Positions 1 to 42,151 of a DNA stretch of 42,151 nt are shown piece after piece. The notes below the pieces were generated by a model. That model was not told the DNA's origin and did not search any database. It was given only the letters and a program-made list of their open reading frames with translations. The translations under genes and the position numbers were made by a program. Location of the stretch: positions 1 to 42,151 of IMG/VR virus record IMGVR_UViG_3300043676_000010; one strand, written 5' to 3'. Each line of letters starts with the position of its first letter. The first letter of the stretch is position 1. The stretch comes from a virus. Taxonomy: Duplodnaviria; Caudoviricetes.

Positions 1-40
1 GATCTTAAACACTATTTAATCACTTTAAAAACGAAAAATT

Positions 41-1150
41 ATGCCTTTTGGACAAGTTGGTGCGTATGCCTGTAGAGACCTACAAACCAAATTAATAGAA
101 CATTTCGGAGCCAACGCAGCAGAGTTTAGAACACTCGGCTCGATCGGACTTCTGAAATTCCTTACATCCCCTCAAAACACTAGGGGCTTCCGTAAGATAG
201 ACGTTGAATCAATTCCCGGTAAGAAGCGTGGAGTTGCAATGTTAATTGATAATCCTTTCTGCTTTGATATTTGTTCCCTTTCTGCTGATTGTAATACAAC
301 CCGCATCGAGAACGATAATCCAGCGCAGGAAGTAGTTTTTGATTTAACCGGCCCTGAATATCGTGTTTGCGATACTGCTTCAGGTGAATCTGGTTCGTCT
401 CCTGCCGTTCTTACTTTCTCTGAAGAGGATTTAATGCGTTATTGCACAGAGACAGATACAAGCTATATCACTCGTCAAATCGCACGTTACAACAAGCGTT
501 TCATTGAATCTCTTGATCAGCGGATCTTCGAAGTTCTATCTGCTCAGGTTGGAACTAATGGTGCTGGTGATGCTGTAACGAATCTGAAATTCTTTACCAC
601 TAACGCTGATACTGGTCAGTCAAACTTGAATGCTACTGCTGTTTTCTTCCTGAATCAATTCTGGAAAGATGCAGCTAATGACGGTCAGTTTGCATTGATC
701 GGTGGACAAACTCTTGCTATGATCGCTGAGTTTAAGAAATGGCAGGGCTTGAATGACATGGGTGTTGATCTTAGAAACATCAACGAAGAAATTCCTTTCA
801 TTTATTATGATCGTAATTCAGATGGTGAGCTTGGTTTGCATGACTTCCTTCAAATAAGTCCTGGTGCTGCTCAGTTAGTAACCTGGAATATGTTTAAAGG
901 TGAGAAACGCAGATCAGTAACCGATCTTTATACGCATGATACGTTTATTGATCCTGCAACTGGTATCGAAGTTGATTACCGTTGGTATTTTGATTACAAG
1001 TGCGGTAAATGGACTTATGAGCCGTTCTTGTTTGCAGAATTAGCGGTTAATGCTCCCGGTGGTTGTGGTGAGAATCTGGAAGGAGTTAACGGTATTGTTC
1101 GTATTCACGATTGCTCTGATACTTCAGGTGCAGTTTGTGAATCAGTTTAA
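41..1150 (+). CDS. Probable major capsid protein
   Basis: 369 aa, followed by a strong terminator and then fibre genes; size and position fit; no diagnostic motif verified. Confidence 0.65.
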   Translation: MPFGQVGAYACRDLQTKLIEHFGANAAEFRTLGSIGLLKFLTSPQNTRGFRKIDVESIPGKKRGVAMLIDNPFCFDICSLSADCNTTRIENDNPAQEVVFDLTGPEYRVCDTASGESGSSPAVLTFSEEDLMRYCTETDTSYITRQIARYNKRFIESLDQRIFEVLSAQVGTNGAGDAVTNLKFFTTNADTGQSNLNATAVFFLNQFWKDAANDGQFALIGGQTLAMIAEFKKWQGLNDMGVDLRNINEEIPFIYYDRNSDGELGLHDFLQISPGAAQLVTWNMFKGEKRRSVTDLYTHDTFIDPATGIEVDYRWYFDYKCGKWTYEPFLFAELAVNAPGGCGENLEGVNGIVRIHDCSDTSGAVCESV

Positions 1151-1183
1151 TTGAAACTCCCCGTTTGTCTTTAATAGTTAACA

Positions 1184-1217
1184 AAGGGGAGAGTTTAATT
1201 ACTTTCCCCTTCTTTTT
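1184..1217 (+). terminator. Rho-independent terminator after capsid gene
   Basis: AAGGGGAGAGT(1184-1194)/ACTTTCCCCTT(1201-1211) stem followed by CTTTTT. Confidence 0.75.
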
Positions 1218-1225
1218 AAAGAGCT

Positions 1226-1606
1226 ATGTCAATAAATATTCAGCAAGTTCCAAATGCTCCACCGGGGTATAGTTTAACAGGGAAGAAGGTGATGGTTCAT
1301 GATCAAACAGCTCCTCTGGCAGCGTCAACAGTAATGGTGAATGCTGCCAGTTTAGGAGGTGGTGGAAGTAGTTATGCAGCCCCGATATGGAAAGAAGCTG
1401 ACGGCGATATGGTAGCAGGGCAAACAGACTTTCAGGATAATTCATTAATTGGTGCAACTGAGATCAACTTTATAATAGTTAATAAGATAATAGAGTTTAT
1501 TGATGATGATTACACTTTCGATACTTTAACAGGAACGATTGACCGTAGCCCTAACCAATGGTTTGCCGGTGATAAAATGATTACACCTTATAAACCTTCA
1601 TTATGA
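1226..1606 (+). CDS. Small virion-associated protein (putative decoration/fibre adaptor)
   Basis: 126 aa, GGGGSS linker then beta-rich domain; overlaps the start of the fibre gene. Confidence 0.5.
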   Translation: MSINIQQVPNAPPGYSLTGKKVMVHDQTAPLAASTVMVNAASLGGGGSSYAAPIWKEADGDMVAGQTDFQDNSLIGATEINFIIVNKIIEFIDDDYTFDTLTGTIDRSPNQWFAGDKMITPYKPSL

Positions 1607-4600
1607 TGAAAAAAATATTATTACTTATATTATTGTTTGCTTGTTTGATCACTAAAGCTCAGTTTCCTAATACTGTAACAGGTGGTAATAGTTCAACATT
1701 AAATAAGCAACTTGGAGCTTATGGAGCTAACTTAGGTTATGTTTGGACAGCAGCTTACAGTGATACCACAGCAGCAAATTTATCATTTATTAAAAATGTT
1801 CCTGGTATTGTAATAAGAATTGGCAATGATCTTTGGATGCGTAGTGCTAATATACTTGTGTGGATAAAAATATCTGGGGGTGGATCAGGCGGTTACTTCA
1901 ATCCAAACCAAACATCAACAGGCAATACACTGCATGACGGTAACGGATACGACTTTGTGCATGATTCATCTTCTAATATATTTTATCACTTAAAAAGAAA
2001 TGGCACATCTCAATTTGACATATTTGCTTCAAGAGGCTTCTCTGCTTTCATAGGTGATATTAGTGGTAGTTATTACGGGTATTATGATCTGTGGGAAGAT
2101 TTCAATGAATTTTACTTAGGTATTAACGGGGGTGAAACAATGATAAACCAAAGCCCATCAAGTTCTGGTTCTTCAACATTAATATGGTCAAAGTTAGGTG
2201 GTCAGGGTTCATTTTTAAATGTAAGAGATACTGATATGTATTTAGATGCCCGTAATGGGAAATTGAAATTTGGCAATCTTACAAACCTGTCTACTCAAAA
2301 CAGATTACTTGGTCAGTTTGGTACGTCAACACAGGTGGGGTATGTAACTATGGGTATTGATCTTCTTTTAGCGTCTGGAGTTATTAGTGCCGATACAACA
2401 ACCGGAACAACAAAACTTGCAACGCAAGGTGATATTACAAGAGCGATATCGGCAAGCGTTCCGACACTTACACAATATTATGTAGGTGTTGGTGATGCCA
2501 GCAACTTATTAAGCGGTTCCGCAAATCTTCAATTTCAATCAGGGGCTTTAGCAGTAAACAACTCGGGGGGCAATGATGGAATTATGCAATTTGGCTATGG
2601 TGTAATGAAAGAATTTGTTAGTGTATCAACTCCGGCTTCCGGTTATGGAACTATATACACTAAAAACGATGGAACAATACATTATAAAAATTCAGCAGGA
2701 ACGGATTATGATTTAACGGCGGGTGGTTCAGGAACAGGTTCTAATCTTTCATGGGATGCAGCAAATCATCAAGTGGATATAGATGGCGGTGGTACAAGCG
2801 CAACTATACCTTATGCTACTACTGCAACAGATGGTTTAATAAGTTCAGCAAGCCAAACAATAGATGGTGCTAAAACTTTTAATAATGGTATAGTAGCTCC
2901 TTCAATTAGTGATGCATCTGCATTATTTAATTTACATATTACAGCAGGACAAGGAGATTTATCATTATCAAATGGTTCAGCTACCGACCACATAAGACCA
3001 CAGGCATCTTCAGCAGGAAGTAGTAATAGATTACCGAATACAGGAAATGTGGCTGACACACTTGCAACTTTATATGATGTTCGGGCTGGAGGTGGTGGTA
3101 GCACACCTGACCTTCAAGCTGTAACAAATGTTGACAATGAAACTACTAATGATATACTTATAAATAGGTCTACCGCAACGCTTTCTTTATATGACGGAGC
3201 CGCTAATGCAGCTGTAACAGTTGGACTATCTTCTATTTTCCATTCACCAAATGACGGGTATATAGGTTTTACAAATGATAATAATAAGCATACATTTTTA
3301 TCTCATTTATCAACTCAATCATCTTTAAAATTATATCTTCCAGATGCAGTTAGCGGAGATACTTTAGCTACGCAACAATGGGTAAGAGATAATGCAGGCG
3401 GTGGCGGCGGTTACACAAACCTCACCCAATTTGTAGCACAAAATAACTGGAAAATATTTCATAGCGATGGCAGTGGAGACGTTCAAGAACTTTCATTAGG
3501 TGCTGCCGGTTCGCCATTTTATTCTGTAGGCACATCTTCCACACCGGCATTCTTTGCAGCCGTTGATTACGCTACAAGTGGAACAAATGTAAAAATAACA
3601 ACACAGAACACTACTGATGTAGGATTAGAAATAAAATTAGCATCTTCTCAAACAGCTAATGCTTTAAATATTTCTTCGAGTAGTGGAACGGGAGATATTG
3701 TCAGTGTTTCATCAGCAGGTAAAACTTTAATAAATACATCGAGCGATTCTGATCCCATTGCAGGGACAAGTAAATTTAAGGTTGTAGAAGCAGGGCAAAT
3801 ACTTTCATTTACAGATAACGGTGCTACTGGGCAAGGATGGCTTGCGGTAAGCAACGGCACGATAACAGGATTCGTAGGTCATACCCATCCGACTGATGGA
3901 TTTGTAATTGGTTCGTTTACCGGGCATGATGTTACAATAAGGCAATCAAACGTTGCAAGATTTAAAATAATAAACTCTGATGCAACAACAAGGATAGATC
4001 AAAAATTATATGTAGGGGCTTTAGCTACTGCGCCGACAGCTATACTGCATCTTAAAGCTGGAACGGCAACAGCAGGAACAGCTCCTTTGAAATTAACATC
4101 AGGAACCAACTTATCAATTACCGAAGCGGGCGCAATAGAATACGATGGGACACATTTATATTTTACAGCTACTAATGCTGGTACAAGGTATCAATTAGAC
4201 CAACAAGGCGGCGGTTCTTTTAATTTTGCCCGTTCACTTGTTACAAATACTACTGATGTCGGCAATGTTGGCGTAGGCGAAGACGATTTAATGACATATT
4301 CAGTCCCTGCCGGAACACTTGGTGTAAATGGTGATTACATAGAATTTACTATGTCGTTTGACTTAGCTGCTAACGCAAATACTAAGCAAGTAAAAGTAAA
4401 ATTCGGAGCAACTACAATTTATGCAAGTGGCGCACAAGCCCAGAATGACGGGGTGATAACAATAACAGGGCAGATCATAAGAACTGGCGCAGCGACACAA
4501 CGAATTACTTACAGCGTAACAAGCAATGCAACATTATTTCCAGACTATGCAGATTATGTAACGGCAGGAGAAACATTGAGTGGAGCTGTTACATTAAAAG

Positions 4601-4674
4601 CAACAGGAGAAGCAACGAGCAATGATGACATTATCCAAAAAATAAATCTTGTAAAATTATTGCCTAATAATTAA
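1603..4674 (+). CDS. Fibre-like protein with N-terminal Sec signal peptide
   Basis: 1023 aa, G/S/T-rich modules joined by poly-Gly linkers; N-terminus MMKKILLLILLFACLITKA|Q. Confidence 0.75.
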   Translation: MMKKILLLILLFACLITKAQFPNTVTGGNSSTLNKQLGAYGANLGYVWTAAYSDTTAANLSFIKNVPGIVIRIGNDLWMRSANILVWIKISGGGSGGYFNPNQTSTGNTLHDGNGYDFVHDSSSNIFYHLKRNGTSQFDIFASRGFSAFIGDISGSYYGYYDLWEDFNEFYLGINGGETMINQSPSSSGSSTLIWSKLGGQGSFLNVRDTDMYLDARNGKLKFGNLTNLSTQNRLLGQFGTSTQVGYVTMGIDLLLASGVISADTTTGTTKLATQGDITRAISASVPTLTQYYVGVGDASNLLSGSANLQFQSGALAVNNSGGNDGIMQFGYGVMKEFVSVSTPASGYGTIYTKNDGTIHYKNSAGTDYDLTAGGSGTGSNLSWDAANHQVDIDGGGTSATIPYATTATDGLISSASQTIDGAKTFNNGIVAPSISDASALFNLHITAGQGDLSLSNGSATDHIRPQASSAGSSNRLPNTGNVADTLATLYDVRAGGGGSTPDLQAVTNVDNETTNDILINRSTATLSLYDGAANAAVTVGLSSIFHSPNDGYIGFTNDNNKHTFLSHLSTQSSLKLYLPDAVSGDTLATQQWVRDNAGGGGGYTNLTQFVAQNNWKIFHSDGSGDVQELSLGAAGSPFYSVGTSSTPAFFAAVDYATSGTNVKITTQNTTDVGLEIKLASSQTANALNISSSSGTGDIVSVSSAGKTLINTSSDSDPIAGTSKFKVVEAGQILSFTDNGATGQGWLAVSNGTITGFVGHTHPTDGFVIGSFTGHDVTIRQSNVARFKIINSDATTRIDQKLYVGALATAPTAILHLKAGTATAGTAPLKLTSGTNLSITEAGAIEYDGTHLYFTATNAGTRYQLDQQGGGSFNFARSLVTNTTDVGNVGVGEDDLMTYSVPAGTLGVNGDYIEFTMSFDLAANANTKQVKVKFGATTIYASGAQAQNDGVITITGQIIRTGAATQRITYSVTSNATLFPDYADYVTAGETLSGAVTLKATGEATSNDDIIQKINLVKLLPNN

Positions 4675-4678
4675 TACT

Positions 4679-5659
4679 ATGAATAGAATAATATTGATAA
4701 TATTTTGTTTTGTTTCGGTGTCAAGTTCAGCACAGCTAAGAAGTGCAGGAACAGGGTCGGGTAGTATTGTTTATTCTACCTCGCCAACACTTGTCACGCC
4801 GAATTTAGGAACGCCAACTACACTTGTGGCTACTAATGCTACGGGTACAGCATCCGGTCTTACTGCGGGAAACGTAACTACTAATGCCAATCTAACTGGA
4901 GATGTAACAAGTTCTGGAAATGCAACTACAATCGGAGCGTTAAAAGTGACTACAGGTATGCTTGCTGCGAATGCTGCAACTCTTGCAAAATTAGATGCGA
5001 GTAATGCGACAGCAAATAAAGTATTAATGTCAGGTTCAAGCGCATCGCCAACATGGTCAACTCCTACTTTCCCTAACGCTTCAGCTACATCAAGAAAGAT
5101 AATTGTTAGTGATGGCACAAACTGGACTGCATCAACTGAATTATGGCCTATTGCAACCACATCAGGTAATACACTTATTAGCGATGGCACGAATTGGGTT
5201 ACTACAGCTACACGAAGCAACTGGACATCATTAGTAGTAAGCGGTTCTAATTATACGAATGCCACTACATCATTAACGGATATAACAGGACTTGTATCAG
5301 GTACGCTTGCAACTGCAACGTTATATGAATTTAACGCTACACTATATGTCAATTCAAGTTCTACAGCAGGAATGCAAATCGCAGTTGATCAAACAGGAGG
5401 AGGAACAGGTCAAATAGGTGTTTGGTCTGGTGATGCTACGAGTGCAACAGCTACAGCAATATCAATAGCCAGTAACGCATTGGCTCAATCTGGTGCTGCT
5501 TGTGTTCTTGTTAATGGTGATGGAGTAATAACAATTAGGGGATTTATTAAGACAGGTAGTTCTGGGTCTCCAACTATAAAAATAAGAGCATTAAAAACAA
5601 CATCTGGAACAGCAACAGTTTATATAGGATCAGTAATGAGATTCAGAGTAGCAAACTAA
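4679..5659 (+). CDS. Second fibre-like protein with signal peptide
   Basis: MNRIILIIFCFVSVSSSA|Q; SPTLVTPNLGTP, LTGDVTSSGNATTI and duplicated SDGTNW segments typical of phage fibres. Confidence 0.7.
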   Translation: MNRIILIIFCFVSVSSSAQLRSAGTGSGSIVYSTSPTLVTPNLGTPTTLVATNATGTASGLTAGNVTTNANLTGDVTSSGNATTIGALKVTTGMLAANAATLAKLDASNATANKVLMSGSSASPTWSTPTFPNASATSRKIIVSDGTNWTASTELWPIATTSGNTLISDGTNWVTTATRSNWTSLVVSGSNYTNATTSLTDITGLVSGTLATATLYEFNATLYVNSSSTAGMQIAVDQTGGGTGQIGVWSGDATSATATAISIASNALAQSGAACVLVNGDGVITIRGFIKTGSSGSPTIKIRALKTTSGTATVYIGSVMRFRVAN

Positions 5660-5664
5660 AAATT

Positions 5665-5922
5665 ATGAAAAATATACTAATTATCGCAGCTATCTTATTT
5701 TCAAGTGTGGTTTATAGTCAGACTAGCAAGGATACAACAGCTAAGAAAATAAAAGTGCCGGTTGATACGGCGTACATTCTTGGTGGTAATATTCCAGACT
5801 TCCAATTGTTATATAAAGCAATAAATACTCCTGGGTCGGTGACAAGAGATGAAATAAGTGTATTGCTGGCATGGCTACAACAAATTAAAATGGTTGAAGT
5901 ACCTAAAAAACCAAAACAATGA
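5665..5922 (+). CDS. Small exported protein
   Basis: MKNILIIAAILFSSVVYS|Q signal peptide. Confidence 0.65.
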   Translation: MKNILIIAAILFSSVVYSQTSKDTTAKKIKVPVDTAYILGGNIPDFQLLYKAINTPGSVTRDEISVLLAWLQQIKMVEVPKKPKQ

Positions 5923-6350
5923 AAAAGATATTATTATTAATCATACTGTCAATTTCCCTGAAGTCATTCAGCCAGAACATAGACACCGTTTATGTTCGTA
6001 ATCTTTCTTTAAGGGCTGAAGATTGGTACTGGCTAAAAGCAAGTTGGACGCCACGGGATTCAACAGAGAAAAAAGTATGGAAGAAAATGAGAGTGAAATT
6101 AATCCTTGATGCTCCTGCTTCTAATATTACTATGGTGACAATTGATAGCATACCGGGACGATTAGCTTTATTTTTTTATTCTACTTTTTTAAACGCATCA
6201 AAAGGGGAGACAAGCAACATGACTAATAATATTTCGCAGAATATAAAAGCCTATACACCGATGCTTACGTTTACTACAATAGTAGATTTGGCATTTACTA
6301 ATAGGTTTACAAATAACAGACAAAACGGTAAAGACGACTTTAATAATTAA
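5919..6350 (+). CDS. Exported protein
   Basis: MKKILLLIILSISLKSFS|Q signal peptide; ATGA overlap with previous ORF. Confidence 0.65.
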   Translation: MKKILLLIILSISLKSFSQNIDTVYVRNLSLRAEDWYWLKASWTPRDSTEKKVWKKMRVKLILDAPASNITMVTIDSIPGRLALFFYSTFLNASKGETSNMTNNISQNIKAYTPMLTFTTIVDLAFTNRFTNNRQNGKDDFNN

Positions 6351-6359
6351 ATATAATAT

Positions 6360-6662
6360 ATGACAAAAGTAAAACCTCCGAAACCGCCGCATGGCACTCC
6401 TCCAAACAATATTCCTGCTCCAGAAGGATTAGTAGCTACTATTAAATCAGATGGTGTTCTTCTACAATGGTACAGCGTTCCATTTGCAACAACTTATTGG
6501 ATTTCCAGAAGTGACAGGGAAGCATTGGGCGAAAAAGCTATTGCAATTATTACCGGAACAAGTTTTACAGATCATCACCCTGTTGTGGGGACTACTTATA
6601 AAGTTGCGGCAGTTGTTGGTGATACTCTTGGGAACTTCTCAAATCCGGTAACTCCAATATAA
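6360..6662 (+). CDS. Stand-alone fibronectin type III-like protein
   Basis: PAPEGL...VLLQW...ATTYWISR...TSFTD...TYKVAAV FN3 pattern after a Pro/Lys-rich N-terminus. Confidence 0.65.
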   Translation: MTKVKPPKPPHGTPPNNIPAPEGLVATIKSDGVLLQWYSVPFATTYWISRSDREALGEKAIAIITGTSFTDHHPVVGTTYKVAAVVGDTLGNFSNPVTPI

Positions 6663-6883
6663 TGTCAGATGCCGTATTAATAGTAGTTGCACCCTCAGTA
6701 ATAACAACTATTGGGTTAATTGTTGTAGCTTACTTAAATACTAGGCAGAACAAAAAGATTTCAGAAAAGGTTGATGGATATCATAAAGAGGTGAATGGTA
6801 AAATGGGGGAGTTGTTAACGACAACAAAAGCATTAGGTAACGCAGAAGGTAAAGCACAAGAAAAAGCGAAAAGTAAAAAATAA
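6662..6883 (+). CDS. Single-TM membrane protein (holin/antiholin-like)
   Basis: N-terminal hydrophobic helix, basic C-terminus. Confidence 0.5.
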   Translation: MSDAVLIVVAPSVITTIGLIVVAYLNTRQNKKISEKVDGYHKEVNGKMGELLTTTKALGNAEGKAQEKAKSKK

Positions 6884-7173
6884 TGGGAGCCAAATTTGAT
6901 GCACTTTTTAAGGCGTTTAAAGACAATCCTACTGCTGCAATTATGACGTTGCTAGTAATTGGCATTTCTGTTATGTTTACTATTAATCAAAAAACAAATT
7001 CTAGTGTTCAGGATGATCTAAGGAAAGCAAATAAAGATTGTGCTACTGAAAAATATGTCGTTCAGGTTCAGGTAGAACAATTAAGAGGTCAAATTGTTGA
7101 TTTAACCGGAGCATTCAAAGAACTTAAAGGAGAGATGAACACACTTAGAAAACTTGGTATCGTAAAAGAATGA
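6883..7173 (+). CDS. TM plus coiled-coil protein (i-spanin-like)
   Basis: One N-terminal TM then heptad coiled coil; overlaps a downstream lipoprotein gene. Confidence 0.45.
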   Translation: MGAKFDALFKAFKDNPTAAIMTLLVIGISVMFTINQKTNSSVQDDLRKANKDCATEKYVVQVQVEQLRGQIVDLTGAFKELKGEMNTLRKLGIVKE

Positions 7174-7931
7174 GAAATTTAATCTACATATTGTTTGTTT
7201 TTGCTTCCTGCAATAGTAGTTCTGAAAAAGCAAATCCGATACCTGTAAGTAATAAACCTTTAACTGATTCTATTTCGCTAATAGTTGACAGCCTTCAAGA
7301 GTGGACAGATGACCTTTCGAATGTTTCTGATTACGCTATCAAGGCTCAGTCTAAAATTGATCAGTTACAAAAAGAGAATAGAGAACTTGCTCAAAGAGCA
7401 GGAGAGAGTGAACCACTAGCTTTTAAGTTTAACGAATACCCAGATAATAGAGATAAGCAAATAAGCGATTTGATTACTGAACTTTCTGCTCTTAAAAAAG
7501 AAAACGTAAGGCTTAGAAAACGTATTGAAGCGGATAGTTTAATTAAGTACGGTAAGATAAAATCAATGCCGGATTATATCGACCAAGTGCCTAACGAACT
7601 AAAACCAAACGACAAAAGTTTAATTGTTACCTTAAATAAGAAATTAAGGGGTGATGGTGACATTTCGGAACAGGGTGTAAGTGTTTGGATAATGAAGTAC
7701 ACTAAAGACGCTAAAAAGGCTTTTAAAGGGTATGAAAGTTGTCAGCAAAAAGACTTAAATTTATTAAATGCTAAAGAGGCAAACTATTATCGGGGTCAGT
7801 ATTTTTTTAATGATGTAGAACCCGGAAAGTATTTAATAAAAGTGTGTGCTTTGTTTGGAAACTGGATGGTGATTAATAAAAAGGATTATAAACAGGAGAT
7901 CGAAATATTGATGTCTCCACCTATTCAATAA
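7170..7931 (+). CDS. Lipoprotein with coiled coils and C-terminal beta domain
   Basis: MRNLIYILFVFAS|C lipobox. Confidence 0.6.
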   Translation: MRNLIYILFVFASCNSSSEKANPIPVSNKPLTDSISLIVDSLQEWTDDLSNVSDYAIKAQSKIDQLQKENRELAQRAGESEPLAFKFNEYPDNRDKQISDLITELSALKKENVRLRKRIEADSLIKYGKIKSMPDYIDQVPNELKPNDKSLIVTLNKKLRGDGDISEQGVSVWIMKYTKDAKKAFKGYESCQQKDLNLLNAKEANYYRGQYFFNDVEPGKYLIKVCALFGNWMVINKKDYKQEIEILMSPPIQ

Positions 7932-7945
7932 TTAAAAATTAAATC

Positions 7946-8236
7946 ATGGCAACAGTAACAGGATCGAAACAGTTCTCACTTAACATTCGGGACATTGTAA
8001 AAGGATTGGTAATGGCGGTAATACTTCCGGTCATTAACGTAATCTATCAATCTATTGAAGCAGGATCATTTGAGTTCGATTGGAAAAGAATTGGTCTTTT
8101 GGCTGCGGGTGGTTTTATCGCTTACATTATTAAAAACTTCCTTACCCCTGCTGAAGTCACTATTACTAATGTAAAAAACGATACCGTTGAAGCTATTAAA
8201 GATGGTACCGCTGATGTAAAAGTAGTGACCAAATGA
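7946..8236 (+). CDS. Putative holin (2 TM)
   Basis: Two hydrophobic helices, charged C-terminus, lysis-cassette position. Confidence 0.6.
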   Translation: MATVTGSKQFSLNIRDIVKGLVMAVILPVINVIYQSIEAGSFEFDWKRIGLLAAGGFIAYIIKNFLTPAEVTITNVKNDTVEAIKDGTADVKVVTK

Positions 8237-8757
8237 AGAAATGGGCATTCATATTATGTTTTGGATTCTTAGCCTGTAATGTAGAAAACAGACAAAAGAC
8301 TAAAGCACAACTTTATCTTTTTAAACATCCTGAATTTTCTGCGGGTTATTGCGCTAAACAATTTCCTGATAAATCGGATTCTGTAATAGTAAAAACCGAT
8401 ACTGTAACTGAGATTCAGTTTATGGATTCGATAGTTTTTGATACGGATACTATTTTCAGGGATTCATTAGGTTTTAAATACAGAACAATTACAAAGATCG
8501 TAACCAAAACTATCACCAAGGATAACATCATTTACAGGGAGAACAGAGCCGAACAGGAACGATTGCAGTTAGCCTTTCTTGAATGCCAAAAGACAACGGC
8601 TGCTTTAGTTCAAAAAAATACAGTCTTAGAACAGGATAGAAACGATTGGAAAGGTAAGGCAAGAAAAAGAGGCTGGATGTTTTTGGGTTTAATATTCTTG
8701 GTTGTAGGTGCTGTTGGAATGAGGCTATACTTAAAAAGTAAATCAATTATAAAATGA
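8233..8757 (+). CDS. Putative unimolecular spanin
   Basis: N-terminal lipobox (FGFLA|C) plus C-terminal TM (GWMFLGLIFLVVGAVGM), the T1 gp11 topology. Confidence 0.65.
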   Translation: MKKWAFILCFGFLACNVENRQKTKAQLYLFKHPEFSAGYCAKQFPDKSDSVIVKTDTVTEIQFMDSIVFDTDTIFRDSLGFKYRTITKIVTKTITKDNIIYRENRAEQERLQLAFLECQKTTAALVQKNTVLEQDRNDWKGKARKRGWMFLGLIFLVVGAVGMRLYLKSKSIIK

Positions 8758-9641
8758 AAAAACTATTTCTTCCAATTATAATAGCTGTAACCATGATTGG
8801 TTGTGATTTTAGTGGTCAGCCAAAAGATGACCGAGTGCCAAGAGAAGATACTACGGTTACGCCAATAGACACCACAATAATTGAAGATGGGGTTGCGCCG
8901 GTAGCATCAAACGTGACCGCTAAAGCTAAACCACAAAAGAAAGAAAAAATAACTTGCTCATTCGGATTTAAAAAACTTAACAACAGGAAACGACCAATTG
9001 AAGAAGCTCCTGGTGGGAAGAAAGGTAAACCTGTTAAACCGGGAACCGAACCTCCTTTACCGCCTCAGCCTCCCACAATTTCAAACAACGTTATTTATAT
9101 AAACTATTTTGGGAAAGATATTCCTCCTACCATGTGGAGTATAACCCCATTTTCGGTTGGTGATGCGGGATTAGCGCAGCCTGAAATTGACTACATAACA
9201 ACAGCAGTAGCGGCACATTTCCCTGAATATAATATAAGGATCACACAAGACAAAGCTATTTTTGATGCTGCTCCCGTTGGTCACAGAATTGAAGTAGTAG
9301 TTACGGAAGATTACCAATGGTACGGAAGTGCAGGAGGAGTTGCTTACTTAAATTCTTTTACATGGTCAGACGGATCACCCGCTTTTGTTTTTAGCACTCT
9401 GTTAAGTTACAATTCACATTACATCGCTGAAGCTATTGCACACGAAGCGGGTCATACACTTGGGTTAAGACATCAATCAGAATGTGTTAACGGGATAAAG
9501 GCCGTTGAGTATTCTTACGGTAAAACAATGGGTAATAGCTATGGGTCATATCCTCAAGGGGCTTGGGTTATAGGAGTAAATCCTTTTTGTGCTACACAGG
9601 ATGATAATGCTTTATTAACAGCAGCAGTTGGGAGGAAGTAA
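8754..9641 (+). CDS. Lipoprotein zinc metalloprotease (metzincin)
   Basis: Lipobox TMIG|C; Pro/Lys linker; HEAGHTLGLRH (HExxHxxGxxH) at 9441-9473. Confidence 0.8.
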   Translation: MKKLFLPIIIAVTMIGCDFSGQPKDDRVPREDTTVTPIDTTIIEDGVAPVASNVTAKAKPQKKEKITCSFGFKKLNNRKRPIEEAPGGKKGKPVKPGTEPPLPPQPPTISNNVIYINYFGKDIPPTMWSITPFSVGDAGLAQPEIDYITTAVAAHFPEYNIRITQDKAIFDAAPVGHRIEVVVTEDYQWYGSAGGVAYLNSFTWSDGSPAFVFSTLLSYNSHYIAEAIAHEAGHTLGLRHQSECVNGIKAVEYSYGKTMGNSYGSYPQGAWVIGVNPFCATQDDNALLTAAVGRK

Positions 9642-9642
9642 T

Positions 9643-9834
9643 ATGAAATCAGGAGATTGGGTTTTAATAATGTTGGCCTTTTGCGTTACCGCTTCAATAC
9701 TGATTACCGTTATTGGTGTTATATTTAAGGGTAAAGAGGCTAATGAGCATTCGGTTATAATCAGGACTGCTGTAATTGACTTATTGAAAATAATAGCCGG
9801 TGGTGTCATTGGCGCAATATCTTCACATTTATGA
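9643..9834 (+). CDS. Small 2-TM protein, putative holin
   Basis: ATG at 9643 preferred over the TTG at 9628; two hydrophobic segments; directly upstream of endolysin. Confidence 0.55.
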   Translation: MKSGDWVLIMLAFCVTASILITVIGVIFKGKEANEHSVIIRTAVIDLLKIIAGGVIGAISSHL

Positions 9835-10409
9835 TAACTGAAAAAGCCTTTAACGATTCAGCGACACTTTTAGGAGTTGAACCGGCAACAATCAAAGCAG
9901 TTGCAGAAGTTGAAAGCTCCGGTGATGGGTTTCTTCCTTCAGGCCATCCTAAAATCCTTTTTGAGCCTCATAAGTTTTGGCAACAATTAAAAGCTCGTGG
10001 AATTGACCCTACAAAGATCACAGGGGCTTCAGATATTCTTTATAAGGATTGGGGAAGTAAACCCTACGGTAAAAATTCAGCTCAGCCTGAACGATTAGAA
10101 AGGGCAATAAAGATAAATAAGGATGCTGCCTTGAGTTCTGCAAGTTGGGGCAAGTTCCAAATCATGGGCTTCAATTACGAATTAGCCGGATTTGCTACTT
10201 TAGATGCTTTTGTTGCAGCCATGCACATTGACGAGGATCAGCATTTGTTTGCTTTTATAAACTTTGTAAAAAGTAAGAACCTTGTTGATGAACTTCAAAG
10301 AAAACATTGGGCTGGCTTTGCGAAGGTTTACAACGGATCGGGGTACAAGGCGAATAAGTATGATGAGAAGTTGGCGGCGGCATATAATAAATTCAAAGCA
10401 AGTCTCTAA
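9831..10409 (+). CDS. Endolysin, N-acetylmuramidase (DUF3380/Muraidase family)
   Basis: AVAEVES, PKILFEPH, SASWGKFQIMGFNY, FAKVYNG motifs. Confidence 0.9.
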   Translation: MITEKAFNDSATLLGVEPATIKAVAEVESSGDGFLPSGHPKILFEPHKFWQQLKARGIDPTKITGASDILYKDWGSKPYGKNSAQPERLERAIKINKDAALSSASWGKFQIMGFNYELAGFATLDAFVAAMHIDEDQHLFAFINFVKSKNLVDELQRKHWAGFAKVYNGSGYKANKYDEKLAAAYNKFKASL

Positions 10410-10788
10410 TTTCAGACAAGTAAGACATTTCAGTATTTGGACGAGGAATGTAATCTTCTGAATCTCCATCTTGAACATCAGCCCTATCATCAAAATAATC
10501 TTCAAGTCTGCTTAATAATTCTTTCAGTCTTTCTATTTCTTGGTCTTTCTCCTTTAATGAGGATTGGAGGGCGGTGATTTGTTCCCGTTGTTTTGACATG
10601 GTTATATCGTCTTCATTGTGTAAATCTTGGAAGTATTCGTTTTGCTTTTCCAATTCTTCCCGCCCATCGGTTGCAAGTTGGGCAATAGAAGATGCGCTAT
10701 GATAAATTACCCATTCACCATTTCTGTAAATTGAAATAGATTCTTTGCTTGGACTTTCCATTATCATTCCCTCTTTTTCTGTTTCCAT
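10393..10788 (-). CDS. Hypothetical protein (coiled coil)
   Basis: Last ORF of the leftward block, converging on the endolysin. Confidence 0.6.
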   Translation of the reverse strand: METEKEGMIMESPSKESISIYRNGEWVIYHSASSIAQLATDGREELEKQNEYFQDLHNEDDITMSKQREQITALQSSLKEKDQEIERLKELLSRLEDYFDDRADVQDGDSEDYIPRPNTEMSYLSEIRDLL

Positions 10789-10799
10789 TAATTAAAATT

Positions 10800-11045
10800 T
10801 TAATATCGTTTTCCACAATTATTACAATAAGAATATCCGGCAACCATTGTGAACCCTTTTTCTTTTTTACATTCACATACCCACCCCTTTTCCAATTTTT
10901 CCCCATCGGTTGCAAACAATTTAATTATTTCATCGGCAAATATTGATTTATATTCTCCTCGTTGTTCGGCATCGTCGGTTTCTCTTATATAATCGTAATA
11001 TTTATTAAACAGTTTTTTTACTTCCTCTTTCGGTATAGTTGACAT
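10800..11045 (-). CDS. Hypothetical protein with C-terminal Cys cluster
   Basis: CEC...CNNCG possible Zn ribbon. Confidence 0.6.
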   Translation of the reverse strand: MSTIPKEEVKKLFNKYYDYIRETDDAEQRGEYKSIFADEIIKLFATDGEKLEKGWVCECKKEKGFTMVAGYSYCNNCGKRY

Positions 11046-11056
11046 AAATTATAATT

Positions 11057-11287
11057 TTAATTGGTTAGGTACTCTTTTGGTAATGTTCTTTTGCAGCCGC
11101 CAAAGGTGTTATCGTTAAGGCACTCCCCTGTTTTTTTATCAAACCTATATTCTGGTTCTCCTGCATCAACTTGGATATAATCTTTCCCAATCTTAGATAC
11201 AAACGTTTCCTCTTGGCTAATCAGGCCAAAGCCATGAAAGTTGAATTTTATTTTATCCCCTTTTTTTATCTTCGGTATAGTTGACAT
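11057..11287 (-). CDS. Hypothetical protein
   Basis: Tight packing; same MSTIPK start as neighbour. Confidence 0.6.
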   Translation of the reverse strand: MSTIPKIKKGDKIKFNFHGFGLISQEETFVSKIGKDYIQVDAGEPEYRFDKKTGECLNDNTFGGCKRTLPKEYLTN

Positions 11288-11292
11288 TGTTT

Positions 11293-11520
11293 TTATTTTT
11301 GGTTTGAGTGGTTGACAATAATTGTAATTCGTTCACAATCTTTTGGGTCAATAAGTTTTCCTTTATGAGTCCCATTAATTACTTCATAAACTGAAGGCCA
11401 TTGCTTTGATTTAATTACATTAAACCATTGCCCCGCTTTGCCTGCGTACCAAATTGCCGGAAAAGCCCTGTCTGAGCCTTCCTTTGTAATCGTTACGGTA
11501 AACGGTTTGTTGTCCTTCAT
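11293..11520 (-). CDS. Hypothetical protein
   Basis: Packing and A-rich upstream region. Confidence 0.55.
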   Translation of the reverse strand: MKDNKPFTVTITKEGSDRAFPAIWYAGKAGQWFNVIKSKQWPSVYEVINGTHKGKLIDPKDCERITIIVNHSNQK

Positions 11521-11641
11521 AATTTTTATTTTTTATCCCCCGAAAGGGTTTTGTTTAATTTGTTTGTCAGCTTCATTGCTACTATTGGGCATCGTTGCGA
11601 CGCTCCGTTCAGGGTTCTGTTCGCTATTAGGCAATAAAACG

Positions 11642-11802
11642 TGGGGAGAGGCGGAATCAAACCGCCGACCTTCAGATTATCAGTCTGACGCTCTACCAAC
11701 TACAAGGCTTCCGAATTAATTAGATACTTCCACCTTGTATAACATATCCTTTCCCGACTGCGCACTTTCGGTACTTACTTTTTGTTACTGAGCTATCTCC
11801 CC
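11642..11802 (-). tRNA. trnI: tRNA-Ile(GAT)-like gene interrupted by an 88-nt D-loop insert
   Basis: Acceptor GGGGAGA/TCTCCCC, D stem GCTC/GAGC, anticodon stem TCAGA/TCTGA with CT-GAT-AA loop, T stem GGCGG/CCGCC; segments 11802-11787 and 11698-11642 total 73 nt; no encoded CCA. Confidence 0.85.
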
Positions 11803-11809
11803 CGTTTTA

Positions 11810-12088
11810 TCAAATAACTTTTCTTGCATCGGCTAACGTTAAAACTATCGGCTCTTTCTTGTGGTTCATATTGTTAAAAATCTTTATTATCATATCATCC
11901 TTACCCCACTTATTAAAAGCCCAAATCAAATGCTTCGCCGATTGTCTTATTGCTTCTTCTTTCGTTTGCGCCCATTCGCTTTCGTAAGGCGTTTCTCCAT
12001 CTAAAGAATAAGTCTGCCATTGGTAGCGCATCCTTGCTGAAGGATTGCCCCTGCGTTCATCGTTTTCAATTTCTAATTCGTAGCCCAT
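11810..12088 (-). CDS. Hypothetical protein
   Basis: 92 aa ORF between structured leader and tRNA. Confidence 0.6.
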   Translation of the reverse strand: MGYELEIENDERRGNPSARMRYQWQTYSLDGETPYESEWAQTKEEAIRQSAKHLIWAFNKWGKDDMIIKIFNNMNHKKEPIVLTLADARKVI

Positions 12089-12229
12089 AAATATAAAAGC
12101 CCCGTGTGTAGAAGGCTTATCAATCTTATTCTCGTAAGAGAGAGATTGCGACTACACGCCGGAGCGTATTTTAAATGTAATAAATTTCTTGAAAACACGA
12201 CAATAAAATTGATAAGCACTACTAATATA
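12089..12229 (-). promoter_or_regulatory. TATATTAG box plus structured leader (element A)
   Basis: Box 12229-12222; 10-bp inverted repeat 12208-12217/12115-12124 interleaved with stem 12152-12165/12099-12111, then a U-run. Confidence 0.6.
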
Positions 12230-12382
12230 CGAAAAATATTTGACATAATGAAATTTATTTTTCTCATAGCTGAATAGAATTACTGAACGATGAAAGGATT
12301 GCGACGCAACAGGCGATGCTATGAAAAACTTTTGTTGGTATCATAACTTTTTATAATTCCCCCGTCTAAAGACGGAAGCGGT

Positions 12383-13000
12383 TTAGAGATTGTTTTCGGT
12401 TTTGAATTGTTGCCAAACGGGTTCTGTAAAAAACATTAAGCCTTTTCTATTAGCCTTGTGTTTATCCAATAATAGCCATACCGAATTGGTAGATAATTTA
12501 ACCCCGATTGAAGCCCTTTTTATTGAGTTAAATTGCCCAACCAATTCTTTTGTTTTTGAATTATACACAATAACGGGGATACAGCTTTTTCTTAACCCGG
12601 TATCAACCGCATGATCGTGGTTCTCTTTGTTGGTTGACCATTCAAGATTTCTGTAATAATCATTGGTCTTTACTGTATCAATATGGTTTACCTGTTTTTT
12701 CTTTTCGGGGTTGGGATGCCATGCAGTACAAACCAATCTGCTGACTTTCTTATTCTTGGACTCCCCGTTTTTCCACAACGAAACTATATTATAACCAAAC
12801 CTATTTACTGTTTTTGCAATCAGTTGCGATTTTAGCGTTCTGTAACCATTTTTCGTTTTGGCTAATCTTTTAACCGACCTTATTCTGCCAAATGAGCTAA
12901 CCTCATATACGCCTTCATATCCGGCAATATCTGTAAAGTATTCGTACTCGCCCAATAGCGGCAATATTGGCCTCGGCTTATTTATTGTTTCTAAGTTCAT
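12383..13000 (-). CDS. NUMOD4-HNH homing endonuclease
   Basis: DIAGYEGVYEVSSFGRIRS (NUMOD4); VNHIDTVKTND...NLEW (HNH); C-terminal NUMOD1-like FNSIKRAS. Confidence 0.9.
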   Translation of the reverse strand: MNLETINKPRPILPLLGEYEYFTDIAGYEGVYEVSSFGRIRSVKRLAKTKNGYRTLKSQLIAKTVNRFGYNIVSLWKNGESKNKKVSRLVCTAWHPNPEKKKQVNHIDTVKTNDYYRNLEWSTNKENHDHAVDTGLRKSCIPVIVYNSKTKELVGQFNSIKRASIGVKLSTNSVWLLLDKHKANRKGLMFFTEPVWQQFKTENNL

Positions 13001-13502
13001 TTATTTCGTTTTTCAATCTTTCAACTTCCTTTTTCAACTCCTCACAGTCTCGGTCACCTGTGGGGGAGGGGGTTTGGGATTTTAGTTGTTCATGTTCATA
13101 TTCTTCGGCGGTTATTAATACCGACTCAACTTGTTCCATACTCAATCCTTCGCCCCAGTCTTTTTCATTAACCTTCTCTGTAAATTCTCTAAGGAAGTCT
13201 GAATTATAACTCCATCCTGCTTCATCCGGTTCTTGTTGCTTAATCCGTTTCATAACTATATTTACTTTTTCTGAAGAAGTAGCACAGGGTTCTATGGATT
13301 CCATATTTCTCAATAAATCTTCGAGTTCGTGTCTGCGTTCAGTTAAAAAATTACTCGTTTCTCTTGCTACCATTCTTTCTAATGCCCGAGTAATATTGCC
13401 CCATCTTTTTTCGCAAACTTCTGCATCCGCTTTTTTCAAATAATCAATTCTTTCTTGTATGGCTTTCGTCCATCTGCATCCCTGCCTATTATTATTTTCC
13501 AT
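12978..13502 (-). CDS. Hypothetical protein (mosaic)
   Basis: 174 aa ORF overlapping the HNH start. Confidence 0.6.
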   Translation of the reverse strand: MENNNRQGCRWTKAIQERIDYLKKADAEVCEKRWGNITRALERMVARETSNFLTERRHELEDLLRNMESIEPCATSSEKVNIVMKRIKQQEPDEAGWSYNSDFLREFTEKVNEKDWGEGLSMEQVESVLITAEEYEHEQLKSQTPSPTGDRDCEELKKEVERLKNEINELRNNK

Positions 13503-13504
13503 GA

Positions 13505-13702
13505 TTACCGTTTTTGGGTGTTATGAATTTTGTGTATCGAATGATTGACATAATATCTTAGTTCTTTGTTTAATTTTTCGGCAAGTTCTTTTGCCTCACC
13601 AAGTGTTAAATCACTACCAACAGTTCTTTCGTAATGATCGTCGAAATATCTTCTAACTTCATATCTATCATTACTTGTGTCTATTGCTGTTTTATTTTCC
13701 AT
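13505..13702 (-). CDS. Hypothetical protein
   Basis: 2-nt spacing to neighbours. Confidence 0.6.
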   Translation of the reverse strand: MENKTAIDTSNDRYEVRRYFDDHYERTVGSDLTLGEAKELAEKLNKELRYYVNHSIHKIHNTQKR

Positions 13703-13704
13703 GA

Positions 13705-14064
13705 TTAAATGTTTGAGGGTTTATTAGGTAGTGGCATTGATTTCCATCTTCTGTATAATTCACCCGTAGAAACATATTCTTGAGGGCTAACGCCACTATC
13801 CCACCAACCCTCGTTGTACATTGAATATCTTCTTTGGTTGTAAATCCAATAATGAAAATCAATAGCTTCTTTTTTTACTTTTTCTTCCCATCCCTGCCTA
13901 TTGAGGGAGGCGGCATGAGATTCTTTGGCATATTGTAAAAGGCTTACGATTCCATTATAGCCAGCGATATATTGATTATCTTCTGACTCGTCTTTAAGCA
14001 TTGCAATCGCCCTATCAATGTAGATATTGGCATCAACTTTATTTCGTTCAATAGTAGGTGTCAT
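13705..14064 (-). CDS. Hypothetical protein
   Basis: Operon packing. Confidence 0.6.
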   Translation of the reverse strand: MTPTIERNKVDANIYIDRAIAMLKDESEDNQYIAGYNGIVSLLQYAKESHAASLNRQGWEEKVKKEAIDFHYWIYNQRRYSMYNEGWWDSGVSPQEYVSTGELYRRWKSMPLPNKPSNI

Positions 14065-14070
14065 AGTCTT

Positions 14071-14292
14071 TTATTGTTTGTAGGTTGAATTGAAATATTC
14101 GTAGGCTGCGTCATTTTCAGAATACTGGTCGTCGTTCCCAAGCCCATTGAGCCAAGCATTTACTATCTGGGTCTTTTCTTTTTCTAAAAGGTATTTAGCC
14201 TCGTCCAGAATATCTTTTTGTGACCCTCTGTTATCCAGAATAAACTGAATTAAATCCATCATTGCCGTCTTGGTAGGCTTGTCTTGTGTCAT
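14071..14292 (-). CDS. Hypothetical protein
   Basis: Start at 14292 (MTQDKPTK) preferred because the longer version runs through a terminator hairpin. Confidence 0.55.
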   Translation of the reverse strand: MTQDKPTKTAMMDLIQFILDNRGSQKDILDEAKYLLEKEKTQIVNAWLNGLGNDDQYSENDAAYEYFNSTYKQ

Positions 14293-14302
14293 ATATTTAA
14301 TT

Positions 14303-14336
14303 TTAAAAAGGGGATCGGCCAAACCAAATCCCCTGC
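14303..14336 (-). terminator. Putative terminator
   Basis: Minus strand AGGGGAT...ATCCCCT followed by a T-run. Confidence 0.55.
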
Positions 14337-14338
14337 TA

Positions 14339-14590
14339 CTAAATATCATCTTGCTTAGTTTCTATCATTTCAGTCTGCTCCAAATTCGGCAAGTAAGATC
14401 CGCTACGACCTGTAATATCTTTCGTTTCCTGGTTTCTGAAATCATTACTGAACTGTTTCCAAAGTTTCCCGTAGTCAGGTAGTCGTTTGATCCGCTCGTA
14501 GGCTTCGTATGGTTTACCGAAGTAATCTAACTTAGTTACTTTAGTGTGGTCGGGTAAGATCCAGTCGGAGGGGCGTTGGGTGTCTGACAT
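14339..14590 (-). CDS. Hypothetical protein
   Basis: 83 aa ORF in leftward block. Confidence 0.55.
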   Translation of the reverse strand: MSDTQRPSDWILPDHTKVTKLDYFGKPYEAYERIKRLPDYGKLWKQFSNDFRNQETKDITGRSGSYLPNLEQTEMIETKQDDI

Positions 14591-14595
14591 GGGGG

Positions 14596-14760
14596 TTAAT
14601 TTAAACAGTTATGAAAATGAATTACCTTAAACATTGATTGCATAATAAAAGAATGTGATTTGAATGGAGCTTTATTGTGATTACCTAACACTCCAACATA
14701 TATAAATCTAAGATGAGCAAACTTAGTTGCGTCAAATTGGTAAACTGCGAAGTGGTTCAT
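14596..14760 (-). CDS. Small hypothetical protein (54 aa, not in ORF track)
   Basis: MNHFAVYQFDATK...; fills the gap in the leftward block. Confidence 0.4.
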   Translation of the reverse strand: MNHFAVYQFDATKFAHLRFIYVGVLGNHNKAPFKSHSFIMQSMFKVIHFHNCLN

Positions 14761-14771
14761 ATAAATATATT

Positions 14772-14897
14772 TTAAAGGTTAGAAATAGATTTTGCAGAAA
14801 CTTTCATACCACAGTTTTTAAGCTCTTCACGAATAGCCTTAGAACGTTTTTTCATTCTGTATTCGTTTTTAGTTAATTTCTTTTTTGTGTACTTCAT
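14772..14897 (-). CDS. Small basic protein (41 aa, not in ORF track)
   Basis: MKYTKKKLTKNEYRMKKRSK... Confidence 0.45.
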   Translation of the reverse strand: MKYTKKKLTKNEYRMKKRSKAIREELKNCGMKVSAKSISNL

Positions 14898-14950
14898 AAT
14901 CTTAGGTTTTAAAAGCCGCCCTACTTTCGATTCGGGCGAACTCTAACTAT

Positions 14951-15244
14951 TTAAATTCCTTCATAATGACCATAACGATCAGAAGGATCATATTTATCAG
15001 CTTCGTCCATTTCTTGTTGAAAAATTTGGTCATATATAGCCTGACCTTTTGCATTGTAACCATTCCATCCAGACAGCTTTTTGTGCAATGCTTTCCCGTT
15101 ATCGGTAGGTTTAACATTAACACTAAGATTTGCAGACATAAAAGCAGTAAACCAATCTTGCTTATTAAGCCATTGTTGATACCATTTAGGAGTATCACAA
15201 AAGCGTTGGCCTTTAAATTTGCCGAAGGTTAGAGTAGTTGTCAT
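14951..15244 (-). CDS. FGKxKG-motif protein (DUF3820/QSregVF_b-like)
   Basis: LTFGKFKGQRFCDTPKWYQQWL. Confidence 0.65.
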   Translation of the reverse strand: MTTTLTFGKFKGQRFCDTPKWYQQWLNKQDWFTAFMSANLSVNVKPTDNGKALHKKLSGWNGYNAKGQAIYDQIFQQEMDEADKYDPSDRYGHYEGI

Positions 15245-15314
15245 TTTGTTAGAGTTTAATTGTGAATTGATATGTAAATATAGTATTATATAACATATAA
15301 TCCCAAAAAAGTTA

Positions 15315-15467
15315 TTAACATTCTGGAAGCACCCCCTCAGTCAGTGCTTTAGTAAGATCAGGATATTTGGTAAGAATCTTCTTTTTGTCCGACCCCCTTA
15401 TATATACATATTCAGTCTTAACTTTATCACTTTCTTTTGGACGGCCTACTTTTTTCTTTTTTGCCAT
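15315..15467 (-). CDS. Small DNA-binding protein, candidate regulator (50 aa, not in ORF track)
   Basis: MAKKKKVGRPKESDKVKTEYVYIR..., AT-hook-like GRPK followed by an RHH-like strand; first gene left of the divergence point. Confidence 0.6.
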   Translation of the reverse strand: MAKKKKVGRPKESDKVKTEYVYIRGSDKKKILTKYPDLTKALTEGVLPEC

Positions 15468-15482
15468 AATAGTAATTTTATA

Positions 15483-15550
15483 CAATATTAAAGTTTTTTT
15501 ATTATATAGTAAAATAAATTTTTTAGTTTCAAAAGTATTATATAATATTG
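15483..15550. promoter_or_regulatory. Back-to-back divergent promoters
   Basis: TAATATTG on minus (15490-15483) and plus (15543-15550), one mismatch from the Bacteroidota TAnnTTTG box. Confidence 0.55.
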
Positions 15551-15568
15551 CTTTCTAAACTCAAACAA

Positions 15569-15739
15569 ATGGACATCACCCAACAAATAATCAACATCAC
15601 AAAAGCCGGAGCTTACGATGTAGTAGTTAATCACAGAAACGAACTACTGGAAGAAAACGCAAAGTTGAAAGAGCGTGTTAAGTATCTGGAAAACCTGATC
15701 AAAGAATATTCTGATAAAATGTTAAACCAAATAAAATGA
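15569..15739 (+). CDS. Small coiled-coil protein
   Basis: ATG 15569 after A-rich leader. Confidence 0.55.
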   Translation: MDITQQIINITKAGAYDVVVNHRNELLEENAKLKERVKYLENLIKEYSDKMLNQIK

Positions 15740-15861
15740 TCTACGCATTCCTTCTCTCCGTCATCATCAACATCCTTCTCTGTTCATGGATCGCTATAAT
15801 AACTACGAAACAGAGCAGGATAGAATCAGATTTCGATGAACATGATATTTATAATAATTAA
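15736..15861 (+). CDS. Small membrane protein (41 aa, not in ORF track)
   Basis: MIYAFLLSVIINILLCSWIAII; ATGA overlap. Confidence 0.5.
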   Translation: MIYAFLLSVIINILLCSWIAIITTKQSRIESDFDEHDIYNN

Positions 15862-15864
15862 TTT

Positions 15865-16050
15865 ATGAAAGTATTAATACACTTTGAAGGTGATCCATCA
15901 GTAGGAATATTTTCTTACTCATTCGATATGACTATTCCAGAATTTGAGCCAGAATATAGAGAAGATACAAGGGCAATGATTAAAAATCTTTATACTGAAT
16001 TAGATGGAGAATTTTATCCAAAAGTATATTTTGAAGATGAAAAATATTAA
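15865..16050 (+). CDS. Hypothetical protein
   Basis: Operon packing. Confidence 0.6.
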   Translation: MKVLIHFEGDPSVGIFSYSFDMTIPEFEPEYREDTRAMIKNLYTELDGEFYPKVYFEDEKY

Positions 16051-16053
16051 GTT

Positions 16054-16404
16054 ATGAATGAAATGTGTAAAAATTGTGGCGCATGGTGGGGATTACACCA
16101 TTATGAAACAAACCAATGCCCGCTTAACGGAGTTGAAGAAATAAGGGAAGGACATAAACAGCAATATGCAAGCACTATTTTTGAGCCTGAAAATACGGTA
16201 GCATCATTACCTATTGTTATAAGTGACTTAAATGTAGTTGAATTTTCAAGTTCATTATATGATAAGTGGACTTTAAAAATAGATGGCAGAGAAATTATGA
16301 CAAAAGATTTATTTATGTTAGCAATTCAAGATATTATTAAACCTCTAAATTTTAAACAATGCAACTCCAAAAAGCGACCCGGAAGAAATCAAAGCTACGG
16401 CTGA
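16054..16404 (+). CDS. Hypothetical protein with N-terminal CxxC..H..C motif
   Basis: CKNCGAWWGLHH...CP. Confidence 0.5.
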   Translation: MNEMCKNCGAWWGLHHYETNQCPLNGVEEIREGHKQQYASTIFEPENTVASLPIVISDLNVVEFSSSLYDKWTLKIDGREIMTKDLFMLAIQDIIKPLNFKQCNSKKRPGRNQSYG

Positions 16405-17240
16405 ATCTATCCGGCCCGGCTGGTAGCGGGAAAACCTACTCAGCGTTACTGATGGCAAAAGGTCTTATCGGATCTTGGGATAAGATAGCTGTAATTGATA
16501 CAGAGAATGGCTCAGCCTCGCTGTACTCCCATTTAGGTGACTTCAATACTATTGACTTACAACCACCCTACACACCTGAAAGGTATAATGAGGCAATAGA
16601 TGCTTGTATATCCGGTGGTATTGAGTGTATCATTATTGATAGCAGTTCACACGAATGGTCTGGTACTGGTGGCTGTATAGAGATCAATGAGAAGTTAGCT
16701 CAAAGTAAATTTAAGGGCAATACCTGGTCAGCATGGAGCCAAACAACTCCCCGTCATGACAGCTTTGTTAATAAAGTTCTACAAGCTCCTGTCCATATTA
16801 TTACTTGTACTCGTAGCAAGATGGAAACTGTAATGACCGATGATAAGAAGGTAAAGAAGTTGGGGATGAAAGATATTCAGCGTGAAGGTTGGGAATACGA
16901 ACTTACAGTATCATTGAATATTGACAGAGATACTCACATGGCTATGGCTTCAAAGGATCGTACTAATTTATTTGAAGGAAAAGATCCGTTTGTGATTACT
17001 GAGAAAATAGGTAAGGCCATATTGAAGTGGTGCGAGACAGGGGTTGAAGCAGTAAAGCCAGACAAGGGTGGACCTAACGAACACTTCTACGAAACCTGGC
17101 AGAAAGAAGTTGATTCAATGGACACAGCAACCAAACTTCGCCAGCTGTACGACGTTCACGCAGCAACGGTATCTGAAGATGAGAAACTGAAAGGGATGTT
17201 CAAAACTAAACAGGCAACTTTTAAAACGCAAGCGGTATGA
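16359..17240 (+). CDS. AAA_24 family ATPase (Sak4-like recombination protein)
   Basis: Walker A GPAGSGKT, IDTENGS, IIIDSSSHEW. Confidence 0.85.
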   Translation: MQLQKATRKKSKLRLNLSGPAGSGKTYSALLMAKGLIGSWDKIAVIDTENGSASLYSHLGDFNTIDLQPPYTPERYNEAIDACISGGIECIIIDSSSHEWSGTGGCIEINEKLAQSKFKGNTWSAWSQTTPRHDSFVNKVLQAPVHIITCTRSKMETVMTDDKKVKKLGMKDIQREGWEYELTVSLNIDRDTHMAMASKDRTNLFEGKDPFVITEKIGKAILKWCETGVEAVKPDKGGPNEHFYETWQKEVDSMDTATKLRQLYDVHAATVSEDEKLKGMFKTKQATFKTQAV

Positions 17241-17593
17241 AATCAACCGATATCTTTATAGCTAACTATTTCGCACTTCCAGGTTTAAAGTTTGATGTTA
17301 AGTTTTTCGGGACTAAAAGTGTAACTAAGATCATAAATACCGTATCACAATTCTTAGATGTTGATATTTCGTTAATGAAAAAGAAAACCAGAAAGCGTGA
17401 GATAGTTGAGGCAAGACAGATAGCAATGTTTTTTATGCGGAAGCATACAAGGAAAACATTAAAATATATCGGTACTATATTCGGTGGTCGGGATCATACT
17501 ACTGCATACCATGCTTGGAAAACTGTTAACGATCTCTGTTTCTCTGACGAACAATATAAACAACGTTTACTTCAAATTGAAAATTTATTATGA
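17237..17593 (+). CDS. Stand-alone DnaA C-terminal HTH domain protein
   Basis: RKREIVEARQIAMFF...IGTIFGGRDHTT matches DnaA domain IV. Confidence 0.85.
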   Translation: MKSTDIFIANYFALPGLKFDVKFFGTKSVTKIINTVSQFLDVDISLMKKKTRKREIVEARQIAMFFMRKHTRKTLKYIGTIFGGRDHTTAYHAWKTVNDLCFSDEQYKQRLLQIENLL

Positions 17594-18243
17594 TAGAGTT
17601 GCTGCGTATAGATTGCATGGAGTATATGAAAACAGTCCCTGATAAGTTCTTTGACTTAGCTATTGCAAACCCCCCTTATGGAATAAATGCTGCCAATGAT
17701 AATAGATTTAATACTAAGTCAAGGGGTGCTGGAAGTGCAAGAAAAAACTATATAAAAAAGAATTGGGATATATCAATACCAGATGATGAATATTTCAATG
17801 AGATTTATAGAGTATCTAAAGAGCAAATTATTTGGGGTGCAAATTACTTCGGATTAATTGGTGGAATGTTGTTTTGGCATAAAAACCAAACATCTTACAC
17901 ATCATCAAATGGGGAGATTGCATTTTTATCTATGAAGTATGGGATTGATTATGTAAATATTCTTTGGCATGGGGCATATCAGCAAAATATGAAGAGTAAG
18001 GAAAGACGTATTCACCCAACACAAAAACCAGTTGAACTTTATAAGTGGCTGTTAAAAAACTATGCTAAAGAGGGAGATAATATATTCGATTCTCATGGTG
18101 GTTCAATGTCAATAGCAATAGCCTGCCACGATATGAAATTTGATTTAACCCTTTGCGAAATTGATAAAGATTACTATGATGCAGGAGTAAAGAGATATGA
18201 AAACCATAAAAATCAGTTAACAACAGATATTTTTTTTAAATAA
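17590..18243 (+). CDS. N6-adenine/N4-cytosine DNA methyltransferase (beta order)
   Basis: NPPY, HPTQKP, IFDSHGGS. Confidence 0.85.
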   Translation: MIELLRIDCMEYMKTVPDKFFDLAIANPPYGINAANDNRFNTKSRGAGSARKNYIKKNWDISIPDDEYFNEIYRVSKEQIIWGANYFGLIGGMLFWHKNQTSYTSSNGEIAFLSMKYGIDYVNILWHGAYQQNMKSKERRIHPTQKPVELYKWLLKNYAKEGDNIFDSHGGSMSIAIACHDMKFDLTLCEIDKDYYDAGVKRYENHKNQLTTDIFFK

Positions 18244-18249
18244 TTTATT

Positions 18250-19284
18250 ATGATCAAACTTAAAACAGAATCACTACGCCAGTTCCAGAAACGAGCCGTT
18301 CAGCTTACTACTAACACCCTCTTACCTATACTAACCAATCTGAAGCTGAGTTACTCTGGAGATATTTGCACTTTGACTAAGAATAATATCGGGGCTGTAA
18401 TCGTAGGGCAAGTTGAAGCTACTGGAGATGCTTGCAACATTCTTATTAACGAACGGATATTTTTTGCAATAGTATCTTCAAGCAAGCAAGAGTTTATTGA
18501 GATCCAAGTTGAAGCAGACCGCATTCTGATTATTGATAGTGATAAAACTTACTTGCCTATCGAAGATATAAATCAATTCGTCAGTCCGCCAGAGTACAGT
18601 TCAGAAGCTGATGCATTTAAGTTCCGACAGAATCATCTGAAAGCTATCCGTATTGCATCTAACTTCACTAACGATTTACCATCAGCTGGATTTATGCAGT
18701 TCGTTCATACTTCAGGTGAAAACATATTCGCTTTCCATACTAACTATTTTTATATTAACGGATCGTTTAAAGGATTACCAGTAGCAAGTCTGCGAAGTGA
18801 AGAAATAAAAATATTGTCTGAGATAGATGAAATTGAGTTTATGGATCTTCCTAATCATCACGTTTTCTTTACTCCTGGTTATGAATATATTTTCACAAAG
18901 ACTGAAGCCGCTATGCCAAAGTTGGACGCGGTGTTCGCTTCGCTGAACTTACCAGGTAAAAACTTTACTTGTAATACTTCAGACTTGGTAGATTTCATTC
19001 AACGCGCTAACTTAGTTTCGGATTCGGAAATAGCACAATGCTCAATGACTTCTGCCGGGATGTTTCTGCAACTAAAGATTGATGATGCAAATTATTCTCG
19101 TTCTAACGAACGATTGATTAGTAGTACAGGAGAACCCGATGAATGGACATTTAACAGTCGGGTTCTTTTAAATCCTATGCGAGCCATACCTTATGAGATA
19201 CTTAACGCAAAGACAAATCGTAATTATTTAATCATTCAAGCCGGTCAAGAGTGGTACTCGTTTGCTGGCATGAGCAAAAATTAA
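18250..19284 (+). CDS. DNA polymerase III beta-clamp-like protein
   Basis: 344 aa; N-terminal LPILTNLKL resembles DnaN; replication context. Confidence 0.65.
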   Translation: MIKLKTESLRQFQKRAVQLTTNTLLPILTNLKLSYSGDICTLTKNNIGAVIVGQVEATGDACNILINERIFFAIVSSSKQEFIEIQVEADRILIIDSDKTYLPIEDINQFVSPPEYSSEADAFKFRQNHLKAIRIASNFTNDLPSAGFMQFVHTSGENIFAFHTNYFYINGSFKGLPVASLRSEEIKILSEIDEIEFMDLPNHHVFFTPGYEYIFTKTEAAMPKLDAVFASLNLPGKNFTCNTSDLVDFIQRANLVSDSEIAQCSMTSAGMFLQLKIDDANYSRSNERLISSTGEPDEWTFNSRVLLNPMRAIPYEILNAKTNRNYLIIQAGQEWYSFAGMSKN

Positions 19285-19288
19285 TATA

Positions 19289-19609
19289 ATGAAAAAAGAA
19301 CTAAAACAACTTAGAGACATTATTGAAGAGTTTCAGGATATTGAAAATCCATATTCAGAGAAACTTGAAAAGTGTATTACTTTAATAGATACTATTGAAG
19401 ATGATATGCAAGAACTTGTTGACGAAGTAGATACCTTAAAAGGAGAGCTGGATGATGCAAATACTGAAATTAGTAACTTACAAGATGCAGAACCTGATTA
19501 CGGTAACAGTGTTGATTTAGGTCTTGATACTATCCACTACAAACTCGAATCAGGCAACTTAAAAGTATCTCAACAACTTGAATCAGCATTTAATCTTATA
19601 AAATTATGA
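19289..19609 (+). CDS. Acidic coiled-coil protein
   Basis: D/E-rich heptads. Confidence 0.6.
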   Translation: MKKELKQLRDIIEEFQDIENPYSEKLEKCITLIDTIEDDMQELVDEVDTLKGELDDANTEISNLQDAEPDYGNSVDLGLDTIHYKLESGNLKVSQQLESAFNLIKL

Positions 19610-19866
19610 ACGACGATCTATTCGGAGACGTAATGAAACAACCAGAAGGTGAAGAGTGGCGAGAGCATTGGAAAGGTATGCCAGAGTTTAAGCAGCTTGA
19701 TGCAGAGCCTTGGAAGTCAGTCGTAGTACATTTTGAGGATGAGAAAGCGATGCTGGACTTCGCTAAAATGATGGATCAGAAAATCACATTCAAAACACCG
19801 TCGATATGGTACCCTAAAGTTGACAGAGTAGCCGCTATTGATAAAATATGGACTGACAAAGTATGA
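19606..19866 (+). CDS. Small protein coupled to the glycosyltransferase gene
   Basis: EHWKGMPEF; ATGA overlap with the next gene. Confidence 0.65.
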   Translation: MNDDLFGDVMKQPEGEEWREHWKGMPEFKQLDAEPWKSVVVHFEDEKAMLDFAKMMDQKITFKTPSIWYPKVDRVAAIDKIWTDKV

Positions 19867-20696
19867 ACCCCAGACATCCTATCTATGTAATATCTAAGGG
19901 CCGCTCTGAGTCGCGCCTAACAGCTCGGGCACTGGAGATGATGAGAGTACCATACCAGATTGTAATTGAGCCCCAAGAGCTGGAACAGTACTCACAGGTA
20001 ATTGATCCGGCTAAAATACTCGTATTGCCTTTCTCAAACTTAGGGCAAGGCTCTATCCCGGCCAGAAACTTCGTATGGGAGCACTCTTTTGGACGATCCA
20101 CGCACCATTGGATTCTTGATGATAATATCAATGGCTTTGGTAGGCTGACCGGCAATATGAAGATCCACGTCGATTCAGGCACTATTCTACGAGCAGCCGA
20201 GGATTTCGTGGACCGCTACGAGAACATTAGTATGGCAGGGTTCGAGTATGATTACTTCCTGCCACGCAAGGTTAAGGTCGATCCTTACCGGCTTAATACC
20301 AGGGTTTACTCGAATATTCTGATTAAGAACGATCTACCATTCAGGTGGCGGGGAAAGTATAACGAAGACACCGATCTATCGCTTAGAGTGCTGAAAGCAG
20401 GGTATTGTACCGTATTATTCCAAGCATTTATAGCCTACAAAGTACCGACTCTAATGATGAAAGGCGGTAATACTGATTCGGTTTATGCCACTGGAGATAA
20501 GAGGCGAGAGTTTGCTGAATCTCTGAAAGCTCAGCACCCAGATGTAACTGAGGTAGTATGGAGATACGGCCGTTGGCATCATGATGTAGATTACAGAAGG
20601 TTTTCGTATAATAAACTGATTAGAAAAACCGGAATTAAGATACCTACTGAAGATCAGTACCCTATGGAGATTAAAAATGTTAATAACTTTATTTGA
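19863..20696 (+). CDS. TAGT/GREB1-like glycosyltransferase (putative DNA modification)
   Basis: PIYVISKGR, ARNFVWE, WILDDN, EDTDLSLRVL, MKGGNT. Confidence 0.75.
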   Translation: MNPRHPIYVISKGRSESRLTARALEMMRVPYQIVIEPQELEQYSQVIDPAKILVLPFSNLGQGSIPARNFVWEHSFGRSTHHWILDDNINGFGRLTGNMKIHVDSGTILRAAEDFVDRYENISMAGFEYDYFLPRKVKVDPYRLNTRVYSNILIKNDLPFRWRGKYNEDTDLSLRVLKAGYCTVLFQAFIAYKVPTLMMKGGNTDSVYATGDKRREFAESLKAQHPDVTEVVWRYGRWHHDVDYRRFSYNKLIRKTGIKIPTEDQYPMEIKNVNNFI

Positions 20697-20725
20697 TTTG
20701 AGTATACAGCATTCAAGATAAGTAG

Positions 20726-20733
20726 TATATTTG
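20726..20733 (+). promoter_or_regulatory. Bacteroidota-type -7 box
   Basis: TATATTTG, exact TAnnTTTG, in an intergenic gap just before ATG 20749. Confidence 0.6.
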
Positions 20734-20748
20734 TCAAAACTTAAAATT

Positions 20749-20955
20749 ATGAAACAGTTTACAGTTAGAGAAACTCAATATTCGGATGGTAGCTTTGGTT
20801 ATTTCATGGAAATAAAAAATGGTGGAGTTGCTGAGTTAACAAAAAAGTCTTTCAAAAATATTATAACTGCTGGATTTCTTAACATAGATATGAAGAAATC
20901 TAAAGTTATTCAAGGATCGAAACGCCGTAATGTTATCCATACTTATTATGTCTAA
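20749..20955 (+). CDS. Hypothetical protein
   Basis: ATG 20749 downstream of the promoter box. Confidence 0.55.
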   Translation: MKQFTVRETQYSDGSFGYFMEIKNGGVAELTKKSFKNIITAGFLNIDMKKSKVIQGSKRRNVIHTYYV

Positions 20956-21100
20956 TACTAACACCCACGGTGGATCCAGACCTAACTCTGGCCGCCCTAA
21001 AGAAAAGCCGACCAAGGTATTACATTTCAGAGTGCCATTGAAGAAAGCGGCTACATTAAAATTTCTTATTAAAGAACTTATAAAACGAGTTGTTAAATGA
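20948..21100 (+). CDS. Small DNA-binding protein (50 aa, not in ORF track)
   Basis: HGGSRPNSGRPK followed by KVLHFRVP (RHH-like); overlaps both neighbours. Confidence 0.65.
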   Translation: MSNTNTHGGSRPNSGRPKEKPTKVLHFRVPLKKAATLKFLIKELIKRVVK

Positions 21101-21279
21101 AAACATACGAAGATAACGGCTTCAGATATTTCTGGGATTATCATATAAAAATGTGGACTATTTACCCAATAGATAAAGAAGGCAATCAGTTAAGTAAAGG
21201 CGCAGAGCATTATGGCTATAAAGAGCAGTTAATAAAGAATTACCCACAACTTAAATTTAAAGTATATGGCAGACTTTAA
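21097..21279 (+). CDS. Hypothetical protein
   Basis: ATGA overlap. Confidence 0.55.
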   Translation: MKTYEDNGFRYFWDYHIKMWTIYPIDKEGNQLSKGAEHYGYKEQLIKNYPQLKFKVYGRL

Positions 21280-21487
21280 ACACTTAGGATATTTTAAAGA
21301 GTTTTATATTGGTAATAAGTTTATTGGTAACTTATCGCTAAATGAGCCAGATCGTGAATTAACTGGTTATGCAGGCAGAGTATTTGAAACTACGACTGAT
21401 CAGGTTATTCTTGAGAATGGTAAGAAAATTAAAGCCGGTACCAAGATAATGACCATGGTTTATCCTTTAAACGGAAGAAAGTTATGA
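21266..21487 (+). CDS. Hypothetical protein
   Basis: Operon packing. Confidence 0.55.
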   Translation: MADFKHLGYFKEFYIGNKFIGNLSLNEPDRELTGYAGRVFETTTDQVILENGKKIKAGTKIMTMVYPLNGRKL

Positions 21488-21675
21488 AGCCTATTATCCC
21501 CAACATTATCTTTAAGTCTGCTTTATGGCTACGGCAGAACGATATGGATTACGAGGCGAAGTATCTGGTGCAGTATTATATGCTAACAGAGAGGCAGCAA
21601 CAAATCTTTAATATGATTAACGATAAACAAATCTTCGGTGTAGTAGAAGGTAAGATGGAGGGTAATCATGGGTAA
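21484..21675 (+). CDS. Hypothetical protein
   Basis: Operon packing. Confidence 0.55.
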   Translation: MKPIIPNIIFKSALWLRQNDMDYEAKYLVQYYMLTERQQQIFNMINDKQIFGVVEGKMEGNHG

Positions 21676-22132
21676 TTGGAAACTACGCTACGCAGAAGCG
21701 CATAAACAATGGCAGTTGAAAGAATATCCTGCAAGCTGTAAAGACTTCGGATGGATCTCGCCTAAATATCCTGATGTAAGAACTTCCAACGGCCTTACAC
21801 GAATGATATTATATTTTCTAAAGTGGGAGGGTTGGAGGGCTACGAGAGTAAGCTCAGCAGGTAGACTGGTAGCGAAGAATGAAAGAATGCCGTCAGGTAT
21901 AGTATTGCAAGGTAAGGGTTGGATCCCTTCAACTACACGGAAGGGTTCAGCAGATATTTCAGCTACTATACGCGGTAAGTCTGCAATGTTTGAAGTAAAG
22001 ATTGGACGTGATAAACCTTCAGAATATCAGCTTAAAGAGCAAGAGTTGGAAAGAAAAGCTGGAGGGGTTTATGAGTTTGTGCATGATGCGGATGAGTTTT
22101 TCGAGTTATATGATAAATTGTTATTATCTTAG
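21668..22132 (+). CDS. VRR-NUC-like PD-(D/E)xK nuclease
   Basis: GSADI...FEVKIGRDKPSEYQ...GGVY. Confidence 0.75.
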   Translation: MGNWKLRYAEAHKQWQLKEYPASCKDFGWISPKYPDVRTSNGLTRMILYFLKWEGWRATRVSSAGRLVAKNERMPSGIVLQGKGWIPSTTRKGSADISATIRGKSAMFEVKIGRDKPSEYQLKEQELERKAGGVYEFVHDADEFFELYDKLLLS

Positions 22133-22236
22133 AGTTGGCGACACAAATAAAATCATTATAATGTTAAGGGGGTCGCGGTCATGAGTTTCAACACTCATCT
22201 CCTACGGTGTCGCTACCCGGCCCTCTTAACTTTATA
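22125..22236 (+). promoter_or_regulatory. TATCTTAG box plus structured leader (element B)
   Basis: 22136-22144/22207-22215 pairing interleaved with 13-bp stem 22163-22175/22218-22230. Confidence 0.6.
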
Positions 22237-22249
22237 CTAAAGCGGCACC

Positions 22250-24544
22250 ATGGACATAAAAATTTTCTCGGATCTCTTCGAGATTGGACTTCACCCCCTT
22301 CCAATTTTTTGGGATATAGAAAAGAAAACAGCAACAGGTTATCCTGAACACGTTACTGATGTTCAGTCAGGTAATGGTAAGCATGATTTGAATGATGTTA
22401 AACGATGGCTACAAAACATAACAAATGCAAATGGTATTGCACTGAAACTATATCCGCCTTTCTTCATGTTTGATTTTGATTTAAAGAATACTACTGATAA
22501 AACAGTTTTTGATCACTGGCTTAAAAAAGTAAATGCTACAAATTCTGACGTACTAAGTAAGTTATGTATTGAGAAAACAAGGTCAGGTGGTTATCATGTA
22601 TATGCAAAGTTTTCACAAGTATCACATAAGAAAATGTTGGCTGCTTCTGAAGATGGTAAAGAAGTTATCAGTATTTACACTGGTGGTTTATTATCGTTCT
22701 GCTATCCTACTCCTGAGTATAATTTAATCCATAATGATTTTACTGATATAGAAGAACTAACACAAGATGAGTTCGACCTATTAACAGCGTGTGGGCTTTT
22801 CTTTAATAAGTACACACCTAAAGATGGCGAGTACGTTCCTGGCGAAGTAATTGATTACCCGATAGAGTACGAATCAATCGCAATGCAGTTTGATAATAAG
22901 TGTACTGATGATTTATTTGAAAAACTATTAAACACTCTTGAATTATTCCCTGTTAAAGATCAAAGAGCAAAGCGAGTTAAAGACGGAGCTACATATTTTT
23001 TCTACTTACGTAAAGGGTCGGTAGCAGCTTATTCAGCAAAAGCACGGTTTGATAAAAAGCGGTTATTTATTTTCTCTGGTAGTTTTATTAAGTTCCCAAA
23101 CTTTCATACAAGAATAAACGAAGCAGATAAATCATGGAGACTTACACCAACGAAAATAATATTCTACTATTTTGATAAAGATTGGGGTAAGACTATTGAT
23201 ACTATAAGAGAACTATCTGAAGAGTATAAAATTGAATTAGTAGAAACGAGTAAAGCTAAACAACCAATTCAAGATAGGCTAAAATTCCCATATGATATAT
23301 TCCCAGAATCGGTACAGCAATATATTTTCTGTCAATCTATACAGCATGAGTATTTAGCGGCTGCAATATTATCTGCTATTAGTACAACTATTGGAAATTC
23401 TGTTGTATTATACCCAATGCCTGGTTATAGAGTGAAATCAATTTTATATATGGCAATAGTAGCTCCTCCCGGAGCAAGTAAGACGCCTGCAATAAATAAA
23501 GCATTTGAGCCTATTGAAAGAATAGATCAGAAGATGTTTGAAGAGTACGAAGCAAAAATGATTGATTATAAAAAGTTACTTACAGAGTATGAACAGAATA
23601 AAAAGAGCGGAGGCGAAAAACCTGAGCAACCTTTCTTCCCTCAGACTTTAATAAAGGATAGTACTATCGAGATGGTTGCAAAGATTCTTACGTTTAATAA
23701 AAACGGATGCTGTCTACTTGCTGATGAGCTGATTGGTTTTCTTAATAGAATGAATCAGTATAAACAGGGTGATGAGATCCAGAAATGGTTGGAATTATGG
23801 TCAGGCTCGTCTATACTTATTCAACGGGTGACGAGAGAAGCAAATAAAATCCCTGATGCTTGTTGTTCTATCTTAGGAGGTATACAACCAGGAGTTGTAG
23901 ACGCTATGGGTAAAGATGAGAATCAGTACAATGGTTTTTATCATCGTTTCTTATTTGTCTACCCTGAGCCATGGACTAAAGTTGAGTGGAAACAGATATT
24001 CGTACCTGAATCAGTACAGGATTCATTTTACTACTTATTTGAATCTCTTTATAAGTTAAGATCAGAAGATCAGATGTATTATTTTCTATCTGATAAGGCT
24101 AACGAGATATATAAAGAATGGTTCGACGGAAAGAATAAATACTATGATAAATCAGATAATGATAATGTAAAAGGTATTATTGCAAAGTACCAGGATTACT
24201 GCCTTCGTTTCTCGCTTATTATACAAGTAGTAACTGATGGGAATAAGAGATCAACAATAGTTACCCATCTTTCAATGGAACGAGCCATACGGCTTACAGA
24301 GTACTTCCTTGGAAACATAAATAAAATACTGAAAATACTTTCGCCTGAAAGCCCTGTTGATAAGTTAGACCCTAAATGGAAAGCTATTTATGACGAGTTA
24401 CCAGAGAATTTTACGACAAAGACAATTGTAACAGTTTCTATGGCTAAAGGTAACAGTCCAGCTGTTACTAAGGTCGTTTTAGGGCGTTGGACAGGTAAAT
24501 TGGTTCAGAAAACCAATAGAGGTGAGTATGAAAAGATTTTTTAA
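22250..24544 (+). CDS. Primase-polymerase fused to DUF3987-type helicase/ATPase
   Basis: FDFD and TRSGGYHVY prim-pol motifs; APPGASKT, LADEL, GGIQP, GFYHRFLF. Confidence 0.85.
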   Translation: MDIKIFSDLFEIGLHPLPIFWDIEKKTATGYPEHVTDVQSGNGKHDLNDVKRWLQNITNANGIALKLYPPFFMFDFDLKNTTDKTVFDHWLKKVNATNSDVLSKLCIEKTRSGGYHVYAKFSQVSHKKMLAASEDGKEVISIYTGGLLSFCYPTPEYNLIHNDFTDIEELTQDEFDLLTACGLFFNKYTPKDGEYVPGEVIDYPIEYESIAMQFDNKCTDDLFEKLLNTLELFPVKDQRAKRVKDGATYFFYLRKGSVAAYSAKARFDKKRLFIFSGSFIKFPNFHTRINEADKSWRLTPTKIIFYYFDKDWGKTIDTIRELSEEYKIELVETSKAKQPIQDRLKFPYDIFPESVQQYIFCQSIQHEYLAAAILSAISTTIGNSVVLYPMPGYRVKSILYMAIVAPPGASKTPAINKAFEPIERIDQKMFEEYEAKMIDYKKLLTEYEQNKKSGGEKPEQPFFPQTLIKDSTIEMVAKILTFNKNGCCLLADELIGFLNRMNQYKQGDEIQKWLELWSGSSILIQRVTREANKIPDACCSILGGIQPGVVDAMGKDENQYNGFYHRFLFVYPEPWTKVEWKQIFVPESVQDSFYYLFESLYKLRSEDQMYYFLSDKANEIYKEWFDGKNKYYDKSDNDNVKGIIAKYQDYCLRFSLIIQVVTDGNKRSTIVTHLSMERAIRLTEYFLGNINKILKILSPESPVDKLDPKWKAIYDELPENFTTKTIVTVSMAKGNSPAVTKVVLGRWTGKLVQKTNRGEYEKIF

Positions 24545-24559
24545 GTGAATTTTAATCGT

Positions 24560-24825
24560 ATAACTGATTGATAATCATATATAGTAACATCGGTAACAGC
24601 AAAGTAACAGAGTAGTGTTACCTTTTAATGATTGATAATCATAGTAGTTATACGGATAGTAACAAAGTAACAGTAAACTATTAAGAGTAAAAAACTTTAT
24701 ATATATAGTAGTTACTTTTACAGACAGATACCCCGAAAAAACTGTTACTTTTGTTACTTTAGCTAATAATCAAGCAGTTAGCTGTTACTTTGGCTGTTAC
24801 CTTTATGTTACCACTGTTACTTTGA
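24560..24825. repeat. Iteron-like GTAAC/GTTAC array, putative replication origin
   Basis: 5 GTAAC and 8 GTTAC copies around a TATATATATA core, directly after the primase-helicase gene. Confidence 0.7.
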
Positions 24826-24858
24826 AGTAATTTGTAAAATGTTTATAACTTTACATTA

Positions 24859-25278
24859 ATGGACATTATAAAAAAGGCTATGCTGGATGCGATGAGTAAA
24901 TCTTACGGAATTATTTCATACGCAGCAGAAGCAGTTGGTATAAGCAGGCAGACACATTATAACTGGATAAAAGAAGATCCAGAATATGCTTTGGCTATTG
25001 AGAATGTGAATGAAGCTGCTATTGATTTTGTTGAAGGTAAGTTGCGTGAGAAGATTAATGGAGTTACTATCGGAAAGATTCAAGATGGTGAGTTGGTAAC
25101 TTACGAACAACCACCTTCAGATACTGCAATAATATTCTACTTAAAAACTAAGGCTAAGAAACGTGGCTACGTAGAACGTACTGAAGTTTCACCAGTAGAT
25201 CCAGACGGTAACGCAGTTCAACCTATCATAAACATAAACGTAATAAGAACGAAGAAAGAAATTGATGATTCGTTGTAA
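24859..25278 (+). CDS. terS: Terminase small subunit
   Basis: HTH (AAEAVGISRQTHYNW) plus DTAIIFYLKTKAKKRGYVER. Confidence 0.75.
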   Translation: MDIIKKAMLDAMSKSYGIISYAAEAVGISRQTHYNWIKEDPEYALAIENVNEAAIDFVEGKLREKINGVTIGKIQDGELVTYEQPPSDTAIIFYLKTKAKKRGYVERTEVSPVDPDGNAVQPIININVIRTKKEIDDSL

Positions 25279-25306
25279 ACTAAGTTGGTTAATGGTTTTT
25301 TGATAA

Positions 25307-25339
25307 GAGTCCTGGAGTTTCTACTTCGGGACTTTATTA
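25307..25339 (+). terminator. Putative terminator after terS
   Basis: GAGTCCTGGAG/CTTCGGGACTT stem followed by TAT. Confidence 0.5.
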
Positions 25340-25477
25340 TAAATGCGAAACCCCAATAGAGAATTGGGGTCGTGCGAGAAATTGACTAATTGTTTATGAA
25401 ACAGACAAGCACCACTGCTTAAAGTCTATTACAAAATAAAGTTAGTAACATTTATACTATCTATGAAATATTTTATT

Positions 25478-25605
25478 TACTTTAGTCCTCTAAACTGCAT
25501 TGTGCCGCAGATGATCAAAAAATATAACGATAATAAAGGTAGTACATTAACTGCGTCTCCATCTTCGGGTGACGGCGGCACAACTTTTAGTGTACTGCCC
25601 TTACT
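25478..25605 (+). promoter_or_regulatory. TACTTTAG box plus structured leader (element C)
   Basis: 25500-25508/25575-25583 pairing interleaved with 13-bp stem 25538-25550/25587-25599; inner cUUCGg hairpin. Confidence 0.6.
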
Positions 25606-25620
25606 ATTAAAACATAAGTT

Positions 25621-25833
25621 ATGAATAATCCAGTTTATGAAGTCATTGGTATAGTACCAGGTAAAGACGAGCCAAAAAGAATTGTATTACATGATGATTG
25701 GGGCGGGTATAGTAGAAATGATGCTATGGACTACGCCGCAATGTTTCATGGAATAGACCAAATAATTTCTATCAAGCAAGGGACTTTAGACAAAGGCGTT
25801 TTTATTCCTTCACCAACTTTTGCAACTATTTAA
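25621..25833 (+). CDS. Hypothetical protein
   Basis: First ORF after element C. Confidence 0.6.
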   Translation: MNNPVYEVIGIVPGKDEPKRIVLHDDWGGYSRNDAMDYAAMFHGIDQIISIKQGTLDKGVFIPSPTFATI

Positions 25834-25843
25834 ATTTACATAT

Positions 25844-26044
25844 ATGTCAGACATCACAACCGAAAAGAAACCCCGCGCCAAACGAACTGTTAGAAGTTCT
25901 GAAGTTGTAACTAAGAGTGCGTTAGCTTTGCCACTGCAACAAAGAGTTGATCTTGTAGAAACATTAAGGGTCTCCATTGATATGGAGGTTGAAGGATTAA
26001 AAGCTGCTGCTGATCAAGCAGAGAAAATTGCGAAACGATCTTAA
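25844..26044 (+). CDS. Hypothetical protein
   Basis: ATG 25844 preferred over the TTG at 25820. Confidence 0.55.
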   Translation: MSDITTEKKPRAKRTVRSSEVVTKSALALPLQQRVDLVETLRVSIDMEVEGLKAAADQAEKIAKRS

Positions 26045-26055
26045 ATTTATTTACT

Positions 26056-26376
26056 ATGCGACTAGACATCTATCATCACATGGTTTACGATGACAACTGT
26101 AAAGAGTTGGACATAAAACAGTCTCTCAATTCAATTTTTAATATTCTAAAACAAATTAAAATGGAACAATCAGAATTAGCGGCGCAATTAACCGCACTTA
26201 CAGAACAAACAGAGAAAGCCAAAGCAGAGATCCTGGCTAAGTTAGCTGACCTGGATGCAGCATTACAAGCAGCAGATGATGTAACGCCTGAAGTGCAAGC
26301 AGCTTTTGATGCTTTAAAATCTTCTGTACAAGGTGTTGATGACATCGTAGCTGATGCACCAACTCCGACTGTGTAA
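26056..26376 (+). CDS. Ala-rich helical protein
   Basis: Coiled-coil pattern; followed by a terminator. Confidence 0.65.
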   Translation: MRLDIYHHMVYDDNCKELDIKQSLNSIFNILKQIKMEQSELAAQLTALTEQTEKAKAEILAKLADLDAALQAADDVTPEVQAAFDALKSSVQGVDDIVADAPTPTV

Positions 26377-26380
26377 CTCA

Positions 26381-26406
26381 TAGCCCTGAGTAATCGGGGC
26401 TATTTA
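26381..26406 (+). terminator. Rho-independent terminator
   Basis: TAGCCCTGA-GTAA-TCGGGGCTA then TTT. Confidence 0.65.
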
Positions 26407-26417
26407 AACTAATCATC

Positions 26418-26681
26418 ATGCGCTTCACCCTCTTCATACTAATCTGCTGCATCATTGCTTCACTGTGTTCGTGTACAGATATGCGAAAGAATCCGTCAGT
26501 AACTTATACTGAAATTGTAGACGGGTGCAAATATGTTATTATGAGAACAACAAACGGAGTTGCTATGGTTCATGCTGGTGATTGTAGTAATAAGATTCAT
26601 AGTAGTATTATAGTGCCATCACCAAGTGTATTTTTATCAGTAGATACTATTTCAACATCATTTATCAAAATACGGAAATGA
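26418..26681 (+). CDS. Small lipoprotein
   Basis: Hydrophobic N-terminus ending LCS|C. Confidence 0.55.
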   Translation: MRFTLFILICCIIASLCSCTDMRKNPSVTYTEIVDGCKYVIMRTTNGVAMVHAGDCSNKIHSSIIVPSPSVFLSVDTISTSFIKIRK

Positions 26682-26974
26682 AAAATAAATATATTTTATT
26701 CCTATTCGCTTTGATTATAATCTTAGGTTGTTTATGTAGCTGTACTAAAGGTTGGGAAGATATTTCAGAGATGCCACCGCCTAAGAAAGTTTTCATAATC
26801 AGTAAACGATTTACTTCTGAATGGATTTACTTGAAAACTGTTACAGCAGAGATTAAAGGTGTAGATTGGCAGCCGTACTATAATCAGAAACCTGATACAT
26901 TGATTTCAACTTGCTCGATAGATAAAATTGATTCATTGTTTAAGATTGAAATACGGAGCTACGATATAAGATGA
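26678..26974 (+). CDS. Small lipoprotein
   Basis: Hydrophobic N-terminus ending LCS|C. Confidence 0.55.
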   Translation: MKNKYILFLFALIIILGCLCSCTKGWEDISEMPPPKKVFIISKRFTSEWIYLKTVTAEIKGVDWQPYYNQKPDTLISTCSIDKIDSLFKIEIRSYDIR

Positions 26975-27165
26975 CATCCAAACTCCTCACCATAAAACTA
27001 TTCTACAATTTGGCTACTCAAACTTTCTATATCCAGTTAGGAGGTACTATTTACCAAGCTCCTGATAAATGGATAATGGAGATCAAGAAACGTGAAGGGT
27101 TGGATATTCGTAATGTTAGAGATATTAAGGATATGCAGGAAATAAGTAATAATGATAAGGTATGA
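26971..27165 (+). CDS. Hypothetical protein
   Basis: ATGA overlaps. Confidence 0.55.
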   Translation: MTSKLLTIKLFYNLATQTFYIQLGGTIYQAPDKWIMEIKKREGLDIRNVRDIKDMQEISNNDKV

Positions 27166-27488
27166 AAAAGATTAAAGAAACAAGTATGAGTATAATAGCT
27201 GATAAGTACATTGAGAAACTCAGAATATCATCTTCGTCTATTGATAAACGCAGAGATATAGACAGAAGGTTAGGGTTTGTTGCCGGGTGGAAAGGCGCTG
27301 AAGAAATAACAAATACTTATATTGATCTTTTTGAAAATTGTAATAAAAGACTTAATGAATTAATTGAAGAAAATGATAGGTTAAAAAATCTTATTGAAAA
27401 AATGTATGTAGATCATTGGAGGCATAGGGTATCTAGTAAACCATTAGTAGATACGTTACGTCAATTCAAACAAGATAATAACCTATGA
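27162..27488 (+). CDS. Hypothetical protein
   Basis: ATGA overlaps; ends QFKQDNNL. Confidence 0.55.
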   Translation: MKKIKETSMSIIADKYIEKLRISSSSIDKRRDIDRRLGFVAGWKGAEEITNTYIDLFENCNKRLNELIEENDRLKNLIEKMYVDHWRHRVSSKPLVDTLRQFKQDNNL

Positions 27489-28123
27489 CAGTCGCATACC
27501 CCCTCAAATCCCAATCTGACTACTCAGAACTAAAGTACTCGCTAAGATCAATTGAAAGATTTTATAGAGGTAATGAAGTTGTAATCATTGGCAGTAAGTT
27601 ACCGGACTGGATTGATAACGTAACCTGGATAAGGGTTGAAGATATACCGAATAGGAAGCAATTAACGATCAAGTACAAAATATTAGCAGCGTTAGAATAT
27701 ACAGATGAAATATATTTTATGAACGATGATGTTTTCTTACTTGAGCCGCCTACATTCAAATATTACTATCACGGTGATCTGGCTTCAGTAGGTGAATCAG
27801 GAGCAAGGCCGTTACTGAAGCAGTTGCAGTCATTCGGTAAACCAACTAAGAATTTCGATGGTCATTTCGCACTGGTATATCGTAAAGACTTTGCGAAGGT
27901 ATTGGATAACTTTGCACATGATGTAATTGTGAAGAGTGCGTATTGCAATTATTTAGAGATCGAAGGTGAGAAGATAGCTGATAATAAAATTATTGGTAAG
28001 AAAGTAGATGTTAAACAGTTTATCAAAGATCGTTCATCAATATCAACTGGTGAGAGTAGTTGGGCAGTAGTGCAGCCTGTAGTTGCGGAGATATTTAAAC
28101 AGAAATCAATGTATGAGAAATGA
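27485..28123 (+). CDS. Stealth-like sugar-phosphotransferase
   Basis: ELKYSLRSIE...PDW...IYFMNDDVF resembles Stealth CR2. Confidence 0.7.
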   Translation: MTVAYPLKSQSDYSELKYSLRSIERFYRGNEVVIIGSKLPDWIDNVTWIRVEDIPNRKQLTIKYKILAALEYTDEIYFMNDDVFLLEPPTFKYYYHGDLASVGESGARPLLKQLQSFGKPTKNFDGHFALVYRKDFAKVLDNFAHDVIVKSAYCNYLEIEGEKIADNKIIGKKVDVKQFIKDRSSISTGESSWAVVQPVVAEIFKQKSMYEK

Positions 28124-28767
28124 TTCAGAACGTACCACTCAGTTTTTATTGTTCACGTCTAGACGCGGGCGAAAACTTTAAGTTCCTTCGCTTCGGCGAT
28201 GGTGAGTTTCATTGTTACTTAGGTAGTGATATTGTAATTGGTAAGAACGAGCATGATGTTTACCCGGCGTTGACAAATAAGATAAGATCAATAGTTGATA
28301 ATTTAAACCCTTCTCACTTTAATGCTTTACAGCCATATAGTTTAACTATACCGGAATTTCAATCTATCATACCAGATATTAATTGGCTTAATGCAGACGT
28401 ATTTCATAACGCTTCTGAAGCGGGTGAGTTAGCTCCGTTCTTTAGGTCGTTGAGCAAACGGGATGTTGTATTGGTTAGTAACTGGGAGAAAAGGAAGTTC
28501 AATAAGTCTTGGGGATTCTTGGAAGTTATAACCAGGAATAGCTTCGATGATTACGAATGGGTATTGGAAGGCGTTACCAAATACCCAAAGAATACGGTAT
28601 TTTTATTCGCGGCATCCCGTCTATCAGTCCCGGTTATCTATGACGGGCCTGAAGATTGTACTATGATTGATATTGGTTCGTTATTAGATCCATATATTGG
28701 GAAGATAACGAGAAGGTATCATACGAAAATGACTGAAGAGATAATGAAACGTAACTTAGAAATATGA
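28120..28767 (+). CDS. GT-D fold (DUF1792-like) glycosyltransferase
   Basis: FLRFGDGE and IDIGSLLD motifs. Confidence 0.7.
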   Translation: MIQNVPLSFYCSRLDAGENFKFLRFGDGEFHCYLGSDIVIGKNEHDVYPALTNKIRSIVDNLNPSHFNALQPYSLTIPEFQSIIPDINWLNADVFHNASEAGELAPFFRSLSKRDVVLVSNWEKRKFNKSWGFLEVITRNSFDDYEWVLEGVTKYPKNTVFLFAASRLSVPVIYDGPEDCTMIDIGSLLDPYIGKITRRYHTKMTEEIMKRNLEI

Positions 28768-29684
28768 CAATCGGCTTTCTCATACGAACAGGCGGAATAT
28801 TCGGATCAGTCAGAGAAGTGATCGAGAACGGTAACGTACTTACTGACTTAGGCCACGATGTAACTATTTACACAGATCACGGTAAAGACTTAGGTTGGTT
28901 GCCGAACATCTGCCAATGGGAATCTAACGAGAAAATAAAGCCGCTAGATTGTTTAATATTCATTGATGACCCTGATGAGAAATATTACGAATTATTTAAA
29001 CGAGCTGAAGCGAAAGTAAAAGCCTATTGTATGTTGGGGTTTGATAAATCCAGAATCAACGGGCAGTTTGTTTCACCAGTTCATCACGAATTAATAACTA
29101 ACTACTGGCCGATGGCTGATTCTGATTGGCAGTTGGAGATCATTAGGTACTTCAACCCGGATTGCGGCCCGTCAATCGGTGGTATCAATACAACTCAATT
29201 CAAACCAGTAGTAAGAAAGAAGATGTTTGATGTTTCGTGGTCTAATGATCCACGCCCTCGTAAGGATAGCAAGACTGTAGCTGCTGCAATCGGGAAGATC
29301 AGTAATAAATCATATTACCGTAAAGGTATCAAGCAAGACGACTTAAAGAAGTTCCTCTGCGATAGCCGTGTCTTTGTAGACGGTCACGTCAGAGGCGGGT
29401 GGTGTAATCCAGTAGCTGAAGCAATGGCCTGTGGCGTGCCTGTAGTGTGTACAGAGACGCCCTGTAACTCTTCATTTGCGATAGATGACTTTACTTGTAT
29501 AAGGGTTAAAGAAGGTGATAGTGTTGGGATGAGAGCGGGGATATTGAAGTTGCTGAGTAACGAGCAGTATGCAAAGTATCTTTCCGGTAATGCTCTGGAT
29601 CTTATTAGGAAGTTTGATTACAGGATTGTGGGGAAACGATTATCTGAAGCAATAATAAGCAAGGTTAATGCAGCCACTAATTAA
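28764..29684 (+). CDS. GT-B (GT4-like) glycosyltransferase
   Basis: LGHDVTIY; GWCNPVAEAMACGVPVV. Confidence 0.85.
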   Translation: MTIGFLIRTGGIFGSVREVIENGNVLTDLGHDVTIYTDHGKDLGWLPNICQWESNEKIKPLDCLIFIDDPDEKYYELFKRAEAKVKAYCMLGFDKSRINGQFVSPVHHELITNYWPMADSDWQLEIIRYFNPDCGPSIGGINTTQFKPVVRKKMFDVSWSNDPRPRKDSKTVAAAIGKISNKSYYRKGIKQDDLKKFLCDSRVFVDGHVRGGWCNPVAEAMACGVPVVCTETPCNSSFAIDDFTCIRVKEGDSVGMRAGILKLLSNEQYAKYLSGNALDLIRKFDYRIVGKRLSEAIISKVNAATN

Positions 29685-30273
29685 TATACTGATCCGAACT
29701 TCACAGAGAAAGTTTTTATTTGAGAGATGTTTAGCATCTATTATATCGCAAACGTATAAGAATATCAGGATAATTGTTAGTTATGATTTTGAATGTAATT
29801 ATATTCCTGATTGGTGTGATAAGATAAGAGTGCAGAAAGGTGATAGTGGTTATTACTGGAATCTTTATTTGAATGAACTTAAAGAGAAAGTTAATGAAGG
29901 ATGGTTTATTATCATAGATGACGATGATTTCATTTACTCAAAGTCTGCAATCGGGGATATAGTTAAGCACTTAACAAATCCAGAAGTTGGTATTATCTGC
30001 CAGTTCCTTCGTGGTCAGATGCGAAAACCTGGATTGGTTCAGATGAGAAATAAAACCATTAAACGTGGATTAATTGGTATGCCTTGTATTATCTTACATT
30101 ATAGTAAAAAGAATATAGCTATGTTCGATGGACTACCAGCAGCGGATTATAGATTTATTCAAGACGTATCGAAAGTGTTACCGTTAGAATGGGTTGAGAA
30201 AGTAATTGTAAAAACTGATCGGATAGGGAAAGGGAAACCGCACAATGTTACACATAATAGAGCCATACGATAA
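29668..30273 (+). CDS. GT-A (GT2-like) glycosyltransferase
   Basis: PLINILIRT...SIISQTYKN...IIDDDD. Confidence 0.8.
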   Translation: MQPLINILIRTSQRKFLFERCLASIISQTYKNIRIIVSYDFECNYIPDWCDKIRVQKGDSGYYWNLYLNELKEKVNEGWFIIIDDDDFIYSKSAIGDIVKHLTNPEVGIICQFLRGQMRKPGLVQMRNKTIKRGLIGMPCIILHYSKKNIAMFDGLPAADYRFIQDVSKVLPLEWVEKVIVKTDRIGKGKPHNVTHNRAIR

Positions 30274-30769
30274 CGAAAAGAACTTAGGCAGAGCTTACAA
30301 CGAAGCTATGAAGTACTACAATGCTGATGATTGGGTATGCTTGAAAGATCACGACACTTTGTTTCTGCTTCCAGATACTATCCGTCATATATCACGTTAT
30401 ACTGAGTTGAATCCTAATGCTGGGATATTGACTTGTTACACGAATCGTTTGGCTAATGGGGAGCAGTTAACGGGCGCAAGATGTAGCGAAAATGATTCTA
30501 TACGAAATCATATTGTAATTGCGAAAGGGGTGGAGGTGATGTTGTATGATACTACCTTACTACTAAAACCTATCTCCGGTTTCTTAATGGTAATCCGTAA
30601 GAGTACTTGGGATCGTGTTAAGTTCGATGACGGTTGTCTCGGAGTTGATAACAAGTATCATTTGAAAATAGTTGCTGCCGGTATGGATGTATTACGGATG
30701 AATGGAATTTATGTTTGGCATACTTATAGGTTAATTAATGGAGTTAGAGATAAAAAACATTTGATATGA
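30245..30769 (+). CDS. GT-A (GT2-like) glycosyltransferase
   Basis: LGRAYN, WVCLKDHD (DxD), ISGFLMVI, GVDN, YVWH. Confidence 0.7.
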   Translation: MLHIIEPYDNEKNLGRAYNEAMKYYNADDWVCLKDHDTLFLLPDTIRHISRYTELNPNAGILTCYTNRLANGEQLTGARCSENDSIRNHIVIAKGVEVMLYDTTLLLKPISGFLMVIRKSTWDRVKFDDGCLGVDNKYHLKIVAAGMDVLRMNGIYVWHTYRLINGVRDKKHLI

Positions 30770-30910
30770 ATGATGATATGCTGATAGCGGGTGCGAGTAA
30801 CATGGCTTCGCATTTCAACCCAATGAATATAAGTCGTTCCAACCTCCTGAGGGCAGTAATGTACCCAAGAGCAATATCAGGCAAGGTTACTTATCATCAT
30901 TCATCCAAAT

Positions 30911-32194
30911 ATGTCTAACAAACCCTTCCAAATACGAATGGATGAACTACATCCGGCGCAACATACAATAATGGAAGAGCGCAGAAGATTCAACACTTTA
31001 AAATGTGGAAGAAGATTCGGTAAAACTAAATTAGCTGAAGAATTATTATTATCACCTGAAGATAGAAGCAACGGAGCTTTGAATGGTTATCCTGTTGCTT
31101 ATTGTGCGCCTACTTATAAAATGGTAATGGAAGTATGGAGAGCGATTAACGGAATAGTTTACGGAGTTACTAAAAGCAAATCAGAAACTGAGAAACGAAT
31201 TGAGCTAGTAGGTGGCGGCACTATCAATATGTGGTCAATGGATTCGGCAGATTCAATAAGGGGTAATAAATACAAACGTATTATAATTGATGAAGCTGAA
31301 ATAGTTGCTGATCTTAAAAACTCATGGCAACGGGTAATCAGGCCAACACTTACGGATATGAAAGGTGATGCCTGGTTCTTATCAACTCCAGCATTTGGCG
31401 AAAGTTATTTCAAATCATTATGCAGACTTGATAATGAGAAGTGGATGAACTGGAAATATTCAAGCTATGATAACCCATATTTAGATCCAGCAGAAATTGA
31501 TGAAGCTAAAGAGCAGCTTGATGAAGAGGTTTTTAATTGTGAGTATTTAGCAGAAGATGTTTCGCTGGCAGTTAATAAATTTATATACAAATTTGAAAGA
31601 AATAAACACATTGTTGCGGGACTTCAACCGCTCCCGTTCTTACCTATTATACTTTCATTCGATTTTAATGTGGAGCCTATCACTTGTATGGTAGGTCAAT
31701 GCGATGGGTTGAATAAAGTTAGAATATTAGACGAGTATAGGTTAATGAATAGCGATATTGAGGAACTATGCGCAAGAATATTTTCTGACTACTCAGATAG
31801 GATGCTATTAGTTACAGGTGATGCTTCTGGGATGAATAGAACGGCATTAAAAAGGGATCTCAATTATTACAAAGTAATTCAAAGCAAACTGAAGTTAGGT
31901 ATTCATCAGTTTAAAATACCTTCAGCCAATCCGAGAATAAAGAACACAAGAGTATTGTGTAATTCGTTACTAAGTAAGCATACCGACTATTTGTTTTCTG
32001 ATCGTGTGCCATACTTAGTTGCTGATATTGAAAGTTGCGAAGTAGATGCTCACGGTGATATTGATAAGTCAAAAGATAAGCACAAAACGCACTTACTTGA
32101 TGCGTGGCGGTACTTTAATTGGACTTTTCTTAGTAAATTTATCAATCTTAAATTGTATGACAATAGCCCCGACCTACAGCGCAATGGAGATTAA
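30911..32194 (+). CDS. terL: Terminase large subunit
   Basis: CGRRFGKT, IIIDEA, STP, SFDFN, GDASG, HLLDAWRY. Confidence 0.92.
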   Translation: MSNKPFQIRMDELHPAQHTIMEERRRFNTLKCGRRFGKTKLAEELLLSPEDRSNGALNGYPVAYCAPTYKMVMEVWRAINGIVYGVTKSKSETEKRIELVGGGTINMWSMDSADSIRGNKYKRIIIDEAEIVADLKNSWQRVIRPTLTDMKGDAWFLSTPAFGESYFKSLCRLDNEKWMNWKYSSYDNPYLDPAEIDEAKEQLDEEVFNCEYLAEDVSLAVNKFIYKFERNKHIVAGLQPLPFLPIILSFDFNVEPITCMVGQCDGLNKVRILDEYRLMNSDIEELCARIFSDYSDRMLLVTGDASGMNRTALKRDLNYYKVIQSKLKLGIHQFKIPSANPRIKNTRVLCNSLLSKHTDYLFSDRVPYLVADIESCEVDAHGDIDKSKDKHKTHLLDAWRYFNWTFLSKFINLKLYDNSPDLQRNGD

Positions 32195-32366
32195 AGATAT
32201 GTGCATTAACTTTTCACTGGAATATAGTATCTTTAAAACTATTGTTGATATAATCGAAGATGAGTTTGAATTGTATAATGATGAAGATTTAATAATTTTG
32301 ATGCAAGCGAGTGTGATAATGTTTAGTAGGAGTATGTTAAAGTTATCGTTAAATAATATGAGATGA
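32157..32366 (+). CDS. Hypothetical protein
   Basis: ATG 32157 reduces the overlap with terL. Confidence 0.4.
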   Translation: MTIAPTYSAMEIKDMCINFSLEYSIFKTIVDIIEDEFELYNDEDLIILMQASVIMFSRSMLKLSLNNMR

Positions 32367-32743
32367 ATACAATGCAGCCAACAATGCCGACAGGGTTTAA
32401 TTATGTTCCTGATTACTATGTAATAGGACAAGAGTGTTATTTTGAAGGTAGTAGTCCAGTAAATCCAGAAACGTGGCCACTATTTAAAAGACTTCAAGAA
32501 AGACATGATAGATTACAACTGTTATTAAGACAGCCAATGGCTTTTAGTATAGAACTTATTAATAAAACATTTAGTCCGGTTAAGAACATGGCAACGGGAA
32601 TGATAATAAGGGATGCAATATTTCAATTTCATTCTTTTATTAAAAATCTTAATGATGATCATCTTTCATTACGATACGATGATAATTATAGAAGTTTTAT
32701 AATTGGTTACGATCATTTATACAATAAAGAATGTGGAAACTAG
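32363..32743 (+). CDS. Hypothetical protein
   Basis: ATGA overlap. Confidence 0.55.
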   Translation: MNTMQPTMPTGFNYVPDYYVIGQECYFEGSSPVNPETWPLFKRLQERHDRLQLLLRQPMAFSIELINKTFSPVKNMATGMIIRDAIFQFHSFIKNLNDDHLSLRYDDNYRSFIIGYDHLYNKECGN

Positions 32744-33267
32744 AATCAGATAACGGTAAAGAAAGAAGCTACGTAAATTCAGCTACAGGTACAAAATCTG
32801 TAATGAATTTAATGTACACTGATAAGGATGGTAATAAATGGTGGTCGTTTTCTGATCTGACTGCAATGCCATATACTAGAAATTTCGCAGCTACAAAGAT
32901 TACCTCATTATATGCTTTAGGATTAAGTAAAGATGATCTGACTTCTCATATCTCTACGATGAAAACAATGTTGAAGTCTAACGACCCAGAGAAGCAAGAA
33001 AAGATGTATGCTAGTGTTCTTGACTTCGAGAGTAAGGCTAACAACGCTACTGATGCAATAAAACAAATGTCATCTCTTGTCTGCGTATATTTCACTTTAA
33101 ACGACGAGCCAATAGATTCATTTGATAATAATTTGCAGATAAAGAAAATGTCACTACTGGAGGCCGACATCGAGATGCACGGTTTTTTTTTGAAACATCA
33201 GATCGGTATCACAGAACGGTATTCAGCGTTCTTAAATCAACTTTCCCAAATTGCTTCAGTGCAGTAG
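32731..33267 (+). CDS. Tail assembly chaperone (lambda G-like short form)
   Basis: Upstream of tape measure; slippery T9 run near its 3' end. Confidence 0.7.
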   Translation: MWKLESDNGKERSYVNSATGTKSVMNLMYTDKDGNKWWSFSDLTAMPYTRNFAATKITSLYALGLSKDDLTSHISTMKTMLKSNDPEKQEKMYASVLDFESKANNATDAIKQMSSLVCVYFTLNDEPIDSFDNNLQIKKMSLLEADIEMHGFFLKHQIGITERYSAFLNQLSQIASVQ

Positions 33268-33482
33268 AAAAGAAAATTAATTCATTTAGCGAAGAGATCC
33301 AGAAAGCAGCAGATTCAGAACGATCAATGCAATTAATGATGCGAAGTATCACAAACGGGGTAATATCAGAACGTGATCGGTTGTTTCAATATACTACGGG
33401 GGAATATTACCAGGAGTTATCGTTATTCATTCAGGAAGTGGAGCAGAAAAACGAGGATTATAAGAAGTTAAATAAAAAGTAA
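33183..33482 (+). CDS. -1 frameshift extension (GT-like long form)
   Basis: GGT TTT TTT TTG at 33181-33192; -1 frame open from 33183 to TAA 33480-33482. Confidence 0.75.
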   Translation, partial: FFFETSDRYHRTVFSVLKSTFPNCFSAVEKKINSFSEEIQKAADSERSMQLMMRSITNGVISERDRLFQYTTGEYYQELSLFIQEVEQKNEDYKKLNKK

Positions 33483-33538
33483 TATCTTTATCCTATCCAT
33501 AACTATTAACGACAACTGGGGAGTTCTTTTTAATCGTT

Positions 33539-36500
33539 ATGGCAGATTCAATAGAAAGAACCATTTATAAGTTAGAGATAGACGATTCGGCCTATATTAA
33601 AGGGGTTGATTCGCTAACTGCATCTACTCAGAAATTCTCCCAAGCCCAAGACGCAGCCAATAAAAAACTCGCTGAAGCCAAGATTGCACTCAAAGCCGCC
33701 TCCGACGCTGTATTACGTCAGCAACAAGAACTTGATAACGCAAATAAAGGAAGTAATACCGGAATAATTAAGCAGCGGCAGGACGCTTTAAAATCGGCTC
33801 AGGTAGAACAACAGAAACTTACTGATTTAGTTAAGCAAACTGAAATAGAATATCAGAAAGCCACGAAACTGGCAACTGATTTCGCAAACTCAACTGCAAA
33901 AGGTCGTATTGCTATCCCGCCTGTAACTCCGCAGAATATACCTCAACTGCCATTAGGTGGTACTGGATTAGGCGAAGCTGTAGGTGCTTCAGCAGCAGAG
34001 TTTGAGCAACTTCGGGGAGCTATTGCAGCAGCCGAACTGGCTTTATCTGAAATGAATCAGGAATCTGAAGAGTTTAAGGCGTTAGCTCCAGCGGTTGAAG
34101 CTGGTAAGAAAGCATTGGCCGATTACGATGCAGCCGCAGAATCAGCAGGACAATCTACTGTATCACTAAGAACACAGATCCGGCAGGGAAGGGAAGAGCT
34201 GGTGAAGATGGAGCAAGCTGGAAAGGCTAACTCAAAAGAATACTTCGAACTTGAAAAACGGGTGGCTTCATTAACTGATGCTTACGGAGATCAGCAACAA
34301 CGGATTAAAATACTCGCTTCAGATACTAAAGCGTTAGATTTCGGTAAAGGTGCTATCACTGCTGCTACTGCTGCATTTTCAGCTTATACCTCAGTAGCAG
34401 TATTAGTAGGTGATCAGAATGAAGAGCTACAGAAGAAAACATTACAGCTATTTGCAGCTATGCAGTTGCTTCAATCATTGGAGCAGTTGAGTAATCTTAC
34501 AAGACGGGAGGGGGTATTGGCTACGTTAGCACAATCTGGAGCACAAGCTGCTTATACGGCTGTAGTGGGGGCAAGTACGGGGGTATTGAAGGGTTTTAAA
34601 TTAGCCCTGGCCGGTACTGGAATCGGTATTGCAATAGCAGCTATCACAGGACTTGTAATTGCATATCAGAAGTTAGGAGAAGCAAGTAAAGAAGCTGCTG
34701 CTGAACAGAAAGCACAAACAGAAATAGGTCAAGCTGCTGCAAGTTCATTCGCCGCTGAAGTTGTTCATTTAGATTTGATAAAGACTAAACTGAATGATGT
34801 TACTATTTCTCAAAAACAACGTACTGCATTAGCAAAAGAATATAACAAGACTGCTGAAGAGGGTAATAAAATTGATTTGAAACAGATTGATAACATTGCC
34901 TTAATTAATAAAGCTATTGATACGCAGATTGCCAAGATTAAAGAACGTGCTTTAGCAAGAGCAGCCGAAACTGTAATAGCACAAAAAGCCGAAGAGGTAT
35001 TTAAAATACAAGCTGAAATTTCAGCTAAAAGCCCAGTATTGGATGTTAACCAACGCGCAGCTACTGCAAGACTTCAGGTGGAGCAGAAAACTTTAGATGA
35101 TAGGGCTAACCAAGTTGTCGCTAATCGTGCTAAAATATTAGGAATAAAACCAGTTACAACTAACGAGATACTTGCATTAACTGGATTAAGTGATGAACAA
35201 ATTAATGCAGGTGCAAAGAATAGCGAGAAGTTGAAACTATTACAGGATGCTTCTACAAGAGATCAATTAAGGGCAATAAATTTACGTAAACAACAAATAG
35301 CCGCTGAGAATGTCGGTACAAGTTCTGAGTTAAGAGGTTTATTTGATAGCTTAGATACTGCTCAGGATGCTTTGAATAACGCTTTAAAATTCGGAGTCGA
35401 TTTTATAACAGTTGAGTCATTGTTTAAGGAAGGTGGATCAAAGATTGAGAATGTTTTTATTCAAGAACGCGACCGTTTGCTTGCTAAGATTGCAGAGTTA
35501 AGACGTTCTGAGGAAACTGGTATAAAACAAATTAACGATGAGTTCGCTGCAAAACTTACGGTTGAACAAAACCGTATTGCTCAGTTATTAAAAGAACAGA
35601 AATTAACACAGCCACAGGCTGACATACTCGTTAAACTTGCTGTTACTGCAAACCAAACAGAATTAAATAAAGCCCTTGCCGACTTCAATAAAAAAGTATT
35701 AGACGCAAGAGAGAAACTTAACGATGATCTTCGCAAACTGCAATCACAAACTACCGAAGATACCTTAAATCTTATTCAAGATGAGTTTGAAAGACGTAAA
35801 CAGCTTATAGATTTCAACGAGCAGCAAGAATTAGCAGATCAAAAAGAATTTACCGATGATCGTTTAGCTGCTCTTGATCTTGATAGATTATTAATAGGTG
35901 AAGAAACATATCAAAGGGTTAAGGCAGGTATAATTGAAGCAGGTGAGCAGAATAGTCTGAACATTCTGGCTCGTTTCGCAGCTCAACGTAAAGATTTAGC
36001 TGCTGATATATTTAAACAATCTTTAGATGCTATTGGCTCAGGTCTTGATATTGGGTTAATCTTCAGAGATGAGAACCTGGCTAATGAAGTCAGAGATGCG
36101 GCAAATCGTTTCTTACAAGGTAAAATCAACTACGAGCAGTTTCAAAAAGAACTTACAGCAATTCAAAGACGTGAAGAGGGGATACGCCGAGATGCTGTAC
36201 TTTCAAACCAGCGTTCCGAATTAGCTGAACTTGATCGGCATATAGCATCTATACTTGATAGAACCAGTGCTGAATATAAAGAATTAATAAGACTTAGAAA
36301 TGATTTACGGGCGAAGATCGCATCAGGAGAAAAAGAGGATGCTATTAAAGATGCTGAAGATAAAAATACAGATCCTAATAAGAGAAAGGTTGATTCGCTA
36401 AACGAATACACTCAATCAATATCTCAGCTAGCAGATTCTGTAATTGCGTTCTGGCAGAAAGCTAACGAAGCCGAATCAGCAGCATTAGATAGATCAATAT

Positions 36501-37252
36501 CATTACAAGAGAAACGAGTTGATGCAGCTATCAGAATTGCAGAACGTGGTAACGCTGCTTATCTGAAACAGGAAGAGGACAGATTAAAAGAATTACAGAT
36601 ACAAAAAGAGAATGCTGCTAGGAAAGAGTTAGCTATTAACGCAGCGTTACAAGCCTCTCAGTTATTAGTTGCAATTACCGGGGCTGTGGCTAAAATAGCT
36701 GACCCAGTAACCGGCCCTGCTGAAGTGATAGGGTCAATAGCGATAATAGTTTCATCACTTGCTGCTGGTTATGCTCTTGTAAAATCATTGCAGAATAACC
36801 AGCCTAAGTTTGCCAAAGGTGATACTTATGTACGCAGGGGTAACAATCCGTCAGGTGTAGATACTATTCCAGCTTGGTTGAACGAGGGCGAGGCTGTAAT
36901 CCCTACTGAAACGAATAAGAAGTATCACCCTGCTATCAGAGCTATCTATGACGAGAAGATACCAGCGGAAGATATAAACAACTTCGTTAAGAATTACCAT
37001 GCTGTTAAAGGAGTTCCAAGGGTTAATTATGATCGTATAAAAGAATCGGCTGAACTGAGTACAACACATGACGGTAGAATGTCGGTTGCATTATCAGAAC
37101 AGAATAAATTGATACTGGAAAACAACGAACTTCAGCGGATGACTTTAAGAGCTATGAAAAACATGGCAGTGAGCGCAACGATTGACAGAGATGGCGTTGC
37201 TATTTCGGTTAATGAGTACATTCATCAAATGAATTTAAATAAAAAGATATGA
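33539..37252 (+). CDS. Tape measure protein
   Basis: 1237 aa Ala/Gln/Glu-rich helical protein with hydrophobic stretches; FAKG...DTIPAWLNEGEAVI near C-terminus. Confidence 0.85.
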   Translation: MADSIERTIYKLEIDDSAYIKGVDSLTASTQKFSQAQDAANKKLAEAKIALKAASDAVLRQQQELDNANKGSNTGIIKQRQDALKSAQVEQQKLTDLVKQTEIEYQKATKLATDFANSTAKGRIAIPPVTPQNIPQLPLGGTGLGEAVGASAAEFEQLRGAIAAAELALSEMNQESEEFKALAPAVEAGKKALADYDAAAESAGQSTVSLRTQIRQGREELVKMEQAGKANSKEYFELEKRVASLTDAYGDQQQRIKILASDTKALDFGKGAITAATAAFSAYTSVAVLVGDQNEELQKKTLQLFAAMQLLQSLEQLSNLTRREGVLATLAQSGAQAAYTAVVGASTGVLKGFKLALAGTGIGIAIAAITGLVIAYQKLGEASKEAAAEQKAQTEIGQAAASSFAAEVVHLDLIKTKLNDVTISQKQRTALAKEYNKTAEEGNKIDLKQIDNIALINKAIDTQIAKIKERALARAAETVIAQKAEEVFKIQAEISAKSPVLDVNQRAATARLQVEQKTLDDRANQVVANRAKILGIKPVTTNEILALTGLSDEQINAGAKNSEKLKLLQDASTRDQLRAINLRKQQIAAENVGTSSELRGLFDSLDTAQDALNNALKFGVDFITVESLFKEGGSKIENVFIQERDRLLAKIAELRRSEETGIKQINDEFAAKLTVEQNRIAQLLKEQKLTQPQADILVKLAVTANQTELNKALADFNKKVLDAREKLNDDLRKLQSQTTEDTLNLIQDEFERRKQLIDFNEQQELADQKEFTDDRLAALDLDRLLIGEETYQRVKAGIIEAGEQNSLNILARFAAQRKDLAADIFKQSLDAIGSGLDIGLIFRDENLANEVRDAANRFLQGKINYEQFQKELTAIQRREEGIRRDAVLSNQRSELAELDRHIASILDRTSAEYKELIRLRNDLRAKIASGEKEDAIKDAEDKNTDPNKRKVDSLNEYTQSISQLADSVIAFWQKANEAESAALDRSISLQEKRVDAAIRIAERGNAAYLKQEEDRLKELQIQKENAARKELAINAALQASQLLVAITGAVAKIADPVTGPAEVIGSIAIIVSSLAAGYALVKSLQNNQPKFAKGDTYVRRGNNPSGVDTIPAWLNEGEAVIPTETNKKYHPAIRAIYDEKIPAEDINNFVKNYHAVKGVPRVNYDRIKESAELSTTHDGRMSVALSEQNKLILENNELQRMTLRAMKNMAVSATIDRDGVAISVNEYIHQMNLNKKI

Positions 37253-37671
37253 CAGTAGAACAACTTGAAGCGTTCAGTAATACAAAACCAGAGCTTCGTT
37301 ATATAACTGAGGAGATAATTAAATATTTGGGAGCAAATCCCGGAGGTGGTTCTCCCGGAGGTTCATCGTATTTGGTTTATACGGCTTTGTTAATAGATAC
37401 AGTTGCTTTTCAACCTCCCGGAACGGTTACTGTTTTAGAAAATACTCTTATCGGAACTCCCGTTTGGTCATTTGATACAGACCATTGGGTTGTTACATTG
37501 GCAGGAGGATTTTCCGGTAATGTAGCGGGATTTGCAAGTGGTGGGGCATGGGTTTCTATTAATAAAATTAATAATGATTCAGTAAGGGTTGATGTTTTTT
37601 CTGAGACTTTTCAAAGAGATGTTTCTTATTGGGTAACAGGAAACCCGATAGAAATAAGAGTTTATCCATAA
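37249..37671 (+). CDS. Small virion-associated protein
   Basis: PGGGSPGGSSY linker then beta domain; ATGA overlap with tape measure. Confidence 0.5.
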   Translation: MTVEQLEAFSNTKPELRYITEEIIKYLGANPGGGSPGGSSYLVYTALLIDTVAFQPPGTVTVLENTLIGTPVWSFDTDHWVVTLAGGFSGNVAGFASGGAWVSINKINNDSVRVDVFSETFQRDVSYWVTGNPIEIRVYP

Positions 37672-37672
37672 A

Positions 37673-39781
37673 ATGAACGGACGATTCAAAATACTATTAA
37701 GACGCAGACAAAACAACGAAGAGGGTGTTGATGTCACTGTACAATGCAATCCATTAACCGGAGCTGCTGAGTATATTCCAGGAATAGTTGATAATACTAC
37801 ATCATTCAGCAATGTAGTTCCCGTTGACGGTTGGTATAACTTCACTCCATTCATTGAAGATGCAGAGAAACTTAACCTGACGTGGGATAAAGTTAATCAA
37901 GGTAATACTGCATCGGCGCAAACTAATCAGGACGGATCTAACTACGATAAAGGAATTTCATCTGATTTATTCTTCTTCGATACGGCTTACCATTTCATTC
38001 ACGACTGGTTATTAGAAAACGAGTGCCAGATATTAAATGCTATTGAAGTAAAAATAATTGACCTAATTGCTGGGGGTACTTACCGACTATTTGAAATTAA
38101 GAATGATAATATTGAATATGCTCCGATAGATGAGCCTTGCCAGTTTCGTATAAAGCTAAGAGAACAAGACGGGACTTGGCACTGCATCCATAAAACTTTT
38201 ATTTGGGATAACTGGCAGAATTGGTTTAAAGACGATTCGTTCAAAACTCACCCATGCTTTTTGACTTGTATAGAGCCACGACCTCGTTTAGTGCAATCAG
38301 CAAGAATGGGGTTATTGTTATTCGTACACTCAAACCCGGTAGCTGAAACGATTGACTTCTTAACAGGGTTTTCAATTAGAGAACACGCCCGTAGAATATT
38401 AAACGCAGATAGATTTGTTGACGCTCCGTTGATTCGTAGCTATATTGAAAATGTAGCTGGTAAGTGTGGGATGTCAATGGACACTATTTTTGATGTTGGT
38501 CAGGCATGGGAAAAACTTTGTTTGTATTATCCGCAAGCTGGGTTTATGCACGAATCAGAAGATGATGCGATTGCTTCGCCTTCGCTAGCATATCACTTTG
38601 ATAATCGTTGGTTAGTTACTATTCCTGAACTATTAGATAAACTTAAACCTGTCTTTGCTGCTGAGTGGTATGTTACACCAAATAACACAATAGTATTTAA
38701 GCATACTAAAGACTTGATTGTTTTAGATCCGATATATGATTTTACTTTAGATTCATCAACTCCGATTTATAATTTACGGTATACTTTCAACGGTACTAAG
38801 AAAGCTGCTTATGGTCGTTACCAATATACTGATGACGGTTCGGATTTAGCTTCGCAAGAAATGTCAACGTTATATTCTGATATTATAGACTACGACGGAA
38901 TAGCTAACAACCCAATGCTTGAGGGTGAGAAAACTAAAAACATTGAGTTTGCGCCTACTGGATTTGTAAGAGACGGAAGGGCTAAGGACTACATGGATCT
39001 ATTGATTGATGACGGGACATTAGTCGCAAAGATTTTAATTGCTGCTATTGCCGTAGTTGCAGCAGCCTTACTGATTGGAGTTATAACAGCACCGGCAGCA
39101 GTAGCGTTGACAGCTTTCGTAGTTGCTTGGAATGTTGCACTAAACGCAGAGAATAACGAGCTGCAAGAAAGTTTCCGCAATAATCCAATCTATGACGGTG
39201 CAGTAAGATTAACTTCTGAACAAACATTAACGCCTCGTTTAATTCTTTGGGATGGGGAAAGTGAAGCAAGAGCAAAGACAGTTGTACAAGATATACCAGC
39301 CCCTAACGCTTACTACAATCCTGATTTAACACCTTACAACGAGAAGAATAAAATAGATCAGGATAATCCGAACTTAAACGTTTATAACTACCCATTATAT
39401 TTTGATGGAGATTTTACAGGTAATTTATATGACCGTTACCATGAAGTAATTGATAACCCTTTGAAGAGTTTAGAAACTCACCAGGACGCTAAATGGTCAG
39501 TTGATCTTTGTGAAGATATGTTGAACTTATTTGGAGTATTTCAAAATCAATATGCTCAGATAGGTAAGATAGTTAAACTGGAACGTAGAAATAATTATAA
39601 CATATTCGTAAGGATAGGAAACATTGCAGTTGATTATGATAATAACACTATCAACTTGAGAGGTACAGTAATAAGAAGGCGCAGAACGTCGGATGAAGAT
39701 TTACTTTGTACTACTTTTGAGATAAATACTGAGTGCTTGGTTATTAACGGGCATAATATAAAAATAAACGAAGCGGCATGA
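37673..39781 (+). CDS. Tail tip/hub-like protein
   Basis: 702 aa after tape measure; internal long hydrophobic segment (LVAKILIAAIAVVAAALLIGVIT...). Confidence 0.6.
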   Translation: MNGRFKILLRRRQNNEEGVDVTVQCNPLTGAAEYIPGIVDNTTSFSNVVPVDGWYNFTPFIEDAEKLNLTWDKVNQGNTASAQTNQDGSNYDKGISSDLFFFDTAYHFIHDWLLENECQILNAIEVKIIDLIAGGTYRLFEIKNDNIEYAPIDEPCQFRIKLREQDGTWHCIHKTFIWDNWQNWFKDDSFKTHPCFLTCIEPRPRLVQSARMGLLLFVHSNPVAETIDFLTGFSIREHARRILNADRFVDAPLIRSYIENVAGKCGMSMDTIFDVGQAWEKLCLYYPQAGFMHESEDDAIASPSLAYHFDNRWLVTIPELLDKLKPVFAAEWYVTPNNTIVFKHTKDLIVLDPIYDFTLDSSTPIYNLRYTFNGTKKAAYGRYQYTDDGSDLASQEMSTLYSDIIDYDGIANNPMLEGEKTKNIEFAPTGFVRDGRAKDYMDLLIDDGTLVAKILIAAIAVVAAALLIGVITAPAAVALTAFVVAWNVALNAENNELQESFRNNPIYDGAVRLTSEQTLTPRLILWDGESEARAKTVVQDIPAPNAYYNPDLTPYNEKNKIDQDNPNLNVYNYPLYFDGDFTGNLYDRYHEVIDNPLKSLETHQDAKWSVDLCEDMLNLFGVFQNQYAQIGKIVKLERRNNYNIFVRIGNIAVDYDNNTINLRGTVIRRRRTSDEDLLCTTFEINTECLVINGHNIKINEAA

Positions 39782-41310
39782 AAATGAATCCGGGTTCTGG
39801 TACGATTTCAAATTACAGCAGTTATGTAAATAATTGCATTCGGAATCAGTATCCGTATAAGATACCAGTTAATAACTTACAAGATGTTCAACTTTACATT
39901 GATATTGGTGGTATTAAACCTTCAGCAGTACAATACGAGTTAATTCATACTTGCGGGGAATTAGGCGGTACTATTGAAACTGTAACGCCTTCAGATTATG
40001 TAGTTGGGCAAGATCCAGATAATTATTGGTATGGAGTTTTTAAGAACTTCTCAGGAGCTACGCCAACTTGTTTTGTTATTGCAATTACTTTAACAATTAA
40101 TGCTGTTGATGTAATTTACTTCTCAGACGAATATTGCATTGAACCTTGCAGAACATTAACACTTGTTAAATCATGCTACGGTAATCTTGATCCTGAAATA
40201 TCAACTGATTGCCAAGATATTTATTTCGGAGTTCATGCTGGTGAAGATACTGCAATGGGTGACGTAACAGTTTTCTACGAGCATAAAGTATTGCTCAGAG
40301 ACGTTGAAGTGTCAAGATCAGCAATTAAAAACACTTTTAAACAAGCCAGAACAAGAACGTTCAGAGTTGAGAAGGAAAAAATATATCAGTTCTACGGTGA
40401 GTTCATTCCTGAATGGTATCTGGATGAAATAGATGCAGTGTTTTCCAGGGGTGAAGTATTTATTGATACTGATAGCTATTTACTGAACGAAACACAGTTT
40501 GAGAAGATTGAAGATTGTAAAAGAATCTGGAAACCTTCAGCAACATTTAAAGCTAGTTGTTTCCAATCGTTCAGCTGTGAAGTTGATCCGTGTGCAGCTC
40601 CAGTTGCTGAATGTTGCGACCCGACTGGAATAAGTGCGACTGTTGAATTTGAAGATAGCGGGGCTTTCTGTTGCGACCCTGAAATTATTAACGCTCAAGT
40701 AGAATTTGAAAGTGGCACTGGTGAGTTAGGGTTAAGACTTTTATTTGATGATATAGCGAATGCAGATTCTTTAGTTGGAGATTCATCAGATGTTGGTGAT
40801 TGGAATACTTTTTTTGATACGGGCATAAATGCAGACACTCCTTTTAGTAGTGTAGAAATTATAAGCAATGAAGTTACTTTATTTGGTGTTACAAATCTGA
40901 CAATAAGTACAGCTTTATTTGCTGGCAACACAAGCATATTAGAAGTAAATGACGATGGCGGTCATGTTATAATTATAGATGGTGGTGCTTTTCAGAATTG
41001 TACTTCGTTGGTAACTGTAATATTTCCAAGTGTAACTAATATTGTATCAAACTCTTTTTCTGGTGCTGGACTTGAAAGTGCAAGTTTTCCTTTATCTCTT
41101 ACGGTAGGAGGGAACTCTTTTGAGGTTTGCCCATTAGAGGTTCTTGATTTAAGTTCATGTACTAATTTGGGTGGTACAACTGGAGATAACGGCGTGTTTA
41201 ATAGTATTACCGGCCAAACAATAACGCTTACCATACCAACAGCAACGGCAACAGATGGCGATGTAGTAACTCTTCAATCTAATAACACAGTAACTTTAAT
41301 ACTTGTATAA
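39778..41310 (+). CDS. Tail protein with C-terminal BspA-type leucine-rich repeats
   Basis: IDGGAFQNCTSLVTVIFP repeats; duplicated CCDP...VEFE(D)SG linker. Confidence 0.6.
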   Translation: MKMNPGSGTISNYSSYVNNCIRNQYPYKIPVNNLQDVQLYIDIGGIKPSAVQYELIHTCGELGGTIETVTPSDYVVGQDPDNYWYGVFKNFSGATPTCFVIAITLTINAVDVIYFSDEYCIEPCRTLTLVKSCYGNLDPEISTDCQDIYFGVHAGEDTAMGDVTVFYEHKVLLRDVEVSRSAIKNTFKQARTRTFRVEKEKIYQFYGEFIPEWYLDEIDAVFSRGEVFIDTDSYLLNETQFEKIEDCKRIWKPSATFKASCFQSFSCEVDPCAAPVAECCDPTGISATVEFEDSGAFCCDPEIINAQVEFESGTGELGLRLLFDDIANADSLVGDSSDVGDWNTFFDTGINADTPFSSVEIISNEVTLFGVTNLTISTALFAGNTSILEVNDDGGHVIIIDGGAFQNCTSLVTVIFPSVTNIVSNSFSGAGLESASFPLSLTVGGNSFEVCPLEVLDLSSCTNLGGTTGDNGVFNSITGQTITLTIPTATATDGDVVTLQSNNTVTLILV

Positions 41311-42002
41311 TGAATACAATAACTATAAATTTTATCCTCTGTACTCCGGCTCCGGCTAATGGTTATAAACTAACTTGGCGGGTTGCTGGCAGTGCAGACC
41401 CTTATACTGATGCGGGATTCTATACTGAAAGTCCTGCAATGTTTACTGATGAAATAAATCCTGAAGGGACTTGCTATGAAGGTTTCTTACAATCTGATTG
41501 CTCAGAGAGCGGTGAAAGTGGTTCAGTAGTGGGTAACGCAATTCCGTGGGCAACTGATTGCGTACAAGAAAGCGGGACAACTGATTATACTATAAACTTA
41601 GCCTCGCCTTGTGTACCGGGCAATCCATACGGAACTTATATTGTAGAAAACGGGACACCTGGTGATGTTATAGTTGTTCGTGCAAGTTTCGGAGGGCTTA
41701 TGCAAATGATCGGAGGTTTATTCGTTCGTGCCGATCTTTCTATAAGTTCGCCAGATGGAACAAGTGATTCGGCTAGCTCGGCCTGCTATGTAGATGCTGG
41801 GCTGCATGGATTTTCCATTACGGCAGATACGACAATAACAATGGTAGGTACAACGGCTTTGATTTCATCAGCAGCAGTAGTGCATAATTCTAATGACTCA
41901 TCCTGTAATTTAGCATTAACTATAATTGAAATAAATGGTGATCCTGTTAGCATATCAGTTATAGGGTGTAAGGGTAATAGCTCAACAGGTGGAACTTGTT
42001 AA
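41310..42002 (+). CDS. Cys-rich putative virion protein
   Basis: FN3-like N-terminus (PANGYKLTWR), ESGESG linker. Confidence 0.5.
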   Translation: MNTITINFILCTPAPANGYKLTWRVAGSADPYTDAGFYTESPAMFTDEINPEGTCYEGFLQSDCSESGESGSVVGNAIPWATDCVQESGTTDYTINLASPCVPGNPYGTYIVENGTPGDVIVVRASFGGLMQMIGGLFVRADLSISSPDGTSDSASSACYVDAGLHGFSITADTTITMVGTTALISSAAVVHNSNDSSCNLALTIIEINGDPVSISVIGCKGNSSTGGTC

Positions 42003-42132
42003 ATAAAAAATGTATAACTTTATCTTACTACTTATACATATCTCGCCTCGAAGTAGGCTCACAACTTCAAAAATCGCCGTAGCGGTATGGCTTAAATACA
42101 GCAAATTATTTAATTCAAAAATTCTTTAAATT

Positions 42133-42151
42133 ATGCCAGTATTAACAGCAG
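42133..42151 (+). CDS. Start of an ORF truncated by the window end
   Basis: ATG CCA GTA TTA ACA GCA after an A/T-rich leader. Confidence 0.4.

Follow-up and report, generated by a model that had tools for sequence, protein, structure and literature searches.

The species 1 and 2 RNAs of phage T4 (rnaC and rnaD) and RNA1 and RNA2 of phage T5 are annotated as stable tRNA-like RNAs of 119–144 nt. They combine part of a tRNA frame with extra hairpin domains, are unspliced as far as annotated, and lie within clusters of normal tRNAs. An acceptor-like helix and a T arm are found in T4 rnaC and in T5 RNA1 and RNA2, and in the predicted folds none of the T4 and T5 RNAs has a canonical 5-bp anticodon arm from which an Ile anticodon could be read. 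tRNA genes of Lak megaphages carry "enigmatic" introns of no known class (Devoto et al. 2019, PMC6784885). These inserts are 23–141 nt long (Table S6), and start at positions 37–41, a position being stated in 14 of the 15 table rows; those of different cohorts are nearly identical. Archaeal non-canonical D-arm introns, which are BHB introns associated with EndA and RtcB, are treated in a preprint accessible in part (bioRxiv 10.64898/2026.10.13.758758). Defence systems that cleave tRNAs are well established (PMC13056530), some phage tRNAs are known to withstand host nucleases (PMC10264068, PMC11464382), and large phages carry RtcB as a general repair gene (PMC7824862).

Here we analyzed a 42,151-nt stretch of DNA (the window), which is a whole linear virus record with an estimated completeness of 87%. 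It carries a D-loop-split tRNA-Ile(GAU), which is real, rare, and recurrent, and is a variant of the interrupted or tRNA-like phage RNAs. D-loop-split phage tRNAs were undescribed in the full texts searched, mostly outside subscription journals. The gene has the tRNA-like acceptor, T arm, and extra domains of the T4/T5 type. Unlike the T4 and T5 RNAs, it keeps the full Ile(GAU) body, carries the extra domain within the D-loop, and is the sole tRNA-like gene detected in the window by ARAGORN and Rfam. Its insert resembles the Lak introns in belonging to no known class, but it lies in the D-loop (positions 15–17) and has no sequence homologue, in contrast to the Lak introns as described in the available portion of that report. 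The insert occupies the same tRNA region as the archaeal D-arm introns; unlike those, it shows no 4-bp central helix, and the repeat downstream of the gene matches Bacteroidota. The comparison with the antisense RNAs C4 of P1 and CI of P4 made in the original prediction appears a poor fit, as the full Ile anticodon arm and the D stem are retained. Rfam gave no match to these RNAs for the gene or the insert.

Body of the tRNA and its D-loop insert

The features of the locus are listed in Table 1. The gene agrees with canonical tRNA-Ile(GAU) (RF00005) in every stem, in the anticodon loop, in A73, and in most of the tertiary contacts, and differs in its 96-nt D-loop, U56, and a 9-bp leader-trailer helix. 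The 7/4/5/5 stems of the canonical cloverleaf are present, with GAU, A37, A38, and A73, and all pairs of the acceptor, D, anticodon, and T stems are Watson-Crick (21/21), as had been claimed; such perfect pairing occurs in 14 of 90 canonical phage tRNA-Ile(GAU) genes. In contrast, the D-loop far exceeds the canonical 7–11 nt, and the G19-C56 elbow pair is absent. When the 88 nt were cut out by script, ARAGORN called the remaining 74 nt as tRNA-Ile(gat), in agreement with the claim that removal of the insert restores a canonical D-loop. ARAGORN at default settings called no tRNA in the whole window, and Rfam (RF00005) matched only the 3′ part of the unspliced gene (32.5 bits).

Table 1 Positions of the split tRNA-Ile(GAU) gene, its insert, and neighboring features in the window.
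Feature	Position	Strand	Remarks
Split tRNA-Ile(GAU) gene, whole	11802-11642	minus	
tRNA 5′ part, positions 1-16	11787..11802	-	acceptor 5′ strand, D stem 5′ strand, A14 G15 U16
D-loop insert, 88 nt	11699..11786	-	at position 15-17; register ambiguous up to 3 nt
Arm A of insert, 5 bp	11740..11787	-	11787-11783 with 11744-11740
Arm B of insert, 7 bp	11701..11739	-	11739-11733 with 11707-11701; ends 3 nt before G18
tRNA 3′ part	11642..11698	-	U17 to discriminator A73
Anticodon GAU	11681-11679	-	3′ part also with A37, A38
U56	11659	-	no CCA encoded at 3′ end
5′ flank of 9-bp acceptor extension	11803..11811	-	pairs with 3′ flank, A73 bulged; overlaps upstream ORF stop codon
3′ flank, partner strand of extension	11633..11641	-	
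92-aa orphan ORF	11810..12088	-	directly upstream of tRNA; variable cassette, missing from relatives
Free-standing NUMOD4-HNH endonuclease gene	12383-13000	-	580 nt upstream of tRNA

The tertiary contacts U8-A14-A21, A9-A23-U12, G15-C48, G18-U55, U54-A58, and G26-A44 and the triples 13-22-46 and 10-25-45 are kept, and G19-C56 is the sole core tertiary contact lost. Both U56 and the missing CCA were correctly noted before. U56 is rare, being found in none of 90 canonical phage Ile(GAU) genes and in 30 of 1156 phage tRNAs overall, whereas the absence of CCA is ordinary (38 of the 90). The strong Ile determinants (anticodon, A37, and A73) are present, as is U12-A23, and two pairs that serve as minor determinants in E. 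coli, C4-G69 and C29-G41, are missing. The D-loop carries Ile editing determinants (PMC9976931), and these are disrupted since the insert interrupts this loop. Ile codon use in the window is high (ATT, 31.7 per 1000).

Pairing of the two flanks lengthens the acceptor stem by 9 bp, a feature absent from the earlier reading of the sequence. Acceptor extensions of at least 9 bp were found in 7 of 1156 canonical phage tRNA genes, as counted by a script that tolerated small bulges and placed the row of the window gene one base off register. Leader-trailer helices of at least 7 bp, and up to 15, were also seen in canonical phage tRNA-Asn, -Tyr, and -His genes (L390, L180, L226, L227, L177, and L265). 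RNase P acts more slowly when the leader is paired with the 3′ end (PMC9433436); because leader and trailer pair here, maturation by RNase P may be slow or unusual.

AGT occurs at both junctions as described, which gives four equivalent registers (11789-11702 to 11786-11699) with one product. By simple arithmetic, a junction overlap of at least 3 nt has a chance of about 5%, so the AGT repeat is weak evidence. The insert is AT-rich (39% GC), has no second copy within the window, matched nothing in Rfam, and gave no intron hit at E up to 10. In a search for exact matches, the insert had no complement of more than 10 bases in the window.

The original prediction described the insert as structured, with two abutting arms. 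Both arms exist, and their abutting layout was found in 0 of 3000 shuffles and a 7-bp terminal arm in 28 of 3000, both in post hoc tests. In the whole RNA, the 7-bp arm B is the only stable insert arm (predicted pair probability 0.85–0.98). The 5-bp arm A forms in the isolated insert but has a predicted pair probability of only 0.04 in the whole RNA, where its 5′ strand favors pairing across the 3′ junction (predicted probability 0.8). The folding energy of the insert equals that of shuffles (z 0.06 and z -0.13 in two runs), and the term "structured" calls for qualification. The cloverleaf persists in the ensemble predicted for the RNA with its insert (stem probabilities 0.71–1.0), and U16, U17, and G18 are sequestered in the predicted fold. 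A second-tRNA relic at the 3′ end of the insert was considered and rejected, as the acceptor pairs solely with the far 5′ half.

Group I introns have an exon U at the 5′ site and a terminal intron G, group II introns have GUGYG..AY ends, and BHB introns have their junctions in two 3-nt bulges on either side of a 4-bp central helix. In none of the four registers did the insert show the U and G of a group I intron or the ends of a group II intron. Neither type had an Rfam match, and the insert is only 88 nt long; the claim that it is not a group I or II intron thus held. For an archaeal-type BHB intron, each register provides 1–2 of the 4 central-helix pairs. For every intron class tested, the window gene thus lacks at least one defining feature. 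Bacteroidota are not known to have EndA. Self-splicing introns in tRNAs of Patescibacteria have reportedly been described in earlier work.

Genomic setting

The window contains genes for a terminase, a muramidase, a DNA methylase, and the HNH endonuclease. Because several Bacteroidota genomes contain matches to the repeat immediately 3′ of the tRNA, Bacteroidota are the likely host of this phage. Two copies of this repeat with a near-palindromic GCGACGC core (11590-11637 and 12268-12330) flank the ORF-plus-tRNA cassette. The repeat recurs in many unrelated contigs, related phages, and some Bacteroidota genomes, and had no Rfam match.

The 92-aa ORF, which found only itself in a homologue search, and the tRNA are likely on one transcript. 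The Bacteroidota -7 promoter motif was no more frequent than expected (74 hits, one of them at 12229-12222, against 95 expected). The region upstream of the 92-aa ORF (12088-12222, minus strand) is a strongly folding leader (z -4.96, 0/200 shuffles) with a terminator-like hairpin (12118-12097), an overlapping 64-aa ORF, and no Rfam match. This leader may be a phage regulatory RNA and may resemble leaders of the C4/CI type. A link between the HNH gene and the tRNA was dropped: other runs contain identical pieces of the HNH gene but no cassette, and the eight ORFs scanned in L340, a stretch of another phage record (G008, see below), include no such nuclease.

A terminase search gave seven related loci with 66–98% identity. 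No Rfam tRNA was found in the five related phage records searched, two of which are complete, so the lineage does not maintain the tRNA throughout. One relative (G002) has the two flanking regions separated by about 270 nt, compared with about 720 nt in the window. Since relatives lack the tRNA, the flanks of G002 are closer, and the 92-aa ORF has no homologue, the tRNA is part of a lineage-variable cassette.

RtcB had no match in the window or in three relatives, two of them complete. A tyrosine integrase (PF00589) was absent from all five records searched, the window among them, and no serine integrase was seen among the 36 larger window ORFs scanned. Neither a GIY-YIG gene nor an intact second copy of the tRNA was found in the window (87% complete by estimate).

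D-loop inserts in other phage-type and cellular DNA

To find tRNAs with comparable inserts, we scanned viral, metagenomic, and cellular DNA with patterns that all require a GCTC-type D stem and would miss cases with other D stems. An anticodon-neutral scan of viral contigs with gaps of 75–105 nt gave eight loci, comprising one genuine case (L008), three displaced half-copies, and four tandem or chance matches. Gaps of 45–75 nt gave 64 loci with one genuine case (L286), and gaps of 105–135 nt gave 21 loci with none genuine and one ambiguous. An Ile-specific viral scan covering 40 of 64 parts gave at least 120 loci, none genuine, and a second one gave 60 loci, with two ambiguous and one genuine, which was L008 again as a positive control. 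The metagenome scan, covering 47 of 64 parts, gave at least 120 loci. Among the 122 matches listed (including L008), 109 were displaced 5′-half copies and 13 were kept, five of them with a full 7-bp acceptor (L067, L072, L097, L117, and L127); L067, L097, and L127 have cell-type neighbors.

L008 is a tRNA-Ile(GAU) in a 128-kb phage record (G008) with a D-loop of 96 nt, as in the window. It carries the rare change G38 (1/90) and an unpaired 1-72 (3/90), and its predicted fold does not form the D stem. The 36.6 kb of G008 that hold all its Rfam tRNA hits contain 26 ARAGORN tRNAs, which include Ile(UAU) and no canonical Ile(GAU). The split tRNA-Ile(GAU) is followed by tRNA-Ala(UGC) and then by an RtcB gene (L340 5620-7147); in addition, a P-loop kinase gene lies upstream of this row and an RNase H-like gene downstream. 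Elsewhere in G008, a tRNA-like gene without a D arm lies directly before tRNA-Ile(UAU) (L340 3112-3192, G008 113112-113192). It has an acceptor, a T arm, and a long variable region, and a 5-bp hairpin in it ends in an anticodon-type loop with GAU.

L072 is a tRNA-Ile(GAU) with a 98-nt gap, an encoded CCA, and the rare change G37 (1/239), on a 1.4-kb contig in which two of three ORFs match phage families. L286 (994-1120), from a complete 225-kb phage (G009), is a tRNA shell with a D-loop insert (62-nt gap) and an abnormal anticodon loop; its insert is well folded (z -3 to -4), and the gene lies apart from the main tRNA cluster. The anticodon-neutral scans thus yielded three phage-type D-loop inserts. 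GAU in two of these three, against a baseline of 1 in 29 canonical phage tRNAs fitting the pattern, has a rough chance below 1%, a figure based on small numbers and on a scan pattern derived from the window gene itself.

The window gene, L008, and L072 have the insert position, isoacceptor, and size class in common. The search for homologues proposed in the original prediction thus succeeded in finding L008 and L072, but the three inserts share no sequence and no conserved structure. Their folding energies are those of shuffles (z -0.13, -0.27, and +0.65 for the window, L008, and L072, respectively), and an apparent motif common to the 3′ hairpins of the window and L008 was matched equally well by shuffled sequences (p 0.8 global, 0.74 local). 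Each of the three genes combines near-perfect stems with a rare change at a near-invariant loop base (U56, G38, and G37). Since L008 and L072 lack U56, this base does not characterize the family. The tally of three defects in loops and one in a stem cannot be clearly told apart from random decay (p about 0.1 by simple arithmetic), and on a looser list some departure is seen in 26 of the 90 canonical Ile genes; the pattern read from these sequences is suggestive, not significant.

Other searches gave no further case. The exact junction and 3′-exon patterns had 0 and 0 matches in viral contigs, BLAST against INPHARED returned the 3′ tRNA part or chance matches only, and in 301 Bacteroidota genomes the 150 matches listed (59 more exist) were to the 3′ exon or the downstream repeat only. 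Short D-loop inserts numbered 0 in four genomes. As the gene escapes ARAGORN at default settings and is recognized by Rfam in its 3′ part alone, altered tRNA-Ile(GAU) genes of phages could be a recurrent class that goes uncounted.

In cells, a GTDB scan gave 23 loci, comprising seven archaeal D-loop inserts, four bacterial two-hairpin palindromes, and 12 tandem or chance matches. The archaeal loci are DPANN-type genes with D-loop gaps of 83–98 nt, one of them Ile(GAU) (L441). Two-hairpin palindromes occupy the same D-loop site in spare bacterial tRNA copies (L425, L426, L437, L438, and L064), with gaps of 88–89 nt in four genomes and 75 nt in L064. The tRNA bearing the palindrome adjoins an intact copy in both bacterial genomes checked (2/2), and L064 adjoins a GIY-YIG gene. 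Ssn nucleases and NTS repeats, as presented in the available part of PMC11893778, offer a comparison for these palindromes. The window insert resembles the palindromes in insertion point, in length (88–89 nt), and in having two abutting arms that end 2–3 nt before G18. Unlike the window insert (z about 0), the palindromes are GC-rich and strongly paired (z -5.8 to -8.4), and they lie beside an intact tRNA and often a GIY-YIG gene, neither of which the window has. The window insert had no hit at E up to 10 with the palindrome model R1, a weak model that scores related palindromes at E 0.05–0.2.

Interpretation of the enlarged D-loop

We tentatively favor, at somewhat short of an even chance, the view that the gene gives an unspliced, D-loop-expanded tRNA look-alike that displays the Ile(GAU) arm, possibly as a decoy, which was one of the options in the original prediction. 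Transcription reading through from the upstream 92-aa ORF would produce the RNA, which would be kept unspliced at about 160 nt, with little or no decoding. Its maturation by RNase P would be slow or non-standard, the leader and trailer being paired. The core would be L-shaped, and the insert would form a hairpin domain of its own that protrudes at the elbow. In the weakest step, the Ile(GAU) arm may engage a host reader of tRNA-Ile(GAU), either a tRNA-cleaving defence nuclease or IleRS, and the bulky elbow would bar the look-alike from normal translation.

This view is favored because the same isoacceptor and the same site recur in unrelated phage-type DNA. As the inserts have no sequence in common, they do not represent a single recent mobile element. 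The near-perfect stems with a rare loop-base defect in each gene suggest that shape is kept and decoding relaxed, and the same defects make splicing to a normal tRNA less attractive. Survival of the core tertiary contacts other than G19-C56 and of the predicted cloverleaf with the insert in place, and the existence of the GAU-loop gene without a D arm in G008 and of the stable tRNA-like RNAs of T4 and T5, also support it. Against it, the inserts have no conserved sequence or demonstrable shared fold and fold no better than shuffles, no close homologue for covariation was found, the five related records searched lack the tRNA, the tally of loop and stem defects is compatible with random decay, and the predicted fold of L008 lacks the D stem. 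A defence nuclease specific for tRNA-Ile(GAU) was likewise not found in the phage-defence literature searched, and the cellular D-loop-inserted copies beside an intact copy look like dead spares.

The next explanation is a recently inactivated gene, that is, a normal phage tRNA-Ile that took a D-loop insertion and has begun to decay (U56). We consider this somewhat less likely than the look-alike. The D-loop after A14-G15 is a common insertion point, 109 of the 122 metagenome matches listed were displaced 5′-half copies, and Bacteroidota and other genomes have 88–89-nt two-hairpin inserts at this site. The window insert shares the two-arm geometry and has a 3-nt junction repeat. The cellular inserts beside an intact copy, the GIY-YIG gene beside L064, the absence of the cassette from relatives, and the weak fold of the insert also fit. 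The argument made earlier that intact stems speak against decay is weak, as a recent insertion would also leave them intact. Decay nevertheless requires that an AT-rich, weakly paired insert decayed for long while the exons stayed perfect. The window insert also failed to match the (weak) model of the cellular palindromes, neither a GIY-YIG gene nor an intact second copy accompanies it, and inactivation leaves the Ile(GAU) bias unexplained and the insert without a source.

The gene might instead contain a new protein-dependent intron, excised by an endonuclease and ligated by a host or phage RtcB to give a normal tRNA-Ile(GAU). D-loop-split phage tRNA-Ile(GAU) genes would then define a short, non-self-splicing, non-BHB intron class of the bacterial world, sealed by RtcB after nuclease excision; we regard both the splicing and the class as improbable. 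Clean removal restores a canonical D-loop, the split gene of G008 is the only canonical-type Ile(GAU) among its 26 ARAGORN tRNAs and has RtcB nearby, and the accessible part of the Lak report describes unexplained phage tRNA introns of similar length (PMC6784885). The Lak introns in that part start at 37–41 and not in the D-loop, and RtcB near the G008 gene is a general repair gene of large phages, going by the available part of PMC7824862. The "mini-intron" of the original prediction found no support, since no known splice geometry occurs in any of the four registers and no RtcB in the window or three relatives. Junction sequences also differ among the window gene, L008, and L072, and each spliced product would retain its rare defect. 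If splicing did occur, it would be a new intron type in phage, and phages would switch on a tRNA by splicing, with RtcB next door in G008 and host-supplied here.

Equally improbable is a working, unspliced, "armoured" tRNA-Ile, in which the elbow appendage would block a host nuclease while AUU and AUC are still decoded. The anticodon, A37, A38, A73, and U12-A23 are in place, Ile codons are frequent, flank helices of at least 9 bp exist in canonical phage tRNA genes (7/1156), and nuclease-resistant phage tRNAs are known (PMC10264068, PMC11464382). On the other hand, G19-C56 is lost, the gene has neither C4-G69 nor C29-G41, and the editing determinants of the D-loop (PMC9976931) are disrupted. 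U16, U17, and G18 are also sequestered in the predicted fold, and the literature searched contains no precedent for an 88-nt D-loop domain passing the ribosome.

An assembly artefact, named earlier as what could refute the finding, or an integrase attachment-site scar is very improbable, and the artefact reading is already largely refuted: although the sequence was seen in one run only, possibly its source, a single contig of that public run covering 10400-12382 spans the whole gene with 0 differences at a depth of about 12, no second copy of the insert exists with which a mis-join could arise, each half of the tRNA occurs a single time, and none of the five records has a tyrosine integrase. 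As the contig possibly comes from the source run, it excludes a mis-join yet gives no independent sighting. In six other DNA runs, no record covered the insert except for one of 151 nt, which aligned to 11637-11718 with 13 differences.

If the RNA of the preferred reading, the D-loop-expanded look-alike, stays unspliced, nature would here provide a tRNA scaffold that bears a large domain at its elbow, on which the role of tRNA-like RNAs of the T4/T5 type becomes testable with a molecule of clear identity. Elsewhere in the window, a TET-associated glycosyltransferase gene and several further glycosyltransferase genes (19863-20696 and 27485-30769) were found, suggesting glycosylation of DNA or of the surface.
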